The notes beneath the pieces were generated by a model. That model did no database searches, was not told the DNA's origin, and saw only the letters and a list, made by a program, of their open reading frames with translations. 64,000 bases of DNA from Candidatus Woesebacteria bacterium RIFCSPHIGHO2_01_FULL_38_10. GTDB taxonomy: Bacteria; Patescibacteriota; Microgenomatia; UBA8517. The translations under genes were made by a program, and so were the position numbers. Of this stretch, positions 1-64,000 are shown one piece after another. The stretch covers positions 3,555-67,554 of the forward strand of contig MGGC01000038.1 in assembly GCA_001792215.1 (NCBI GenBank), in the 5' to 3' direction. Within the stretch, counting starts at the first letter, position 1. The number at the start of each line of letters is the position of its first letter.

Positions 1-50
1 TTGCCCAGTGTTATTGGAAATAGACCTTTAATTGTTAAAATTATCAAATA

Positions 51-1004
51 ATGTCAAGTAAACTTTCTGTTGGGATTATTGGTTTGACCAATGTTGGAAA
101 ATCGACACTTTTTAATGCACTTGCTTCTCGTCGTCTGGCAGAAACAGCGCCCCGACCTTTTACAACAATTGATCCTCATGAAGCAATTGTTCCTCTGGCT
201 GATCCGAACCTTGAAAAATTAGCTGTAATTGTAAAGTCATCTATAGGTTCAGATCCCAAGATCATACCTGCAACAGTTACTTTTATCGACATTGCTGGAC
301 TTGTTAAAGATGCTCATAAAGGCGAAGGATTGGGAAATAAGTTTCTAGCAAAGATTCGAGAAGTAGATGCACTCATTCATGTTGTAAGGGCATTTGAGGA
401 TGAAAAAGTTAGCCATCAACATCCAACCCATAAAGTCGGATCAATTGACCAAATTATAGAGGATATCGGGATTGTAAATTTAGAGCTTGAGTTGGGAGAT
501 GTTGGAAAAAAGCCGGTAATTTTTGTTTTAAATGTTGAAGAGGGAAAACTGCAAAAGATTGAATTAATGAATCGGTTCATTAATTCAATCAAGGTCAAAT
601 TTGAAGGGAAAGTCATTACAATTTCAGCAAAAATGGAGGAGGAACTTATTGATCTTAATAAGACAGAAAGAATGGAGTATTTAAAAGAGCTTGGTGTAGA
701 AAAAAGTGGTTTGGAAAAGTTAATAGTTTCTGCCTATAAACTTTTGGATCTTTCCACCTTTTATACAATAAAAGGTGGAAAGGAGCTTCATGCCTGGAGT
801 TTGAAGAAAGGGTTGACTGCTTTGGAGGCAGCCGAAAAAGTTCATACAGATTTTGCCAAGAATTTTATTAAAGCTGAGGTTATATCAGTTAACCAGTTAT
901 TGGAAACCGGAAGTTGGAAACCGGCTAAAGAAAATGGTCTAATACACCTGGAGGGAAAAGATTATACTGTTCAAGATAAAGATGTCATCGAGTTCAAAGT
1001 TTGA
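51..1004 (+). CDS. ychF: Ribosome-binding ATPase YchF (Obg-family GTPase)
   Basis: N-terminal G1 motif GIIGLTNVGKSTLFNALA; C-terminal TGS-like end ...DKDVIEFKV as in YchF. Confidence 0.85.
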   Translation: MSSKLSVGIIGLTNVGKSTLFNALASRRLAETAPRPFTTIDPHEAIVPLADPNLEKLAVIVKSSIGSDPKIIPATVTFIDIAGLVKDAHKGEGLGNKFLAKIREVDALIHVVRAFEDEKVSHQHPTHKVGSIDQIIEDIGIVNLELELGDVGKKPVIFVLNVEEGKLQKIELMNRFINSIKVKFEGKVITISAKMEEELIDLNKTERMEYLKELGVEKSGLEKLIVSAYKLLDLSTFYTIKGGKELHAWSLKKGLTALEAAEKVHTDFAKNFIKAEVISVNQLLETGSWKPAKENGLIHLEGKDYTVQDKDVIEFKV

Positions 1005-1099
1005 TCTGGTTAACAAGCTTTTTAAATCTTGTAGGTAAAATTCTTTAATGATATACTCCAACTCGCAAACTTAAGGGTGTGTTGTGTTAAGATGAATAT

Positions 1100-1390
1100 A
1101 TGAATGCTTACGAACTTACAGTTGTTTTACCGGGAAAGATCACCCCCGCAAAGAAAAAGCAAGTTCTAGAAAAAATTGAAAGCCTTATAAAAACCCTAAA
1201 AGGGAAAGTCAAAAAGATTGAAGAGTGGGGGGAAATTGAGCTGGCCTACACAATCAAAAAAAATACAACTGGATTTTTTTTGCACTTTATTTTAGAATTG
1301 GAAAGCAAATCAGGAAAAATACTCAATAGTAAATTTAGACTGGAAGAGGATATAATAAGGTATTTGCTAATTAAAGGAGGGGACTTGTGA
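1100..1390 (+). CDS. rpsF: 30S ribosomal protein S6
   Basis: MNAYELTVVL...EEWGEIELAY matches the S6 N-terminus; classic rpsF-ssb-rpsR order. Confidence 0.85.
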   Translation: MNAYELTVVLPGKITPAKKKQVLEKIESLIKTLKGKVKKIEEWGEIELAYTIKKNTTGFFLHFILELESKSGKILNSKFRLEEDIIRYLLIKGGDL

Positions 1391-2001
1391 CTCGGAGTTT
1401 AAATAAGGTTAGCCTAATAGGAAATCTCACGCGCGATCCGGAGTTAAGATACACTCCCGCAGGAACGGCTGTATGTACATTTGGCCTAGCCACAAATAGA
1501 CAGTGGACAACAGATACTGGTGAAAAAAAAGAGGATGCGGAATTTCACCGTATTGTTGCCTGGAATAAGCTGGCTGAGCTTTGTGCTCAGCTTCTTCATA
1601 AAGGCAGAAAAGTTTACGTTGAAGGAAGACTTCAAACGCGTCGCTGGACTGCTCAGGACGGCACAGACAGGGTGACGACAGAAATCGTTATAAATGACAT
1701 GATCATTTTGGACTCAAGATACGGAGCCACCCCAGAGGAAGATTTTAACATTCCCGAAAGATCGGAAGAGATTCTTAATGATCCAGTAGAAGGGATTAAA
1801 ACAAAAAAATCAACTAAAATAGCCGAAATTAAAAAATCTCCTACAGCTCCATCGAGAGTTTCTTTATCTGACACTAAAACCCAAACTTCGCAAAGTACTG
1901 ACGATTCATCCAAGAAATTCGACGATGGTAAAAAAAGCGATAAAAAGAAAAAGGCAATAAAAGTTTCAGATGAAGAAGAAAGTGAAGACATCCCCTTTTA
2001 A
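1387..2001 (+). CDS. ssb: Single-stranded DNA-binding protein
   Basis: OB-fold N-terminus LNKVSLIGNLTRDPELRYTPAGTAV; acidic C-terminal tail DEEESEDIPF; 4-nt overlap with rpsF. Confidence 0.9.
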   Translation: MTRSLNKVSLIGNLTRDPELRYTPAGTAVCTFGLATNRQWTTDTGEKKEDAEFHRIVAWNKLAELCAQLLHKGRKVYVEGRLQTRRWTAQDGTDRVTTEIVINDMIILDSRYGATPEEDFNIPERSEEILNDPVEGIKTKKSTKIAEIKKSPTAPSRVSLSDTKTQTSQSTDDSSKKFDDGKKSDKKKKAIKVSDEEESEDIPF

Positions 2002-2012
2002 CTTCAAAAGTT

Positions 2013-2243
2013 ATGCTAAAAAAGAGAGAAAAAATAAAAACTCCAGAAAAATGTTTTTTTTGCGAGGAGGCAAAAACCCCTGATTATAAAGATTATAAAA
2101 CACTTAAAAAGTGTCTTTCTGATCGGGCAAAAATTCTCTCTGCCGCAAGAACTGGCGTCTGCAGTAAACACCAAAGAGGATTGTCAAAAGAAATTAAAAG
2201 AGCCAGAAATTTAGGACTTCTTCCTTTTACCCAATCGATATAA
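2013..2243 (+). CDS. rpsR: 30S ribosomal protein S18
   Basis: CFFCEE...DYKDYKTLKKCLSDRAKILSAARTGVCSKHQR is typical S18. Confidence 0.85.
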   Translation: MLKKREKIKTPEKCFFCEEAKTPDYKDYKTLKKCLSDRAKILSAARTGVCSKHQRGLSKEIKRARNLGLLPFTQSI

Positions 2244-2310
2244 TTTTTTTAACCCAAGTCCAATATTTGAATTCTTTACACATCCTTTTCAGAAGTTTAA
2301 AATCATTTGT

Positions 2311-3573
2311 ATGCCAAGAAAAATTTCTTTTCCAAAAATCCCCCTTTTACTTATAAGGAAAACCTTCTTCATAACAATCATTCTTAGTTTTACATTTTCT
2401 CTGGGCTACATTTATGGATATAAAGGCTTTAGAACTTCTTTTAAAAAATTTCCCGAGGTAACAATCACAAGACAAGTTCCTCCGGAAAAACAAACTCTTG
2501 ACTTTTCCCTTTTTTGGAGAGTTTGGGATACTCTTCACGCTCAATATTTCGACAAAGACAAAGTAATTCCCTCAGAACTTATTTACGGGGCAATTAAGGG
2601 AATGGTGGCGGCAATCGGAGACCCTTACACAGCTTTTTTACCACCCAGTGAAAATAAGATAGTTCAAGAAGATTTGCAGGGGAACTTTGAAGGAGTGGGA
2701 ATCCAAATAGGTTTTAAAGGTAACCAGCTTGCAGTCATTTCTCCACTACCATCTTCTCCGGCAGAAAGAGTGGATATCAAAGCCGGAGATTTCATTATTG
2801 GCATAAGAGATGAATTAAAAGCTCTTGACAGAGGAACGGTGGGAATAACTCTCCCTGAAGCTGTACAGGCAATAAGGGGTCCGGCAAACACCAAAGTCAC
2901 GTTCATTCTCCTTAGACAAGGGAATGATCAGCCTTTTGAAGTCCAAGTCACCAGGGAAAAAATTAATATCCCCAGCATCGTTCTTGGGTATATTAACACC
3001 AATAAATACATTGCCCACTTGAAAATTCTTAAATTTTCAGGAGAAACCATAAATGAGTGGGGCGAGACCGTGATTGCACTTTTGAAAAATTCCGAATTGA
3101 AGGGAGTTGTCATCGATGTCAGAAATAATCCCGGAGGTATTTTAGATGATGCAGTGGAACTGGCATCGGACTTTCTAAATGTTGGCGACGTTGTAGTAAT
3201 TGAGGAAGATGGTAGTGATCAAAGGAGCGAAACCAGAGTTGAAAAACTGGGAAGGTTAAAAAATCTCAAGCTTGTCGTTCTTATTAATCAAGGATCCGCC
3301 TCCGCCTCTGAAATACTGGCAGGAACTTTAAGGGACAATAAAAATGTAAAGCTTGTAGGCGAAACAAGCTTCGGAAAAGGAACCATTCAGGAGGCACAAC
3401 AAATTAATGGTGATAGCGGTCTGCATATAACCACCGCCAGATGGTTAACTCCCAAAGGTTTGTGGGTTAATGACGGAGGCTTGAAACCTGATATAGAAAT
3501 AGAAGATAATGAAGAAACAGAGCAAGATGAACAGCTTGACAAAGCAATCGAGCTTTTAAATTCAGAATTATAA
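2311..3573 (+). CDS. Carboxyl-terminal processing protease (S41 family) with PDZ domain
   Basis: PDZ-like GVGIQIGFKGNQLAVISPL...AGDFIIGI; S41 core VVLINQGSASASEILAGTLRD...GETSFGKG; N-terminal TM anchor. Confidence 0.8.
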   Translation: MPRKISFPKIPLLLIRKTFFITIILSFTFSLGYIYGYKGFRTSFKKFPEVTITRQVPPEKQTLDFSLFWRVWDTLHAQYFDKDKVIPSELIYGAIKGMVAAIGDPYTAFLPPSENKIVQEDLQGNFEGVGIQIGFKGNQLAVISPLPSSPAERVDIKAGDFIIGIRDELKALDRGTVGITLPEAVQAIRGPANTKVTFILLRQGNDQPFEVQVTREKINIPSIVLGYINTNKYIAHLKILKFSGETINEWGETVIALLKNSELKGVVIDVRNNPGGILDDAVELASDFLNVGDVVVIEEDGSDQRSETRVEKLGRLKNLKLVVLINQGSASASEILAGTLRDNKNVKLVGETSFGKGTIQEAQQINGDSGLHITTARWLTPKGLWVNDGGLKPDIEIEDNEETEQDEQLDKAIELLNSEL

Positions 3574-3601
3574 AATATCGAGGGTTAAAAGCCCTCGGTA
3601 A

Positions 3602-4834
3602 TTGCGAATGCTTGAAATAAATTCGAAACAGAAAAAAGAACCTTTAAAGGATGGTGTTTTTGGGTTTATGAGGATTATGAAAGCTTTTGATCGAAAAGTA
3701 TTTTTGCTTGGTTTGGCGGCAGGAGTTGTCATCCTTGTTTCTGCTCTTGGTGGAGCAGTTGCTGACCGGCTTTTTACAATTAAACCCTTGGATTATTTTG
3801 CCAAAAGAAACGCTGACAACCTCGCTAGTGGTACAATTGAGCGAAAGGTATTAACCGAAGAATCGGTAGTGATTGATGTAGCTGAGAAAGTATCTCCATC
3901 AGTTGTAACTGTTTCAATCCAAATCCCCAAAAGAAGAATATTAGAATTCAATCCCTTCGGCGGATTTAGATCAAGAATTGAAGGCGGACAACCTCAGGAT
4001 ATCGGAACTGGATTTATTGTTGGCGGAGAGGGGTTAATTGTCACCAATAAGCATGTTGTCTCGGATACTTTAGCCTCCTACAAGGTAGTTACCAATGACG
4101 ATAAAGAGTTCGAAGTCAAAAAGATCAGTCGTGACCCTTCTAACGATCTGGCAGTTTTGAAAATTGAAGCAAAAGGGTTAAAAGCTTTGGAACTCGGGGA
4201 TTCAAATAGTCTTAAGGTTGGCCAGTTTGTTATCGCTATTGGTACTGCCTTGGGAGAATTCAGACACACAGTAACAACCGGGGTCATTTCGGGGCTTGGT
4301 CGAGGAATAACTGCAGGCTCGGTCTTTGAAGGATATGTTGAACGCCTGGATGATGTGATTCAAACCGATGCCGCAATTAATCCGGGAAATTCAGGCGGAC
4401 CCCTTCTTAATTCTTTAGGTCAGGTTATCGGAGTCAATGTTGCGGTTGCCCAAGGAGCTGAAAATATCGGCTTTGCCATACCCATCAATATTGTCAAGGA
4501 AGCCTTAGAATCATTCGGCAAAACCGGAAGTTTCGCTTCTAAACCTTATCTGGGGGTTGAATATCAGATGATTTCCAAGGATAGCGCAATATTAAATGAC
4601 GTTGCCCAGGGAGCCTATGTTGTAAATGTTGTTTCAAGATCTCCGGCTGAAACTGCCGGCATTAAGGAGGCAGATATTATCACAAAACTTGATGGCGAAA
4701 ATGTTAATGAGGAAAAAGGAGGGTTGGCTGAACTAATTTCCAAGAAAAAAGTAGGACAGGTTGTCTCCATAGAGGTTTGGCGGGACGGAGAAACTCTTCA
4801 ACTCTCCGCAACCCTTTCTGAGTTTAAAGAGTAA
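3602..4834 (+). CDS. htrA: HtrA/DegP-family trypsin-like serine protease with C-terminal PDZ
   Basis: GTGFIVGGEGLIVTNKHVV (His region), DLAVLKI (Asp), INPGNSGGPLLN (Ser), C-terminal PDZ; N-terminal TM. The track start may be too far upstream, since a hairpin overlaps 3587-3605. Confidence 0.8.
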   Translation: MRMLEINSKQKKEPLKDGVFGFMRIMKAFDRKVFLLGLAAGVVILVSALGGAVADRLFTIKPLDYFAKRNADNLASGTIERKVLTEESVVIDVAEKVSPSVVTVSIQIPKRRILEFNPFGGFRSRIEGGQPQDIGTGFIVGGEGLIVTNKHVVSDTLASYKVVTNDDKEFEVKKISRDPSNDLAVLKIEAKGLKALELGDSNSLKVGQFVIAIGTALGEFRHTVTTGVISGLGRGITAGSVFEGYVERLDDVIQTDAAINPGNSGGPLLNSLGQVIGVNVAVAQGAENIGFAIPINIVKEALESFGKTGSFASKPYLGVEYQMISKDSAILNDVAQGAYVVNVVSRSPAETAGIKEADIITKLDGENVNEEKGGLAELISKKKVGQVVSIEVWRDGETLQLSATLSEFKE

Positions 4835-4835
4835 A

Positions 4836-5882
4836 ATGAAAAAGGCACTTCTGTCGGTAGTAGTTTTAATCTTAATTTTAATATCAGGATTTATTGGTCT
4901 TACCATCGGGAAAAAAACTTCCAAAAAAACCGATACGCAAGAAATCAGATTCAAGCCTCTTGAAAAATACACCATCGAAAATCTTTCCCAAACCGATATC
5001 AAACCTGGAAAGCTTGAAATTAAAGATGTAATGGAAGAAGGAGAAAATTACGTTTCTTACCTTTTTCAACTTACCTTTAACCCAAACCTGGATGGAAAAA
5101 CCTTTAAAAAAATAACCGGACAGATAAATCTGCCCGGACCATCCACAATTCGTAAAGGATCTGAAATGAAAAAGTCAAAGGAAAAATTTCCCATAATTGT
5201 CATGTTTAGGGGCTATATTGACCAGACAAAGTACAAAACAGGTGACGGAACAAGAAATGCAGCTGACTTTTTTGCCAAAAACGCACTCATTACAATAGCT
5301 CCCGATTTTTTGGGATATGCAGGTTCAGATAAAGAAGTAGGTAATATATTTGAAGCTAGGTTTCAAACTTATACAACCTCCCTTTCCTTAATTAAATCTT
5401 TAGACCAGATAGTTGAGTGGAACAATAAAGACATTTTTCTTTGGGGACATTCCAACGGCGGACAAATTGCCCTAACTATTCTAGAGATATTAGGCGAAAG
5501 ACTGCCAACAACTCTCTGGGCGCCGGTTTCCAAGCCTTTTCCTTACTCTGTCCTTTTCTTCACTGACGCATCAGATGACCGAGGGAAACTAATCAGATAT
5601 GAACTTTCGGAATTTGAAAAAAAATATGAGGTAGAACTCTACTCTCTGACAAACTATCTGGAAAAGATAAACTCTCCCTTACAAATCCATCAGGGAGAAA
5701 GTGACGATGCTGTTCCCAAAAAGTGGAGCGATGAACTTTCGGAAAAGTTAAAAACTCTCAATAAAAATTTCAAATATTATCTCTATCCTGACACTGATCA
5801 TAATATGTTCCCTGTATGGAATGATGTTGTTTCAAGAGATTTGGAATTTTTCAAGCTGAACGGGAAGTTTCCCAATCTTTAG
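4836..5882 (+). CDS. Membrane-anchored alpha/beta hydrolase (dienelactone hydrolase/S9-like)
   Basis: Nucleophile elbow FLWGHSNGGQIAL, downstream acidic HQGESDDAVP and C-terminal DTDHNMF (candidate triad); N-terminal signal-anchor. Confidence 0.55.
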   Translation: MKKALLSVVVLILILISGFIGLTIGKKTSKKTDTQEIRFKPLEKYTIENLSQTDIKPGKLEIKDVMEEGENYVSYLFQLTFNPNLDGKTFKKITGQINLPGPSTIRKGSEMKKSKEKFPIIVMFRGYIDQTKYKTGDGTRNAADFFAKNALITIAPDFLGYAGSDKEVGNIFEARFQTYTTSLSLIKSLDQIVEWNNKDIFLWGHSNGGQIALTILEILGERLPTTLWAPVSKPFPYSVLFFTDASDDRGKLIRYELSEFEKKYEVELYSLTNYLEKINSPLQIHQGESDDAVPKKWSDELSEKLKTLNKNFKYYLYPDTDHNMFPVWNDVVSRDLEFFKLNGKFPNL

Positions 5883-5929
5883 TTTTTGCATATTTGACAG
5901 AGAGACTAACTTTAGTTCATTATTAAATT

Positions 5930-6274
5930 ATGAAATTAATAGTCACTATATCTCTTAATGTCCTTACTTTAATGATCGTATCCTACCTCGTGCCGGGGTT
6001 CAGGTTTGACAGCCTTTGGGCCACAATTGTAACCGCCATCGTAATTGGAGTGACCAATACATTCATAAAACCTATTTTAAAAATTATTTTCCTTCCTCTA
6101 ACGATTATTACCCTGGGTGTAAGTTCTTTTTTAATCAATGTAGTTTTACTTTGGGCAGTAAGTTTTATGGTTCCGGGATTTGAAATAGAGGGATTTTTAA
6201 CAGCAGTCATTGCTTCAATAGTGCTCTCTTTAGTTAGCACTTTTCTTCACAAACTGGCTGAGGAAAAAGGTTGA
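5930..6274 (+). CDS. Small 4-TM membrane protein, DUF360/phage-holin-4-like
   Basis: 114 aa, four hydrophobic helices, with VPGFRFD and VPGFEIEGF internal repeats typical of the YvlD/DUF360 family. Confidence 0.5.
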   Translation: MKLIVTISLNVLTLMIVSYLVPGFRFDSLWATIVTAIVIGVTNTFIKPILKIIFLPLTIITLGVSSFLINVVLLWAVSFMVPGFEIEGFLTAVIASIVLSLVSTFLHKLAEEKG

Positions 6275-6539
6275 GTTTAGCTGTATAATAGGGTAATGTA
6301 TGAAAAAATTCATCAAGAAAAAATCAAGTTCCTTAAGTCCAAATGCTTCAGGACCAAAATTTAGAACTCCGGATCATTTCAAAGGACGTAAATTCGGTAA
6401 ATCTTCTACTGCTACCACCAGATTTAACCCGGCAAAATTTAGAATCCAACACAAAGGATAACTTTTCTTTCCGTTTAAAATTTTCAATTTACTCTAAACT
6501 AAGTTATAATGCCCCATACACGTACCAATTCGAGTTCTT

Positions 6540-7424
6540 ATGCCCAAAGTAAAATCGGCAAAATCAGTAATCGCCAAAAGCGATGAGGGAACTATTCAAG
6601 TAACCTTTACAATCCCTTTTGAAAAAATTAAAAAAACAAAAAACCTTGTTGCCCAAGAACTTGGAAAAGGAATCCAAATTCCCGGCTTCAGAAAGGGAAA
6701 AGCGCCTCTATCCAAACTTTTAAATCATATTTCCAAAAATACACTTCTTGAAAAAACATTATCGAAACTTCTACCTGAACTTTACTCAGAAATAATTGAT
6801 AAAGAAAAGTTAAAACCAATTGTCCTCCCCAAATTCGAAGTTATAAAAGCAAATGATAATGAAGACTGGGAAATAAGAGCAACTACATGTGAACTACCTG
6901 AATTTGACTTGAATGATTATAAAAGTCAGGTTCAAGGGGCTTTAAGAGCCAAAAGTCTTTGGACCCCCGGAAAAACAGAAGCAAAAAGCCCTAATAAACC
7001 CTTAACTAGAGAGGAAAAAGAGCAGGAAGTAATAAAAACCTTACTTTCTTCGATAAAGATTAGTATTCCCAAAATCCTAATTGACAATGAAGTAGACTCA
7101 AGACTGGCAAAATTCTTACAAAGATTGGAAAGACTGGGTTTGAGTTTAGAATCCTATCTTTCGTCCGTAGGAAAAACCGCAAAAACCATAAGAGAAGAAT
7201 ATGAAAGACAAGCCAGAGAGGCAATTAGTCTTGATTTGATACTAACAAAAATCTCAAAAATAGAAAAAATTGAAGTTAAGAAAGAAAAAATTGATGAAGC
7301 GATAAAAGCAGCAAACGCCGACAGAAAACTGGCTGAAAAACTTGATACTCCTGAACAAAGAAGACTAATTGAGCTGGTCTTAAAAAAAAGGTCAGCACTT
7401 GAATCTTTGGTCGAAGCGATTTGA
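6540..7424 (+). CDS. tig: Trigger factor (short form, no recognisable PPIase domain)
   Basis: TF signature GKGIQIPGFRKGKAPLSKL in the N-terminal ribosome-binding domain; only 294 aa. Confidence 0.75.
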   Translation: MPKVKSAKSVIAKSDEGTIQVTFTIPFEKIKKTKNLVAQELGKGIQIPGFRKGKAPLSKLLNHISKNTLLEKTLSKLLPELYSEIIDKEKLKPIVLPKFEVIKANDNEDWEIRATTCELPEFDLNDYKSQVQGALRAKSLWTPGKTEAKSPNKPLTREEKEQEVIKTLLSSIKISIPKILIDNEVDSRLAKFLQRLERLGLSLESYLSSVGKTAKTIREEYERQAREAISLDLILTKISKIEKIEVKKEKIDEAIKAANADRKLAEKLDTPEQRRLIELVLKKRSALESLVEAI

Positions 7425-7483
7425 ATTCATACTTGCCAAAACCAGTCACTTCTTGGTATAATTCGCCCAAATTAGCCTTTTCC

Positions 7484-8125
7484 ATGAATAAAACCAGTAA
7501 AAATCCAAAACAGCAAAAAGTTGATAAATCAAATAGCCTGGAAGTTTTAAATGAACTTGAAAGTATAGGTAAGTCAGTATCTAAGCAAATACTAGCGGAA
7601 GCAAAAAGTATTCCAGGCGAATTTGTAGATCAGCTCTTTGGAGTAAACTCACAAGCTAAATACTCAGGAGAAATTTCTCCGGGGGAAGCGGTTGAATTCA
7701 GTGAAATTTGGGATAACCAACAGCAGGAAAGAAAAAGGGCGGGAATACAAATTAGATTAGAACGAAAATTCCTAGAAGAAGAAAGAATAAGAGTTGAAAG
7801 AAAAACCAATGAACTAAAAATTGAACTTAAACTTATTCAGGAAGAACTTTTAGTTTTAGCTGAAAATACGCAAGGTCTTGCTGAAGAAACTCAGATCGCC
7901 GCAATGCAGTCTCCTATCGAGCCGGGTCTCTACCACGTCATCTTTTTCGAAAAACTGCTTGAGTTCATTAAATCCTTTGTCAAAAAAGTTGAAGAAGCCT
8001 CGGTTTGGCTACATGCACTTAATAAACGATCCGCCAAGAAAAATGTTTGGGGTGCAAATTATAAAAAATTCGGTGCAAAATATCTTCTTTCCGGAGAGCA
8101 CTACCTGCAAAGATCAGCGGGGTAA
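7484..8125 (+). CDS. Hypothetical coiled-coil protein
   Basis: Track ORF 7421 starts on TTG overlapping the tig stop; first ATG at 7484 (MNKTSKNPKQQ). Charged coiled-coil centre ERKRAGIQIRLERKFLEEERIRVERKTNELKIELKLIQEEL. Confidence 0.45.
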   Translation: MNKTSKNPKQQKVDKSNSLEVLNELESIGKSVSKQILAEAKSIPGEFVDQLFGVNSQAKYSGEISPGEAVEFSEIWDNQQQERKRAGIQIRLERKFLEEERIRVERKTNELKIELKLIQEELLVLAENTQGLAEETQIAAMQSPIEPGLYHVIFFEKLLEFIKSFVKKVEEASVWLHALNKRSAKKNVWGANYKKFGAKYLLSGEHYLQRSAG

Positions 8126-8128
8126 AAA

Positions 8129-8350
8129 ATGAGTAATCAAGAAATACCTAAGGTTCTCTGTCCTAAAGGTTCAGCCTTTGAAGGAATACCCTGCTTGTAT
8201 CCTGAAGGCTGTAGGCACGGGTGTGAAAGGCTAGCAAGAGTATTAGAAACAATAGAATCAAAAAATCCCGGACAACAAATAAGACAAATGCAAAGAAGGA
8301 TTTTAGAAAGGGTTAAAAAACCAAAAGAAGGCGGGACTAAGGCCGAATGA
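8129..8350 (+). CDS. Hypothetical small Cys-containing protein
   Basis: 73 aa with 4 Cys (CPKG...C...C..GC), starts 4 nt after the previous stop; the antisense ORF 8137-8463 looks like noise. Confidence 0.25.
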   Translation: MSNQEIPKVLCPKGSAFEGIPCLYPEGCRHGCERLARVLETIESKNPGQQIRQMQRRILERVKKPKEGGTKAE

Positions 8351-8392
8351 ACTCTTTTTACTTTTCTCCAAGCATCAGTTAAAATAACTCCA

Positions 8393-9760
8393 ATGACTGA
8401 ACAGAACCTTCTTGGTCCGCTTTTACATATTCTCAAAATCCCCAGTGTTTCAACCCAGGACAAACATCTTCCTGAAATGAAAAAGGCAAGAGACTATCTT
8501 GTTAACCTTTTTCAATCAATAGGTTTTAAAACAAAAATTTTAAAAGGCAAAAGGCACGATGCAGTTTTCGCAGAACTTACAACTAACAACCGGCCGGCAG
8601 GCCGGCATGGCCGACAACCTACAACTTTAATATACGGTCACTACGACGTCCAACCTCCTGATCCGATGGGGGAATGGAAGACACCTCCCTTTGAACCAAC
8701 GATCAAACAGGGAAAAATTTACGGCCGGGGAACAACAGACCAGAAAGGCCAATTAATGATTCATATCATGGCTGTTAAAAAACTTTTAAAATCTCGCCCG
8801 AGAGGTGTGAACTTCAAGTTCATTATCGAAGGAGAAGAAGAAATCGGTTCGGTAAGTGTTGAAGAAATTGTCAAAAAATATAAAGATTTATTAAAAGCCG
8901 ACTACTTGGTTGTTTCAGATTCACAAATGCCTGAAGAAGATCAACCTTCGATAGACGTGTCTTTGCGGGGACTTTTATACACCGAAGTAAAAATCCAAAC
9001 CGCAAAACACGATCTCCATTCGGGGCAATTCGGAGGTGCTGCCGAAAATCCCGCAAATCTACTTGCTCATATTATTGCAAAACTCAAAGACGAAAACGGT
9101 AAAATCCTGATTCCTAATTTTTACAAAAACGTTATGAAACCAACCAAAGAAGAACTTAAGGCCTACAAATCATCCGGATTAACAACATCCAAAGTTAAAA
9201 AAGAAGGCGGACTTTATCTTATTGGAGGAGGGGAAAGTGAGCTAAACATGGTCGATCGGATGTGGACCCGACCTACTCTTGATATTAACGGAATATGGTC
9301 CGGTTACACTAATGAGGGAGCAAAAACCATAATTCCAGCTAAAGCCTCAGCCAAAATTTCTATGCGACTTGTACCTAATCAAAATCCTGGCAAAATTTTT
9401 ACAAATTTTGAAGAATATATCAAGAAATTAACTCCTGAGGGGGCAAAAATTACTATTAAAAGACACGCCGATTGCCTGCCTTACAAAGCACCAACTGATG
9501 ATCCAGTCTTTAGTTTAATCAAACAAAGTCTCAAAAAAGCATTTGGGAAATATCCGGTTTTTACCGCGGTCGGGGGATCAGTCGGTTTCGTACCGATAGT
9601 CGCAAGAGAATTAAATATACCCTGCATTTTAGTTGGTTTCGGACTCCCAACGGACAATCTCCACGCACCCAACGAGCACTTTAGTCTATCAAACTACTAT
9701 AAAGGGATAGAGACGATGGAAGATTTTTATTTGAATCTTGACAAAATAGAGGTAAGTTAA
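8393..9760 (+). CDS. M20A-family metallodipeptidase (CNDP/DUG1-like)
   Basis: LIYGHYDVQPPDPMGEWKTPPFEP...GKIYGRGTTDQKG metal-binding block; ~455 aa with dimerisation domain, as in carnosinase/Cys-Gly dipeptidase-type M20A enzymes. Confidence 0.8.
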   Translation: MTEQNLLGPLLHILKIPSVSTQDKHLPEMKKARDYLVNLFQSIGFKTKILKGKRHDAVFAELTTNNRPAGRHGRQPTTLIYGHYDVQPPDPMGEWKTPPFEPTIKQGKIYGRGTTDQKGQLMIHIMAVKKLLKSRPRGVNFKFIIEGEEEIGSVSVEEIVKKYKDLLKADYLVVSDSQMPEEDQPSIDVSLRGLLYTEVKIQTAKHDLHSGQFGGAAENPANLLAHIIAKLKDENGKILIPNFYKNVMKPTKEELKAYKSSGLTTSKVKKEGGLYLIGGGESELNMVDRMWTRPTLDINGIWSGYTNEGAKTIIPAKASAKISMRLVPNQNPGKIFTNFEEYIKKLTPEGAKITIKRHADCLPYKAPTDDPVFSLIKQSLKKAFGKYPVFTAVGGSVGFVPIVARELNIPCILVGFGLPTDNLHAPNEHFSLSNYYKGIETMEDFYLNLDKIEVS

Positions 9761-9892
9761 ATAAAATATCACAAATTCATGACAATTATATCCCTTATCC
9801 TCGTTAACTTTGTCCTCTTTATTGAGGGCTAACTGACGTGGTGAGGGATAGATAACTAACAACCAACAACTAATAACTAACAACCAAAAACA

Positions 9893-9915
9893 CCTCTCAC
9901 CACGAGAGGTTTTTT
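9893..9915 (+). terminator. Rho-independent terminator after the M20A gene
   Basis: CCTCTC-ACCAC-GAGAGG perfect 6-bp stem followed by TTTTTT. Confidence 0.6.
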
Positions 9916-9932
9916 CATTTTTATATACGAAT

Positions 9933-11135
9933 ATGAGTGAAAGAATACAAAAACCACATCTGCCTTACCGACAAGAAGTTGAGAGTGTTGTGGGCGGAGT
10001 TTTAAAGAGATGTCACCCACTTGGTACACTTGCTACCATCTATTATAAAGAGGCGCCTAATTTAATCGCTAAAACTGTTGATGGAAATACTCCAGCACAC
10101 TTAAACCGATTATTTCGAACAAGTCATTTTTCAGATGAAACTTTCAGGGGTATTCTTGAAGCTATGGCACAATGGTCTAATTTTGATGCACAAGTAGCTG
10201 AATCTCTTGTGGCCGAAACAGTACCTTGCTTAATGGCTTGCACATCATTTCTTAAACTTGAGAATGTAAAATCTTCCATGAATATCGGCTGGCAGTTACT
10301 AGCCAAGCAGGTTGGAGAAGGAAAAGTTTCATTAATGTCTCCACTTTGTCCACCCTATGATTACGTAGTCACCAGTAATGGCCATTTAAAACACGCTACC
10401 GGATCACTCCAACCCAAAATCGGGGAAAGATTCGAAACAGTAGCAAAAACGCTTGGAAGAGCATTCAAACCCTTGACAATTAAGGGTGTGGAGGTAACCT
10501 GGGAATTTTGGACTTACTCGGGTGAAACTTTAAACCTAGATGACGTAGTCGATCTTGGTGCAGACGTAATACAACACTATCAACGGCCTGAAGAAATATT
10601 TTCAAATTTACAAGCAGCATACAGAGATCTTAGATATCAGGCAACTCATCACATGAGTGAATTTGGAGTTGTGGCAAAAACAGTATCTATTGAGAATGTT
10701 ATTGGCCCCGTAATTCACCAAACAACAGAAGAATTTATGACTAGTTTCCCTAAAAGTCGGAATGGTATTCATCCTCCTGAAGAACCAGAGATTGATAAAT
10801 GGCTCGATGATAGATTTGGAGTAAAAGCAGGGTGGCTTATTTTTTTTATACAAGAGGAAAAAAGATATAGACAAAAACAAGGTGGGTTGATAGGCGACGG
10901 TAGTGATCCCATTGTTAAGTCAGCTCTACGAGAGGGACTGCTTTATTTGGGAATGACTAGATGGGCAGATCAAAATGGCACATTGATAATTGGTTTGGAA
11001 ACAACACCTGAATACATGGTCGGATCGTTAAGACACAGCCACGCTCCTGTAATTATGGGCGCTGCCTTTGATCCTAAAAAACCAGAGAATCCACTTAATG
11101 TACGCCAACCATTCAATCTACCTGTACGATTATGA
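9933..11135 (+). CDS. Hypothetical protein, unknown family (400 aa)
   Basis: ATG start; no motif I can assign (contains MSPLCPPYDYVVTSNGHLKHATG, HYQRPEE, THHMSEFG); stop overlaps the ATG of the next M20 gene (ATGA). Confidence 0.6.
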   Translation: MSERIQKPHLPYRQEVESVVGGVLKRCHPLGTLATIYYKEAPNLIAKTVDGNTPAHLNRLFRTSHFSDETFRGILEAMAQWSNFDAQVAESLVAETVPCLMACTSFLKLENVKSSMNIGWQLLAKQVGEGKVSLMSPLCPPYDYVVTSNGHLKHATGSLQPKIGERFETVAKTLGRAFKPLTIKGVEVTWEFWTYSGETLNLDDVVDLGADVIQHYQRPEEIFSNLQAAYRDLRYQATHHMSEFGVVAKTVSIENVIGPVIHQTTEEFMTSFPKSRNGIHPPEEPEIDKWLDDRFGVKAGWLIFFIQEEKRYRQKQGGLIGDGSDPIVKSALREGLLYLGMTRWADQNGTLIIGLETTPEYMVGSLRHSHAPVIMGAAFDPKKPENPLNVRQPFNLPVRL

Positions 11136-12274
11136 GGCAATATTCAAAATTAGGCAGTGAGCTGATATTAATAACCAAAAAATTAATGTCATACAAAACC
11201 TTTGCACCTGAAGGTAATGAGTATTTGTGTACAACATATATAAAAAGTCTTATGAATAAAATTGGTTTTAAAGTATCGATTATGGCAAAAAAGAAAGGGA
11301 GAGACAATGTTATTGGTAAAATTGGTACAGGAAACAAATCTCTTGTTATCGCATGTCACATGGATACCGTACCAGCAGGTGAAGGATGGAAATCAAATCC
11401 TAATAAAGCTTTAATTAAAAACGGGAAAATATATGGAAGAGGGGCCATTGATAATAAGGGACCATTCGCAATATCATATTGTTCAATAAAATCTTTTTTA
11501 GAAAAACACCCAAAATTTCCCGGTACCCTATACTTAGTAACTCTGGCAGATGAAGAGAGTGACAACATCTACGGTATTAAATATCTTTTGAAAAAGGGCT
11601 TCAAGGCATCAGCAGGACTAATACCAGACGGTGGATATATGTCTAAAGCTGTTTATGGTGAAAAAGGTTGTTTACAGATAATAATTGAGAGTCTTGGAAA
11701 ACAAGAACATTCCGCACTACAAGAAAAAGGGGTGCATGCGATTAACAATTTACTCTACTTGATTAACTTAATAAAAAAGGGTCTAAAGTATGAAAAATAC
11801 GACAAAAGATTTACTCCATTGAAAATAAATATTAGTAAAATAAAAGGTGGTGATATAGCAAATACCATTCCCGCATATGCTTACTGTCAGATGGATATAA
11901 GATTCCCCATGGGAATAAGTTCAAAACAAGTTTTAAATAATGTTCAAAAAATTGCACAATCCACAGAAAACAAAAAACAGTCTAAATTTAAAATCACCAC
12001 AGTCTATAAAACTGAACCTCATATAGCAAATAATACTCGTCTAATCCAATCACTTAATAAATCCGCGAAAGACATAAATATTAAAATGGATTTCATTACT
12101 ATAGCTGGGAATAGTGTTGCAAAAGAGTTCACTAAAGGAGGCATACCATCAATTGCACACTATCCTATGGAAAAGATTACAGCACATGAACCAAACGAGT
12201 ATATTGAAATAAAAAGTATGATAAAAGCTACAAAACTTTATGAAAAGTTTTTAGAGCACTACTTCTACTCGTAA
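11132..12274 (+). CDS. M20-family metallohydrolase (ArgE/DapE/aminoacylase-like)
   Basis: VIACHMDTVPAGEGWKSNPNKALIKNGKIYGRGAIDNKG metal-binding block; noticeably AT-richer than the coupled upstream gene. Confidence 0.8.
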   Translation: MRQYSKLGSELILITKKLMSYKTFAPEGNEYLCTTYIKSLMNKIGFKVSIMAKKKGRDNVIGKIGTGNKSLVIACHMDTVPAGEGWKSNPNKALIKNGKIYGRGAIDNKGPFAISYCSIKSFLEKHPKFPGTLYLVTLADEESDNIYGIKYLLKKGFKASAGLIPDGGYMSKAVYGEKGCLQIIIESLGKQEHSALQEKGVHAINNLLYLINLIKKGLKYEKYDKRFTPLKINISKIKGGDIANTIPAYAYCQMDIRFPMGISSKQVLNNVQKIAQSTENKKQSKFKITTVYKTEPHIANNTRLIQSLNKSAKDINIKMDFITIAGNSVAKEFTKGGIPSIAHYPMEKITAHEPNEYIEIKSMIKATKLYEKFLEHYFYS

Positions 12275-12650
12275 TTAAAGGACTCTGTACACCCTCCAGG
12301 TGGTATGAATTCATTGTAAAAAACGCTTTCTGTCCCGAAACTTGGTGTTGAATTTAAAGGTTTACCAGTGGGAGTAATAGAAGAGCTATTAAAAAGTTCT
12401 ATGAATCCATAAGAAGAAGATTACGATCGTTTCAAAGATGAAAGAGGAGTTACTTCGGTTAGAGGTTTTTACGAAACGGGATTTGGTACTCTTTCTCATT
12501 GGCTGAAAAAAAGAGCTACTGAATTAATGTCACGGGGATTTAGTTCAGAGGAAGCTATAAAAGATTGTATGGATGACCTAGGTAGAAGTTACCACGAGCA
12601 CTTGGCAAAAATAAATGGACAGGACATTGTCAAATTATTTAGCTAGCTGT
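12275..12650 (+). pseudogene. Decayed ORF (single frame interrupted by two TAA codons, no usable start)
   Basis: One frame reads ...LKDSVHPPGGMNSL*KTLSVPKLGVEFKGLPVGVIEELLKSSMNP*EEDYDRFKDERGVTSVRGFYETGFGTLSHWLKKRATELMSRGFSSEEAIKDCMDDLGRSYHEHLAKINGQDIVKLFS* with TAA at 12317-19 and 12410-12. Confidence 0.3.
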
Positions 12651-12749
12651 ATACTAGCCTTTAATGTCTAAGAAATTAATCAGCTTTTTCTTTTTTGCAT
12701 TTAACCCCACAAAGGCGGGGTAGATACCTATTTTGAATTATGAGGTGTT

Positions 12750-12771
12750 CCCCGCGAAAGCGGGGTTTTTT
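12750..12771 (+). terminator. Rho-independent terminator-like hairpin
   Basis: CCCCGC-GAAA-GCGGGG then TTTTTT, ending 6 nt before the ATG at 12778; a related hairpin CCCCACAAAGGCGGGG lies at 12705-12720. Confidence 0.5.
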
Positions 12772-12777
12772 ATTTGC

Positions 12778-14466
12778 ATGGGAGCCGAAAGATCAATACA
12801 AATAAATTCCATATCAGAAGCTAAAGCATTGGGTAATGGTGGAGAAATAGCGTTAGGAAACCAGGAAGAAGGAGGTTTAGTTGTTTCTCCAGAAGGAACA
12901 CTTTATGCCTTAAAACATAGAAGGTTCAGACTTAATGGTCGCAAGCCAGGTGATTACACGAGTTCTGATCTCGTACCAGTTTGCTACCGCATAGACCCCT
13001 TACCAAGTGGTGAAGAAACAAGACAAACAGTAACTGCTTGGTTAGAAAGTTTACGGAAAGGAGAAATTCCAGAACATGCAACGGTCGGAGTAGAGGTAGA
13101 GGCTACCTGTTATGATAGAAATTATAAGCTCCTCTCTCCCTACAATGATACTTTTCCTGCCCAGACTTATAATCATCCGGAGCTCCATTCATTTACTTTA
13201 GAAACAGCTACTAGCGAAAACAGCAGCTGTTTACCCAAAACTCCAGTCGAAACTGCGAGAGCAATAGCCAATGCTGTGCTCGATGGCTATAAAATTGTTA
13301 AACCAAGAGGTGGTCAACTAGCATATTCTTCCGTAGCAGAAGCCGGAGACGGAAATAACGCATCGACTACGCCTCATCCGTACTTAATTACCTTTGCACC
13401 GTTAATAGCACAATTTACATTGGATAACATTAATACTGTTCCTCCTGAAACACTTGAAATGTATGAAAGAGCTTATATCGACGTCGTTGGGCAAATGCAA
13501 AAAGGTGTCCTCAATTGGCCGGTAAATGCTCTTCACGTTCATACGGGAGTTCCACAAATAGAAGGTTTGGCCGATCCACGAGCCGCTCATGCTTGTGGAC
13601 TCGTTAAACTTACTGAATTTTCTAAGGTCCTCTCCTTAATGCTTTATAACACGAGACATTTATACGGAGTTGAATTGGGGGGAAAGGATGTTCGTTCAAT
13701 TGTAAGACGTCTCATTGTAAGTTCACATGATGCAACGATTCCTCAAGATACTGAAACTCTGGTGCAAAAAGCTTTACAGCAACTGCGAGAGGGAAAAATT
13801 CACAGCCTTCCAAGATACCCTGACACTGGGCAGCACGACCGTATGAGACTCCGGATGGATGGAAATAAAAAAACAGTCGAATCAATTGATGCTCCCATGA
13901 ATTCTGATCTACGGCTTGTTTTGTTCTGGGTTTTTGCAAACCAACTAAAAGATATTATCGCCCTAGATGCTCTAGAAGCTGTCGGAGGTGATACTTCTCA
14001 AGTAATACTTTATTTAAAGCAAAAGTGGGGAGAAATATTTCAAGTTATTCCAACCATGGGAGCCAATTCAAGTTACGAGCAAGATATTGAATTTAACCAA
14101 CTTGGATATGATGGTAAATCTAGCCTAAGAGGAATACCTTTTGCTAAAGTTCTAAGAGACGTGAAGATAATAATAACCCACTATGGGGATATCTATCCGG
14201 CGGTTGCGTTTGAGGCAGAAGTAATTATAAAAACAATCGACAGACAGCTTACGCCACCAACCCACGGAATAACACTTCAACAATACCTTGGAGTTGAAAC
14301 TGGTGTTTATATGCCTAATGGGCTAAATAATGGATTAGTCACAGATTATAAATACACAGATCCTAAACTAATAGTAAATATACAATCTGCTGCAACAAGA
14401 CTTCAAGCAGAAGCTTTATCAAAAATGACTGACGAAAAGGATTTGAAAGGATTCCTTGGCATTTAA
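12778..14466 (+). CDS. Large divergent protein with GCS2/YbdK-like (carboxylate-amine ligase, glutamate-cysteine ligase family 2) motifs
   Basis: Track start 12733 is TTG inside the terminator hairpin; ATG at 12778 (MGAERSIQ). Blocks TVGVEVEATCYD, NALHVHTGVPQ and HDRMRLRMDG recall the GIELEMQ / QHVHVG / VEVRVMD blocks of YbdK-type ligases. ~566 aa is much longer than YbdK. Assignment is from memory and tentative. Confidence 0.5.
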   Translation: MGAERSIQINSISEAKALGNGGEIALGNQEEGGLVVSPEGTLYALKHRRFRLNGRKPGDYTSSDLVPVCYRIDPLPSGEETRQTVTAWLESLRKGEIPEHATVGVEVEATCYDRNYKLLSPYNDTFPAQTYNHPELHSFTLETATSENSSCLPKTPVETARAIANAVLDGYKIVKPRGGQLAYSSVAEAGDGNNASTTPHPYLITFAPLIAQFTLDNINTVPPETLEMYERAYIDVVGQMQKGVLNWPVNALHVHTGVPQIEGLADPRAAHACGLVKLTEFSKVLSLMLYNTRHLYGVELGGKDVRSIVRRLIVSSHDATIPQDTETLVQKALQQLREGKIHSLPRYPDTGQHDRMRLRMDGNKKTVESIDAPMNSDLRLVLFWVFANQLKDIIALDALEAVGGDTSQVILYLKQKWGEIFQVIPTMGANSSYEQDIEFNQLGYDGKSSLRGIPFAKVLRDVKIIITHYGDIYPAVAFEAEVIIKTIDRQLTPPTHGITLQQYLGVETGVYMPNGLNNGLVTDYKYTDPKLIVNIQSAATRLQAEALSKMTDEKDLKGFLGI

Positions 14467-14580
14467 AAAGTGGTAAAATATGCGCATGAAAACTCCGATA
14501 AAATAATCTACTTTATTTCCGGTTTATTTGAAGCCAATAAAAACATTTGTAGATAATGGACTTATAATTAAGCTAATTGG

Positions 14581-15052
14581 GTCTATTTCAGGATACAAAG
14601 AATTCGTAGCAAACCAGAAAGATTACCAAAGGAAATTGTCTAAAATTAAACACCTTTTACTCGACTAGGTGAGGCCTGTAAACACAGTGCGCCCGACGGG
14701 TGGTAGTCTGGACCCTTTTACAAGGCATGGAAAAAGACTCTGTCCACTATTCCTTGATCAATTTAAAGCCGTAGCTGTAGAAACTGACGAACAACTTATC
14801 CACCTTAGCCGATACATTCATCTTAATCCATATTCTTCACATGTTGTTAAAACAGTCGAAGAGCTGACAGAATACCTATGGTCGTCGTTTGAAGAATACA
14901 TCAAGCCGAAAAACAAAAACGTTTGTGATACAGGCATAATATTGTCTTTATTTAATCACAATGCCAAGCTAATCCACCTCCCAGGTGGATTCTCCATAAG
15001 GAAAATTAAGATTGATGATCTTTGGATTAGAAGTTATAATACTTATTACCAA
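14581..15052 (+). pseudogene. Remnant of a Y1 (IS200/RAYT-like, PF01797-type) tyrosine transposase, frameshifted and N-terminally truncated
   Basis: ORF 14669-15088 (GTG start) contains RYIHLNPYSSHVVKTVEELTEYLWSSFEEY, matching the YIHxNPV...YxWSS C-terminal block of REP-associated/IS200-like Y1 transposases. The upstream frame 14581-14668 reads ...KIKHLLLD* (possible HUH remnant). The ORF runs into tRNA-Val. Confidence 0.55.
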
Positions 15053-15129
15053 GGACGGTTAGCTCAGCTGGCTAGAGCGTTCGCTTGACGTGCGAAAGGT
15101 CGGGGGTTCAAGTCCCTCACCGTCCACCA
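15053..15129 (+). tRNA. tRNA-Val (anticodon GAC), CCA encoded
   Basis: Folded by hand: acceptor GGACGGT/ACCGTCC, D-stem GCTC/GAGC, anticodon stem TTCGC/GCGAA with loop TTGACGT, T-arm GGGGG-TTCAAGT-CCCTC, discriminator A, CCA. Confidence 0.9.
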
Positions 15130-15215
15130 GCTTACCCACCGGTTTGAAAAAATCAGTTTTGGTAAGGGTCCATGGCGCAACTGGTTAGCATGCTTGGCTG
15201 GGTACGTACATTTTG

Positions 15216-15287
15216 GGGCCCCTCGTTCAACGGTCAGGACACCTGGCTGGCAGTCAGGTAATAGGAGTTCGATTCCCCTGGGGTCCA
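15216..15287 (+). tRNA. tRNA-Ala (anticodon GGC), CCA not encoded
   Basis: Acceptor GGGCCCC/GGGGTCC with the G3-U70 wobble that marks Ala; D-stem GTTC/GGAC; anticodon stem CCTGG/TCAGG, loop CTGGCAG; T-arm AGGAG-TTCGATT-CCCCT (one A-C mismatch); discriminator A. Confidence 0.8.
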
Positions 15288-15374
15288 CAATAATTGTACG
15301 TACTTGGCAGTCAGGAGATCGGAGACTTGGGATGTTAGACGTTCTTCGACTCCCTCTAAATCCACAGCATAAAA

Positions 15375-15683
15375 ATGAGAAAAAGATTAATTCAGAAATA
15401 CCACCAGAATGTTCCCAAGGGTGTCAAAAAATTTGTCAAACTTTCAACCCTAAAAAAATTAAAAATTGCCTACATTCCTTATAATGAATTATTCAAAGAA
15501 GGTATTTTTGCAGGTCTCGGATGGGCAGTTGGCGTGACAATTGGTTTTGCGGTAATTTCGTCCGTTTTAGTAATCATTCTAAGACAATTGGGTGGCCTTC
15601 CTGTGATCGGAAACTGGATCGCCTCAATATTTCAAGAAACACAACTACAACTTCTGAAAAGGACCCCAATCATTCCACAATAA
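15375..15683 (+). CDS. Small membrane protein (hypothetical)
   Basis: 102 aa, basic N-terminus then one or two TM helices (GLGWAVGVTIGFAVISSVLVIILRQLGGLPVIGNWI). Confidence 0.4.
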   Translation: MRKRLIQKYHQNVPKGVKKFVKLSTLKKLKIAYIPYNELFKEGIFAGLGWAVGVTIGFAVISSVLVIILRQLGGLPVIGNWIASIFQETQLQLLKRTPIIPQ

Positions 15684-15850
15684 ATGTTTATTTTTACAAG
15701 ATATACCCATTCTACTTGATACACGTCAGACGTGTTGAATTTGCAAGTTTTAAAGGTATGGGCATGTGTCCATTTTAGTTATTAATATAATGCAAAATGG
15801 AGTAAAATGGGCATAATAAGTATAATATACTCATTGATTTTGCAACTCAA

Positions 15851-17650
15851 ATGAGAAACAAAAAGGTAAAACCAGTCAAAAAAAATGAAGGCCTTTGGAC
15901 AATGAGGCATTCGACTGAGCACGTCTTAACCCAAGCCATGCTAAAACTTTTTCCCGGATTAAAAATGGCTATGGGTCCGGCAACTGATGAAGGATTCTAT
16001 TTTGATTTCGACCCTTCGACAAACTCAGGACACGTTTACAAAATTTCAGAAGAAGATTTTCCCAAGATTGAATCCGAAATGCAAAGGATAATTAAAGCCA
16101 ACCTTCCAATTAAAAGAAAAGTTATCCCGATCAAGAATGCAAGAGCTCTTTTTAAAGGCAATGAATATAAACAAGAATGGCTTGATGAAATCGAAAACAA
16201 GGGAGAAAAGCTAACTGTCTTCTGGACAGGAAAGGAGTTTGTGGATTTGTGTGTCGGACCTCATGTCGCTTCAACCGGCAAAATAGGCCCGTTAAAACTC
16301 TTGTCAATTGCCGGAGCTTATTGGCGAGGAAGCGAAAAAAACAAAATGCTGGTAAGAATTTACGGAACAGCCTTTCCAAGCAAAAAAGAACTTGATGAAT
16401 ATCTTCAAATACAGAAAGAAGCAAAGAACCGCGATCATAGAAAATTGGGGCGCGATCTTGATCTGTTCACTTTTGCTGAGGAGGTCGGGCCCGGCCTCCC
16501 GCTTTGGACTCCAAAAGGGACTATAATCCAACAAGAACTTAGAAACTGGGCTGAAGAGACTGAAAAAAAATGGGGGTATGTCCGAGTAAGAACCCCTCAT
16601 ATCGCAAAGCACACTCTCTACGAGATTTCCGGACATCTGCCTTACTATAAAGATAATATGTACTCTCCGATGGATATCGATGGCGAAGATTACTATCTAA
16701 AAGGCATGAACTGCCCACATCATCACATGATCTATAAATCTTCACCCAAATCCTACCGCGATTTACCACTCAGATATGCCGAGTACGGAGAAGTCTATCG
16801 TTACGAACAATCAGGTACACTCTTTGGTTTAATGCGCGTACGCTTCATTCAACAAAACGACGCCCACATTTACTGTGCAATGGAAGATGCTGAAAAAGAA
16901 TTTTTGGATGTTTTGAAACTCCATGAATACTACTACAACATAATTGGTTTGACACGAGACGACTATCACATCGTCATGGGACTCCCTGACGAGAAAAAGC
17001 GCGACAAGTACCATGGCGATAAATCACTTTGGGATAAAGCTGAAGATATGATGCGCCAAGCGATTAAAAAATCGGGAATTAAATGGGTCGATGATATCGG
17101 GGGAGCCGCATTTTACGGACCGAAAATAGATTTTAATATAACCTCATCAGTCGGCAGGGTATTTGGGATTTCTACAAACCAACTTGATCTTTACATGCCA
17201 GAAAGATTTAATCTGACCTATACCGACAAAGACGGGTCTGAGAAGTTAACCGCAGTGATTCACAGAGCGCCACTTGGGTCACACGAGAGATTCATCGGCT
17301 TTCTAATCGAGCATTTTGGCGGAGCATTTCCCGTTTGGCTTACACCAGTTCAGGTTAAAGTACTTCCCGTTACTGAAAAAACCCTTGAGTATGCACGCGA
17401 AATAACCAAACGTCTAGACAACGAGGGGATACGAGTCGAACTCAATGATCGAAACGAAACATTGCAAGCCAAGATTCGCGACGCCCAACTTGAAAAAATT
17501 CCCTATATGCTTATAATAGGGAATAAAGAACAAAAAGCTAAAAATATTACAGTTCGCTTGCGGTCTAAAAAAGACTTGGGATGGATGAGTTTGGGAAAGT
17601 TTGTAGAAAGAGTGAAAGATAAAATAGAAAAAAAATCCCTAATTCTCTAA
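15851..17650 (+). CDS. thrS: Threonyl-tRNA synthetase (no N-terminal TGS domain)
   Basis: tRNA_SAD zinc motif HSTEHVLTQAM, class II core and C-terminal anticodon-binding domain; 599 aa. Confidence 0.9.
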   Translation: MRNKKVKPVKKNEGLWTMRHSTEHVLTQAMLKLFPGLKMAMGPATDEGFYFDFDPSTNSGHVYKISEEDFPKIESEMQRIIKANLPIKRKVIPIKNARALFKGNEYKQEWLDEIENKGEKLTVFWTGKEFVDLCVGPHVASTGKIGPLKLLSIAGAYWRGSEKNKMLVRIYGTAFPSKKELDEYLQIQKEAKNRDHRKLGRDLDLFTFAEEVGPGLPLWTPKGTIIQQELRNWAEETEKKWGYVRVRTPHIAKHTLYEISGHLPYYKDNMYSPMDIDGEDYYLKGMNCPHHHMIYKSSPKSYRDLPLRYAEYGEVYRYEQSGTLFGLMRVRFIQQNDAHIYCAMEDAEKEFLDVLKLHEYYYNIIGLTRDDYHIVMGLPDEKKRDKYHGDKSLWDKAEDMMRQAIKKSGIKWVDDIGGAAFYGPKIDFNITSSVGRVFGISTNQLDLYMPERFNLTYTDKDGSEKLTAVIHRAPLGSHERFIGFLIEHFGGAFPVWLTPVQVKVLPVTEKTLEYAREITKRLDNEGIRVELNDRNETLQAKIRDAQLEKIPYMLIIGNKEQKAKNITVRLRSKKDLGWMSLGKFVERVKDKIEKKSLIL

Positions 17651-17725
17651 AGTTATTTGAGAACTGTCGGGATGTGAAAATGATGAGTAGCCTTAAGCCT
17701 GATGTTAAAATACTCTTGATCTAAA

Positions 17726-18274
17726 TTGAGAAGGAAAAAACCAGTTAGTCATCAAAAAAAATACTGGCGGGTCAATCAGAATATTCACGCACCAAATGTG
17801 CGTGTTATTGATGAAAAAGGGAAACAGGTTGGGGTTGTTGATCGATCAAAAGCACTGGAACTTGCTTGGAGAGCAAAGTTGGATTTAGTAGAAATAGCAC
17901 CTAATGCCAAGCCACCTGTTGTCAAAATTGTCGATCTGGGTAAATTTAGGTACGAGCAGGAAAAAAAGCTGCAAAAGGAGAAAAAGAGGTCCAAAGCTTC
18001 TGAGCTAAAGGAAATAAGACTATCTCCCTTTATAGCCGAACACGATTACAAAGTAAGGCTAGAAAAGGTTGAAGAATTTTTGCAGGATGGTAATAAAGTC
18101 CGTTTGGTTGTAGTTTTTACAGGAAGACAAATGGAAAGTAAAAGCTTTGGTTATGATCTGTTAAAAAAAATCCTGGAAGAGTTGAGAGACAAGGTTGTAG
18201 TCGATATGGAACCCAAGTTCTTTGGCAGACATCTGGCTATGGTAATATCACCAATTAAAAAAAGTAAAAGATAA
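17726..18274 (+). CDS. infC: Translation initiation factor IF-3
   Basis: KLDLVEIAPNAKPPVVKIVDLGKFRYEQEKK and C-domain LVVVFTGRQM; track start is TTG (IF3 genes often use non-AUG starts). Confidence 0.85.
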   Translation: MRRKKPVSHQKKYWRVNQNIHAPNVRVIDEKGKQVGVVDRSKALELAWRAKLDLVEIAPNAKPPVVKIVDLGKFRYEQEKKLQKEKKRSKASELKEIRLSPFIAEHDYKVRLEKVEEFLQDGNKVRLVVVFTGRQMESKSFGYDLLKKILEELRDKVVVDMEPKFFGRHLAMVISPIKKSKR

Positions 18275-18280
18275 TTTATT

Positions 18281-18481
18281 ATGCCAAAACAAAAAACTAA
18301 AAAATCAATTACCAGACGATTCAGAATTACCCCGAAGGGCAAAGTTATGAGAAGACAAGGCTTTAGACGTCATTTGAATGTAAAAAAAACATCTAAAAAG
18401 AAAAGAAGATTAAAAAGGATGGTAGAAACAAGAAAAGTTTACGCTAAAAAAATCAAGAAATTTTTGGGAGTTGGAAAATAA
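18281..18481 (+). CDS. rpmI: 50S ribosomal protein L35
   Basis: MPKQKTKKSITRRFRITPKGKVMRRQGFRRH is typical L35. Confidence 0.85.
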   Translation: MPKQKTKKSITRRFRITPKGKVMRRQGFRRHLNVKKTSKKKRRLKRMVETRKVYAKKIKKFLGVGK

Positions 18482-18577
18482 AATACTTCGCTAAGCGAAG
18501 TATTCCCTGAAGGGAAAAGTTTGTTCACTGCTTCGCCTCTTCCTCGCATCAGGATGCGAGGTGTTTGCGAAGTTTGA
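18482..18577. repeat. Structured ~96-nt intergenic repeat, copy 1 (forward)
   Basis: Begins right after the rpmI stop. Hairpins TACTTCGC-TAA-GCGAAGTA and CCTCGCATC-AG-GATGCGAGG, ends ...GCGAAGTTTGAA. Near-identical to copy 2 and to an inverted, diverged copy 3. Confidence 0.7.
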
Positions 18578-18707
18578 ATAGTCAATAAACTACCATGGAC
18601 TTACGCCCGATGGTATTTTGTAATACTCGCATACGCGAGACTTATTTGGAGCTTATATCCACAAGCTTACGCATGTGGTTTTACGCTCGCATTATAACCC
18701 AAAACCT

Positions 18708-19046
18708 ATGACTCGGGTAAAATCAGTAGCTCAAAAAAGACACAGGAAGATAAGGAAATTAACCAAAGGCTTTAAACAAGCCAGACGTAGACGCGTTAAA
18801 GCTGGCAAGGAAGCTCTGCTTCATGCCGGTCAATATGCATATATCGGAAGAAAACTTCGAAAAAGAGATTTAAGATCTTTATGGATCAAAAGACTAAATG
18901 CAGGAACCAGAGTACATGGTCTCAGCTACAGTAAATTTATTTCCAAACTAAAGAAAGCAAAGATTGAATTGGATAGAAAAATTCTTGCAGACATAGCTGT
19001 TAACGACCCATCTACTTTCGAAAAAATACTCCAAGAGGTAAAATAA
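18708..19046 (+). CDS. rplT: 50S ribosomal protein L20
   Basis: [40 protein letters not shown] is typical L20; track ORF 18675 starts on GTG, ATG at 18708. Confidence 0.85.
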
Positions 19047-19142
19047 AATACTTCGCTTAGCGAAGTATTTCCTGAAGGGAAAAGTTTGTTCACTGCTTCG
19101 CCTCTTCCTCGCATCAGGATGCGAGGTATTTGCGAAGTTTGA
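19047..19142. repeat. Structured intergenic repeat, copy 2 (forward)
   Basis: Begins right after the rplT stop and runs to 10 nt before the pheS ATG; three single-nt differences from copy 1 by my alignment. Confidence 0.7.
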
Positions 19143-19151
19143 AAAACCTCG

Positions 19152-20177
19152 ATGCGTGAAGAAATCCAAAATATCAGAAACGAAGCTTTAGCCCAATTAA
19201 TTGAGGCTAAGACCGCTGACGAAGTCGAACGACTTCGGATTATCTATCTTGGCAGGAATGGCAAAGTTAATAAGTTAACCAAAAAACTCAAAAGCCTCAA
19301 AACTCAAGAAAAAAAAGAGGTTGGAAGCTTGTTAAACGATACTAAAGATACCCTTATTTTTCAAATAGGAAAGCGAAAAAATCAGTTGAAGTATGGGGTT
19401 CGCCAATGGTTCGATCCGACCATTCCAGGAAAAAAACCTGTTATTGGCCATTTACACTTAATAACTCAGGCGATTGAGGAAATATCCAGTATCTTCGAAA
19501 AGATTGGTTTTACACGCGTTCGTTATCCTGAAGTAGAGTGGGACTATTACGCTTTTGAATCTCTGAACATGCCTAAAGATCATCCTGCAAGAGACGTGTG
19601 GGAAACTTTTTTCGTTGACAGCAAAAAAGATAAAAAATACGGTCAAATGGTCTTGACTCCTCATACATCATCAGGTCAGATCAGAGAAATGGAAAGGATA
19701 AAAAATCCGCCAATACGAATGATAAATATTGCTAAATGCTTCCGGCGCGAGCTTGATGCAAGCCATACTCCAATGTTTCATCAATTTGAAGGACTTGTAA
19801 TCGACAAAGATATTTCAATAGCGCATTTAAAAGGAACACTTGATTACTTTGCCAAAAACTATTTTGGTCCGGAGAGAAAAACCAGGCTAAGGCCATTTCA
19901 CTTTCAATTTACAGAACCTTCGTTCGAAGTAGATATTAGTTGCGGAATCTGCAAGGCAAAGGGGTGTAAGGTCTGTAAAGAAGGCTGGCTGGAACTTGGA
20001 GGAGCCGGAATGGTTTACCCGTCAGTTTTGAAAAATGGCGGTATTGACCCCCAAAAATATACCGGGTTTGCCTTTGGCTGGGGAGTGGAAAGGGTAGTTA
20101 TGATGAAACCTGGCTTAAACATTCCGGATTTAAGACTTTTATATAGTTCAGACTTAAGATTTTTAAGGCAATTCTGA
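19152..20177 (+). CDS. pheS: Phenylalanyl-tRNA synthetase alpha subunit
   Basis: Class II motifs FRRELDASHTPMFHQFEGLVIDKDI and GFAFGWGVERVVM. Confidence 0.9.
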   Translation: MREEIQNIRNEALAQLIEAKTADEVERLRIIYLGRNGKVNKLTKKLKSLKTQEKKEVGSLLNDTKDTLIFQIGKRKNQLKYGVRQWFDPTIPGKKPVIGHLHLITQAIEEISSIFEKIGFTRVRYPEVEWDYYAFESLNMPKDHPARDVWETFFVDSKKDKKYGQMVLTPHTSSGQIREMERIKNPPIRMINIAKCFRRELDASHTPMFHQFEGLVIDKDISIAHLKGTLDYFAKNYFGPERKTRLRPFHFQFTEPSFEVDISCGICKAKGCKVCKEGWLELGGAGMVYPSVLKNGGIDPQKYTGFAFGWGVERVVMMKPGLNIPDLRLLYSSDLRFLRQF

Positions 20178-20202
20178 GCCAAACTGATGGAGGCTGATTT
20201 AA

Positions 20203-22155
20203 ATGAACACTTTAATCCCAGATAGTTGGTTAAAAGAATATCTAAAAACTCAAGCTAAACCAAGTCAAATTGCTAAATTTTTATCCCTTTGCGGACCATC
20301 GGTAGAAAAAGTAATAAAAGAAAACGGGGACTTCGTTTACAACATCGAAGTTACGACAAACAGAGTCGATTCAATTGGAGTTTATGGAATCGCACGCGAG
20401 TTAGCAGCAATTCTTCCACAGTTCGGAATATCTGCTCACTTTGTTGAATTAAAAATAAATAAAGATGCAATATTTAGCAAAAAAGTAAAATATCTGGATG
20501 CTCTGGTTGACCAAGATTTGTGCCCAAGATTTGCTGCATGTTTAATTAAGAATGTAAAAATTAAACCATCTTCAGCTACGATTCAAAAAAGAATTAAACT
20601 CGTGGGATTAAGACCAATAAACAACGTAGTTGATATATCAAACTATATCATGCATGAGTTAGGACAGCCCGTTCATACCTTCGATTACGATAAAATTTCT
20701 AGTCATAAAATGATCCTTCGAAAAAGTAAAAAAGGTGAAAAAATAACCACTTTAGACAGTAAAATGCATACTCTGGGTGGTGGGGATATCGTAATTGAAG
20801 ACGGCGCAGGAAGACTTATTGACTTGGCTGGCATTATGGGCGGACAAAATTCTGCAGTTAGTGATAAAACAAAAAACGTTCTCTTATTCGTTCAAACGTA
20901 CAACCCTGTAAATATCCGAAAAACATTTACAAGTCTTTCTCAAACAACTGAAGCTGCAATCCTTTTTGAAAAAGGACTTGATCCAGAACTTGTCAGATTA
21001 GGAACACTACGTGGGATCGATCTTATGGAAGAATTGACGGAAGGTACTGCAGAAAAAGAAGTACTTGATTTATATCCCGAACCTTATAAACCCAAGACCC
21101 TAAGAATAACAGTAAGCTTCATCGAAAAAAAATTGGGGATCAGCTTAAAACAAAATCAGGTTGTAAAAATACTTGAAACTCTTGGTTTCGGCATCCGTGT
21201 AAATCAAGACAATCTGTATATTCAAGTACCGTCCTTCAGAGTAAGAGATATAGAAATCCCCGAAGATATCGTTGAAGAAGTGGCAAGACTTTACGGCTAC
21301 CACAACCTGCCAAGCAAATTAATGGCTGGAGAATTACCAGACAGTCTTAGCGACTTTACATTTGCCTTCGAAATAAAACTCAAAAGGATCTTAAAAGAGT
21401 TAGGCGCAAATGAAATATATACAAACTCTCTAGTTCCAAAGGAATTCGTAAGTTCAAATGCCTTAAAGTTAAAAAACCCACTTGGTTCTGACTCCGAATA
21501 CTTAAGAACAAGTCTTAAATTTTCACTTATTCAAGCGGCAGATGACAACAAAGGAATAAAAATTCCTTTCCACCTTTTTGAAGCCGCAAATGTATATTTA
21601 CCACAAGCAAGGCAACTGCCAAAAGAAATAATGACACTTTCTGGAATATTTTCAAATCATTCTTACCGTGAGGCTAAAGGTGTCATCGAAGCTTTTTTAG
21701 AAGAACTAAACATTAGTTATAAAATTCAAGTTGAAGATGCAAAAGATTTTCTTCCTAATCAGAGAGTATTATTTAATATAAATAATACTAAAATAGGTGA
21801 ATTTGGTGTATTAGAACAAAAAAAATATATCTATTATGAATTCGAAATAGAGAAACTTAAGAGAGTTTACAAGCCATATAATACGTTTAAACCGATGGCA
21901 AAAGTCCCTGCACAAATTGAAGACATTACCCTAATTTTACCTGAACGAACCAAGCTTGAAAGCGTGATTCAATCTATTAAACAAGCATCAAAGCTAGTTT
22001 CATTAATTGAACTAAAAGACATTTACGAGAGCTCATACACATTCACTATTCACTACCAACATCCAACAAAAACTTTGACTGATAAAGAGGTTGAAGAAAT
22101 AAGAAGAACATATGTCGGCTATTTAAAACACAAACATTGTGCAAGCTTAAAATAA
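20203..22155 (+). CDS. pheT: Phenylalanyl-tRNA synthetase beta subunit (short, 650 aa)
   Basis: N-terminal MNTLIPDSWLKEYL, B3/4 and B5 regions, C-terminal FDVB-like domain; GGAGG RBS 9 nt upstream; follows pheS. Confidence 0.85.
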   Translation: MNTLIPDSWLKEYLKTQAKPSQIAKFLSLCGPSVEKVIKENGDFVYNIEVTTNRVDSIGVYGIARELAAILPQFGISAHFVELKINKDAIFSKKVKYLDALVDQDLCPRFAACLIKNVKIKPSSATIQKRIKLVGLRPINNVVDISNYIMHELGQPVHTFDYDKISSHKMILRKSKKGEKITTLDSKMHTLGGGDIVIEDGAGRLIDLAGIMGGQNSAVSDKTKNVLLFVQTYNPVNIRKTFTSLSQTTEAAILFEKGLDPELVRLGTLRGIDLMEELTEGTAEKEVLDLYPEPYKPKTLRITVSFIEKKLGISLKQNQVVKILETLGFGIRVNQDNLYIQVPSFRVRDIEIPEDIVEEVARLYGYHNLPSKLMAGELPDSLSDFTFAFEIKLKRILKELGANEIYTNSLVPKEFVSSNALKLKNPLGSDSEYLRTSLKFSLIQAADDNKGIKIPFHLFEAANVYLPQARQLPKEIMTLSGIFSNHSYREAKGVIEAFLEELNISYKIQVEDAKDFLPNQRVLFNINNTKIGEFGVLEQKKYIYYEFEIEKLKRVYKPYNTFKPMAKVPAQIEDITLILPERTKLESVIQSIKQASKLVSLIELKDIYESSYTFTIHYQHPTKTLTDKEVEEIRRTYVGYLKHKHCASLK

Positions 22156-22181
22156 TAACAGCCCAAGCTAAGTGCGGTAAC

Positions 22182-22562
22182 TTAAGTTCTCTCGGTTATA
22201 TATCTTACCGAGAATTTAAATGCCTCGTCAACAAACATACCATCGTGTTGATCTGAAAATCTCTCTATTTCCTTATCCAGCTCAGCAGAATCCAGCCTAC
22301 CATCTCTGTGCATAGTCCTAATACCTCTCCATTCAGCAACAGCACTTAATCCAGCCTCATCCAAGCTTCTAATTCCATCTCTGTATCCAGCATTACGTAG
22401 GTGAGTGTCCAACTCTTCCTGCCAAGTTCTTTCTTCTAGTAATCTTTCTCTTCTGGCAATATCTTTGTCACGAAGACTGCTGGCAACATCCAAATTCCCC
22501 ACCGCTTTCAAACGCCTTACAGCCTTACTTACACTCCTAGAAGGTTTCTCTTTGAATCCCAT
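22182..22562 (-). CDS. Hypothetical charged soluble protein (126 aa)
   Basis: No TM and no motif I recognise; Arg/Asp/Glu-rich (RDKDIARRERLLEERTWQEELD); convergent with pheT, upstream of the PBP gene. Confidence 0.45.
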   Translation of the reverse strand: MGFKEKPSRSVSKAVRRLKAVGNLDVASSLRDKDIARRERLLEERTWQEELDTHLRNAGYRDGIRSLDEAGLSAVAEWRGIRTMHRDGRLDSAELDKEIERFSDQHDGMFVDEAFKFSVRYITERT

Positions 22563-22594
22563 TTAATTTTTCTTCCACCATTATAACACCACGA

Positions 22595-25210
22595 TCAAGG
22601 AAGAAGGGTCGTGGTAGGTGAAGGAACTGGAGTTAGCGTTGGTGTCGGAGAAGGGGAGTAGTCCCAGGGAACTCCGACTCCGATAGTTATTACCCTGTCT
22701 GACTCTTTTCCTTTTTCATCTTTGGCCTTAGCTTTTAAACTGTGAACACCATCAATCAAATCAGCTTCATGTCTATAAGAAGGGAGAGTAAAAGTTCGTA
22801 CTCTTACACCGTCTATTTCTAACTCAACCTCAGTAATTTTATCTACAGATTCGGCACGAATATCAATTATAATTCTATTTCCTAAATTTGAATCTTTATC
22901 TTTGGGATTTCTAAACTCAACATTTATGGGGTTCCCGGTACCGCAATAATCAGATGGCGGATGATATTTGGGATCAGGCTGTGTAGCCAACCACTCATTT
23001 ATTCCCTTTTGCCATTTATTTTCATCACCTACCTTGGATACTGTCGGGTCCTCTTCCCGAAAAATAAAAAACTCCCTTTCTTCATAATTTCCGGCCGCAA
23101 TATCGGATGGCGTCGCCAGTTTACCATCAGTTTTACACACCTTTAACTTTAGATGGACAGTGTCTTCCCCTGATTGGGTTCCGTCAATGAATTTTTCTAT
23201 TCTGGAAGGAAATCCATCGTGTGAAGAATACCCAGAAACACTGTCAACTGAAGCTGTAACAATTCCTCCCGGAACTTCCGCAGTTATTGCAGGTTTATCT
23301 TTCAAAATTTCAAGAATTATTTTTCTCCAGATCGGAGACGCTCCGCTTATGCCTGACGCCACTTCTTTCATTGGCGAATTGTCGTTATTGCCCACCCAGA
23401 CACCAACTAAAGTCTGTTCGTTTCCACCAATTGTCCAGTTATCTTTCTTATCATTTGTTGTTCCGGTTTTAACCGCGATTTGACGTCCAGAAATATTAAG
23501 CAATGAATTCGGGCCGAAAACCTCTTTTCTGGCATCATTATCCGATAAAATATCAAATATCATATAGGCTTGTTCGGGAGTTAATACTCGTTTTCCTTTC
23601 TCTGGCTTACTCTCTTCAAGCACTTTACCTTGCTGATCTTCAATTTTAAGAACGACAACAGGATCAACCTTAAATCCTTTATTCATAAATGCACTGTAAC
23701 TACTTGTCAATTCCAAAAGTCTAACTTCACCACCCCCTAATGTTAAAGACAAACCAACTCTATTAAGGGTATCTTGCGTAGGTTCAAGGGAATTTAGGCC
23801 AAGTTCGTAAGCTGTTTTTAAAACATCTTTAATTCCAACTGTGGCAAGCATTTTGACAGCTGGAATGTTAATTGAGTTACCCAAAGCATATCTTAATTGA
23901 ACAGGACCTCGATGTTTTCCGTCATAGTTAACCGGTTTATAAACTGGTTGGCCTATTCCACCCGGAAACTCGGTTGGAGTGTCCATAATTAGGGTGGAAG
24001 CGCTATATCCTTTCTTCAAAGCAGTCACATAAGTTATCGGTTTTATTGCTGAACCTGGTTGTCGCAAAGAAAGAACCACGTTAACCTGGCCATCATAATT
24101 AGGGTCGTTGAAATTTTTGGATCCAACCATGGCCAAAATTTCTCCGGTTTCCGGGTTTATTACAACTGCTGCTCCGTTGGTTATGTGCAATTTTTCTAGT
24201 TTTCCAATCTCATCGGCGATAATCTCCTGGGCTTTTTCCTGGAGCTTTAAGTCCAAAGTCGTTGTAACAGTTAATCCACCTTGTTCAATCACGCGTCCTC
24301 CGTAGCGTTCCTCTAAAACCCTCTGGACATATTGGACAAAATGCTCTGCTTTAAAATTTGCGCCTTTTTCCTGAAATTTAAGCTTTTCAATTTCCTCAAG
24401 CGCACCTTTTTCCTCCTCAATAGTTATATATTCATCCTCGCGCATTCTCCTTAAAACTTGTCTTGTCCTTTCCTTATAAGCATCAGGATAAGCTGAATAA
24501 GGAGAGTAGATTGAAGGCCTTTGGGGAAATCCCGCAAGGACTGCAGACTCAACAAGGTTCAAATCTTTGACTTTTTTTCCAAAATAGGTTTCAGCTGCCG
24601 CTTCTACTCCCCAGGAAGTTCCCCCATAGGGAGCCTCATTAAGATACATTTGCAAAATCTCATCCTTTGAATATTTTCTTTCAATCTGAATTGCCAGGAT
24701 AAATTCTCTTATTTTTCTAAAAATTGTTCGTTCTGGTGTCAAAAGAACATTTTTAACAAGCTGCTGAGTCAGTGTAGAGCCTCCTTGGAGTTTTCTTTTA
24801 AAGATAATATTAAAGACGGCTCTAAATATTCCCGTTGGATCAAAACCTTGATGTCTATAAAAATTTTTATCCTCGATTGCAATTGTTGCCTTTTTTAAAT
24901 ATTTAGGAACCTCATTTAGGGAAACTGGTGTTCTTTTTTGCTCGGAAAATATATCATAAAGAACCTCCCCGCTCCTATCCAATATCTTAGTTGAAAATCC
25001 CTCACGTCTCAGGATTTTTTCAGGGGAAGGTAGATTAAATGCCAAAAGAGGAAAAATTATAAAAGATGCAAAAAACAGAGTAATTAATCCCAAAAAGATA
25101 AATTTAGTCAGGGTAAAGATTCTTTTTACTGTCTTTCCTTTTCCCGAAATTCTCTTTAATCGTTTCGATCCTTTATTCCAATACCTTCTTCTTTCCCTCC
25201 ACTTAGCCAT
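22595..25210 (-). CDS. Class A penicillin-binding protein (glycosyltransferase + transpeptidase) with C-terminal extension
   Basis: GT51 motifs GGSTLTQQLVKN and RKIREF; transpeptidase SAIKP (SxxK), SxN and KTGTTND; N-terminal TM; ~200-aa C-terminal domain ending in a Pro/Thr-rich tail PTPTLTPVPSPTTTLLP. Confidence 0.85.
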   Translation of the reverse strand: MAKWRERRRYWNKGSKRLKRISGKGKTVKRIFTLTKFIFLGLITLFFASFIIFPLLAFNLPSPEKILRREGFSTKILDRSGEVLYDIFSEQKRTPVSLNEVPKYLKKATIAIEDKNFYRHQGFDPTGIFRAVFNIIFKRKLQGGSTLTQQLVKNVLLTPERTIFRKIREFILAIQIERKYSKDEILQMYLNEAPYGGTSWGVEAAAETYFGKKVKDLNLVESAVLAGFPQRPSIYSPYSAYPDAYKERTRQVLRRMREDEYITIEEEKGALEEIEKLKFQEKGANFKAEHFVQYVQRVLEERYGGRVIEQGGLTVTTTLDLKLQEKAQEIIADEIGKLEKLHITNGAAVVINPETGEILAMVGSKNFNDPNYDGQVNVVLSLRQPGSAIKPITYVTALKKGYSASTLIMDTPTEFPGGIGQPVYKPVNYDGKHRGPVQLRYALGNSINIPAVKMLATVGIKDVLKTAYELGLNSLEPTQDTLNRVGLSLTLGGGEVRLLELTSSYSAFMNKGFKVDPVVVLKIEDQQGKVLEESKPEKGKRVLTPEQAYMIFDILSDNDARKEVFGPNSLLNISGRQIAVKTGTTNDKKDNWTIGGNEQTLVGVWVGNNDNSPMKEVASGISGASPIWRKIILEILKDKPAITAEVPGGIVTASVDSVSGYSSHDGFPSRIEKFIDGTQSGEDTVHLKLKVCKTDGKLATPSDIAAGNYEEREFFIFREEDPTVSKVGDENKWQKGINEWLATQPDPKYHPPSDYCGTGNPINVEFRNPKDKDSNLGNRIIIDIRAESVDKITEVELEIDGVRVRTFTLPSYRHEADLIDGVHSLKAKAKDEKGKESDRVITIGVGVPWDYSPSPTPTLTPVPSPTTTLLP

Positions 25211-25455
25211 GCAACCATTCTAACAAATTTAACAAAACCAGTACACAGAACACCCTACGGGTGTATTTCTATTGACACACTTTACTTATACCAACCAAGA
25301 TGGTTTAATCTTTATTGAAGTAAACAGAAAGTTATTATGCCCAATAAAAGAAGTGTAATTTTTTGCAGACAACGAGATATGTCACATTTATAATCGCTCA
25401 GTAGGTGGCGAAGAAATATTTGATTTCTTCCGCTTTCCCCAAAAAAGGAGTCAAT

Positions 25456-26607
25456 ATGGACGAAGTTAATAAAGTCTTAGTAAGAGGAGTAGAGAAAGTA
25501 TTACCCTCCAAAAAAGAGCTTGCAGATCTTATGCGTAAAAGAAAAATTACCCTTTACCAGGGCTTTGATCCTTCAATGCCATCTTTACATTTAGGTAATT
25601 TTGCTGGTCTTATGAAACTTCGACAATTTCAAAAACTCGGGCATAAAGTAATTTTTTTAGTTGGCGATTTCACCGGAATGATTGGAGATCCTGATAAAAA
25701 AACTACCAGGGTCCAACTTACTCGTGAACAAACTCTTAAAAACTCTGAAAAGTGGAAGGATCAGGTAGCAAAAGTTTTAGATTTAGACGGAGTTAACCCA
25801 GCCGAAATAAAGTTTAACTCAGAATGGAACGATAAAATTACCTATAAAGAACTTATTGAAATTACTTCAAAATTCACAGTTCAACAGATGTTAGAACGTG
25901 ACCTTTTTCAAAAAAGAATTAAAGAAAAAATACCGATACATTTACACGAGTTTCTTTATCCAGTAACTCAGGCAATTGACAGCATAAAGATGGTTCCAGA
26001 TGGAGTAGATTTAGAAATTGGTGGAAGCGACCAACTTTTTAATATTTTAGCCGGTAGAGAACTTATGAGAGCTGTTCACCACAAGGAAAAATATGTTCTA
26101 ACTACAAAACTATTGGTAGATAAAAATGGTGATAAAGTTGGAAAAACTACCGGTAATGCTCTATTTCTGGATTCGACTCCGGAAAATTTCTATGGCGGTG
26201 TAATGACATTCCCTGACGAAACCATTGCTCTTTCTTTTGAACTCCTGACAGAATGCTCATTAGACGGAATCGAAAAGGCTGTTAAAAAAGATTCTTTAAG
26301 CGAGAAGAAAAGGTTAGCTTTTGAAATCGTCAAACTTCTTTGGGGAGAAACCTCAGCGATATCTGCCCAACAGTCTTTTGAGAAAACCTTTCAGAAAAAA
26401 AGTCCTGAGTTTAAAAAGGAAATTTCTGCAAGAAAAACGCTAGCCCAAACTATCTCTCAAGTCATCGGAAGTGTAAGTGAGGCTAAAAGACTGATCAGTC
26501 AGGGTGCAGTAGATGTATCAGGTACAACGATTTTTGATCCAACAAGAGAAATTACAAGTGGGGAAGAAATTAAGATAGGGAAAAAAATATTTATCAAAGT
26601 CAAATGA
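25456..26607 (+). CDS. tyrS: Tyrosyl-tRNA synthetase
   Basis: Class I HIGH-type motif PSLHLGNFAG, KMSKS-like KVGKTTG, C-terminal S4-like domain; AAGGAG RBS 6 nt before the ATG at 25456 (track start 25405 is GTG). Confidence 0.9.
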   Translation: MDEVNKVLVRGVEKVLPSKKELADLMRKRKITLYQGFDPSMPSLHLGNFAGLMKLRQFQKLGHKVIFLVGDFTGMIGDPDKKTTRVQLTREQTLKNSEKWKDQVAKVLDLDGVNPAEIKFNSEWNDKITYKELIEITSKFTVQQMLERDLFQKRIKEKIPIHLHEFLYPVTQAIDSIKMVPDGVDLEIGGSDQLFNILAGRELMRAVHHKEKYVLTTKLLVDKNGDKVGKTTGNALFLDSTPENFYGGVMTFPDETIALSFELLTECSLDGIEKAVKKDSLSEKKRLAFEIVKLLWGETSAISAQQSFEKTFQKKSPEFKKEISARKTLAQTISQVIGSVSEAKRLISQGAVDVSGTTIFDPTREITSGEEIKIGKKIFIKVK

Positions 26608-26638
26608 ATTTTTAAGCCAAAATTTGTAAGCTGAAATC

Positions 26639-26743
26639 ATGAACAAGCAAAAGCGCAAGAAATTAGCAAAAGTCATATTTATTCTGGCCGGTATATCTTT
26701 GCTTCTTACAACTTTCATCCCTTTCCTTTTTTATCTTCTCTAG
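26639..26743 (+). CDS. Possible 34-aa single-TM peptide
   Basis: MNKQKRKKLAKVIFILAGISLLLTTFIPFLFYLL: basic N-terminus plus one hydrophobic helix; in the tyrS-recG intergenic gap; below the 60-aa track cutoff. Confidence 0.2.
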   Translation: MNKQKRKKLAKVIFILAGISLLLTTFIPFLFYLL

Positions 26744-26794
26744 CTTGAAAAAACGCATATTACCCTGCCAAAAGTGGTATTATTGGGATTAATA

Positions 26795-28819
26795 ATGAAA
26801 CTTGATTCACCGGTTGCTAAGTTACCTTTAGTCGGACCTGTGTATGTCAGGAGACTGGAAAAACTCGGAATTCAAACAGTCGAGGATTTAATCCATCACA
26901 TTCCTCATAGATATAACGATTACAGCCACATTGCCAAAATTGCTCATGTGCAGGCAGGAGAAACAGCAACAATTCGGGCAGAACTTAAAGAATTGAAAAA
27001 TTTATATACGAAGCACGGCAAAAAAATCCAGGCTGGCATAGTTTCCGATAATTCTGGGAATATGCAGGTTATCTGGTTCAACCAACCATTTCTGGCTCGG
27101 AATCTTAAGAAAGGAAGTCATTTATCACTTTCGGGAAAGGTAGATTTTTTCAACCGAGAAAGAGCGCTTCTATCACCCGATTACGAATATTTTAATCCCG
27201 GTTACCAAACCTTACACACAGGCCGGCTTGTTCCAGTTTACCCTGAAACAGCCCAAATTTCTTCAAAATGGCTTCGGGCAAGAATAAATTATGTATTACA
27301 AAACATTGGTCATCTGGAAGAATTTCTCCCGGACTTTTTGCTCAAACAAAATAATTTGTTAGATTTTAATACAGCAATAAACTCAATCCACTTCCCGCAA
27401 AAACTTGAGGATGCTCAAAAAGCACGTGTGCGCCTTTCCTTTGATGAACTCTTATTCCTGCAACTGAAAAACCAATACAAAAAAGAAAATTGGAATCAAA
27501 ACAAAGCTATTCACAACTTAAGAATAGATAAAAAAATTTACAAAGAATTCACAAACTCCCTCCCTTTTAATCTTACACTATCACAAAAAAAGGCAATCGG
27601 TGAGATTTTTTCTGATCTTCAAAAAGAAACTCCCATGAACAGGCTTCTGGAAGGCGATGTGGGTTCGGGCAAAACAGTTGTTGCTGCTACTTGCGCCTTT
27701 TGTTCGTTCATAAACGGTTTTCAATCCGTATTCATGGCACCAACACAGATACTTGCAAATCAACATTACAAGACCCTACAAGAAATTTTTGCTAAGTTCA
27801 AAGTGCGTGTGACACTGATAACTTCAGCCGGTGTCAAAAGCGACTTCGGAAAGACTGATATTTATGTTGGAACTCATGCTTTAATTCACAAAAAGGTTAA
27901 TTTCGAAAATGTAGCCATAGTTGTAATTGACGAGCAACACAGATTCGGTGTAGAACAAAGGGCACATTTGGTTAAAAAGTCAGGCAAAAAATCCCACTCT
28001 CCCCATGTCCTGACTATGACAGCCACACCCATTCCAAGAACAATCGCTTTAACTTTTTACGGAGACTTAGATTTATCCACGCTTGATGAACTTCCGAAAG
28101 GTCGGCAAAAAATAACCACTTGGATAGTACCACCATTAAAAAGAGAGGCAGCTTACAACTGGATAAAAGAACAAATTAAAAAGGAAAGGGTGCAGGGCTT
28201 TATAATTTGCCCACTAATAGAAGAATCGCAAGTTGAGTCAATGAGACAAGTTAAAGCTGCAACAGTTGAATATGAGAAATTGTGCAAGGTATTTGCAAAT
28301 TCAGTTAAACTCGGGCTTCTTCACGGTAGATTAAAGGCAAAAGAAAAAGACACAACCATGGACAAATTTAGGGCGGGGGACATTGACATTCTAGTTTCAA
28401 CACCAGTTGTAGAAGTAGGAATAGATGTTGCCAACGCTACTTTAATGATAATTGAGGCAGCGGAGAGATTTGGGCTGGCACAACTTCATCAGTTAAGAGG
28501 AAGAATAGGTAGAGGAAAGAAAAAATCGTACTGTCTTTTATTTACCTCAAGAAAGTCAAAAACCACAAATCAAAGGTTAAAAGCCCTAAAAGAAAATAAA
28601 TCCGGTTTTGAGCTTGCCGAACTTGACCTTAAGATGCGCGGCCCTGGAGAGGTTTTTGGTACCCGCCAGCACGGATTTCCTGAGCTTAAAATTGCCTCCT
28701 GGAATGATAGCGGAGTGATAAAACTGACCAAAAAGGTTGCTGAGGATGTTATAGGAAACAAAACCCGATACCCAAAACTAATTGAAAAACTTGAAAGCAA
28801 GGAAATAATCCTGAACTAA
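26795..28819 (+). CDS. recG: ATP-dependent DNA helicase RecG
   Basis: Wedge-domain N-terminus; helicase motifs LEGDVGSGKTVVAA (Walker A), VIDEQHRFGV (DEQH), QLRGRIGRG. Confidence 0.85.
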   Translation: MKLDSPVAKLPLVGPVYVRRLEKLGIQTVEDLIHHIPHRYNDYSHIAKIAHVQAGETATIRAELKELKNLYTKHGKKIQAGIVSDNSGNMQVIWFNQPFLARNLKKGSHLSLSGKVDFFNRERALLSPDYEYFNPGYQTLHTGRLVPVYPETAQISSKWLRARINYVLQNIGHLEEFLPDFLLKQNNLLDFNTAINSIHFPQKLEDAQKARVRLSFDELLFLQLKNQYKKENWNQNKAIHNLRIDKKIYKEFTNSLPFNLTLSQKKAIGEIFSDLQKETPMNRLLEGDVGSGKTVVAATCAFCSFINGFQSVFMAPTQILANQHYKTLQEIFAKFKVRVTLITSAGVKSDFGKTDIYVGTHALIHKKVNFENVAIVVIDEQHRFGVEQRAHLVKKSGKKSHSPHVLTMTATPIPRTIALTFYGDLDLSTLDELPKGRQKITTWIVPPLKREAAYNWIKEQIKKERVQGFIICPLIEESQVESMRQVKAATVEYEKLCKVFANSVKLGLLHGRLKAKEKDTTMDKFRAGDIDILVSTPVVEVGIDVANATLMIIEAAERFGLAQLHQLRGRIGRGKKKSYCLLFTSRKSKTTNQRLKALKENKSGFELAELDLKMRGPGEVFGTRQHGFPELKIASWNDSGVIKLTKKVAEDVIGNKTRYPKLIEKLESKEIILN

Positions 28820-28979
28820 TTATTCTTTTAAACTTTTTTTAAACTTTTCTAACGAAACCCAGTGTTTCCAAATCCTGCATTAATTTTCTTTCGTCCATTC
28901 TGGCTTGTTGCAAACTTGGTGAGTACGTTTGGCGTACCTCCCCTTAGGTGGAATTGGAATGGCTGTAGGAATTATTATT

Positions 28980-29228
28980 TCACAACACGTCCTCGTCAAC
29001 CACATCCCCTTCTACAAATCCTTCTTCCGTCAAAATCCCAACACGCACTACACCAAATCTCATATCTCGCATCAACTCCCTTGTTCTCCTAACAACATAG
29101 GATGCATCCGGATGACCTGTTAGTGGAGCTGAAGCACTCACGGCGCCCTCCATTTCAACCATTGGTTCAACTTTTCCTGTAGTAGATCCCTCTTGTCCTC
29201 TCCCGCGTCTAATGATACTAAAAGGCAT
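28980..29228 (-). CDS. Hypothetical small acidic protein (82 aa)
   Basis: Strong SD GGAGGTG 10 nt upstream of the ATG; sits in a locally GC-richer patch; sequence MPFSIIRRGRGQEGSTTGKVEPMVEMEGAV...GHPDASYVVRRTRELMRDMRFGVV...DVVDEDVL is not assignable to a family. Confidence 0.5.
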   Translation of the reverse strand: MPFSIIRRGRGQEGSTTGKVEPMVEMEGAVSASAPLTGHPDASYVVRRTRELMRDMRFGVVRVGILTEEGFVEGDVVDEDVL

Positions 29229-29416
29229 ATTGAAAATTCACCTCCAATCTTACGTTATGACATTCTCCCTGAGTCAGACTCGGGGTTTCTCTTGCCAAGA
29301 GAGAATGTCGCAACAGTGTTCAATTCATCCACGTTCATGTGAACTTAAACGTGGTTTTCTTGAATACTGTTATAAAAGTTTGCATATTATATAGATAATG
29401 TCATAAAATATCAATC

Positions 29417-29581
29417 ATGGCGCCGGTTCCCAAGAAAAAACATACACGTTCAAGAAGCGGAAAAAGACGAAATGCTCCAGCTAAAAAACTCACTTGGGTT
29501 AATGTCTCCCGTTGCCCGTCTTGCGGCAAGTTAAAGGAACCTCACAAAACCTGTTCTTCTTGCGGATTCTACAAAAAATAA
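29417..29581 (+). CDS. rpmF: 50S ribosomal protein L32
   Basis: MAPVPKKKHTRSRSGKRRNAPAKKL...CPSCGKLKEPHKTCSSCGFY (54 aa, Cys4 zinc ribbon); below the track size cutoff. Confidence 0.8.
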   Translation: MAPVPKKKHTRSRSGKRRNAPAKKLTWVNVSRCPSCGKLKEPHKTCSSCGFYKK

Positions 29582-29622
29582 TTACTTGTAAGTCACCCTT
29601 TATTTCTTCATAATACCTTAAA

Positions 29623-29988
29623 ATGAAAACAGCCAAAGATCCCAGACATCAAAAAAGACGCGAGACTGTAAAAGCTCTTTTTGGCGAAAGTTTTACCCAT
29701 CAGGATAATTTAACTGACGAAGCAAAAAAGATTCTCAAACAAAAAGATCTCTTGGATAAAAAAATTCAGGATGCGGCGCCAAGTTGGCCTATCGAAAAAC
29801 TAAACAGGATCGATCTTGCAATACTACGGCTGGCTGTCTATGAAATGGAAAACCTTGATACCCCACCAAAAGTAATTATTGACGAGGCTGTCGAAATTGC
29901 CAAGGAGTTTGGATCGGAAAATTCTTTTTCCTTTATCAATGGGGTATTGGGTACAATATATAAAAGTAAGGTAGAAAATAGAAAATGA
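29623..29988 (+). CDS. nusB: Transcription antitermination factor NusB
   Basis: IDLAILRLAVYEMENLDTPPKVIIDEAVEIAKEFGSENSFSFINGVLGTI matches the NusB core. Confidence 0.8.
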   Translation: MKTAKDPRHQKRRETVKALFGESFTHQDNLTDEAKKILKQKDLLDKKIQDAAPSWPIEKLNRIDLAILRLAVYEMENLDTPPKVIIDEAVEIAKEFGSENSFSFINGVLGTIYKSKVENRK

Positions 29989-30245
29989 ATAAAAACAAAA
30001 ACTCAAAGGACACTCTCACAAACCAGATCAAAAAGATATTGGCTGAATATTTAGGAGTAGACGAAGAAGATATAAAGGAAGAGGACTTGCTCACCGAGGA
30101 TCTGCATATGAACGCCACTGAACTTTCCGACCTTCTACAAATTCTTTATGACAAGGGGGTAATAACTAAAGACATTGACTTGACAGAAATTGAAACAGTT
30201 GAAGAATTAATTGAAGTTATCAGTTCTCAGGAATTTATTCATTAA
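29985..30245 (+). CDS. Acyl-carrier-protein-like small acidic protein
   Basis: IKKILAEYLGVDEEDIKEEDLLTEDLHMNATELSDLLQIL resembles the ACP helix I-II region, with Ser in ELSDLL where DSL is expected; sits where acpP sits upstream of rnc in many bacteria; overlaps the nusB stop. Confidence 0.5.
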   Translation: MNKNKNSKDTLTNQIKKILAEYLGVDEEDIKEEDLLTEDLHMNATELSDLLQILYDKGVITKDIDLTEIETVEELIEVISSQEFIH

Positions 30246-30262
30246 AACTGCTTGACTCACTT

Positions 30263-30940
30263 ATGGTCCAAGATTACTCTCTTGTAAAACTTTTCAAAAA
30301 TAAGGACTTACTTAAACTTGCCTTAACCCATAAATCCTGGGTTAACGAACACCAAAGGATTCGTGAGTCCAACGAAAGACTTGAGTTTCTGGGAGACGCC
30401 ATTTTGGAATTCATCGTATCCAAAGAGCTTTATCTTAAACTCCCACAAAAGGAAGAAGGTTACTTAACCGTCCTAAGATCAAATCTTGTCAATACAGTTA
30501 ATCTTTCTGATGTTGCCAAGAGATTGAGCTTAGGATCCAAAATTTTCCTCTCTAAAGGTGAGGAGGACAGTGGAGGAAGAGATAACCCTTCGATACTGGC
30601 GGATACCATTGAAGCCATAATTGGCGCCCTTTTTTTGGACGGAGGTATCAGATCTGCGGAGAAGTTTATTCAAGTTACTCTTCTAACTGATCTTGATAAA
30701 AAAATCTCAGAGCCGCTAAAAGACGCAAAAAGCACTCTTCAAGAGTTGGTTCAGGCTCAGGGTTACGCTGCTCCCAAGTATAAAGTGATTAAAGAAGAAG
30801 GACCTGACCATGATAAAAAATTCACGATTGAGGCCAATGTTGATAATAAGACATTGGCAATTGGAGTTGGAAAAAATAAAAGTGAAGCTGCTCAAGATGC
30901 TGCCAAAAAGGCTTTAGAAAACTTTGAAAAAAAATCTTAA
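30263..30940 (+). CDS. rnc: Ribonuclease III
   Basis: RNase III signature ERLEFLGDAILEF, plus a C-terminal dsRBD. Confidence 0.9.
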   Translation: MVQDYSLVKLFKNKDLLKLALTHKSWVNEHQRIRESNERLEFLGDAILEFIVSKELYLKLPQKEEGYLTVLRSNLVNTVNLSDVAKRLSLGSKIFLSKGEEDSGGRDNPSILADTIEAIIGALFLDGGIRSAEKFIQVTLLTDLDKKISEPLKDAKSTLQELVQAQGYAAPKYKVIKEEGPDHDKKFTIEANVDNKTLAIGVGKNKSEAAQDAAKKALENFEKKS

Positions 30941-30991
30941 ATCTCTAATTAATTTGCAGAATGCTTACTATTCAAGTAAAATTCAGAAGCT

Positions 30992-31210
30992 ATGATCAAA
31001 ATTAGACTTGCGCGCGGAGGATCCAAAGGCAATCCCCACTATAGAATTGTTGTGATAGAAGAAAGAAGAAAACGAGAAGGAAAGTTTCTTGATGTTATCG
31101 GCTTTTGGTACCCCAAAAAAAATAACAAAAAAATAAATAAAAAAAAGCTTGAAAAATGGCTGGCAGTCGGTGCACAAAAAACTAAGTCTGTTAACAAACT
31201 AATTTCTTGA
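30992..31210 (+). CDS. rpsP: 30S ribosomal protein S16
   Basis: MIKIRLARGGSKGNPHYRIVVIEERRKREGKFLDVIGFWYP. Confidence 0.85.
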   Translation: MIKIRLARGGSKGNPHYRIVVIEERRKREGKFLDVIGFWYPKKNNKKINKKKLEKWLAVGAQKTKSVNKLIS

Positions 31211-31212
31211 AA

Positions 31213-31449
31213 ATGAGAGAACTATTGGAATATTTAATTAAGGGCATCACCGGTAAAGAGGATTTCTCTATTGAAGAAGCTAGTGAGGATGATAAAGTTA
31301 CTTATAACGTTCGGTTGGCTCCTGATGAGATAGGATTGGTTATAGGAAGAGAAGGGAAGGTAATTAAGGCAATCCAAACTCTTATGAGAGTTAGAGGCGG
31401 AAAAGAAAATTTATCCATAATTGTAAATGTAAGTGAAAAAGAAGCTTGA
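31213..31449 (+). CDS. KH-domain RNA-binding protein (YlqC/UPF0109-like)
   Basis: LVIGREGKVIKAIQTLMRV KH GXXG-type loop; follows rpsP as in many genomes; track start 31207 is TTG, ATG at 31213. Confidence 0.7.
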   Translation: MRELLEYLIKGITGKEDFSIEEASEDDKVTYNVRLAPDEIGLVIGREGKVIKAIQTLMRVRGGKENLSIIVNVSEKEA

Positions 31450-31457
31450 AAACCAAT

Positions 31458-32162
31458 TTAGTTAAAAGGATTTTGTCTCTCCAAGTTTTGGCTAGGCGCT
31501 AAATCAAAATTAACCAGGCCAGGACTTTTGAAATTTGATAACTTAGCGATTAATTCCTGCTCTTCTCTGGTCAAACTTTCTATCGGCTGACTGATGGGGC
31601 TAAGTTCCTTTGGTAATTCTGACCAAAAGATATTGAGTTTAAGCCCATAGCGAAGTTGCTCGTCCGATCCTATCAATTCAACTTCTCCCAAACTAACAAC
31701 CGGAGTGATCTGGTCAAGGGATTTAAAAAAGTTAATTACATTCAAAAGATTCTCCTTACTGTCAGTCATTTCTAATTTCAACTCAGATGTTTTAATATTA
31801 TCTTTTTCCGTAACTACCTTCAGCTCTATACTTCCTATAACAAGCGATTGTTCCTGTAGTAAACTTCTAAGTATTGAAACTATTATTGCCGCAGGGTTTC
31901 TTTCGGGGAGTGCAACTAATGTCAGGTCAGACTTCTCCAGCGCTTCCTGTCTGACCTTAATAAGACCTTCTTTCTTTTCCTGAAAAATAGTCTCAGAATA
32001 TTTTGCCCCTCTATAATCAGAAAGGACTTTACTGAACTTAAGATAACCTTCTTTTCCCAAATTCAGTAAAAGCAATGAAAAGACAATTATTGCCACCAAT
32101 GGTAAAAAAACTAAAGAAAAACTTGTATTCACCTTTTTAAAGGTACGAGAGGTAATAATCAT
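31458..32162 (-). CDS. Type IV pilus assembly protein PilO-like
   Basis: Single N-terminal TM plus coiled-coil/periplasmic domain; last gene of the pilM-pilN-pilO triplet. Confidence 0.5.
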   Translation of the reverse strand: MIITSRTFKKVNTSFSLVFLPLVAIIVFSLLLLNLGKEGYLKFSKVLSDYRGAKYSETIFQEKKEGLIKVRQEALEKSDLTLVALPERNPAAIIVSILRSLLQEQSLVIGSIELKVVTEKDNIKTSELKLEMTDSKENLLNVINFFKSLDQITPVVSLGEVELIGSDEQLRYGLKLNIFWSELPKELSPISQPIESLTREEQELIAKLSNFKSPGLVNFDLAPSQNLERQNPFN

Positions 32163-32165
32163 ATT

Positions 32166-32693
32166 TTAGATTGATATAGCCAGTTCTATAATGTACCCCT
32201 TTTCAGGATCAAAATCTAAAGATTCTATCTTTATGGTTTTATATTTACCGGAATTAACTAAACTGGAAAGTAGATTGGAAAAAGACTCTGAATTGACGAC
32301 TTCGATGGTCAAGTTAACTTGAGTTTCTTTTAAAACTGCGCTCCTTAAAACGACTCCTTCTGGAAGCGTATTTACAACTCCTTCGGCTATCAAAACCTCT
32401 TGAGAAGCATCGTCCCAAGAATATATATTTTCGATCTTTCCCAATCTATCTTTAACCAGCATTAATCTTTGCTCTGTTTGTTCCAATGCTTTTATCTCTG
32501 ACCTTAATTTATCATCCTTACTATGTGAATCTTTAAGGCGACTCGACAAAATGAAAATACTTCCGAAGACAATAATTGCAAAAACCAGCAAAAAAATACT
32601 TTCAGTGATTGCAATTTTTTTTAATAAATTAGCAGTTTTTAAAACGTTTGCTTTAGGCTTTATTTCCTGTGGTATTAAGTTTATCCCATCCAT
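32166..32693 (-). CDS. pilN: Type IV pilus assembly protein PilN
   Basis: N-terminal INLIPQEI motif then a TM helix; sits between pilM and the pilO-like gene. Confidence 0.6.
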   Translation of the reverse strand: MDGINLIPQEIKPKANVLKTANLLKKIAITESIFLLVFAIIVFGSIFILSSRLKDSHSKDDKLRSEIKALEQTEQRLMLVKDRLGKIENIYSWDDASQEVLIAEGVVNTLPEGVVLRSAVLKETQVNLTIEVVNSESFSNLLSSLVNSGKYKTIKIESLDFDPEKGYIIELAISI

Positions 32694-32702
32694 TATAATA
32701 AT

Positions 32703-33719
32703 TTACTCCTCTCTCATTGCTAATCCTACAGCAACTGAATAATAGGAAGCATAGTCTGAAAGGGATTTAACTACCTGAGGATCGCATTTAACCTTTGAAA
32801 AAGGATTTCCGATAACCACCTCTATATTTAAAAACTTGGTCAATACTGAGGCTATTTCAGGCATGCCAGCGGTCCCGCCAGCCAGAATTAAAGAGGAAGG
32901 AGTTGATCCTCTTTCTTCTGACTGATAAAAATGTATGGCCTTTTTTATCTCGTCAGAAACCAATCTTACTGTCGGTTGTAATGCTTCTTTCACCTTCCCC
33001 TCAAGTAAGGATTCTGACAAACCATAAGCTTTCTTATATTCTTCTGCCCGAATCTCTTCTATTCCCAACCCTTGAGCAATAGCCCGTGTAAATGCTTCAC
33101 CGGCAGTAAGGACCGATCTTGAAAAAACCAACCTTCCTTCTTTGGCAATGGCAATATCTGTGGATTTAGCTCCGAAATCGAGGATTAAAACAGTCTGGTC
33201 ACTTGGAGCTAAGGACCTGACCATCGACATTAACTCTGTCTCAACTACAATCAAATTAAGTCCGGCCATCTCTACTACTTTTACGTATTTTTCCACAATC
33301 TGCTTGGAAACTGCGATCAGAAGAACTGTTGTTTGAGACGATGTTATATCTTCCTTTCTTTCTATTATTTGATGCTGGACAATAGCCTCACTTATGGGAA
33401 TCGGAATATACTGCTCAGCCTCCCATTTTATGGCTGAAGCTATTTCAGAATCAGTCAAAAGAGGAAACTTGACTGTTCTGATGAAAACTTGTGATTCGGG
33501 TAAAGCAATAGATACTTCCTTGGAAGAAATCCTTACCTCTTTATAAAGCTTTCTGATCGTCTCAGCCAACGGTGTAAGTTCTTTTTCAGTCTGGGTTTGC
33601 TCAGGAGGCCTACCCTTATGTCCAGCAATCCCTGAGGCTTTAAGAATAAACTCGTTCTTACCCTGAGAAAGCTCGACTATTTTTACTGTTTTTGATCCTA
33701 TATCCAGTCCAACACCCAT
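32703..33719 (-). CDS. pilM: Type IV pilus assembly ATPase-like protein PilM (actin fold)
   Basis: MGVGLDIGSKTVKIVEL...ILDFGAKSTDIAI...LAGGTAGMPE actin/FtsA-like motifs. Confidence 0.8.
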   Translation of the reverse strand: MGVGLDIGSKTVKIVELSQGKNEFILKASGIAGHKGRPPEQTQTEKELTPLAETIRKLYKEVRISSKEVSIALPESQVFIRTVKFPLLTDSEIASAIKWEAEQYIPIPISEAIVQHQIIERKEDITSSQTTVLLIAVSKQIVEKYVKVVEMAGLNLIVVETELMSMVRSLAPSDQTVLILDFGAKSTDIAIAKEGRLVFSRSVLTAGEAFTRAIAQGLGIEEIRAEEYKKAYGLSESLLEGKVKEALQPTVRLVSDEIKKAIHFYQSEERGSTPSSLILAGGTAGMPEIASVLTKFLNIEVVIGNPFSKVKCDPQVVKSLSDYASYYSVAVGLAMREE

Positions 33720-33722
33720 ACT

Positions 33723-34646
33723 TTAATCCCCATAATCCTGTTTACTTAAACTTTCCGGAGTAAAAATTGCACTGTCAAACAAACCACCAGGCGCCTCAGC
33801 ATAAGTCCTAAGGACTGTAACTCTTCTTTTAGACTCGTTAGCCTCACCGACTGATTCAACTAAAATACCTTGGTCAGGAAGAAAAGGATTTGGTCCGCCA
33901 CGAACTATAATAGCAACCGGTTGAGGACTATCACTGTTCTCAATATAAAACATTCTAACTTTTACCACCATTAAACAACCCTCTCCACCTCCAACAGCAC
34001 AACTACCACCCACTAAACTGGCTAAATCGATACTTGCTCTGTATCTGAACCCACTTATATCGGAACAATTTCGATTGTAATAGGTAAACCCGTTAGCCGC
34101 GGCTCGACTGGAATCAGGATCATATGCCTGCCTTCTCACCTGTACATCACTGTAATTGTTTGGGTTATCAGTTGAGGTTCTCGAAGTGTCAAAAAAAACA
34201 GCCACCTCAATTGCAGGAACTGATGAAGAACTCCCGTCTCCCCAACAAATATCTACTTGAGACGTTCTGGTACAAGAAGGACAAGTTAACCGTCCAGATA
34301 TTGGGTCATGCGATACAAACCAAAAGCTTGCAGTCTCTCCCCCATAAAGATAACTTGGATAGGTAAAACTGCTTCCCTGAGTCGGTCTGGTTACTTCGGC
34401 ACTCACTGAAGTATTATTACCAAGGTCAATCTCTTCCACACCGGATTCTTTTATTAAAGCTTGTTCTACTCCAGCTTCAGCCGCGCTGAACGCACGGGAA
34501 GCATCTTCCTCATAGCTTGTGGTTGCCACTTCCACTGTTGACCTGGCAGCAATTGATAAAGAGATTGTCAAAACAGTAACCATAGAAAGAAGCACTAAAA
34601 GAAGTACTTGGCCTGAGTTGTTTTTAGAAAAGGCAGGCTTTGGCAT
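33723..34646 (-). CDS. PilX-like pilus-associated protein
   Basis: N-terminal NNSGQVLLLVLLSMVTVLTISLSIAARS...AAEAGVEQAL resembles the PilX_N domain; Ser/Thr/Gly-rich secreted body; locally GC-richer. Confidence 0.5.
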   Translation of the reverse strand: MPKPAFSKNNSGQVLLLVLLSMVTVLTISLSIAARSTVEVATTSYEEDASRAFSAAEAGVEQALIKESGVEEIDLGNNTSVSAEVTRPTQGSSFTYPSYLYGGETASFWFVSHDPISGRLTCPSCTRTSQVDICWGDGSSSSVPAIEVAVFFDTSRTSTDNPNNYSDVQVRRQAYDPDSSRAAANGFTYYNRNCSDISGFRYRASIDLASLVGGSCAVGGGEGCLMVVKVRMFYIENSDSPQPVAIIVRGGPNPFLPDQGILVESVGEANESKRRVTVLRTYAEAPGGLFDSAIFTPESLSKQDYGD

Positions 34647-34700
34647 ACAATTTTAAGTTTAACAAGCCCAAATACTGAGGTCAATTACTAACTAATCCAA

Positions 34701-35237
34701 TCAATACTGGCGTAACAATATTTTGGTCATGGCTTGATATTTTGCTCCCTCCACACCCCTCAAATTTGAAAATTCTGCCTCAACTGATACATTAACCGAG
34801 TAAGGTACCTTACCCTCTTTCTCAAAACAGGTAAACATTTCAGGACAGTTGGTAATTCTCACATCCGAACTGGTCAACCTGGCTGAGCCTGAAGCAATAT
34901 AATAATTCTGGCAAGAAAAGTAAGCACTCATCCCGAATTCGTCTGTATAATCAAGTCGATTAGTTGGAATTCCTATACAATTTCGAAATTTTCTGGCACC
35001 TCTTAAAGATCTTTCCACAACATTCATGGCATATTCGACATTTTCTTTAACCTTGCCGACTGACTCACTTTTTTTAGAATTACGGATACTTATGGCAATT
35101 GATTGGGTAACTAAGATACTGACAATAGAAAAGACAAGTACAACAATCAACATCTCAACCAAGGAAAAACCACAATTTAACTTTTGTCTGAATAGTAGCA
35201 AATCAGGACTTTTAATATTTGGCATTACTTTTCTCAT
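34701..35237 (-). CDS. Minor pilin / pseudopilin (prepilin-type N-terminus)
   Basis: Class III signal ...NCG|FSLVEMLIVVLVFSIV. Confidence 0.6.
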   Translation of the reverse strand: MRKVMPNIKSPDLLLFRQKLNCGFSLVEMLIVVLVFSIVSILVTQSIAISIRNSKKSESVGKVKENVEYAMNVVERSLRGARKFRNCIGIPTNRLDYTDEFGMSAYFSCQNYYIASGSARLTSSDVRITNCPEMFTCFEKEGKVPYSVNVSVEAEFSNLRGVEGAKYQAMTKILLRQY

Positions 35238-35686
35238 CTATTCCAGTTTGTAAAATCAGTAACAGATACAACCTGATGGCTTCCTTGCCCATCAGTCCAA
35301 CTGACAATTACTTCTACACGGATAGTATCATTTGAATCAACTACCGTCTGAAAGGTTAAATTAACAGATCTTGATAAGGCAGTCCCCAATATGGGATTGG
35401 CAGAACTCCAATTCAAACTTCCTAAATTTATGTTGGTTGCAGGAGTTCTTGAGGCTAAATTACTCCAATCTGAATCTCTTTCCTCCCTTATCCACTCCAT
35501 AGCCTCCTGGGCGAACTTGGTTGCCAGGGCATTATTTTTAGAAAAGTTTTCATTAGCAACGGTTTTTGTGGTCAGAGAAACCACTCCGATAAGTATTAAC
35601 GAAAGAATGGCAATTGAAAAAATTACTTCAAACAAAGATTGCCCGAAAGGTAAGAATGTCTTTTTTTTGAAAATAATAAAACTCAT
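35234..35686 (-). CDS. Minor pilin / pseudopilin
   Basis: ...LPFG|QSLFEVIFSIAILSLIL. Confidence 0.6.
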   Translation of the reverse strand: MSFIIFKKKTFLPFGQSLFEVIFSIAILSLILIGVVSLTTKTVANENFSKNNALATKFAQEAMEWIREERDSDWSNLASRTPATNINLGSLNWSSANPILGTALSRSVNLTFQTVVDSNDTIRVEVIVSWTDGQGSHQVVSVTDFTNWNR

Positions 35687-36228
35687 AATATTTCTCCTGA
35701 ACGTCTAACGGTCACTGTTATGCCTGGAACACCTGAACCTGGAAAATTAAGAGTTATACCTATTTGTGCACCAGGAATATCAACCCCTCTGGCTAAAACC
35801 TTAAAAGTAAATACACTTCCTCCGATTGAAGACATATCAATTCCTTCTGGCAGGTTAACTGCCTTTAGGAAAACTCTTGTAGCCGTACCTAAAGTTGGTC
35901 CACAAAACGCGTCAATTTGATAAGAGTCCCTTCCTCCTGGATAATTATCAGTATCTAGTTCAAATCTATAACCTTGCAGAATCTGGGTTTCGCAGGCATT
36001 ACCAGGAAACTCCTGAGGTTTTCTTCCTGAGATCGCCATTTCTTGAGCTAGTCTTAAGTCAGCTTTAATCAGCCTATCGGCTGTTTTAAGATATTCCCGC
36101 TTTTGGAAATCCCGATAATTTGCAAAACCAACACCAAAAAGAAGAGTCATTGTTACTACCACAATCAAAAGTTCAATCAATGTAAAGCCATTGCTTTTAG
36201 AGATCTTTCGGATAATCTTTTTTTGCAT
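35683..36228 (-). CDS. Minor pilin / pseudopilin (FimT/GspH-like)
   Basis: MQKKIIRKISKSNG|FTLIELLIVVVTMTLL. I moved the start to the internal Met, which removes the overlap with the next pilin gene (track start 36297). Confidence 0.6.
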   Translation of the reverse strand: MQKKIIRKISKSNGFTLIELLIVVVTMTLLFGVGFANYRDFQKREYLKTADRLIKADLRLAQEMAISGRKPQEFPGNACETQILQGYRFELDTDNYPGGRDSYQIDAFCGPTLGTATRVFLKAVNLPEGIDMSSIGGSVFTFKVLARGVDIPGAQIGITLNFPGSGVPGITVTVRRSGEIL

Positions 36229-36269
36229 TGGAAAAAAACATTTCTTGAAACTCAATTTAGAAAAACTCC

Positions 36270-36719
36270 TTAAGGACTCAACAGCTGGTATCGGCAAGGA
36301 GTGGGATCACAGGTTACACATCCAGTGAACGTGTCTGAAGAGTCCTCAAGATGAGAGTACAAATTATACGAGGTCGAAGGAACCCCGCTTGGACAATAAA
36401 CATACCTTGCCAAAGTCGAAGGGTCCCCGGGCACACTTCTTAGGTAAATATTGGTTACCCCAGTACAGGTTGCCTGAAGTTGAGACCCTGGAGCTGGAAG
36501 ACTGGCCGGATATTGATTGCAGTCAGCTTTATAAATTTCCAATGCGGCGCGGATGGTTTCTAAATCAGCTTTCCTTCTTGCATCGCGACCAGACCTTCTG
36601 GCATTTTGCATCGCAAAAATGGATATACCGGTTAAAACTGCAATTATGGAAATGACTATTAGAAGCTCAATAAGAGTAAAGCCATAACTTATATTTGATA
36701 TTTTTTTCATAATGGACAA
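36270..36719 (-). CDS. Type IV pilin
   Basis: MSIMKKISNISYG|FTLIELLIVISIIAVL; ARRSGRDARRKADL block; 6 Cys in the C-terminal domain. Confidence 0.65.
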   Translation of the reverse strand: MSIMKKISNISYGFTLIELLIVISIIAVLTGISIFAMQNARRSGRDARRKADLETIRAALEIYKADCNQYPASLPAPGSQLQATCTGVTNIYLRSVPGDPSTLARYVYCPSGVPSTSYNLYSHLEDSSDTFTGCVTCDPTPCRYQLLSP

Positions 36720-37243
36720 ACCGGACCTCCATTGACCAGACTATCGGCAGTCCTTCCGTCTGAACAAACCACAAAGAAAAGAGTCGCTCCTGCATCATTT
36801 CCCTGTTCTAAGGTCCCCCATAAAACATATTGAGTCAGATCCGATCTGATCTGATAATTAAAGGGGTTACCCCTGGAATCATCGGGGCAGGTAGTCAAGT
36901 TCAGTAGGGTAGTTCCGCAATTTGCAGGAGTTGCCAAATTTCCCAAAGCAACGAAAAAATTACCCCGATTTCTGGCTGCGTATGTTTCCATAGCAACCTG
37001 ATATTGTTTTATGTCGCTTCTTTTCCTTGCGTCTCTTGCTCTTCTTTGAGATGCGGGGAATCTCATTAAAAGGATTGTGGCCAATCCGCCAAGAATGGCT
37101 ATAACTATCAAAAGTTCAATCAATGTAAAACCAAAATTTTTAATCGGAAAACCTAATTTCCAACTAATCAAGTTTGGATTTGTCTCCCACTTTTCAGAAT
37201 TTTCAGTGCTGAGGGAATTTTGAGATTTGAGATTTAAGTTCAT
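36707..37243 (-). CDS. Type IV pilin (long leader)
   Basis: ...KNFG|FTLIELLIVIAILGG, SQRRARDARKRSDI block, Cys pairs; unusually long 32-aa leader as translated. Confidence 0.6.
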   Translation of the reverse strand: MNLNLKSQNSLSTENSEKWETNPNLISWKLGFPIKNFGFTLIELLIVIAILGGLATILLMRFPASQRRARDARKRSDIKQYQVAMETYAARNRGNFFVALGNLATPANCGTTLLNLTTCPDDSRGNPFNYQIRSDLTQYVLWGTLEQGNDAGATLFFVVCSDGRTADSLVNGGPVCPL

Positions 37244-37275
37244 AAAGACAGATATCTATTTATAACACGGACTCA

Positions 37276-37902
37276 TCACTTTTTTCCAGCTTTCTCCCTT
37301 TCAGCAAGCTCATTCTCATACTCTTCAATAGATTTATCAAGTGGAGTTTCAGCAAAAGACTTGCCATAACTACAAATTCTGCCTCCACAATTTAAATTTC
37401 TCCCCACAATCTTATAATTATAACCGTCTTCATCCTCTCCACCCTCCAGGTTAGAATATAGCTGAAATCTTTTGCTATTAGATAAATAATAGTAAGATAT
37501 TCCATCATTCTTTTGAGGATCCGCAAAAAGGGTTTTGAGATAGACTTTTTCGCTTGAGCCGAATAAACCAAGATCAGTTAAGGAATCCTTTCCCCATTCA
37601 CAGGGCCTTAATCCCTGAAAAAGAAGATTATAGTTAGGTACCTCAGCCTCTTTTAAAAGGGCAATAACCTGATAAAAATTGTCGGCAGGACATGCCTTTA
37701 TCTTGGCGTCCCCAGAAGGAGGAAAAAAACCAAAGTCCGATCTGTACTCATGAAGCGCATCCGAAATTGTCCCCAAATCCGCTTTTCTTTGAGCATCTCT
37801 AGCTCTCCTCAAAGCCAGCCGCATATTAATAAAGGTCACGCTAAAAGTTACTAAAAGAATAATTCCTATACCAATATACTCATTTTTTGAAAAAGGTTTC
37901 AT
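37276..37902 (-). CDS. Pilin-like protein with signal-anchor instead of a prepilin cleavage motif
   Basis: Shares the LRRARDAQRKADLGTISDAL block and Cys-containing C-terminal domain with neighbouring pilins, but the N-terminus MKPFSKNEYIGIGIILLVTF lacks G|F...E. Confidence 0.45.
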   Translation of the reverse strand: MKPFSKNEYIGIGIILLVTFSVTFINMRLALRRARDAQRKADLGTISDALHEYRSDFGFFPPSGDAKIKACPADNFYQVIALLKEAEVPNYNLLFQGLRPCEWGKDSLTDLGLFGSSEKVYLKTLFADPQKNDGISYYYLSNSKRFQLYSNLEGGEDEDGYNYKIVGRNLNCGGRICSYGKSFAETPLDKSIEEYENELAEREKAGKK

Positions 37903-37912
37903 TGCCTGGTAA

Positions 37913-38740
37913 TTATTGTAAAAAGGGGAAAAGTAAATTTTTTAAATAATCTCCCCAAAATAAAGTTAGAAAAAAACCTATAACCAAAAATGGTCCAAAA
38001 GCAATTGGTTTACCTAATTTGGCTTTACCTGTTAAAAGTAAGCTGACTCCGAGAGCAGCTCCTATCCAAAAGCTCAAAAATATCCATACCAGTGTACCTG
38101 GCCATCCCAGTGAAACCCCTCCGCTAAGAACCAGTTTACTATCTCCCAGTCCCATTCCCTTACCTTTGGTTATTAAATTAAGAATCAGGAAGACAAAGGC
38201 CGTTGCAAGGGAAACGAAAAGGTTCTTATAAAAGTTATCGGCGGGGGAGAGTAAGTTTACAGCAAGAAAAATTGAAAAAAGAAAAAAAACAACTTTGTCC
38301 GGAATAACTTGATGTTCAAAATCTGTGACAAAAATTGTAATCAATAAGCTTATTGCCAGAAACAAAAAGGGGGGTGCTATAGAACCTAAGTGTAATTTCC
38401 AAAAACAAATATCCTGCAAGGAAGCTTCATCTAAACTTGCGCTACAGTTAAAAGAATAAAAATAGTAAATAAGGAAAAATAAAATCGCTGTTGAAATTTC
38501 TATCAGGGGATAGCGAAGGGAAATTTTCTTTCGGCAACTCCTGCACTTACCCTTTAAAAGAATGTAGGAAAGAAGAGGAATATTGTCATTCCAGGCAATT
38601 GCCTTCTTACATTCAGGACAAAAAGACCTTCCTTTTTTTATACTTTTTCCCAAAGGTATTCGATAGGTGATCGACGATAAAAAGGACCCTATAATAAGAC
38701 CAGAAACTAAAACTAAAAGATAGGGATAAGCTCCAAACAT
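37913..38740 (-). CDS. pilD: Prepilin peptidase (A24 family)
   Basis: N-terminal TM, Zn-binding CPECKKAI...CRSCRK, multi-TM body with catalytic-Asp regions. Confidence 0.85.
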   Translation of the reverse strand: MFGAYPYLLVLVSGLIIGSFLSSITYRIPLGKSIKKGRSFCPECKKAIAWNDNIPLLSYILLKGKCRSCRKKISLRYPLIEISTAILFFLIYYFYSFNCSASLDEASLQDICFWKLHLGSIAPPFLFLAISLLITIFVTDFEHQVIPDKVVFFLFSIFLAVNLLSPADNFYKNLFVSLATAFVFLILNLITKGKGMGLGDSKLVLSGGVSLGWPGTLVWIFLSFWIGAALGVSLLLTGKAKLGKPIAFGPFLVIGFFLTLFWGDYLKNLLFPFLQ

Positions 38741-38873
38741 ATTTAACTATAATATACTGGTCGTACAGAGCTTTGCAATCTTTGAGGCAATGAGGGAGGC
38801 ATTATAAATGAGAAAGTACCAGAAAACCCTTTTGCAAGATTTTTACCTGGTACTTTCAATCCAACCTAACAGT

Positions 38874-39425
38874 TTAATTAACAAAGGCTTGACCACCTAC
38901 GGCAAACGCCGGTTCAGCTTGGCTACAAACTATACCGCCTCGACCCAAGACTGTGTCAAAAACCACCCAAGCAACAGCAGGTGCTGTACATCTTGAATTA
39001 TTCGAACCAGATTCCAACCTGGAATAGATAATTCCGTTATTGGGAGGAGTTGCTCCGTCACCATCGTAACAGTACCCGTTCTGAATACCTCGACCCGCAG
39101 CTGAACAAGCAGCCGTTCCTGTAATACTGTAAGCAAGTGCTCCTGGCGCTGTGGCAATCTCTCCAGCAGTAACCATAGAGGTAACCCAAGTATTATTTTC
39201 AGTTACATAATCACCTTCATGTGAGGTGCCATAAGCCTGAAAGGCGTGCCCCAACTGAGTTACCGAGGAAGTTCTCCCGGCATCTCTTGTTCTTGCCAAC
39301 TGTTCTTGAGGATTAATGGCAACCAAGATAACCACTGCCAAAACTCCGATAATAGCAATTACAATTAAAAGCTCAATTAAAGTAAAACCTCTTCTTATCC
39401 GGGCAGTCATAAATTTTTGTTTCAC
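38874..39425 (-). CDS. Type IV pilin (major pilin candidate)
   Basis: MKQKFMTARIRRG|FTLIELLIVIAIIGVLAVV; first pilin after pilB-pilT-pilC; GC-richer; ~100-bp putative promoter gap upstream. Confidence 0.7.
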   Translation of the reverse strand: MKQKFMTARIRRGFTLIELLIVIAIIGVLAVVILVAINPQEQLARTRDAGRTSSVTQLGHAFQAYGTSHEGDYVTENNTWVTSMVTAGEIATAPGALAYSITGTAACSAAGRGIQNGYCYDGDGATPPNNGIIYSRLESGSNNSRCTAPAVAWVVFDTVLGRGGIVCSQAEPAFAVGGQAFVN

Positions 39426-39517
39426 CCCCCTTCGCGCACACTTTCAATTATCTACATTCAGTTTGACTAAATTAAGTTCAGGTGTCAATAGCCCTATAAT
39501 TTTATCTGGGGACCAGA

Positions 39518-40723
39518 TTAAATTTCTGTTGTTAATTTATAAATAGGCATAATTATCGAAATGATCAAAAATGCCACTCCCACACCCAGTAAGATTAGAA
39601 TGAGAGGCTCCATGGCTGAGGTTAAAACTTTAACCTTTTGATCGCTCTCGATTTCAAAAATATGACTTGCCTTTGCCAAAACTTCATCCATCTTTCCAGT
39701 CTCTTCTCCAACAGCCACCATCTGGGCCAAGGTAATTGGGAATGCCTCGGGGTGCCGGGAAAAGGCGAAGGCCAAAGGAAAACCCTTTTCCACCATCTTG
39801 GTCATGTCGGATAAAGCATCAGAAATAAGGCTATTGTTAATAACTTCAGAGGAAATTGACAAACTTTCCAGTACAGAAACTCCAGACTCAGTCATTAGGC
39901 TCAAAGTCCTGGTAAAGTCTGCTAATATTATTTGTTTTTGCAATTCACCAACAAAGGGAATTTGAAAAACGAGACTATCAATCTTCTTTCTACCGCTTAA
40001 GTTTGACCTATAAACATTAAATCCCCAGACAAGTATAGTAAACCCAATAATAACAATCGGCCAGAAGTTGACTAAAAATTCTGAAATTCCAATAACTATC
40101 TTGGTAGAAAGAGGAAGTTCTGCCTCAAATTGAGAATATAAAGTGGTTAAACGAGGGACAACAAATATAAACATTATGATAACCACTCCTACCATTCCCA
40201 ACAAAATTATTAATGGGTAAACCATTGCGCTTTTCACTTTACCACTATATTCCTGCTGTTTTTCTATATTTTCAGCAAGTTTTTCCAGAACCTCATCCAT
40301 CACTCCTCCTGCCTCGCCTGATTTTATCAAGGCAACGTAAGTTTTAGAGAAAACCTTGGGATGCATACTCATCGCAGAGGATAAAGACTCGCCTTCCCCC
40401 ACTCTGGAGAGTATCGCTGAAATTATTTTTTGCATAGATCCTCTTGCTTGAGTATGAAGTATCGAAAGTGTCTCAGTTAAAGGTAGTCCTGCTGTAACCA
40501 TTGTTGAAATCTGTCTAGTGAACCTGGCAACTTCTCCACCTGAAACTCTTTGAGTTAAATTTTTTAAAAAAATAAAACTTAATTCTCTCTTTTCTGAAAT
40601 GGAAATGACAATGTTGCCCCTTTGCCTTACTAGTCTGGCCGCATGTTCCTGGCTTTTCGCCTCAACCTCACCTATAACAAAATTTCCTTTTTCATCTTTT
40701 GCTTTATATTTATAAAGTTTCAT
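39518..40723 (-). CDS. pilC: Type IV pilus platform protein PilC (GspF family)
   Basis: Two T2SSF repeats, 3 TM segments, 401 aa. Confidence 0.85.
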   Translation of the reverse strand: MKLYKYKAKDEKGNFVIGEVEAKSQEHAARLVRQRGNIVISISEKRELSFIFLKNLTQRVSGGEVARFTRQISTMVTAGLPLTETLSILHTQARGSMQKIISAILSRVGEGESLSSAMSMHPKVFSKTYVALIKSGEAGGVMDEVLEKLAENIEKQQEYSGKVKSAMVYPLIILLGMVGVVIIMFIFVVPRLTTLYSQFEAELPLSTKIVIGISEFLVNFWPIVIIGFTILVWGFNVYRSNLSGRKKIDSLVFQIPFVGELQKQIILADFTRTLSLMTESGVSVLESLSISSEVINNSLISDALSDMTKMVEKGFPLAFAFSRHPEAFPITLAQMVAVGEETGKMDEVLAKASHIFEIESDQKVKVLTSAMEPLILILLGVGVAFLIISIIMPIYKLTTEI

Positions 40724-40776
40724 AAGCTGGAACAGGTTTCAGAAAGGAAAACTTTCCCCAACCATTCCTAAAATTA

Positions 40777-41841
40777 CTATTTTGAGGACCTGACCAATCT
40801 ATTCAATTCTTCAGGCCTCAGGGAGTAAGATTGAGCAACTTCCAGGGCTACTTTTCCCTTCTTAACTAGATTTGCCAAAGACATTTCCAAAGTATTCATA
40901 CCGACTTCGGTTGAGGTTTGCAAGACATTATCAATCTGATGAGTTTTTCCGTCTCTAATGGTTGTTTTTATTGCTGAGGTTCCAAGCATAACCTCATAAG
41001 CAACCACTCTTTTACCGGTAATGGATGGAATCAGTCTCATGGAAAATACTACCTCAATAACATTCGAAAGCTGAAGTCTAACCTGCTCCTGTTGCTCTTC
41101 GGGAAAAACATCAACAATCCTGTCAATTGTCTGGGCTGCTGAATTTGTGTGAAGGGTGGCGAATACAAGATGTCCTGTTTCGGCAACGGTTAGCGCTGAG
41201 GCTATGGTTTCATAATCTCTCATTTCGCCGACCAAAACCACATCCGGATCTTCTCTTAACGTACTTCTTAAGGCTATCTGCCAAGAGTGTGTGTCAAAAC
41301 CCATTTCCCTTTGAGAGATTATCGAATTTACAGGCTTAAATACAAACTCGATTGGATCTTCGATAGTCACAATATGCGTATAGCGTTGCTCGTTTATTTC
41401 ATTAAGCATCGATGCCAAAGTAGTTGATTTACCATGACCGGTCGGTCCGGTCACCAAAATAAAACCCTGCTTGAGTCCAGTAAATGTGTGAAGAAGCTTG
41501 GGTAAACCCAGATCGTCAATCTTAGGAATCTCCATGGGAATCTTTCTAAATGCAATCGCCAATGACCCCTTTTGGGTATAAGTATTTACCCTGAAACGTG
41601 CTTTTTGACTAAAGGGTAAAGAAAAGTCGATTTCCTTATTAACGGTCAGCCTGTCGAACTGTTCTGAAGAGAGAATTTCTTTAACATATTTGTTGACTAC
41701 ATCAGGAGTAATAATCTCCTCAGAAGGAATCGGGCTTAGTTGCCCTTCTATTCGTAAATAAGGGGCAATACCCGATATAATGTGAAGGTCGGATGCTTCT
41801 CTGTCAATAGTAATTTGCAAAAGATCTTTTATATCAATCAT
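40777..41841 (-). CDS. pilT: Twitching-motility retraction ATPase PilT
   Basis: Walker A VTGPTGHGKSTT, Asp box, His box, 354 aa. Confidence 0.85.
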   Translation of the reverse strand: MIDIKDLLQITIDREASDLHIISGIAPYLRIEGQLSPIPSEEIITPDVVNKYVKEILSSEQFDRLTVNKEIDFSLPFSQKARFRVNTYTQKGSLAIAFRKIPMEIPKIDDLGLPKLLHTFTGLKQGFILVTGPTGHGKSTTLASMLNEINEQRYTHIVTIEDPIEFVFKPVNSIISQREMGFDTHSWQIALRSTLREDPDVVLVGEMRDYETIASALTVAETGHLVFATLHTNSAAQTIDRIVDVFPEEQQEQVRLQLSNVIEVVFSMRLIPSITGKRVVAYEVMLGTSAIKTTIRDGKTHQIDNVLQTSTEVGMNTLEMSLANLVKKGKVALEVAQSYSLRPEELNRLVRSSK

Positions 41842-41853
41842 GCTTTCTGTTAA

Positions 41854-43578
41854 CTACTCCTGAGCCACTCTAAGAACTTCTTCAATGGTAGTAATCCCTT
41901 GCAAAACTTTAAGATATCCATCCTCTTTCATAGTAATCATTCCTTCTGTTTTCGCCTGCCTCTCAATATCGGCAGACGATGCATTTTCCAATATGAGCCT
42001 ACTTATTTTTTCAGAAACAGGCAATACTTCAAAAATACCCACTCTTCCGTAATACCCACTTTTCCCGCAGTCAGTACATCCTTCCCCTTTATAAAACTTT
42101 ATATCTTTCGTCTTGGGTAATAAAGATCCAAGAACACTTCTTACCTCCTCAAAAATTTCCAAGTCAGGCTCATAAGAAATTTTACATTCTTCATGAATCT
42201 TTCTAACCACTCTTTGGGCAGCAATAGCTGTCATCGAAGATGCCAAAAGGTATGGCTCGGCCTTCATGTCCAAAAGTCTGGGAAGGGCGCCTGAGGCGTC
42301 ATTGGTGTGAAGGGTGGAAAATACCAAGTGCCCTGTAAGAGATGCTTGAATCGCCAGATCAGTTGTTTCCTGGTCCCTGATCTCTCCAACCAAAATAATA
42401 TTGGGATCTTGTCTTAAAAAAGATCTCAAACCCGATGCGAAAGTAAGACCCGCCTGAGGATTAACCTGAACTTGATTTACTCCGGCAATTTTGTATTCAA
42501 CCGGATCTTCAAGCGTCACTATATTAACCTTGGAAGTGTTAATAGTTTGCATTATCGAATACAACGTTGTTGTCTTTCCCGAACCTGTCGGGCCACAAAT
42601 CAAAATAATCCCGTGGGGGCGCATAATTGCATCCTGAAGATTTTTTAAAGCCCTTCCACTTAATCCCAACTCGGGGAGAGTCGGAATTCCTCCCGTTTTT
42701 TTCAATAGCCTCATCACAACTTTTTCACCTAAAGTTGTGGGGAGCGTGGAAACTCTCAGATCAACCTCTTGATCCTCGCTTTTAAAATTAAACCTGCCAT
42801 CCTGTGGTAACCTTTTCTCATCAATCTTCATACTTGAAAGAATTTTAATTCTGGAAACCAAAGCATCCCGCAAGTCCTTGGGAATTGTCAACTTTTCCTG
42901 CAAGATACCATCAATTCGGTAGCGAACTCTGGTAAAATTTTCTTGAGGTTCGATGTGAACATCTGATGCTCTTGCTTTTACCGCAAAAGATAAAATATGG
43001 GTAACGATTTCTGCAACTTTCTCCTCTCTTATAACACCTGTTTTGAAAATATCAAAAGTTTTTACTTCTCCGTCTCTGGAAACCTCCTTAAGCGCCTCTG
43101 TTACCTCTCTTGCTAAAGATGTCGTATATCCGGCTGAAATTAAGGTTTCCACTTTTGAAGGTTCAGCTGCATAAGGTTTAACAATATATCCTGTCTTCTG
43201 CTCGACGAACTCTGTGGCAGTTAAATCCAGTGGGTCTGCCATTGCTAAATTCAACTGCTTCGTTTGCATATCGACTGAGAAAGGAAAAATCTTAAATCTC
43301 TCAGCAACATCCTGAGAAAGGAGAGTTAATGCTTCAGAAGAAATCGGAATTGTTGTTAAATCGATATAGGGAAAGTTATAAAGTTCGGCCCTTGCTTTGA
43401 CTAAAGCTTCTTCGCTAACAAGCTTTCTTTCTTTAATTATTTCTTCCTGAAGCTTACCGGTTTGAATCTCGGTTAATTTTATCTGCTTTAACTTTTCTTC
43501 ATTTAAAGCTCCCTGCGACAAAAGAATATCAGCCAGAGATTTAGTCTCATTGGAATTCGATTTTACCTGGACAGTCAT
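41854..43578 (-). CDS. pilB: Type IV pilus extension ATPase PilB (GspE family)
   Basis: Walker A LICGPTGSGKTTT; tetracysteine motif CTDCGKSGYYGR; N-terminal GSPII domain. Confidence 0.85.
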   Translation of the reverse strand: MTVQVKSNSNETKSLADILLSQGALNEEKLKQIKLTEIQTGKLQEEIIKERKLVSEEALVKARAELYNFPYIDLTTIPISSEALTLLSQDVAERFKIFPFSVDMQTKQLNLAMADPLDLTATEFVEQKTGYIVKPYAAEPSKVETLISAGYTTSLAREVTEALKEVSRDGEVKTFDIFKTGVIREEKVAEIVTHILSFAVKARASDVHIEPQENFTRVRYRIDGILQEKLTIPKDLRDALVSRIKILSSMKIDEKRLPQDGRFNFKSEDQEVDLRVSTLPTTLGEKVVMRLLKKTGGIPTLPELGLSGRALKNLQDAIMRPHGIILICGPTGSGKTTTLYSIMQTINTSKVNIVTLEDPVEYKIAGVNQVQVNPQAGLTFASGLRSFLRQDPNIILVGEIRDQETTDLAIQASLTGHLVFSTLHTNDASGALPRLLDMKAEPYLLASSMTAIAAQRVVRKIHEECKISYEPDLEIFEEVRSVLGSLLPKTKDIKFYKGEGCTDCGKSGYYGRVGIFEVLPVSEKISRLILENASSADIERQAKTEGMITMKEDGYLKVLQGITTIEEVLRVAQE

Positions 43579-43680
43579 AATTTACTCACAAACATTCCCT
43601 TTAAGCACATTATGAAGAATTTCCAGATTGCTATCAAGAGGCATCAATCCTGAAAAAATATGATATATTAATCTTTAAAT

Positions 43681-44283
43681 ATGCACGCATTTTTAATAGT
43701 AGGAAAAAATCCGTTGACTGTTGATAAAAAGGCTTATGAGCTTGCTAAAAAGATTGGGGACAGCTCTTTAAACTTTAATCTCCAAAAAATCTCTGATTGT
43801 AAAAATCTCCTCTCATTTGTAAAACTTTCACTTTCCAAACCCACTTCAATAATTATTAAAGAAATTGATAAAGCAACAATTCCTGCACTTAACGCTTTTT
43901 TAAAAACTTTAGAGGAACCCCAAAAAAATCTAAAATTCATATTAACATCAACCAGTGAACATAAACTGCCTACTACTGTTGTATCAAGGTGCCAGATTAT
44001 CAAGTTGAATGAGAAAATAATTATGGATAATCAAAAAACACCCGAGTTTTTAACGCTGACGAATTCGGAAAAACTAAAATTCATTGATAAAATTAAAATA
44101 AAGGATGAAGCCATTCTCTTCACCGAATCATTAATATATACTCTTCACGCGCTTCTACATTCAGATAAAAAAAATATGAAAAAAATTACTAAGTGGCTAA
44201 AATTAGCCATAAACACCCATACAGCACTTAAAGCCAATGCCAACCTGAATATTCAACTCACCCAACTGGTTATAAACCTCTGA
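43681..44283 (+). CDS. holB: DNA polymerase III delta-prime-like subunit (short)
   Basis: MHAFLIVGKN, NAFLKTLEEPQKNLKFILTST, and SRCQ sensor motif TTVVSRCQIIKL. Confidence 0.6.
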   Translation: MHAFLIVGKNPLTVDKKAYELAKKIGDSSLNFNLQKISDCKNLLSFVKLSLSKPTSIIIKEIDKATIPALNAFLKTLEEPQKNLKFILTSTSEHKLPTTVVSRCQIIKLNEKIIMDNQKTPEFLTLTNSEKLKFIDKIKIKDEAILFTESLIYTLHALLHSDKKNMKKITKWLKLAINTHTALKANANLNIQLTQLVINL

Positions 44284-44318
44284 TTTACTTCAGAAGGGAA
44301 ACTAAGATATAATAATAG

Positions 44319-46274
<1,956 letters not shown>

Positions 46275-46368
46275 AAAAAAAGTAAGCTGAAGTCCGTCGA
46301 CCAATTTTGGCACGAGACATGATCGGACAGTTCTGAAAAACCGAGTGCGAAAATAAGGAGGATGAAAC

Positions 46369-48405
46369 TTGCTATACTTAATATTTAGCAAATTAATGGA
46401 TATACAACTAATTGCACTCTTTTTTGCTCCTGCAACTTCTTTGATTGCACTAGGATATGGGCTTTATTTAAGCCGAAAAGTTCTCAAAGAGGCCGAAGGG
46501 TCAGAAAAACTTCAACAAATTGCCAAAGCAGTCAGGGAAGGAGCCATGTCCTACCTGACCAAGCAATTTAAAGTAATTTTTCCTCTTATGCTTGCCTTAG
46601 CAGCGCTCATCTGGTTTACCTTAGGGCAGGGGATTGCCGTTACCTTTCTTTTAGGCGCCGTTTTTAGTGCCACAATCGGCTATCTTGGTATGTGGATTGC
46701 GGTAAGAGCCAATGTAAGAACCGCCAACGCTGCTCAAAAAGGATTAAGTCATGCCTTAAGAATTTCCTTCGGAGCAGGAACAGTCAACGGAATGCTGGTT
46801 GTTGGCTTGGGACTTTTAGGGGTGTCCCTTATCTATATGTGGTCATACTTTAGATATATCGCAATGGGGCCTGAGACTGTTGCCAGAGAGGCAACCAATG
46901 TTCTGGTCGGCTACGGGTTCGGAGCCGCGCTTTTGGCTCTTTTTATGAGGGTGGGGGGAGGAATATTTACCAAAGCTGCAGATGTGGGAGCTGATTTGGT
47001 TGGAAAAGTTGAACAGGGAATTCCCGAGGATGACCCAAGAAATCCGGCTACAATTGCCGACAATGTCGGCGATAACGTAGGGGATTGTGCCGGAATGGCA
47101 GCTGATGTTTTTGAGTCATATGCTCTCACCATAGTCGCCGCCATGATATTGGGAGGACAGTTTTTTGGACTTCCCGGTGTCGTTTTTCCTCTTCTGGCCC
47201 GTTCTGGAGCAATACTAACCTCAATTTTGGGCACTTTCTTTGTCAAGGCAAAAAGCGAAAGCGAAAATCCGATAAAACCTCTTATCCGAGGTTTCCTCAT
47301 TTCAGCGGTTTCGGCTATCTTTGTCTTTATGTTTTTATCCACATTCCTCTTAAAAGAGCCAAGGGCTGGTTACGCTGCAATAACCGGAATTATTTCAATG
47401 CTTGCCCTTTTATACGTAACCAAATACTATACAGGTCCGGGAGAAAAACCGGTTGTGGCAATTGCAAAAGCCTCGCAAACGGGCGCGGGAACAAACCTTA
47501 TTTCCGGAATGGCTTTCGGAATGGAATCAACTTTCGTTTCGGTCTTAATTATCGCTGCCACAATTTTCCTAGGCTATCTTTTCTTGGGCTTTTACGGAAT
47601 TTCGCTTGCCGGAATGGGAATGCTGGCAACGACCGGAATAATCATGGCACTAGACACCTTCGGCCCAATCGCCGATAACGCTCAAGGAATGGTGGAAATG
47701 GCAGGTTTGAAAGGCAGGGCAGAAAAAGTAACCGGGGGACTTGATGCAGTCGGAAACACCACCAAAGCTCTTACCAAGGGGTTTGCGGTTGGGTCAGCTG
47801 CTGTTGCCGCATCCTCACTTTTCGCCACTTATTTCGAAGCAACCGGCTTGACTTCAATTGACATCTCCCAGCCCAAAGTTTTTATAGGGCTTCTTCTCGG
47901 TGGAGCACTGCCATTTTTATTTTCTTCAAGGCTTGTGGGTTCTGTCGGGCGAGCTGCTTTTCAGGTTGTTGAAGAAGTAAGAAGGCAGTTCAAAGAAATA
48001 AAAGGGATTATGCAAGGCAGTGCACTTCCTGATTATTCCAAAGCCGTGGAAATTGTTACAGCAGCGGCTCAGAAGGAATTGGTAATTCCGGCAGCCATTG
48101 TTGTGACCATGCCGATTTTAGTCGGCTTACTGGGTGCAGAACCGTTGGGAGGGTTTTTGGGAGGGGTAGTTGCCGTAGGATTGATGCTGGCCTTTTATAT
48201 GTGTAATACCGGAGGGGCTTGGGACAATGCTAAAAAATATATCGAGGATGGGAATTTCGGCGGAAAAGGGGGAGACACCCATAAAGCTGCTGTTGTTGGT
48301 GATATTGTAGGAGATCCTTTAAAAGATACCTCAGGTCCGGCAATCAATCCGATGATGAAAATTGTCCAAATTGTGGCTCTTTTTTTAGCGCCATTTCTGG
48401 TTTGA
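46369..48405 (+). CDS. hppA: Membrane H+-translocating pyrophosphatase
   Basis: GDNVGDNVGDCAGMAADVFESY and multiple TM helices; AAGGAGG RBS 7 nt before the TTG at 46369. Confidence 0.9.
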   Translation: MLYLIFSKLMDIQLIALFFAPATSLIALGYGLYLSRKVLKEAEGSEKLQQIAKAVREGAMSYLTKQFKVIFPLMLALAALIWFTLGQGIAVTFLLGAVFSATIGYLGMWIAVRANVRTANAAQKGLSHALRISFGAGTVNGMLVVGLGLLGVSLIYMWSYFRYIAMGPETVAREATNVLVGYGFGAALLALFMRVGGGIFTKAADVGADLVGKVEQGIPEDDPRNPATIADNVGDNVGDCAGMAADVFESYALTIVAAMILGGQFFGLPGVVFPLLARSGAILTSILGTFFVKAKSESENPIKPLIRGFLISAVSAIFVFMFLSTFLLKEPRAGYAAITGIISMLALLYVTKYYTGPGEKPVVAIAKASQTGAGTNLISGMAFGMESTFVSVLIIAATIFLGYLFLGFYGISLAGMGMLATTGIIMALDTFGPIADNAQGMVEMAGLKGRAEKVTGGLDAVGNTTKALTKGFAVGSAAVAASSLFATYFEATGLTSIDISQPKVFIGLLLGGALPFLFSSRLVGSVGRAAFQVVEEVRRQFKEIKGIMQGSALPDYSKAVEIVTAAAQKELVIPAAIVVTMPILVGLLGAEPLGGFLGGVVAVGLMLAFYMCNTGGAWDNAKKYIEDGNFGGKGGDTHKAAVVGDIVGDPLKDTSGPAINPMMKIVQIVALFLAPFLV

Positions 48406-48412
48406 AAATTAT

Positions 48413-48742
48413 ATGATAGTAGGAATGTTAAGAAGGTTCACGAGGCCGCCGGCAACTACACTGCGCACTAAAGAAGGTGTAAGTATACCAGTAGAAGGTG
48501 AGTGGCCTTCTGAAGAAGAAATTGATTTTGCCGACATGCTGGCAAGACGACTACTTCAAAGTAAATTATCCAGAGAACCTAGAACATTGTCTATCCAAGG
48601 TGAAGAACTCCAAGGCGTATTATTTAAAACCGATTCCGGACCAATAATTGTCACTGGTAATTTTATTGCTAAGGTAACAGCAGATGGGAAATTAGGTCGT
48701 CTTCTTCCCAGAACACCTGGTTCAACTTCCGCCAAAAAATAG
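48413..48742 (+). CDS. Hypothetical protein (109 aa)
   Basis: ATG 8 nt after the hppA stop; GC-richer; no motif I recognise. Confidence 0.4.
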   Translation: MIVGMLRRFTRPPATTLRTKEGVSIPVEGEWPSEEEIDFADMLARRLLQSKLSREPRTLSIQGEELQGVLFKTDSGPIIVTGNFIAKVTADGKLGRLLPRTPGSTSAKK

Positions 48743-48810
48743 GTCCATCCCGGTGGCTACCAATTCAAATCCTGTCCCTAAACTTTAAGTTATTGTATAA
48801 TCTCAATTTA

Positions 48811-48913
48811 TTCAAACTTTGCGAATACCTCGCATCTTGATGCAAGGATGAAGCAAAGGATTGAACAAACTTGTCCGTAGGAATACTTCGTAGCTTGCTA
48901 CGAAGTAGTTTAT
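48811..48913. repeat. Structured intergenic repeat, copy 3 (inverted, diverged)
   Basis: Reverse complement aligns with copies 1 and 2. Both hairpins are kept, with compensatory changes in hairpin A (TACTTCGTAG-CTTG-CTACGAAGTA); ends 2 nt before the ATG of the LmbE-like gene. Confidence 0.6.
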
Positions 48914-48914
48914 T

Positions 48915-49568
48915 ATGAAAAAAGAGAAATTAGTCTGTGTCTTTGCTCACCCCGATGATGAGTCCTTTGGTCCATCCGGAACCATAGCAAAATTTGCCGA
49001 TAGGGGAGAGGTTTATATAATTTGCGTTACCAACGGGAATGATAAAACCAATGGCAGAATAAAAAATCTTTCCCAAAAAAGAAAGAAAGAACTTAAAAAA
49101 GCTGCAACAATCTTGGGAGTGAAAAAAGTCTTTTTCTTGGGCTACGAAGACGGGGAATTGCGAAACGATCTCTATCATGAGGTGGCAGCAAAAATTGAAA
49201 AAATTCTTCTCAAAATTAAGCCTGACACTCTTATGACCTTTGAACTAAGGGGAATTTCCGGCCATATCGATCATGTCTTTTGTTCAATGGTTACAAGCTA
49301 TCTTTTTCAAAAGTTACCGTTTGTGAGAAAACTTCTTTATGCTGTAACTACGAAAGATGTCTCTGATAATATGAAAAATTATTTCATCTATTTTCCCGAC
49401 GGTTATGAAAAGTCTGAAGTCGATTTAGTCGTCGACGTTTCAAAATATTGGAGCCAAAAAATTCAATCAGTCAAAGCCCATAAATCGCAAAAAAAGGACG
49501 TTGAACAAATCCTTGCCTGGCTAAAGTCCACTCCCAAAGAAGAGTATTTCCTAGTAAAATCAAAATAG
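48915..49568 (+). CDS. PIG-L/LmbE-family N-acetylglucosaminyl deacetylase
   Basis: VFAHPDDESFGPSGT zinc-binding motif and downstream HIDH. Confidence 0.75.
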   Translation: MKKEKLVCVFAHPDDESFGPSGTIAKFADRGEVYIICVTNGNDKTNGRIKNLSQKRKKELKKAATILGVKKVFFLGYEDGELRNDLYHEVAAKIEKILLKIKPDTLMTFELRGISGHIDHVFCSMVTSYLFQKLPFVRKLLYAVTTKDVSDNMKNYFIYFPDGYEKSEVDLVVDVSKYWSQKIQSVKAHKSQKKDVEQILAWLKSTPKEEYFLVKSK

Positions 49569-49591
49569 TAGACGTTTCATTTACTTTACGT

Positions 49592-49831
49592 TTATTCACT
49601 CTGGGAGAAATGAAGTTTTCTTCCGCCATCAACTGGTTCTTGTCTAGTTACAACTTTAACACCATAAGTTCTTTCTAATCGTTTAACAATACCATCTCGA
49701 ACACTTCCTAGTCGTACCAGTCCACTCGGATCTATAGGTACAAAAACAGTCGCAGCCTGGTCTTCTTCTAATGCTTTAAGCACTTCTTGAGCTTGATCAT
49801 CAAATCTCGACTTTCTCCCTCTCTCTACCAT
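49592..49831 (-). CDS. Hypothetical protein B of the coupled cassette (79 aa)
   Basis: Starts 1 nt after the stop of protein A; MVERGRKSRFDDQAQEVLKALEEDQAATVFVPIDPSGLVRLG; no family recognised. Confidence 0.45.
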   Translation of the reverse strand: MVERGRKSRFDDQAQEVLKALEEDQAATVFVPIDPSGLVRLGSVRDGIVKRLERTYGVKVVTRQEPVDGGRKLHFSQSE

Positions 49832-49832
49832 G

Positions 49833-50234
49833 TTATCTTACTATGGTCAGACCTAGTTCTTCAACAAGATTTCTAATGTCTTCATTAGTCTGCGCCGCTT
49901 CACGTAAACTAAAATTCCCATGCTCTATCCTATACTTGCCGAATTTATTTTCTGAAGGCCATCTTCCCATCTCCCAGCGACGAGGAAAAAAACGACCTTT
50001 AATTCCCCGTCTTTGTCTTCTCTGTAGTTCTTTTAGATCTTCTAAGGCTTTTACAAGTAAATCATCCCTTACCTCAAGCGAGAATGGCTTTCCGCCTTGA
50101 GATTTGACACTGGTATTATGTCCCTGAACTTGATCGGCTACCCCCAAACTGGCACCGGCTCGCGCTACCAAATCCATGGTTGACATCTCTTCTCTAGGTA
50201 ATTCTTTAGGTAGCGACGCTTCTTTTTCTACCAT
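49833..50234 (-). CDS. Hypothetical protein A of a coupled two-gene cassette (133 aa)
   Basis: GC-richer than flanks; stop TAA, 1 nt, then the ATG of the next gene; no family recognised (KELQRRQRRGIKGRFFPRRWEMGRW). Confidence 0.45.
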   Translation of the reverse strand: MVEKEASLPKELPREEMSTMDLVARAGASLGVADQVQGHNTSVKSQGGKPFSLEVRDDLLVKALEDLKELQRRQRRGIKGRFFPRRWEMGRWPSENKFGKYRIEHGNFSLREAAQTNEDIRNLVEELGLTIVR

Positions 50235-50444
50235 GCTAATTAAGTTATCTAAGCTTACAAGTACATATTATAAGCTTTATGACGCGGAAATCAAGAAGGT
50301 GTGTAAAAAAACTAAACTATAAAATAATACTTGTTTACCAGCTTCAAAAAAGATAAGATTAAATAGGCTTGGTGAACCTATTTTTTGTCGGCCAAGCGTG
50401 ATTCTACTTGTTACTGGTTACTTGTTACTTTTCACCCAAAAAAT

Positions 50445-53075
50445 ATGGACATCGGAAAAATTCAGCCCACGAAAATAACCGAGGAAATGCAAAAGTCATA
50501 CCTTGACTACGCAATGAGCGTGATTGTGGCAAGAGCACTGCCTGATGTCAAAGACGGACTAAAGCCGGTTCACCGAAGAATCCTTTTTGCCATGCAGCAA
50601 ATAGGTTTAAATCCAACTTCTGCTTTTACAAAATCGGCAAAAGTGGTTGGTGAAGTCTTGGGAAAATACCATCCACACGGAGACATTCCGGTTTATGACG
50701 CTTTGGTCCGAATGGCACAAAGTTTCTCAATGCGCTATCCATTGGTAAAAGGGCAGGGAAATTTCGGTTCGGTAGACGGCGATCCTCCGGCTGCTATGCG
50801 TTACACAGAAGTAAAACTTGCTCCGATTTCAAACTATATGCTTTCCGACATCGAAAAAGAAACAGTTGATTTTATGGATAATTTTGATGCGACTTTAAAA
50901 GAACCGACTTTCCTTCCGGCTCTTCTTCCCAACTTACTTCTCATGGGCTCCGAAGGAATCGCGGTCGGAATGGCCACCAAAATTCCACCACATAATTTAA
51001 CCGAAGTTGTAAACGCAATTATAACTACAATCAAAAAAGGGAAAGTAACCTATGAGGCCGCAAAACAGGAAGAACAGACAGAATTTGTTATCAAGAGAAT
51101 TTCTTTACTGGCCTCAGGTGAAAAAAAGGGGCAAGAAGCAGGAAGAGAAGTGAAACCCCAAGATGTAGGTTTTGAAAGCGATATTACAATTGAAGAATTA
51201 ATTCAAATTATTCCCGGACCTGATTTCCCCACAGGAGGGGCTATTTATGATGCAACGTCCTTAAGAGACGTTTACGCAACAGGAAGAGGAAGAGTAGTTA
51301 TTCGGGGTATCGCAGAAATTAAAGACTCGCCTGCGCGAGAGGGAAGCAGTAAAGGTAGACAACAGATAGTTATTTCCGAAATTCCCTATCAGGCAAATAA
51401 ATCTCAACTTGTTAAGAAAATCGCTGATTTGGTAAAAGAAAAGAAAGTCACAGGAATTTCAGACCTGAGAGACGAGTCTGATAAAGAAGGAATGAGAGTG
51501 GTTGTTGATCTTAAACGCGATGCCCGACCAAAATCAATTCTCAATAATCTTTTTAAACACACCCAACTTCAAACAACATTTCCTGCAAATTTTGTCGCAC
51601 TGGTTGACGGAACTCCCTATACCTTAAACCTGAAGCAAATCATAGTTGAATATATAAAACACAGACAAAAAGTTATCACAAGAAGAGTTATTTTCGAGTT
51701 AACTGCTGCCAAACGCCGGGCCCACATCATTGAAGGATTAAAAATTGCGCTAGACAACCTGGACGAGGTAATTTCAACAATCAAGAAAAGCCGCACTCAG
51801 GAAGAAGCAAAGGTTAACTTAATGAAAAAATTTGCCCTAAGCGAGATCCAGGCTATCGCAATTCTGGATATGCAGCTTAGACGCTTAGCGGCACTTGAAC
51901 GGGAAAAAATTGAAAAGGAGTACGAAGAGGTTAAAAAGATAATCGATGAGTTAACCAGCATTCTCAAAGATCCGAATAAAGTACTATCAATCATCATCAA
52001 TGAACTATCCCAAGTAAAAGAAAAATTTGCTGATGCAAGAAAAACAAAAATTTATAAGCAAAAAATAGGGCAGTTCAGCGAGGAGGATCTTATTGCCAAA
52101 GAAGATACTCTCATCATGCTCACAAAAACTGGTTACATAAAAAGACTACCCAGAGCAACCTATAGAACACAACGAAGGGGAGGTAAGGGGGTAACCGGAA
52201 TGGCAACCAAAGAAGAAGATGAGATCGAACATCTAGTCTCAGCCACAACCCATGATACGATTCTTTTCTTTACAGATAAAGGAAAAGTCTACGGAACAAA
52301 ATCCTGGGAGATACCAGAAACATCTCGCCAGGCAAAGGGACAAGCGGCAGTCAATATAATCAATATCAGTCAAGATGAAAAAATTATGTCGGTATTACCT
52401 TTAAGCGCCAAAGGAAAACATCTCATCATGGCGACCAGTCTCGGCACAGTAAAAAAGACTCCAGTTTCTAAATATACCAATCTAAGAGTATCGGGCCTTA
52501 TTGCTATTAAACTTGATACAAACGATTCATTAGTCTCTGTTCACGAAACCGCAGGTGACGACCATATAATACTCATTAGCAAAGGAGGAAAATCTATTCG
52601 CTTTCCAGAAGCAAATGTCCGTCCTATGGGAAGAGCTACAACCGGCATGAGGGGAATTAAACTGGAAAAGGGCAATGAAGTTATCGGTATGGAGGTATTT
52701 GCCGCCAAAGACGTTCCTCCTAAAGATAGAAGGCGTAAATTTTTTAGAGACCTTCTAACCATCTCTGAACATGGACTTGGAAAAAGAACGCCGATCCATC
52801 TTTTTCCTGTCCAAAAGCGGGCCGGGAAGGGGGTAAAGGCAGCGGCGGTCAATACAAAAACCGGACAACTAACAACCGAAGTCATCCTCACCCAAGAGGC
52901 TGAACAGATTGCCATTACCTCAAAGACTGGCCAAGTGATAAAACTTCCCGTAAAAAATATTCCCCAAATGGGAAGAAATACCCAGGGAGTAATCTTAATG
53001 CGTTTTGCCAAAAAGGGCGATGGTGTTGCAGCTGTAGCTGCCCTTAATAGAAATGGGGATAAAGAAGGGGAATAA
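50445..53075 (+). CDS. gyrA: DNA gyrase subunit A
   Basis: Catalytic Tyr region [13 protein letters not shown] region, six-blade C-terminal domain; track start 50385 is TTG, ATG at 50445 (MDIGKIQ). Confidence 0.95.
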
Positions 53076-53100
53076 CTTCAAGATTGATTGGATCAACTAT

Positions 53101-53652
53101 TTAAACTTTTCCAAGAAATTTTTGAAATTCATCAAAATAAGGGTAATGATGATCATTTCGGGGTTTTTCAATCACCTTTATTTTTCTATTTATCCGGCCG
53201 ACCATCTCCTTTATTTTTTCAAAAGTGGAAAACGGATCTTTTTCGTTTTGGAAAATCAAAATTTGTCTCGCCTTCAAAAAAGACAGCCCCTTTTGAAAAA
53301 TCTCAGAAACAGATCCGACATCCTTCGGCTGCCAGCTTACAGGTATACCGCAAAGTACTAGTTTATTAACAAACTTCGGATTTCTAATAATCCACTCCAT
53401 CGCCACTCTTGTACCAACTGACTTAGCAATAATGTTAATCTTTTCGTTCCCGCGAATTTCCTCAGCAATTTTTCTTAACTCATGGGCAACAGAAAAACTC
53501 CCGGAAGTCCAATGCTTCCATTCATGAACGATAACCTTTTGATTCAAATTAAGCTTATTCCTAACCTCATAAGCCCAATCTTTATTATGTAAAGAATACC
53601 CAGGTAAAATTATAGTTTTCATAATAGTTTTTAAGACAGTACTAATTTCCAA
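53101..53652 (-). CDS. Alpha/beta hydrolase (YdeN/RBBP9-like serine hydrolase)
   Basis: 183 aa; nucleophile elbow IIAKSVGTRVA; C-terminal DHHYPYFDEF. Confidence 0.55.
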   Translation of the reverse strand: MEISTVLKTIMKTIILPGYSLHNKDWAYEVRNKLNLNQKVIVHEWKHWTSGSFSVAHELRKIAEEIRGNEKINIIAKSVGTRVAMEWIIRNPKFVNKLVLCGIPVSWQPKDVGSVSEIFQKGLSFLKARQILIFQNEKDPFSTFEKIKEMVGRINRKIKVIEKPRNDHHYPYFDEFQKFLGKV

Positions 53653-54110
53653 GATGGTTGCATTTCAATTATATTTTTCTATCATAATATCATGTCACAA
53701 GATCAATCCGAACAGGGAGGTTATGATTTTTCTTCGGCAAAAGCAGAAGCAATTTCTGCTTTAGAGAAAAGACCGTCAAATAAGACGGTAAGTACAACAA
53801 CATGGGGGGTATTATTTTCGGTAAATATAGCGGGATACAGATTAGCAAAACATTCAGCAACTATCCAAGAACGACCTTCAAGATGATCTGATTTCTCCAA
53901 TCTACCTATAATTTCAAACTTTGCCACTATAATATCCAGGAAAAGTTGATTTTATTAAACAACATCTTTGAAAACTGATACAAAAATTCATCGATGACTA
54001 ATGATGATACATATAAGCTTGCCCCGGAAGAAATCAACAACTCTATCTTTTTACAAGTATTGTTGTGTTGCAGCTCATCTTCATTTTTGTAGTAGATTAA
54101 AATATGACTA

Positions 54111-54380
54111 TCAAGATAACATTTCTTCGTAGCTCTCTCTAAAGATTTTATTCAACTCCTCTGGCGTATGAGAGTCCAGTCTATAACCACCTGCTAACTT
54201 TCTTACTTTCGTAATTGCTTCTTCTTTCAATAGCTTCTTCTTTTGCTCTTTTATGGGTTTTATTTTCGCTAATTTTTTGTCTCGATAGGTCAGTGTCAAA
54301 GTAGTACCAAGAGTCAAAGCAACTAGAACTCTGCCAAAATTCTCCCTAAGTTCTTTAGTAGAAATAGTCTGAGTTTGCAT
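54111..54380 (-). CDS. Phd/YefM-like antitoxin-family protein (orphan)
   Basis: N-terminus TISTKELRENFGRVLVAL...LTLTYRDKKLAKIKPI resembles Phd/YefM; no toxin-sized ORF downstream. Confidence 0.4.
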   Translation of the reverse strand: MQTQTISTKELRENFGRVLVALTLGTTLTLTYRDKKLAKIKPIKEQKKKLLKEEAITKVRKLAGGYRLDSHTPEELNKIFRESYEEMLS

Positions 54381-54411
54381 AGTTAAAGATTATCTCAAAG
54401 AGAATCTTTTA

Positions 54412-55389
54412 TCAACGCCCTTTCCCATGAAACGCGTCATGAATTTCTCTCAAGTGCTTATGAGTTACATGAGTATAAATCTGGGTTGTCTGGATATTTT
54501 TATGCCCCAGCATTTCCTGAACACTTCTAATATCTGCCCCAGCCATCAATAAATCAGTTGCGAAAGAGTGCCTCAGGACATGAGGGGTTACCTCAATTGG
54601 TAACTTCATTTTTTCGCCATATTTTTTGATCATTCTCTGAACAGATCGGGAAGTAAGGCGAACTTTTTCATCAGAAGTGGAAGGACTAATCGCACCTTTA
54701 TGTCTTATAAAAAGTGGTTTAAATTTATCCTCTCTTACTTTAAGATAATTTTCAAGCCAGTTAACTGCTCTTTGTGACAAAAAAACAATACGCGCCTTCC
54801 CACCTTTTCCCACAATTCCAAACTCTCGTCTCTGCAAATCAAGTTTATCCCGGTCAAGTCTCACTAATTCGGAAACCCGAAGCCCGGTTGAAAATAAAAC
54901 TTCCAAAATTGCCTTGTCGCGCTTGCCCTGAACGGTTGATAGGGTAGGGGCGTTAAGAAGCCTGTCAATCTGCTCTCCGGTCAGGAATTTAACTTGCCTT
55001 TCTGAAACCTTGGGAAGATCTATCTTGTCAGGCGACATAACTTCATAGTCATTTTTGATAAGCCAGCGAAGAAAGGATCGGAGCGCAATTACATGATAAG
55101 CCTGAGTTCTCCTGCCTAAAGTTGAATCCTTGCTGCGGGAGTAAGGTCGACTGAATTTAATAGGCAGTCTTGAAAGAAAAACCCTGTATTGTCTTACCAA
55201 CTCGGGGTTTATATCGCGAAGTCCCAATCGGATTCCTTCTTTTCTTAACCAGTCCAAAAAGCGGTTTAAATAGTGCCTATAATTTCTTATTGTTAGGCTA
55301 GAGGAGCCTCTCTCAACCTCCAGATACTCTAAAAACTCATCAATTTTTTTTGACAGCTCGGAAGAATTTTTCTGGGCAGAGGAAACCAT
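54412..55389 (-). CDS. Tyrosine site-specific recombinase, XerC/XerD family
   Basis: N-terminal SAM-like domain; catalytic R...HVLRHSFATDLLMAGADIRSVQEMLGHKNIQTTQIYTHV with nucleophile Tyr. Confidence 0.85.
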   Translation of the reverse strand: MVSSAQKNSSELSKKIDEFLEYLEVERGSSSLTIRNYRHYLNRFLDWLRKEGIRLGLRDINPELVRQYRVFLSRLPIKFSRPYSRSKDSTLGRRTQAYHVIALRSFLRWLIKNDYEVMSPDKIDLPKVSERQVKFLTGEQIDRLLNAPTLSTVQGKRDKAILEVLFSTGLRVSELVRLDRDKLDLQRREFGIVGKGGKARIVFLSQRAVNWLENYLKVREDKFKPLFIRHKGAISPSTSDEKVRLTSRSVQRMIKKYGEKMKLPIEVTPHVLRHSFATDLLMAGADIRSVQEMLGHKNIQTTQIYTHVTHKHLREIHDAFHGKGR

Positions 55390-56348
55390 TTACAAAAACA
55401 CTTTACAGCAAATATAGAAGTTTGTCAATATTGTGCGACATTAAAGTGTTCTCCTTTTACTACTCTCTTTCCCTTCCTCCTCTTGAAGCGTTAAAAATCC
55501 TAACGTGGGTGTCAGCCAAACATCTTGTGTTTATACCATCAGGACATCCCTTTTCAACACTTCTTTCGAAAATCGGTTTCCAAGACTCAATGCGAGCTTT
55601 CTCATCAAGTTTTTTAGCATGTTTAACTGTAGCAGGAGTCTGTTTACAACCGACATAAAAACCGACTTCACCAAATCAATTCTAAGGCCTTCGTTTTATA
55701 AAATATGAGTAAGTGATCATTTCAATCAAAATATTTTTACCCAGATTTGCCGTTTTTATAATGTCTACGAAAAAGAAAAAAGTTCTTACAAAAAATAGGG
55801 GAGTGGGCAACTTTATTAGAAAGACTCTAGATCTAGTATATTTCGGCTTTAGTTCGGTAGGAAAAATTTATTAACATATCCATAAAAGAGAACTAAAATG
55901 ATTAAATTGTAAAATTAACTTTTATCATTAAAACAAAAAGAGGAAAAAAGAGATAAAAAAAACACCCCACTCTAAACAGCTATCTAACTTAGTCGCAAAA
56001 GTATTCTTGTACGACTATAATGTTTTTTCCATACATCCCACTTTACCCAGATCTCCTCCTGGGAGGACTACTAAATGATTTTGACTAATCAAAAACTTAA
56101 AAATATATAATTTTATCCAGAAGCATTTATATTTCTCCTCTAAAAACCTATACTTATCCACAAAATGAGAGAAAGAAATTCTATGCAATATTCTTTCTTA
56201 TCTACTAAGAGAAGTATTGAGCACAATAACTATATCAAACTATAACAATTATTTTGAAGTTCACCCTTCGGGAAATATTCGTATGAGTTAAATTATGTAC
56301 CGTGTCGTGAAAAAAAATTGTAAAATTTGTGAAAAAAATCTCTAACGT

Positions 56349-56365
56349 CCTATAATTATTATAGG
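56349..56365. repeat. Perfect 17-bp palindrome CCTATAATTATTATAGG in a large AT-rich spacer
   Basis: 8-bp arms with a 1-nt centre; candidate protein-binding site ~1 kb upstream of the xer gene. Confidence 0.5.
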
Positions 56366-56448
56366 GTACCTAAACTTTCATCTCTCCCCCTTCCCCCCTT
56401 GCGTGCCGCTCTCTCAATAAATTTATAAAAAAAATGAAAATCTTTTTT

Positions 56449-57225
56449 TTATCCACCCCAACGAGTTGCAAAAAACATTCCCAAAAATACTAATAAACCC
56501 AAAACCAAGTATTCCCTAACGGTTTGGACAAAAAGACGCCCTTCTAAATCTGCCTGTCCCAAACCTAAAATCATATAAGATGTTGCTGTTAAAAAAAGAG
56601 AACCTACCAAAACCGTAACAGGCCAAAAATAAAGCGCCAAAGATATTTCAAAGCTAACTATACTTGCGATTAAGGACATTCCCAAAAAAAATTTCGATTT
56701 CTTTTTGGTCAAAGGAATCGTCCAATATCCCTGGAGATACAAGGGAAAACTCAAGCAAAAAATGGATAAACCTGAAAGATAAATATTCCAGCGTAATGAG
56801 AAAATAGTGTTAAAAAGCAAAAAAAATGTAAGAAGAGTTAATACAAATCCTACTCCCCTAGCCGCTCTGAGCAATGCTATCGTTCTGATTGTGGCAACCG
56901 TATAGATATTAGCTGTTAAACAAAGCGCGTAAATCCCCAACCCATAAAGTAAAATAATTGGTATTCGAGTAAGAATACTGCTTGGTAAAAGAAACCAAAA
57001 AAGCCCTACTCCGATAGTAAAAAGGATAGGCAAAACCAATGTTAGAAGCGTTAAATTAAGCCCTAATCCCTCCCAAAGCGACCAAACGAAAAAAATTACT
57101 GTTAATAATCCTAAAACCCCGATAGCAAAAATTTTGTAAGATTCAAGAATCTGCACACCAATAAATCCCATCGAAAGAATTAAAGAAGTTGTAATGAAAC
57201 GTTTTCTTTTACTCAGATCAAACAC
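56449..57225 (-). CDS. Polytopic membrane protein (hypothetical)
   Basis: 258 aa, ~8 predicted TM helices, no motif recognised. Confidence 0.5.
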   Translation of the reverse strand: MFDLSKRKRFITTSLILSMGFIGVQILESYKIFAIGVLGLLTVIFFVWSLWEGLGLNLTLLTLVLPILFTIGVGLFWFLLPSSILTRIPIILLYGLGIYALCLTANIYTVATIRTIALLRAARGVGFVLTLLTFFLLFNTIFSLRWNIYLSGLSIFCLSFPLYLQGYWTIPLTKKKSKFFLGMSLIASIVSFEISLALYFWPVTVLVGSLFLTATSYMILGLGQADLEGRLFVQTVREYLVLGLLVFLGMFFATRWGG

Positions 57226-57244
57226 ATCTAAAAAAACTCATTTA

Positions 57245-57985
57245 CTAAATTCCACTAAGTACTTCCTGAGGAATATCAAAATTGGCATAGACCTTTTGAA
57301 CGTCTTCGTGATTTTCTAAACTATCTAAAAAATTCAATAACTTCTCTGCGGTTTTTCTATCTTCTATCGTCTGCAGGTTTTTGGGTTTTTTGACAAGTTC
57401 GGATGATATAATGGAAAACCCCAAGTTTTTCAAAGTATTGCAGCTATCTGCAAGATTGCCCGGACTCACATATATTTCAAGAGCATCCCCGGTCTCATCA
57501 ATATCCTCTACCTGAGCATCTATTAATTTCAACATCTGTTCTTCACTGTCTTTTTCTTTTTTAACCACAATTAAACCTCTGGGTTCGAAATTAAAAGAGA
57601 CCGCGGCAGGACCAACTAAATTACCACCTACTCTCTCAAAAATATTTTTGATTTCCTGCCCTGTTCTATTTCTATTGTCAGTTGCGGCTTCAACAATAAC
57701 TGCTACTCCTGAAGGACCAAATCCTTCATAAGATATCTCTTCAAACTCTTTCCTTTCCCCTGAGCCTCTGGAAATTGCCCTTTGTATATTATCTTTGGGC
57801 ATGTTGAGTGCACGCGCATGCTCAATTGCCACTCTCAGTTTTGGATTGGCCGAGGGATCAGAAGATTTACCTGCCCTTACAGCAATTGAAATTGCTCTGG
57901 CAAGCTTACTAAAAACTTTCCCCCGCTCTATATCCCGAACTCCTTTTTGTCTTTTAATTGTTGACCACTTTGAATGTCCTGACAT
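57245..57985 (-). CDS. yebC: YebC/PmpR-family transcriptional regulator
   Basis: Hallmark N-terminus MSGHSKWSTIKRQKG. Confidence 0.85.
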   Translation of the reverse strand: MSGHSKWSTIKRQKGVRDIERGKVFSKLARAISIAVRAGKSSDPSANPKLRVAIEHARALNMPKDNIQRAISRGSGERKEFEEISYEGFGPSGVAVIVEAATDNRNRTGQEIKNIFERVGGNLVGPAAVSFNFEPRGLIVVKKEKDSEEQMLKLIDAQVEDIDETGDALEIYVSPGNLADSCNTLKNLGFSIISSELVKKPKNLQTIEDRKTAEKLLNFLDSLENHEDVQKVYANFDIPQEVLSGI

Positions 57986-58095
57986 AACTACAATCTCTTA
58001 TTATACACCAAAACAATTTGCCTCAGGTCCAAATTAGCACCCCCGTTAAAAGGGCTTGACAACTTCCTCCGTCCATCTATACTCAAAAAGAAAAT

Positions 58096-58791
58096 ATGAA
58101 TGATGACCTTGCCCAGGAAGCAATTTCATTGGCCTTATCCGGAGATTGGAAAAAAGCTTCAGAGATCAACCAAGAAATTCTCAAAAGTGATCCCGAGAAT
58201 ATTGACGCATTAAATAGACTTTCTCGTGCGGAGGCTGAACAGGGTAATTTACTTAAAGCCAGAAGGTTCTCGCAAAGAGTGCTAAAAATTGATCCTTTTA
58301 ATTCAATTGCCCAAAAATCTCTAGAAAAACGGAAAAACTTAAAGAAAGGAGAAATTTACCTATCTATCCCCTCAAATGCCCAGGTTTTCTTAGAGGAACC
58401 CGGTAAAACAAAAATTGTTGCCCTGCTTCATTTGGGCAGTTCAAAAATCCTGGCAAAACTAGATGCTGGAGACGAAGTCAAACTTAACACCCATGCCCAC
58501 AGAATTTCTGTTGTAACTAAAGACTCAAGATATGTTGGTAGAATTCCTGACGATCTATCCGCCCGCCTACGAAATCTAATAAAGAAGGGTAATGAATATA
58601 AGGTTTTCATTAAATCCATAAATAAAAAAGAGGTAAAAGTTTTCATTCGAGAAACCAAAAGATCAAAAAAATTCTCAAACATTCCTTCTTTCTCTACAGA
58701 AAAAATTGAATATCTCTCATTCACACCTCCTGAATTCGTTTACAAAAAAGAAAAGGTTCATTTAAACGAAGAGAATGAAGATGTTGTCTAG
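58096..58791 (+). CDS. TPR-repeat protein
   Basis: TPR-like helices (DWKKASEINQEILKSDPENIDALNRLSRAEAEQGNLLKARRFSQRVLKIDPFNSIA). Confidence 0.55.
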   Translation: MNDDLAQEAISLALSGDWKKASEINQEILKSDPENIDALNRLSRAEAEQGNLLKARRFSQRVLKIDPFNSIAQKSLEKRKNLKKGEIYLSIPSNAQVFLEEPGKTKIVALLHLGSSKILAKLDAGDEVKLNTHAHRISVVTKDSRYVGRIPDDLSARLRNLIKKGNEYKVFIKSINKKEVKVFIRETKRSKKFSNIPSFSTEKIEYLSFTPPEFVYKKEKVHLNEENEDVV

Positions 58792-58799
58792 AACTCATT

Positions 58800-59714
58800 T
58801 CAAAACCTCTGAGCGAACCTTTTTCCCAATATCACCTCAAAATTAAAATTACCCTCTAGATCTTTTTCATCCAGTTGGCAAGAAAAAATCCAAGCTATTT
58901 TCCTGCCTAACCTTCTATCTTTACTTTTAACTAAACAGTCTGAATCCTCTTCTTCCTCTTTAACGATTGATGCCATCTTGGCTCCCAAAACCTCAACGAC
59001 CTCCCCCAACTCGCTTGCTGAGTTATTAAAACCACTTCTATCTTTAATAATCATTTTTGCCTTCTCTCGAGATAATTGGTTATCACTGAAACCTGCCTGT
59101 ATAAAGTCTGGAAGCTTTCTCAATAGACGATACCCACTACTTCCGTCCGTAAGGGTTGCCTCTTCCAAAAAACCACTCTTGGCCAAATCAATATCAACCT
59201 TATTTTTATTATTAACCCTTAAAGAGAATAGCCCTATTCCCAACCTATCGCTCATTTTAAGATTCGTTTCATATGGCAAAAAAACGGCCTTGATCAGACC
59301 CAGTCCCCCCTTACTAAATCCACCTGCCGGAAAATCTGCCCAGAGAAAAACTGGTAATTTAAGATACTTTGTAATAGTTTCTGTTAATAACTTCCCTTCA
59401 ATATTCTCATTTTCAGCCAACTTCCATACACTTTTTAACTTCCAAATACCAAGCCGTCTTGCAAGTTCAACCTCTAATTCACCCGAAATGTTTAAATTAA
59501 TAATTTCTTTCGTATTCGGATCAAAGGTTGAAATTAGAATATCACCACTGGGGTTATTTATAACAACTGACAACTTATCTTTACCGTTCCAAACCCTTTT
59601 TTGAAGAAAAACGAAGCTTGGGAAAAATATCAAAATAAGACTGAAAAGAAAATATAAAAATATTTTTCTTTTTGGACTTTTCAACCTTCTTGACTTTTTT
59701 CTTTGGGCAGGCAC
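58800..59714 (-). CDS. Membrane-anchored hypothetical protein (304 aa)
   Basis: Basic N-terminus, single TM, extracytoplasmic domain; family uncertain. Confidence 0.5.
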   Translation of the reverse strand: MPAQRKKSRRLKSPKRKIFLYFLFSLILIFFPSFVFLQKRVWNGKDKLSVVINNPSGDILISTFDPNTKEIINLNISGELEVELARRLGIWKLKSVWKLAENENIEGKLLTETITKYLKLPVFLWADFPAGGFSKGGLGLIKAVFLPYETNLKMSDRLGIGLFSLRVNNKNKVDIDLAKSGFLEEATLTDGSSGYRLLRKLPDFIQAGFSDNQLSREKAKMIIKDRSGFNNSASELGEVVEVLGAKMASIVKEEEEDSDCLVKSKDRRLGRKIAWIFSCQLDEKDLEGNFNFEVILGKRFAQRF

Positions 59715-59798
59715 GGCAATATACTATCTTAGCATGAGTTTCACACTTGCAATAAACCTCTGAGGTAATAAAAAAGGGTAAACTTCAGTAATTCAAAT

Positions 59799-61472
59799 TC
59801 ACTTAAATATTAACCTGTTGAAATGAGCTTTACCCATTTTTCGCAGGCGCTCGCCAGAAAATCTATAAGCTTTTAAAAGATGTTTTATATGCTCGCCTGC
59901 AACCACCTCTGGTACAATAACGTAACTTGCTCCGGCCTCATATAACTTTATACCTTCCTCCCTAGTCGAGACAGTCATCATGCTTGCCGGTCTTACTTTA
60001 TAACCTCTTATCTGTTCCAAAATGGTCAAATTATCCTCAAGATTGGTTGTTGTTGAAATAACCATTTTGGCTTTATCAAGATTCATCAATTTGATTATTT
60101 CGTTATCAGAAATATCCCCAAACATCACATTGATACCTTCTGCAGTTAAGGAACTAAAAACCTTGGGGTCAAAATCCACGACCAAAAAACTTACACCCTT
60201 CTTTCTAAAAAAGTTAATAAGCGACCTTCCGGTCCTATTGGCACCAATCAGGACCAGATGATCCTGAAAATTTACTTTTTCTATTAGCGCTGATTCTTTG
60301 TTTTTTTTCTTTTCAAAAATTCGTAAATGACTTGCTAATCTACGATACAACCATTCTTGCTTAATCATAAGATAAGTTGAAGCAATCATTGTAAAAACAC
60401 CAACCAAGATAACTAGGCTGCTTTCTTTTTCTGTCACCTGACCCAAACTAGTTCCAAGCGCTAAAAGAATAAATGAAAACTCCGATACCTGGGCAATTGA
60501 TAAACCTGTGAAAAGCGATGTTCGTCTTTTATAACCAATCATTCCCATAATGGGAAGAACTATCAGGGGTTTGACTATAAGAACAAAAAGGCAAAGGACA
60601 AATGCATAAGGTAAAAGACTGATAATGTCCACACCCGTAATCAAGCGTGTACCCAAGTACAGAAAAAACAAGGTAAGGAAAAAATCCCTTAAAGGTCTCG
60701 TGCGTGCTGCGATTTGCAAATGTTCAGGCAAACTTGAAAGTGATAGTCCTGCCAAAAAACCCCCGACTTCAAGACTCAAACCTATTGGTCCGGCAACAAG
60801 ACTGGATATTCCCAATACCCAGGCACAACTCACAATGAAAAGAAGTTCGCCGGAAGCAGCAATAAATTTTTCAAAAAGAAAGGGAAGGATTTTCTTGGAA
60901 ACGAACCAGACAGCCATCAGAATAGAAACTGTCTTAACTAAAAGAAAGGCAAAATCCTGAAACAGCAAATTTCCGCCTTTTAATCCGGACAATAATAAAA
61001 GTATTGAAACCACAACCAAATCCTGCAATAATAAAACTCCAACAGTTATCCTTCCGTATAAACTTTCAAGATCATTTTTTTCAGAAAGATGCTTAACGGC
61101 AATAATTGTTGAGGAAAATGTCAGGGCAAAGGCAATATAAATGGACGGAACAAAGCCAAAACCCAAAAAAAGTAATAGGAAAATTGCCAGTAAAGAAGTG
61201 AGGAAAATTTGTGCGCTCCCGATAATCAATGCGGCCTTACCAATTTCCGGAATCTCTTTCAGCTTTATTTCCAAACCCAGCAAAAATAAAAGAAAGGTTA
61301 CTCCAATCTTTCCCAAATTAGAAAGCGAAGATATGTCCTTAATAAAACCTCCTCCGGCAAGTATAACTCCCGCAAAAAGATAGCCTATAAGAAGAGGTTG
61401 TTTTAAAAATTTTGCCAATAAACCGAATAAAGCTGAGGTGACTAAAAAAAGAGTTATTTGCGAAAAATCCAT
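59799..61472 (-). CDS. CPA2-family cation:proton antiporter with C-terminal RCK/TrkA-N domain (KefB-like)
   Basis: ~12 TM exchanger domain; Rossmann GxGxxG HLVLIGANRTGRSL...VVDFD in the C-terminal regulator domain. Confidence 0.8.
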   Translation of the reverse strand: MDFSQITLFLVTSALFGLLAKFLKQPLLIGYLFAGVILAGGGFIKDISSLSNLGKIGVTFLLFLLGLEIKLKEIPEIGKAALIIGSAQIFLTSLLAIFLLLFLGFGFVPSIYIAFALTFSSTIIAVKHLSEKNDLESLYGRITVGVLLLQDLVVVSILLLLSGLKGGNLLFQDFAFLLVKTVSILMAVWFVSKKILPFLFEKFIAASGELLFIVSCAWVLGISSLVAGPIGLSLEVGGFLAGLSLSSLPEHLQIAARTRPLRDFFLTLFFLYLGTRLITGVDIISLLPYAFVLCLFVLIVKPLIVLPIMGMIGYKRRTSLFTGLSIAQVSEFSFILLALGTSLGQVTEKESSLVILVGVFTMIASTYLMIKQEWLYRRLASHLRIFEKKKNKESALIEKVNFQDHLVLIGANRTGRSLINFFRKKGVSFLVVDFDPKVFSSLTAEGINVMFGDISDNEIIKLMNLDKAKMVISTTTNLEDNLTILEQIRGYKVRPASMMTVSTREEGIKLYEAGASYVIVPEVVAGEHIKHLLKAYRFSGERLRKMGKAHFNRLIFK

Positions 61473-61549
61473 GTACTTAATTTAAAGTTTAAATGAAGCC
61501 AAGATGCTTGTAAAGAAAGTAGTTTAGACCCAAAGCACCAAAGTAGCAT

Positions 61550-62284
61550 TTATACAAGTTTCACACTTCCCTTAATAACCCCTTTCATTAAATTATCCAA
61601 ACAATTCTGGAGATCGTAAGGTAATTCTAGATTAAATTCTAGCATTTTTTTCTTATTAGGATGTCTAAATTTAATTTTATTTGCGTGCAAAAAAAGCCTT
61701 GGACACCATTTACGATCACTTCTTGATGTTTTTCTGCCTGCATAAAACTGATCAGAAACAATTGGATGACCGAGGTATTTTGAGTGGACCCTAATCTGAT
61801 GAGTTCTGCCGGTTTTAGGGTAAAACTCAACCAAACTAAAATCCTCTCCATCCTTTTTTAAATATTTTTTTACTTTATAAAAAGTTTGCGACTCTTTACC
61901 TCCCGGAACGATTCCGAATCTTTCTTTATTCCAGGGTAACCTTCCGGTAGGCACACTGACAATTCCTTCCTCAGGCACTAACTTCCCGTGTACAAGGGCA
62001 ATGTAAGTCTTTTCAACTTCCCTATTCTTAAATTGATTCTGAAGGTTATGAAATACATCAGAGGTTTTTGCAAGCAAAAGTATTCCGCTTGTTTCTTTAT
62101 CCAATCGATGAACAATTCCGTTTCTGAATAACTTGTTTTTGGAAATTGGATATTGGAAATTTTTTGCGATCCACCCCTGTACCACAAGCCTGCCGAGAGT
62201 AGTTTTTGCTTCATTAACGATCCAACCTGAAGGTTTACTCAAGATAAGAAGACTCTCGTCCTCGAAAATAATCTCAGGTTCCAT
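61550..62284 (-). CDS. RluA-family pseudouridine synthase
   Basis: Catalytic motif HRLDKETSGILLLAKT. Confidence 0.8.
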   Translation of the reverse strand: MEPEIIFEDESLLILSKPSGWIVNEAKTTLGRLVVQGWIAKNFQYPISKNKLFRNGIVHRLDKETSGILLLAKTSDVFHNLQNQFKNREVEKTYIALVHGKLVPEEGIVSVPTGRLPWNKERFGIVPGGKESQTFYKVKKYLKKDGEDFSLVEFYPKTGRTHQIRVHSKYLGHPIVSDQFYAGRKTSRSDRKWCPRLFLHANKIKFRHPNKKKMLEFNLELPYDLQNCLDNLMKGVIKGSVKLV

Positions 62285-62332
62285 TTCTCAAACCCCCGTC
62301 TACCAATAACCTATAACCTATGACTTACCGGT

Positions 62333-62779
62333 TTATTCTTCCCTTTTCTTCTGACAATTGGCGCACAAAGTTGCTTCAGGGTAAGCAACAAGCCTGTCTG
62401 TATCAATCATCCTTCCGCAATCCTCACAAATCCCGTATTTCCCAAGTTTTATCATAGTTAGTGCCTTTTTGGTCTGAATTATTTTTCTTTCCAATTCCTC
62501 TTTTATTGCCGAAATCCTAGCATGTCCAAACTGTTCTGCGGCATCAGAATCAGGTGAGGCATTATCCATCAATCGAGTCGTGTCACGAAATGGATCTTCC
62601 TTGGAAATTTCTTTTTTTCTTTTTTCAAGTCTCTTAAGACGGCTCTGCAAAAATCTTGCAACCGGGTTTAGAAGTTTGGAAGGAAAAGCAATTATATCTT
62701 TTCCTATTTTTACAGTCTTGAAAAACGGTTTTTGGGAGCCAGTTTTCAATTTTTTACTGACTTTTTTTTCTTTTGCCAT
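62333..62779 (-). CDS. DksA/TraR-family C4 zinc-finger protein
   Basis: C-terminal CEDCGRMIDTDRLVAYPEATLCANC. Confidence 0.7.
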   Translation of the reverse strand: MAKEKKVSKKLKTGSQKPFFKTVKIGKDIIAFPSKLLNPVARFLQSRLKRLEKRKKEISKEDPFRDTTRLMDNASPDSDAAEQFGHARISAIKEELERKIIQTKKALTMIKLGKYGICEDCGRMIDTDRLVAYPEATLCANCQKKREE

Positions 62780-63376
62780 TTATTCTTTGGATAAATTAAA
62801 AAGCATAAGATATGCCGCAAATGCAACCACTCCTGAGATAATTGCGTCATTCCTACCAACCAAGGATAACATATCGGGAAAAGTGACCGCAACCCCCGCA
62901 CGCGTTAAAAAAAATAAGCCTATGACAACCAAACCTGTGAATCCTACTTTGCCTGACTTGTACCAGGTATAGCTCTTATAACGTTTGTCTAAAAAAAGAA
63001 AAAGGCCAAAAAATAAAACTATCAGAAAAAATCCACCACCAGAGCTCAATTTCATATTTTCCAGAAAATCATAAAAAAAAATAAGTAAGATTATTGATAA
63101 TTGTGAAAAAGTATATCCATCCAAAATCTCGTAAAAATTAAATTTAAAACGGTGAAGTGATACTGCCAACCCAGAAACGGACCCAATTAAAGTTAGCCAA
63201 AACCAAAATTCCGGAAGAACCAGTCTGCTAAGCAAAAACCCGGCTGAGATTCCGGTAAAAATATAAAAGATTGATGAAAACAGGTTTTCCTCTAAATAGT
63301 CGTCTTTTAGCTTCTTCCAAAAAATAAAAGCAGGTATAAAAAAACCCAAAAAAATAAAAAAAATCCTTACAAACAT
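62780..63376 (-). CDS. Polytopic membrane protein (hypothetical)
   Basis: 198 aa, ~6 TM helices; abuts the DksA-like gene with no gap. Confidence 0.5.
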   Translation of the reverse strand: MFVRIFFIFLGFFIPAFIFWKKLKDDYLEENLFSSIFYIFTGISAGFLLSRLVLPEFWFWLTLIGSVSGLAVSLHRFKFNFYEILDGYTFSQLSIILLIFFYDFLENMKLSSGGGFFLIVLFFGLFLFLDKRYKSYTWYKSGKVGFTGLVVIGLFFLTRAGVAVTFPDMLSLVGRNDAIISGVVAFAAYLMLFNLSKE

Positions 63377-63382
63377 CCAACA

Positions 63383-64000
63383 ATGATATACTCATATCCC
63401 CTCTGTTTGCAATTCCAAAAGTTAAAACTCAAGTTTCCCGTACAAAAACAATTTTTTGAATATCAAGCACTTAAGAAATATTGTATAGACGAAGTATTAT
63501 CAGATAAAGGAGTAGAACTTCTTCTTGAAAAGGAAAGATTTCGACAAAAAAATACCTACCCACTTTTTATTCCTCATTCTGCTATAAACCTTTTTATAAT
63601 TTTATTTCCAATAAGTTGGGAAATAGAAGTTTGGCCCATTACACCATTTGTCGATATTCGCTTAATTCAAGTTGCCCGTGGTATACCAAGTAAAGCTAAA
63701 GAAGATTATTTAAAGCAAGAAATGTGGCAAAAAAGAAAAGATATTTTTGTGCAAAGTCAATTTAGGAAAAAGGAGGGAACAGGAGAACACTATAATCGTT
63801 TCTTGGTAGATAAGAGTGAATTCGTCATCTCAGTACTTAAAAATTCTTTATTAGCTGAAAAAAACTGGGTTAAATCCTCAGAAATCATCGATATTCTTTT
63901 AAAAGGGAAGGTCCAGAAATACTATGAAGGTGATAGGAGTGTTTACCTTACGAATCTAGTGGAACTTGAGTTTTTCATACAACAAAACAATATACAGGTG
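63383..64000 (+). CDS. Partial ORF (runs past window end) resembling the C-terminal part of the asparagine-synthase domain
   Basis: Not in the ORF track (no stop before the window edge). PITPFVDIRLIQVARGIPSKAKEDYLKQEMWQKRKDIF resembles the PFLDxxL...A..IP...K block of AsnB-type enzymes. No SGGLDSS PP-loop seen upstream in this frame. Confidence 0.3.
   Translation, partial: MIYSYPLCLQFQKLKLKFPVQKQFFEYQALKKYCIDEVLSDKGVELLLEKERFRQKNTYPLFIPHSAINLFIILFPISWEIEVWPITPFVDIRLIQVARGIPSKAKEDYLKQEMWQKRKDIFVQSQFRKKEGTGEHYNRFLVDKSEFVISVLKNSLLAEKNWVKSSEIIDILLKGKVQKYYEGDRSVYLTNLVELEFFIQQNNIQV

Follow-up and report, generated by a model that had tools for sequence, protein, structure and literature searches.

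The three ~100-nt repeats found in a 64,000-nt stretch of DNA (the window) from Candidatus Woesebacteria RIFCSPHIGHO2_01_FULL_38_10, a genome from Rifle groundwater, are probably copies of a non-coding, non-autonomous mobile DNA element. The copies are insertions missing from relatives, their stems are maintained by compensatory change, and the family to which they belong contains diverged subfamilies in one genome and members in other phyla. On the best reading, the element is most like REPs or the IS200/IS605-type PATEs, which are miniature, gene-less IS200/IS605 derivatives moved in trans by the Y1 HUH transposase TnpA.

Two of the copies lie in a run of + strand genes in the order thrS-infC-rpmI-(copy 1)-rplT-(copy 2)-pheS-pheT. 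A repeat search of the window recovered them as a pair (family D2; 18475-18578 versus 19040-19143, 97% identity) separated by 565 nt, and alignment of their bodies revealed three substitutions, the number counted in an earlier reading of the sequence without database searches (the sequence-only reading). That reading had also described a third, inverted and diverged copy; the repeat search matched copy 3 in inverted orientation to copies 1 and 2 at 84% identity over 68 to 69 nt (partner, 48808-48876), and a covariance model aligned it from end to end (48808-48914, - strand). Copies 1 and 2 begin directly after the rpmI and rplT stop codons, as first read (stops end at 18481 and 19046; copies begin at 18482 and 19047). 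Copy 3 is oriented opposite to its neighbors in the ORF list, a 109-aa ORF and a PIG-L/LmbE gene (PIG-L by Pfam match), both on the + strand. The features of the three copies were as follows.

18477..18481, + strand: target pentamer of copy 1, AATAA, holding the rpmI stop TAA (18479-18481; the rpmI ORF ends at 18481)
18482..18581, + strand: copy 1 (115 and 97.6 bits, E ~1e-20, covariance models; fold z = -6.4), with its body at 18482-18576 and its 3' pentamer AATAG at 18577-18581
18484..18502, + strand: h1 ("hairpin A") of copy 1, TACTTCGC-TAA-GCGAAGTA, then TT (MFE fold and pair counts)
18504..18515, + strand: middle hairpin of copy 1, TCCC-TGAA-GGGA (MFE fold)
18521..18581, + strand: long bulged hairpin of copy 1, with outer stems TTCA/TGAA and CTTCGC/GCGAAG around h2
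18542-18561, + strand: h2 ("hairpin B") of copy 1, CCTCGCAT-CAGG-ATGCGAGG, then TGTTT
19042..19046, + strand: target pentamer of copy 2, AATAA, holding the rplT stop (19044-19046)
19047..19146, + strand: copy 2, with its 3' pentamer AAAAA at 19142-19146 and the pheS ATG at 19152
19049-19067, 19069-19080, 19086-19146, and 19107-19126, + strand: h1, middle hairpin, long hairpin, and h2 of copy 2
48808..48909, - strand: copy 3 (108-118 bits, covariance models)
48884-48907, 48828-48847, and 48808-48812, - strand: h1, h2, and 3' pentamer AATAA (TTATT on the + strand) of copy 3
48910..48914, - strand: target pentamer of copy 3, AATAA (TTATT on the + strand), adjoining the PIG-L/LmbE ATG at 48915

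Covariance-model E values for the three window copies ranged from 1e-19 to 1e-22. Models built from four copies (R1) and from seven members (R2) and run over the full window with filters off found no copies beyond these three. The 20-mer of hairpin B had three sites in the window, all within copies (0.00 expected in shuffles). A fourth partial copy at 28283-28310 (family D6) was rejected as chance; it lies inside the recG coding region and was missed by both covariance models.

Exact-pattern scans of genome and metagenome collections returned few matches. Beyond the window, the same-genome search covered the 10 kb flanking each window end, and a total of 5 copies were found in the ~84 kb of source genome scanned. 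Three members outside the window were delimited.

L015, 291-399: subfamily 1 copy in a metagenome of the same series as the source
L032, 1117-1229: subfamily 2 copy in the source genome, outside the window, after mreB (model R1)
L034, 3831-3942: subfamily 2 copy in the source genome, outside the window, between a lactamase_B gene and dnaB (model R1)

One contig of the source genome bears the sample prefix of the L015 metagenome. The L015 copy follows the full plan with another h1 stem (CATCGCAA/TTGCGATG) and another middle hairpin, and it splits a DUF4143-like ORF on the opposite strand. Removal of the element and one AATAA yielded ...EVDFVLYGPRGLIAIEVKRGS... (...YGPRG-LIAIEVKR...), with an unbroken DUF4143 profile match (positions 131-159). 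Model R1 also recovered full-length subfamily 3 relatives on contigs of Daviesbacteria (L009) and Elusimicrobia (L010, 12 nt past the rpmA stop), as well as a weaker subfamily 3 match on a Bacteroidota contig (L013), and a one-hairpin mini version was present on a Collierbacteria contig (L011). The family is not confined to the three copies known to the sequence-only reading: two more lie in the same genome, and others occur in L015 and in other phyla. A match on a deltaproteobacterial contig (L012) was a bare hairpin of 18 bits, probably due to chance, and nothing relevant was found in viral contig, plasmid, and phage collections. A protein database search with the antisense reading frame across copy 1 revealed no spurious ORFs over other copies.

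In the predicted MFE fold of each window copy, h1 forms the left hairpin, a small hairpin follows in the middle, and h2 is the tip of a long bulged hairpin. The folds were stronger than those of shuffled sequences (z = -5.7 to -8.0; 0 of 200 shuffles as good), and the strand of the sequence-only reading folded better than its complement in copy 1 (-44.2 versus -38.6 kcal/mol) and in copy 3 (-40.1 versus -31.6 kcal/mol). The h2 of copy 3 keeps a T-G wobble, which is a C-A mismatch on the opposite strand. Both hairpins had been placed inside the CTTCGC/GCGAAG pairing; in the MFE fold this was the case for hairpin B, but hairpin A and the small middle hairpin are separate stem-loops 5' of that stem. 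The h1 of copy 3 has T-A in place of C-G and two extra pairs relative to copies 1 and 2, in agreement with the claim that hairpin A was kept there by compensatory substitution. The middle hairpin occupies the same place with other sequences in other members (TCC/GGA in copy 3 and CTTTT/AAAAG in L015).

Across the seven aligned members, h1 and h2 fell on one strand in all seven, with GTAT(T) after each, and 8 of the 18 h1/h2 pairs carried double changes. Paired cells in h1/h2 made up 92% of the total, versus 75% in shuffles (0 of 500) and 30 to 47% when the partners were slid. An independent RNAalifold prediction contained both hairpins and an enclosing stem, and compensatory changes affected 10 of its 22 pairs. 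The fold and covariation checks proposed with the sequence-only reading thus came out in favor of its view that the structure itself is under selection, since the stems covary across subfamilies. In subfamily 1 (the window copies plus L015), the h2 position is taken by the CCTCGCAT-CARG-ATGCGAGG-TAT hairpin (CCTCGCAT...ATGCGAGGTAT). Subfamilies 2 and 3 have this hairpin, or one much like it, as h1 instead, and their h2 sequences differ (e.g., CCCCAATAC/GTATCGGGG and CCATGTAGC/GCTACTTGG). The same module is therefore accepted at both positions.

Among the copies with defined ends, AATAA stood directly 5' of five of six, and four of the six also ended in AATAA (background frequency, 0.0029 per position). 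The pentamer was found immediately 5' of copies 1, 2, and 3, L015, L034, and the L011 mini version and at the 3' ends of copy 3, L015, L032, L034, L009, and the L011 mini version, so that it flanked copy 3, L015, L034, and the L011 mini version on both sides. At rpmI, rplT, and the L015 ORF, AATAA is host derived. Taken with the end counts, this marks the stop codon as part of the host target rather than of the element. The left and right pentamers were unequal in copy 1 (AATAA/AATAG), copy 2 (AATAA/AAAAA), and L032 (TATAT/AATAA); subfamily 3 had AATGA on the left, and L009 had AATAA on the right. The cases of L032 and subfamily 3 indicate that the two pentamers need not match. The right-hand AATAA is either an element-borne motif or a 5-bp duplication, and L032 and subfamily 3 lean against simple duplication. 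Lys-stop gene ends (AAA TAA) commonly supply AATAA in this AT-rich genome, and such a target therefore accounts for copies 1 and 2 sitting right after the rpmI and rplT stops.

Three Woesebacteria loci of 20 kb each were compared at the same operon, where the spacers in the window measure 226 nt (rpmI-rplT) and 105 nt (rplT-pheS).

L017 (L20 83% identical): rpmI-rplT spacer of 17 nt; rplT-pheS spacer of 51 nt
L019 (L20 77% identical): rpmI-rplT spacer of 34 nt; rplT-pheS spacer of 7 nt
L021 (L20 74% identical): rpmI-rplT spacer of 16 nt; rplT-pheS spacer of 469 nt, with an unrelated insert

Covariance models found no family members in these 20-kb loci. In the closest relative, L017, rpmI ends with the homologous GGAAAATAG without the element, and in L019, rplT ends with GGTAAAATAA as in the window, with pheS 7 nt later. 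The short, element-free spacers identify the copies as lineage-specific insertions, and the check for insertion polymorphism suggested earlier accordingly turned up three relatives without the element at both junctions. Among the matches listed, contigs encoding the identical L20 or LmbE protein all carried the copies at the same spacing. The sequence-only reading had taken the A/T run containing TAA for an end of the element that doubles as the stop codon, which does not hold: the gene ends AAAATAA/AAAATAG are also present in the element-free relatives, so the AATAA at the stop codon is host sequence and the element starts after it.

Putative parent enzymes were sought among the Y1-type sequences of the genome. 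The remainder of the rpmI-rplT spacer (~18584-18700, - strand) aligned to both the left and the right ends of IS200 copies from the same aquifer and is therefore an IS200-derived miniature element. The ends of the IS200 copies in L023-L031, L011, and L036 (GATTATAAC.../...GGAGAATCATA), defined from multi-copy relatives and a second assembly of the same IS, were unrelated to h1/h2. In L011, the genome-collection scan had found hairpin B downstream of an IS200 tnpA, at a distance of 55 nt; IS200 parentage by this route was rejected, given that the mini element is outside the IS and the ends are unrelated. In the second assembly of this IS, another flank follows straight after ...ATCAT, so the adjacency does not reflect a common end. 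One intact Y1/RAYT-like gene (225 aa) was located at L032:7899-8576, 1.4 kb upstream of the window start. Its product carries an HYH motif and an RYIHINP tyrosine motif and matched Pfam Y1_Tnp (27.8 bits; cutoff, 23); the best NCBIfam match was REP_Tyr_transpos (E 1.4e-8), at 34.7 bits, below the curated cutoff of 80, and there was no sequence match in the PDB. Positions 14747-14953 contain a relic of a paralogue. On either side of the intact gene stand CCCAC...GTGGG hairpins unlike h1/h2; the nearest family member is 6.7 kb away, and the CCCAC...GTGGG motif is not dispersed in the window. The idea that h1/h2 flank this gene as cognate sites was refuted, as CACCC/GGGTG-type hairpins stand there instead; hairpins of this type also flank the L021 orthologue and the window relic. 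No autonomous element with the ends of the family was found. With IS200 ends unrelated and the flanks of the RAYT-like gene different, the cognate enzyme can only be inferred. Readings as attC sites or Helitron-like elements were set aside, since, judged by eye, the terminal motifs do not fit the consensus.

Two other routes of mobility were weighed against these observations. It is unlikely that the repeats are classical MITEs moved by a DDE transposase, in which case AATAA would be a target-site duplication of 5 bp, arising at a strongly preferred AT-rich site, and the hairpins would be incidental. A length of ~100 nt without an ORF would suit such elements, as would the matching pentamers around copy 3, L015, L034, and the L011 mini version, but those of L032 are unequal, and the AATGA on the left in subfamily 3 differs from the AATAA on the right in L009. 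Local alignment of the first 25 nt to the reverse complement of the last 25 nt detected an inverted match of 8 nt between the termini (ACTTCGC) in copies 1 and 2 only (P ~0.007) and no terminal inverted repeat in copy 3, L015, L032, L034, or L009 (P = 0.07 to 0.65); as terminal inverted repeats are not family-wide, the "MITE-like" label given earlier applies only loosely. The conserved parts are the same-strand hairpins and the GTAT(T) tag rather than the termini, and no DDE transposase with these ends was found. Rather improbable, too, is a bona fide REP/REPIN family kept by the RAYT-like tyrosine transposase upstream of the window. The motifs and the Y1_Tnp and REP_Tyr_transpos matches of this protein speak for it, as does the occurrence of short, mostly extragenic palindromes with a conserved tag beside the stem foot, but the NCBIfam score falls short of its cutoff, the gene is flanked by unrelated hairpins, and L021 has the orthologue with no element copy within 20 kb. 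Furthermore, the hairpin modules are direct rather than inverted doublets, and the tag is a 3' GTAT(T) rather than a 5' GTAG or CGTC (PMC3733652).

Origins that do not involve mobility fit the data less well still. Host selection for a structured RNA (an attenuator, terminator, mRNA stabilizer, L20/L35 autoregulatory leader, or small RNA) is a very unlikely explanation, even though copies 1 and 2 fold strongly on the transcribed strand, the stems covary, and three members closely follow genes for ribosomal proteins (rpmI, rplT, and rpmA in L010). At gathering scores, Rfam identified only two tRNAs in the whole window, and at the copies it gave no family at gathering scores or at E values up to 10 (best there, E > 1). 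On the sense strand of copies 1 and 2, UUUGAAU follows the long hairpin, which has no U tract, and a terminator scan flagged only the 5-bp middle hairpin; the lack of a U tract may explain how these copies are tolerated inside the operon. In the antisense orientation only (the + strand for copy 3), h1 plus UUUAUU (TTTATT in the DNA) was flagged as a terminator; in copy 3, this sequence, which looks like an intrinsic terminator and contains the complement of h1, ends 7 nt before the LmbE ATG. As predicted from the sequence, this signal is possibly a side effect of copy 3. The "sRNA-like" alternative raised in the sequence-only reading was not borne out, as there was no Rfam match and no associated promoter or terminator signature. 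The element is absent from the same junctions in three relatives, family members occur in both orientations relative to neighboring genes, and one copy lies inside an ORF, which together rule out a gene-specific leader. The earlier preference for a small mobile or structural element over such a leader, based on orientation independence, agrees with these empty sites, unrelated contexts, and intragenic copy. A local duplication or gene conversion around rplT, combined with a chance third similarity and no mobility, is extremely improbable; copies 1 and 2 are close together and 97% identical, as it would have them, but copy 3 is inverted, 30 kb away, and matched by the model over its full length, further contigs and other phyla contain related copies, and the boundaries at AATAA are precise.

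For the mobile element that we favor, a tentative mechanism, plausible though somewhat short of probable, is that an HUH/Y1 transposase (IS200/IS605 or RAYT type), provided in trans, uses h1 and h2 as recognition sites; the left AATAA would then be the cleavage and target motif, and the AATAA at the terminus would serve for cleavage on the right. The element probably inserts directly 3' of a host AATAA and bears the same pentamer at its own 3' end; in the proposed scheme, h1/h2 would be recognized by a transposase acting on single-stranded DNA. Any effect on rpmI-rplT-pheS expression, for example through hairpins at mRNA 3' ends, would be a by-product and not the reason for the existence of the element. 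A point against this reading is that identical end pentamers fit a 5-bp DDE target-site duplication equally well. Relative to GC skew, which changes sign near 20 kb, the hairpin strand was the G-rich strand for the three subfamily 1 copies and the opposite strand for the two subfamily 2 copies, a comparison that involves few copies. More speculatively, and with the balance against it, the cross-phylum two-hairpin family (Woesebacteria, Daviesbacteria, Collierbacteria, Elusimicrobia, and Bacteroidota) could be an undescribed single-strand transposon parasite with an exchangeable hairpin-plus-GTATT module at both ends, AATAA as target and terminal cleavage motif, an HUH/Y1 enzyme in trans, and a preference for the Lys-stop ends of highly expressed genes in streamlined CPR genomes.

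Bacteria of the Candidate Phyla Radiation (CPR) have small, streamlined genomes that are usually described as poor in repeats. No paper mentioning RAYTs in connection with the CPR came up in full-text literature searches, and Patescibacteria and miniature inverted-repeat elements appeared together only in two incidental co-mentions. Here, the core infC-rpmI-rplT-pheST operon took up three small mobile insertions, namely, two copies of the element and one IS200-derived miniature element; hairpin modules related to those of the element are also found in distant phyla. Intercistronic spacers of unusual length are explained by such repeats, which may break short-read assemblies and can be mistaken for regulatory RNAs. 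The sharp AATAA site and the exchangeable hairpin module offer a concrete starting point for testing whether an HUH/Y1 enzyme moves the family and, if so, which one.

Elements of the IS200/IS605 group have same-strand stem-loops at both ends, a transposon-adjacent target motif, a transposon-encoded terminal motif, and no target duplication (PMC10055086). Like PATEs, the repeats are small and without an ORF, carry two same-strand end hairpins instead of terminal inverted repeats, insert immediately 3' of a fixed pentanucleotide, bear a related motif on the right, and pair in a strand-asymmetric manner, and the genome also holds IS200-type sequences. Unlike PATEs, they have no tnpA-bearing element with matching ends among those found, the IS200 elements recovered having unrelated ends; they also possess a small third hairpin and an outer stem that encloses h2; and the left hairpin adjoins the junction (h1 begins 2 to 4 nt from it, versus ~19 nt for the hairpin of IS608).

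REPs are imperfect palindromes of 20 to 40 nt with an unpaired 5' GTAG or CGTC tag at one end (PMC3733652). The family shares with REPs and REPINs short hairpins that carry a brief conserved tag at the foot of the stem; a location that is mostly intergenic, often just downstream of genes, and occasionally inside genes; and the presence of a RAYT-like gene in the genome. It differs in that its hairpins, of 20 to 24 nt, carry the tag 3' of the stem, its two modules are direct and not arranged as the inverted doublets of REPINs, the RAYT-like gene is flanked by other hairpins, the density is low, and the AATAA insertion site is sharply defined.

Structured bacterial MITEs include the Neisseria Correia, pneumococcal BOX/RUP, enterobacterial ERIC, and Bacillus cereus bcr1 elements. 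The defining features of those families are terminal inverted repeats or long imperfect palindromes, together with duplications of the TA or TTTAT type. The repeats resemble these in a length of ~100 to 150 nt, a strong fold, AT-rich sites near gene ends, cotranscription with neighbors, and modular subfamilies, but they are without family-wide terminal inverted repeats. As with the L20 leader and other cis-regulatory RNAs of infC-rpmI-rplT, a structured RNA is present in the same operon; in contrast to the L20 leader, it has no Rfam match, is absent at the same junctions in relatives, and occurs at unrelated loci and in unrelated orientations. Considered against all of these systems, the repeats appear to form a family that has not been described before, belonging with the small non-autonomous hairpin elements of the PATE/REP/MITE type.

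The source-genome sequence beyond the upstream end of the window (L032), the operon locus of a Woesebacteria relative (L021), and the window itself contained genes or gene remnants similar to REP-associated tyrosine transposases (RAYTs), as follows.

L032:7899-8576, minus strand: intact gene for a Y1/HUH protein of 225 aa, ~1.4 kb beyond the upstream end of the window
L021:3944-4612: orthologue of this RAYT-like gene in the relative
Window 14747-14953, plus strand: RAYT-like relic of 69 aa, with similarity to the RAYT-like protein
Window 14690-14702 and 14974-14988: hairpins flanking the relic, CGCCCGACGGGTG and CCACCTCCCAGGTGG

The 225-aa protein contained HYH and RYIHINP motifs and passed the Pfam Y1_Tnp threshold (27.8 bits), and its top NCBIfam match was REP-associated tyrosine transposase, with a score below the cutoff. 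CCCAC...GTGGG hairpins were present on either side of its gene, and CACCC...GGGTG hairpins flanked the orthologue in the relative. The translated relic was 46% identical over 69 aa to residues 127 to 195 of the RAYT-like protein and appears to be a decayed paralogue of the gene, still bracketed by its two hairpins. Its position is the site of the intact gene in the relative, with tRNAs and a DUF5665 gene downstream.

Five copies of the two-hairpin repeat were seen in ~84 kb of the source genome. Contigs from two independent short-read assemblies (L043 and L046) begin 30 nt before the ATG of the LmbE gene, within the left hairpin of copy 3, so that the interior of this copy is a break point in both. 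Such breaks would be expected of a repeat also located elsewhere in the genome, and they hint that the genome has further copies beyond these five.

Other repeats were present in the window. A 44-nt motif occurred five times at 35138-39399 (spacings, 449 to 2,257 nt; 64 to 82% identity to the reference copy at 36156-36199), probably as segments repeated among paralogous genes. Two direct-repeat pairs (41143-41257 and 42301-42415; 77 to 81% identical) were both spaced 1,158 nt apart, and this equal spacing suggests tandem paralogous genes. GC skew was positive over 1 to 20 kb and negative over 20 to 64 kb, and the cumulative skew therefore peaked at ~20000, shortly downstream of copies 1 and 2; the peak may mark a replication terminus or origin, or it may arise from the strand distribution of genes.

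Further inserts were found at the ribosomal protein genes.

L021:10343-10811: different insert of 469 nt at the rplT-pheS junction of the relative
Window 18584-18700, minus strand: second miniature element, filling the rest (~120 nt) of the rpmI-rplT spacer

The 469-nt insert contained several G+C-rich hairpins and a 71-aa ORF; the rplT-pheS junction, which holds copy 2 in the window, has therefore been struck independently in another lineage. The second miniature element, which adjoins copy 1, is unrelated to the ~100-nt repeat family. Its reverse complement aligned with IS200 copies of the same aquifer, and also with a Collierbacteria IS200, both at their left end (...TTATAA...TAAAACC-hairpin-GAT...) and at their right end (...AAACC-hairpin with GTAAG loop...). 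Aligned to both ends and lacking tnpA, it is an IS200-type PATE, a gene-less miniature derivative of the IS200/IS605 family.

What the first reader, a model, noticed from the sequence alone, without database searches (positions are those of the whole stretch)
55390..56448. ~1-kb AT-rich non-coding region upstream of the xer gene with a perfect 17-bp palindrome and DnaA-box-like 9-mers
This is the longest ORF-free stretch in the window (the only plus-strand track ORFs, at 55350-55708, merely span its xer-proximal edge). It contains CCTATAATTATTATAGG (56349-56365), a second palindrome TCCTCCTGGGAGGA (~56060), one exact TTATCCACA (56154-56162) and two one-mismatch variants (56113-56121, 56449-56457). 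In organisms with a single Xer recombinase (XerS, XerH) the dif site lies right next to the recombinase gene. DnaA boxes could instead mark an origin. Either a chromosome-maintenance site or an integrative-element att/regulatory region is plausible.
Basis: partly seen in the sequence, partly recalled or inferred. Interest (0 to 1): 0.5.

Follow-up and report, generated by a model that had tools for sequence, protein, structure and literature searches.

The report
Conserved Xer recombinase site, not origin
The 1-kb gap upstream of the xer gene in this Woesebacteria-like (candidate phyla radiation) genome is a chain of short DNA motifs kept across the whole Microgenomates group. The sharpest is a single-copy 28-bp dif-like site that the neighbouring Xer recombinase most likely acts on, but the locus is neither a replication origin nor at the replication terminus, where such sites normally lie.

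Summary
On their own they are close to chance: 5 perfect palindromes in the window against 2.9 simulated, and 24 DnaA-like 9-mers against 16 expected.

Comparison with about 200 related Microgenomates loci shows what is conserved:
A 24-28-bp imperfect inverted repeat, window 55990-56017 on the minus strand, family consensus ATGTCGCACAA-TAATAC-TTTTGCGACGT. It has dif-like 11-6-11 geometry, is single-copy, and always lies upstream of xer on the same strand.
- **Extra half-site.** Its left half, GTCGCACAAT, recurs against the -35 hexamer of the xer promoter.
- **Upstream module.** One exact DnaA-box 9-mer (56154-56162) and the 8-mer CCTATAAT (half of the 17-bp palindrome) belong to a conserved multi-motif module upstream of the core.

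Third-codon GC skew keeps one sign on both sides of the locus regardless of gene strand. No dnaA lies nearby, and only one DnaA box is conserved, so this is neither oriC nor a skew-defined terminus.

Best reading: a gene-linked Xer target site with an autoregulated xer gene, plus an accessory or regulatory module of unknown role. I rate it a new variant of a known kind. No Xer binding or recombination was tested.

The parts
55390..56448 (.). Whole 1059-bp gene-free gap between xer and the DUF5656 gene. It is filled with a chain of short blocks conserved across Microgenomates.
   Evidence: Largest ORF gap in the window and 31.5% GC. No gene called on the source scaffold. No Rfam hit. Collinear blastn blocks in many loci.
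55990..56017 (-). Dif-like core site TAGTCGTACAA-GAATAC-TTTTGCGACTA. The invariant 24-mer is 55992-56015. Geometry: two about 10-bp imperfect inverted arms (GTCGYACAA / rc GTCGYAAAA) around a less conserved centre.
   Evidence: Unique in the window (2 hits at one position against 0.09 expected). Present in 55 of 80 loci found through their xer gene at up to 7 mismatches of 28. Sharply bounded logo in 70 sites. One copy in 189 of 200 loci. In a search anchored on the site itself, xer lies downstream in 45 of 50 loci and DUF5656 upstream in 70 of 71.
55430..55439 (-). Extra copy of the left half-site, GTCGCACAAT, abutting the -35 hexamer of the xer promoter. Candidate operator for autoregulation.
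   Evidence: Only match in the window. The exact 10-mer sits just upstream of (A)TTGACA in about 50 of 80 loci, and stays with xer when a gene is inserted upstream.
55400..55428 (-). xer promoter: -35 TTGACA (55423-55428), 17-nt spacer, -10 TAAAGT (55400-55405). The ATG is at 55387-55389, so the leader is very short.
   Evidence: Promoter scan. Conserved TTGACA-N17-TAnAnT in relatives.
54412..55389 (-). xer gene: 325-aa tyrosine recombinase of XerC/D/A type with the R-K-H-R-H-Y catalytic residues present.
   Evidence: Pfam Phage_integrase 2e-45 plus SAM-like N-domain. NCBIfam XerD 257 bits, XerC 252 bits (both below cut-off), archaeal XerA 229.9 bits (above the 220 cut-off). PDB best hits XerD 6.5e-43 and XerA 1e-38. 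51-79% identical in the 80 best loci, spanning the Microgenomates. Protein sequence.
56154..56162 (-). Conserved DnaA-box 9-mer, TGTGGATAA on the xer-sense strand (TTATCCACA on +). It lies 145 nt upstream of the core in the window.
   Evidence: Exact, same orientation, in 80 of 110 distinct loci within 1100 nt upstream of the core, never reversed, against 2 in the downstream control. The logo is sharply bounded to TGTGGATAAC.
56349..56365 (.). In some lineages it forms a hairpin followed by a T-run downstream of the DUF5656 gene.
   Evidence: 8-mer present in 110 of 164 loci. Inverted repeat in only 27, with a T-run after it in 9, and direct repeats in 17. The arms covary in a few loci (CCCCATAA/TTATGGGG).
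56305..56335 (-). Two direct repeats of TTTTCACR (56328-56335 and 56305-56313), 22 bp apart start to start.
   Evidence: A pair spaced 18-26 bp is present in 83 of 110 loci upstream of the core and in 0 downstream. Logo GTTTTCACGAAA. Positions.
56230..56248 (-). Tandem motif (T)GATATAGTTTGATATAG: two extended -10-like TGnTATAGT units 10 bp apart.
   Evidence: Present in 74 of 110 loci upstream against 3 downstream. Logo. Promoter scan reports TTCAAA-18-TATAGT with a preceding TG on the minus strand at 56258-56229.
56382..56399 (-). Purine-rich box (AGGGGGGAAGGGGGAGAG on the xer-sense strand), the first element after the DUF5656 stop codon.
   Evidence: Conserved GGGGAGnAGGGG-type run in the 16-locus alignment and in the motif map.
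55963..55973 (-). Purine box (AGAGTGGGGTG) 17 nt after the core, followed by a T-rich run.
   Evidence: Logo positions +44 to +52 are G-rich and +55 to +69 T-rich. Alignments.
55797..55808 (-). Pyrimidine box GCCCACTCCCCT (conserved CTCCCC).
   Evidence: A CTCCCC-like motif was recovered 90-300 nt after the core (mostly about 155-185 nt) in 140 loci. The window coordinates are my reading. A pairing test against the purine box gave no covariation (cognate -14.5 against non-cognate -14.2 kcal/mol, p = 0.48).
55700..55723 (-). Conserved inverted-repeat/T-run motif (family AGAYGAT..TCRTCTTTT), preceded in relatives by a covarying short hairpin (CCCG..CGGG, UUCG..CGAA). Terminator-like on the xer-sense strand.
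   Evidence: Pairing is imperfect in many loci, so the evidence for an RNA is only suggestive.
55664..55690 (-). Block2, AGGCCTTAGAATYGATTTGGTGARG, at a near-constant 272-344 nt after the core. Possible promoter (TTAGAA...TATATT) for whatever follows. In close relatives a variable ORF lies between it and the xer promoter.
   Evidence: blastn and alignment. Variable ORFs. No pseudogene remnant in the window.
56054..56067 (.).
   Evidence: Sequence. A CCTCC..GGAGG pair appears in only some relatives.
56449..57225 (-). DUF5656 membrane-protein gene, the conserved upstream neighbour that defines the syntenic frame (YebC - DUF5656 - motifs - core - xer - gyrA convergent).
   Evidence: Pfam. Synteny in 69 of 80 loci.

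Best explanation
The gap holds the cis-acting parts of a gene-linked Xer recombination module that is conserved throughout the Microgenomates (candidate phyla radiation).

Shown:
- A single-copy 24-28-bp site with dif geometry (about 11-bp imperfect inverted arms, 6-bp centre) lies 0.2-5.5 kb upstream of the xer gene, always on the same strand.
- An exact extra copy of its left arm abuts the -35 hexamer of the xer promoter.
- A separate conserved motif module lies about 120-600 bp upstream of the core and stays next to the core when other DNA is inserted after the DUF5656 gene. It comprises a purine box, the CCTATAAT 8-mer, two TTTTCACR repeats 22 bp apart, a tandem GATATAG unit and one consensus DnaA box.
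- The locus is not at a GC-skew inflection.

Inferred:
- Two Xer monomers bind the two nearly identical arms and exchange strands across the central TAATAC between sister copies of the site. This would resolve chromosome dimers in the way XerS/difSL, XerH/difH or archaeal XerA/dif do.
- Xer bound to the promoter half-site regulates its own synthesis.
- The upstream module is a regulated promoter/terminator region or an accessory nucleoprotein site, with DnaA as one likely ligand, that modulates the core. Its mechanism is unknown.
- Because the site is away from the skew-defined terminus, the reaction would have to work without the usual positioning at the terminus by FtsK and its orienting KOPS sequences.
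For: - **Geometry and conservation.** Logo of 70 sites from loci found through their xer gene: GTCGYACAAT-RWWA-CTTTTRCGAC(GT). The arms are invariant, the centre is variable, and conservation falls to background within 1-2 nt of the edges.
- **Near-symmetric arms.** GTCGYACAAT against rc GTCGYAAAAG, as expected for one recombinase species.
- **Protein half-sites rather than a hairpin.** Position 5 and its mirror vary almost independently (C/G 79, C/A 49, T/G 23, T/A 30).
- **Single copy.** Unique in the 64-kb window and one copy in 189 of 200 loci.
- **Linkage tested both ways.** Of 80 loci found through xer, 55 carry the site at up to 7 mismatches of 28. Of 120 metagenome contigs found through the site, 45 of 50 have xer downstream on the same strand and 70 of 71 have DUF5656 upstream.
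- **Promoter half-site.** The same 10-mer sits at the xer promoter in about 50 of 80 loci.
- **Recombinase.** XerC/D/A-type with catalytic residues present, and 51-79% identical across the superphylum. In two lineages it carries an intein, which I read from general knowledge as a trait of housekeeping genes.
- **Sequence resemblance.** 14 of 28 positions match E. coli dif (my count; E. coli sequence from PMC2731167). This is the level reported for archaeal dif against the bacterial consensus (PMC2958812).
- **Upstream module is specific to the core.** Within 1100 nt upstream: DnaA box in 80, TTTTCACR pair in 83, tandem GATATAG motif in 74, CCTATAAT 8-mer in 77 of 110 loci. In the downstream control: 2, 0, 3 and 6.
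Against: - No binding or recombination was tested.
- The site fails the positional hallmark of dif. GC3 skew of the xer-sense strand is positive on both sides and equal for genes on either strand (left 0.186 and 0.199; right 0.136 and 0.151). This holds in 80 of 86 loci and from -13 to +13 kb when pooled. In the window there is no inversion for 56 kb on the xer side.
- Its G+C content (36%) is not below the genome average (38%).
- Whether this is the only Xer, and the only such site, in a whole genome could not be checked.
- The promoter half-site fits equally well with an unrelated transcription factor that binds GTCGCACAA.
- A consensus TATAAT abuts the left arm, and conserved blocks with a terminator-like motif follow the core. 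The site could therefore be an operator or part of a transcript.
- The distance from the upstream module to the core is not fixed (117-1016 bp), and the motif order differs between lineages. That argues against a rigid accessory architecture.
Confidence: 0.6

Rival explanations
1. The region is the chromosomal replication origin (oriC). DnaA would bind the boxes and unwind the adjacent AT-rich repeats.
For: - One consensus DnaA box is very strongly conserved.
- It is preceded by AT-rich tandem repeats, in the same order and orientation as the unwinding element and box R1 of E. coli oriC (my recollection of the E. coli sequence).
- There are direct repeats with 22-bp spacing, and gyrB and gyrA lie within 12 kb.
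Against: - Only one box is conserved per locus, always in one orientation.
- GC3 skew does not invert at the locus in 80 of 86 loci or in the window.
- No dnaA lies in the window or in about 200 loci. The probe was validated against solved DnaA structures.
- The flanking genes read in the same direction through the locus (YebC and DUF5656 upstream, xer downstream), and gyrA converges on it rather than diverging.
Confidence: 0.04
2. The conserved blocks are parts of one or more non-coding RNAs transcribed on the xer-sense strand. Candidates are a long 3' UTR of the YebC-DUF5656 operon, or an RNA started at the -10-like elements and ended at the hairpin/T-run before block2. The 24-mer would then be an RNA element or an operator of that transcription unit.
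For: - More than 12 short conserved islands are separated by variable spacers of fairly constant length, all in one orientation.
- A short hairpin before the T-run motif shows compensatory changes (CCCG/CGGG, GCCG/CGGC, UUCG/CGAA, CCUAU/AUGGG).
- A terminator-like AGAYGA..TCRTCTTTT motif is present.
- There are several -10-like hexamers, including TATAAT abutting the core.
- Precedent: the Rcd RNA is transcribed from a promoter inside the ColE1 cer Xer site (PMC4393325).
Against: - No Rfam family matches even at E up to 10.
- Folding z-score is -0.66 on the xer-sense strand.
- There is little pairing constraint in the 24-mer: 27% of sites have C/A mismatches.
- There is none in the purine/pyrimidine boxes.
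- The T-run hairpin is unpaired in many loci.
- Motif order is permuted between lineages.
- The extra half-site lies upstream of a -35 hexamer, in untranscribed DNA.

This reading is not exclusive of the main explanation.
Confidence: 0.2
3. The 24-mer and the promoter 10-mer are operators of an unidentified transcription factor, not of Xer, that controls xer and a neighbouring promoter. No recombination occurs there.
For: - Both copies abut promoter hexamers: TATAAT before the 24-mer and TTGACA after the 10-mer.
- The position is not at the terminus.
Against: - The 11-6-11 geometry, the asymmetric conserved centre and the 14 of 28 identity to dif are what a tyrosine-recombinase core looks like.
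- Strict co-occurrence with a recombinase gene over superphylum-scale divergence.
- No regulator gene is conserved in the neighbourhood. The Phd-like ORF after xer is specific to the window.
Confidence: 0.1
4. The site is an attachment site (attB or IMEX-type) used by integrative elements, and the gap is a scar or regulatory region of such an element.
For: - Variable ORFs and up to several kb of extra DNA occur between the core and xer, and between xer and gyrA, in different lineages.
- Regions around dif are known hot spots for mobile DNA (PMC2731167).
Against: - No second or degenerate copy of the site flanks the inserted DNA: one copy in 189 of 200 loci.
- The inserted ORFs lie after block2, about 300 nt from the core rather than at it.
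- The site is absent from 2.9 million viral contigs.
- xer and the flanking synteny are chromosomal and conserved.
Confidence: 0.04

Closest known systems
XerS/difSL (streptococci, lactococci) and XerH/difH (Helicobacter, Campylobacter): single-recombinase modules with the dif site next to the recombinase gene
   Same: [quoted passage not shown]
- The arms are near-symmetric, which suggests one recombinase species.
- The inner arms are A-rich on the left and TTTT on the right, as in difH (GAAAA-CTATAA-TTTTC in PMC2731167 against CACAA-TAATAC-TTTTG here).
   Different: - The protein is not XerS or XerH. NCBIfam XerS scores 147 bits against a 267 cut-off. XerH in the PDB scores 3e-11, against 6.5e-43 for XerD.
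- The site is 0.2-5.5 kb from the gene (median about 1.2 kb), compared with 66 bp in Arcobacter butzleri, the closest case in Table 2 of PMC2731167.
- difSL and difH lie near the GC-skew peak, and this site does not.
- The extra half-site at the promoter and the upstream DnaA-box module have no described counterpart.
Canonical XerC/XerD-dif
   Same: - 28-bp 11-6-11 architecture in non-coding DNA, single copy.
- 14 of 28 identity to E. coli dif, mostly in the left arm (CGCA.AAT).
- The recombinase is most similar to XerD and XerC.
   Different: - Only one xer gene is seen, and it sits next to the site.
- The arms are nearly identical to each other.
- The protein scores below the XerC and XerD equivalog cut-offs.
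- The site is not at the skew inflection.
- Its G+C content is not below the genome average.
Archaeal XerA/dif
   Same: - The protein passes the NCBIfam XerA_Arch cut-off (229.9 against 220).
- One recombinase with highly symmetric arms.
- In Sulfolobus the dif site is reported to lie away from replication termination zones (my recollection of Duggin et al. 2011, not checked here).
- Archaea encode no FtsK homologue (PMC2958812).
   Different: - This organism is a bacterium.
- In Thermococcales dif is not next to xerA and does lie at the terminus (PMC2958812).
- Independence from FtsK is untested here.
ColE1 cer (and pSC101 psi): Xer core plus about 180-bp accessory sequences, with the Pcer promoter and Rcd RNA inside the site
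   Same: - A Xer-type core with a conserved block of other protein-binding motifs on one side.
- A -10-like hexamer abuts the core and conserved non-coding sequence follows it, recalling Pcer/Rcd (PMC4393325, PMC5357621).
- Such sites work independently of position because accessory proteins impose topological selectivity.
   Different: - This locus is chromosomal and carries its own recombinase gene.
- No ArgR, PepA or ArcA sites were identified.
- The distance from module to core is variable (117-1016 bp) and the motif order is permuted.
- Promoter activity and the RNA are hypothetical.
oriC
   Same: One consensus DnaA box next to AT-rich repeats.
   Different: - A single box is conserved.
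- There is no skew inversion.
- No dnaA or dnaN lies nearby.
- Flanking genes read in the same direction through the locus.

Membership tests
chromosomal dif site (Xer core site) | [quoted passage not shown] | tested here: met
   Logo of 70 sites: ATGTCGCACAA-TAATAC-TTTTGCGACGT. The arms are invariant, the centre is variable and the edges are sharp.
chromosomal dif site (Xer core site) | Lies in non-coding DNA | tested here: met
   It lies in the 1059-bp gene-free gap and in the intergenic region in relatives.
chromosomal dif site (Xer core site) | One copy per chromosome | tested here: inconclusive
   Unique in the 64-kb window and one copy in 189 of 200 loci. All site-anchored metagenome hits lie in the same gene context. 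No whole genome could be scanned.
chromosomal dif site (Xer core site) | Located at or near the GC-skew inflection (replication terminus) | tested here: not met
   GC3 skew has the same sign on both sides, independent of gene strand, in 80 of 86 loci and from -13 to +13 kb pooled. In the window there is no inversion over 56 kb on the xer side or 8 kb on the other side.
chromosomal dif site (Xer core site) | G+C content lower than the genome | tested here: not met
   10 of 28 positions are G or C (36%) in the window copy, against 38.3% for the window (sequence).
chromosomal dif site (Xer core site) | Sequence similarity to the bacterial dif consensus | tested here: inconclusive
   14 of 28 identical to E. 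coli dif (my count; sequence from PMC2731167). By my estimate about 8-9 would be expected by chance in AT-rich DNA.
chromosomal dif site (Xer core site) | Bound and recombined by the cognate Xer recombinase; resolves chromosome dimers | not testable with these tools
   Requires gel-shift or cleavage assays, or genetics.
gene-linked single-recombinase module (XerS/difSL, XerH/difH) | Site genetically linked to the recombinase gene | tested here: met
   xer lies downstream on the same strand in 45 of 50 site-anchored loci, at a median distance of 1.2 kb.
gene-linked single-recombinase module (XerS/difSL, XerH/difH) | Recombinase belongs to the XerS or XerH family | tested here: not met
   NCBIfam XerS 147 bits against a cut-off of 267. 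PDB XerH 3e-11 against XerD 6.5e-43.
gene-linked single-recombinase module (XerS/difSL, XerH/difH) | Only one Xer recombinase in the genome | not testable with these tools
   One xer in the 64-kb window. No complete genome was accessible.
XerC / XerD (NCBIfam equivalogs) | Score above the curated cut-off | tested here: not met
   XerD 257.2 bits (cut-off 329.6) and XerC 252.2 bits (cut-off 335.15).
archaeal-type XerA (NF040815) | Score above the curated cut-off | tested here: met
   229.9 bits against a cut-off of 220. The raw scores to XerC and XerD are higher, so this is a weak assignment.
oriC | Cluster of several DnaA boxes | tested here: not met
   Typically one box per locus, always in one orientation.
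oriC | GC-skew sign change at the site | tested here: not met
oriC | Neighbouring dnaA/dnaN (usual, not universal) | tested here: not met
   No tblastn hit in the window or about 200 loci. The probe was validated.
oriC | AT-rich unwinding element next to a box | tested here: inconclusive
   AT-rich tandem GATATAGTTTGATATAG lies upstream of the box. No unwinding test is possible.
known structured RNA family (Rfam 15) | Covariance-model match | tested here: not met
   Nothing at the gathering threshold in the window. Only chance-level hits at E up to 10 in 55200-56700.
cer/psi-type Xer site with accessory sequences | Accessory protein-binding region at a fixed distance on one side of the core | tested here: inconclusive
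   A conserved module is always on the same side. Its distance is 117-250 bp in most lineages but 350-1016 bp in others, and the motif order is permuted.

The most novel reading that the evidence does not exclude
The locus is a self-contained, position-independent chromosome-dimer-resolution unit. A XerA/XerD-like recombinase gene, its core site and a DnaA-box-bearing accessory module would impose resolution selectivity or cell-cycle timing. A checkpoint-type RNA might be read across the core, as with cer/Rcd. The unit would work away from the terminus and without FtsK/KOPS positioning. That would be a plasmid-style or archaeal-style solution used by a whole bacterial superphylum, with DnaA as a new accessory factor of Xer recombination.

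A more radical sub-case is not excluded by the local data. The DnaA-box module could be the origin and the core the dif site, lying together because replication is unidirectional. That would also give a constant skew sign on both sides.
Probability: 0.12. Interest if true: 0.85.

Novelty: new variant of a known kind. Interest (0 to 1): 0.55.

Why it matters
Xer/dif systems are known in detail for Proteobacteria, Firmicutes, epsilon-proteobacteria and some archaea. I found nothing on the candidate phyla radiation in the paper library available here.

- **A concrete, testable candidate.** This locus gives a 24-28-bp core, a cognate recombinase and a likely autoregulatory half-site for a large uncultured superphylum.
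- **A site off the terminus.** If the site is the dimer-resolution site, its position off the skew inflection would mean that terminus and FtsK-guided positioning are not universal in bacteria.
- **An unexplained DnaA box.** A perfectly conserved lone DnaA box in a fixed orientation beside the site points to a link between the initiator protein and recombination or transcription there.
- **Practical use.** The 24-mer and its flanking motifs are a ready marker for this syntenic locus when curating Microgenomates genomes assembled from metagenomes.

Tried and rejected
- **Rfam** on the whole window and, permissively, on the gap: nothing.
- **Pseudogene hypothesis.** tblastn of the variable ORFs that relatives carry between the core and xer finds no remnant in the window.
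- **Small-ORF hypothesis.** The 24-mer often starts with ATG (possible 9-codon ORF), but the first three positions vary freely. No conserved ORF follows the GGAGG-like boxes (my reading).
- **Hairpin or RNA reading of the 24-mer.** C/A mismatches occur in 27% of sites.
- **Long-range pairing of the purine box with the CTCCCC box.** Cognate and non-cognate duplex energies do not differ.
- **RNA folding z-scores** are unremarkable.
- **KOPS-like reading of the GGGGAG boxes.** GGGGAG-type motifs in the window show no strong strand bias and mostly follow the coding strand.
- **parS reading of TTTTCACGAAA.** It shares only the TTTCACG half of the parS consensus (recalled from memory) and occurs as direct rather than inverted repeats.
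- **Integron reading.** The integron-integrase model scores 111 bits against a 265 cut-off.
- **Viral contigs** do not carry the site.
- **Plain GC skew and gene-strand counts** were misleading because they are dominated by coding-strand effects and by one conserved synteny block. GC3 skew resolved this.
- **Exact GATATAGTTTGATA inside pheT** at 20636 is probably chance.
Full report
**1. What the window is**

The xer product (54412-55389, minus strand) is 51-79% identical to proteins in the 80 best-matching loci in the one-genome-per-species collection. Where these are named, almost all are Woesebacteria or other Microgenomates of the candidate phyla radiation. The source is a 70.9-kb aquifer metagenome scaffold.

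Genes around the finding:
- gyrB (44325-46274, +), H+-pyrophosphatase and gyrA (50385-53075, +)
- a small hydrolase and a Phd-like ORF
- xer
- the 1059-bp gap
- DUF5656 (56449-57225, -) and YebC (57245-57985, -)

**2. The observation**

The gap is the longest gene-free stretch in the window. It is 31.5% GC against 38.3% for the window, and an independent gene call also leaves it empty.

The second palindrome is imperfect (6-bp arms, 2-nt centre). Taken alone the features are near chance. There are 24 DnaA-like 9-mers in the window against 16.4 +/- 4 expected. There are 5 perfect palindromes with arms of at least 8 bp against 2.85 +/- 1.4 simulated.

**3. What comparison shows**

The order YebC - DUF5656 - gap - xer on one strand, followed by a convergent gyrA, is kept in most loci. 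blastn of the gap against the loci gave several collinear conserved blocks.

*The core site.* The strongest block is a 24-28-bp site at window 55990-56017 on the minus strand: TAGTCGTACAA-GAATAC-TTTTGCGACTA.
- In 70 sites from loci found through their xer gene, the logo is GTCGYACAAT-RWWA-CTTTTRCGAC(GT). The arms are invariant, the centre is looser, and the fall to background at both edges is abrupt.
- The two arms are near-identical inverted copies (GTCGYACAAT and GTCGYAAAAG).
- The site is unique in the window and present once in 189 of 200 loci.
- A search anchored on the site itself returned 120 metagenome contigs, each with one copy. Of these, 45 of 50 with enough flank have xer downstream on the same strand, and 70 of 71 have DUF5656 upstream.
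- No viral contig carries it.
- Position 5 and its mirror position vary almost independently, with 27% C/A combinations. That fits two protein half-sites better than a hairpin.
- The family consensus shares 14 of 28 positions with E. coli dif (sequence from PMC2731167). This is the level reported for archaeal dif (PMC2958812). Its inner arms resemble difH.

*The promoter half-site.* The exact 10-mer GTCGCACAAT, which is the left arm plus the first base of the centre, lies immediately upstream of the -35 TTGACA of the xer promoter. In the window it is at 55430-55439, with the -35 at 55423-55428 and the -10 at 55400-55405. It is present in about 50 of 80 loci, and it stays with xer when another gene is inserted upstream. 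The simplest reading is that Xer binds its own promoter.

**4.

These belong to a second conserved unit upstream of the core. On the xer-sense strand it comprises:
- a purine-rich box
- the 8-mer CCTATAAT
- two TTTTCACR repeats about 22 bp apart
- a tandem GATATAGTTTGATATAG
- one TGTGGATAA(C)

In 110 distinct loci, the 1100 nt upstream of the core contain the exact box in 80 (never reversed), the TTTTCACR pair in 83, the tandem GATATAG motif in 74 and the CCTATAAT 8-mer in 77. The 1100 nt downstream contain 2, 0, 3 and 6.

The unit stays near the core when DNA is inserted after DUF5656. However, the order of its motifs differs between lineages: TTTTCACR pair before the DnaA box in 49 loci and after it in 19. 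Its distance to the core ranges from 117 to 1016 bp.

The 17-bp palindrome is not conserved as a palindrome. It is an inverted repeat in 27 of 164 loci, in 9 of which a T-run follows. It occurs as direct repeats in 17, and the 8-mer alone is present in 110. The one-mismatch boxes are not conserved.

Several of these motifs look like -10 elements (TATAAT, TGnTATAGT). I therefore favour a regulated promoter/terminator region or an accessory nucleoprotein site, with DnaA as a probable ligand. This is inference only.

**5. Downstream of the core**

Further conserved islands follow: a purine box, CCGAA, CTCCCC, a short covarying hairpin, an AGAYGA..TCRTCTTTT motif, and block2 (AGGCCTTAGAATYGATTTGGTGARG) at a near-constant 272-344 nt from the core. 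In the closest relatives a variable ORF lies between block2 and the xer promoter. The window has none and no remnant of one.

These islands keep open the possibility of a transcript crossing the core, as with Pcer/Rcd in ColE1 cer (PMC4393325). The evidence for an RNA is weak:
- no Rfam match
- folding z-score of -0.66
- no covariation between the purine and pyrimidine boxes
- an often unpaired T-run hairpin

**6. Origin or terminus?**

Plain skew and strand counts were confounded by coding-strand effects. Third-codon-position skew is not: it is the same for genes on either strand. For the xer-sense strand the values are +0.186 and +0.199 left of the core, and +0.136 and +0.151 right of it.
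- The sign is the same on both sides in 80 of 86 loci.
- It is positive in every 1-kb bin from -13 to +13 kb.
- In the window nearly every gene across the 64 kb has the same sign.

The locus therefore lies inside a replichore. The fork would pass from DUF5656 towards xer, and the terminus would be more than 56 kb away in this genome.

No dnaA lies in the window or in about 200 loci, using a probe that recognises distant DnaA proteins. In the complete genome CP066686.1 the site is near 854 kb of 1.079 Mb. If that record starts at the origin, as the depositing laboratory recommends (bioRxiv 10.1101/808410), the site is mid-replichore and on the strand predicted by the skew. I could not verify where that record starts.

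**7. The recombinase**

- Pfam gives a tyrosine-recombinase catalytic domain plus a SAM-like N-domain.
- NCBIfam scores are XerD 257 bits and XerC 252 bits, both below cut-off. Archaeal XerA scores 229.9 bits, above its 220 cut-off. XerS and the integron integrase score far below theirs.
- The best solved relatives are XerD (6.5e-43) and XerA (1e-38), with XerH far weaker.
- The catalytic R, K, H-x-x-R, H and Y residues are present (my reading of the sequence).

**8. Verdict**

The gap is real and functional. Its core is best explained as the target site of the adjacent Xer recombinase, in a gene-linked arrangement like XerS/difSL and XerH/difH but with a XerC/D/A-type protein, together with an autoregulatory half-site.

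It fails the positional criterion for a canonical dif and all criteria for oriC. I therefore describe it as dif-like in architecture and probably in chemistry, without filing it as a canonical dif.

The role of the DnaA-box module is unknown. No paper in the available library describes the site.

Confidence that Xer acts on the 24-28-mer is about 0.6. Confidence that the outcome is chromosome-dimer resolution is lower.

Noticed in passing
L052 6001-8214 (also L065): The xer gene of two related lineages is a 737-aa ORF with an in-frame intein inserted inside the catalytic HxxR-H motif (HVLRH|CLHPE...LAGIYDAEG...VSHN|SFATDLL), including a LAGLIDADG homing-endonuclease motif.
   Followed up: partly
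window 55387-55428 (-): The xer promoter (-35 TTGACA, -10 TAAAGT) ends only about 10 nt before the ATG, so xer mRNA is leaderless or nearly so. In many relatives the promoter spacer carries a conserved inverted repeat (ACACT..AGTGT).
   Followed up: no
window 1-64000: Third-codon GC skew has one sign across nearly the whole window regardless of gene strand. About 60% of coding DNA, including gyrA and gyrB, lies on the C-rich (lagging-like) strand, so gene orientation does not follow the replication strand here.
   Followed up: partly
L001 5163-5912, L002 5238-5939, L006 5211-5942 and others: The closest relatives carry a variable 230-250-aa ORF between block2 and the xer promoter. By eye it looks like a HAD-type hydrolase in some (not checked with a domain search) and is unrelated in others. 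The space between xer and gyrA also varies by 0-5 kb, so this is a local hot spot of gene gain and loss.
   Followed up: partly
window 20636-20649 (-): An exact copy of the 14-mer GATATAGTTTGATA (17 of 18 matches to the extended motif) lies inside the pheT coding sequence. It is probably chance.
   Followed up: partly
window 54111-54380 (-): An 89-aa ORF just downstream of xer has a weak Phd/YefM antitoxin hit (E = 0.0024). It has no counterpart in any of the 80 related loci.
   Followed up: partly
L153 (Ga0074199_1000010), L125, L163, L181, L188: Several long metagenome contigs (100-506 kb) begin or end within a few hundred bases to a few kb of the site. Assemblies may tend to break here, perhaps because of population variation in the adjacent variable region.
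   Followed up: no
L057 1954-2859: One locus has a second, distant tyrosine recombinase (36% identical) about 2.5 kb upstream of the main xer.
   Followed up: no
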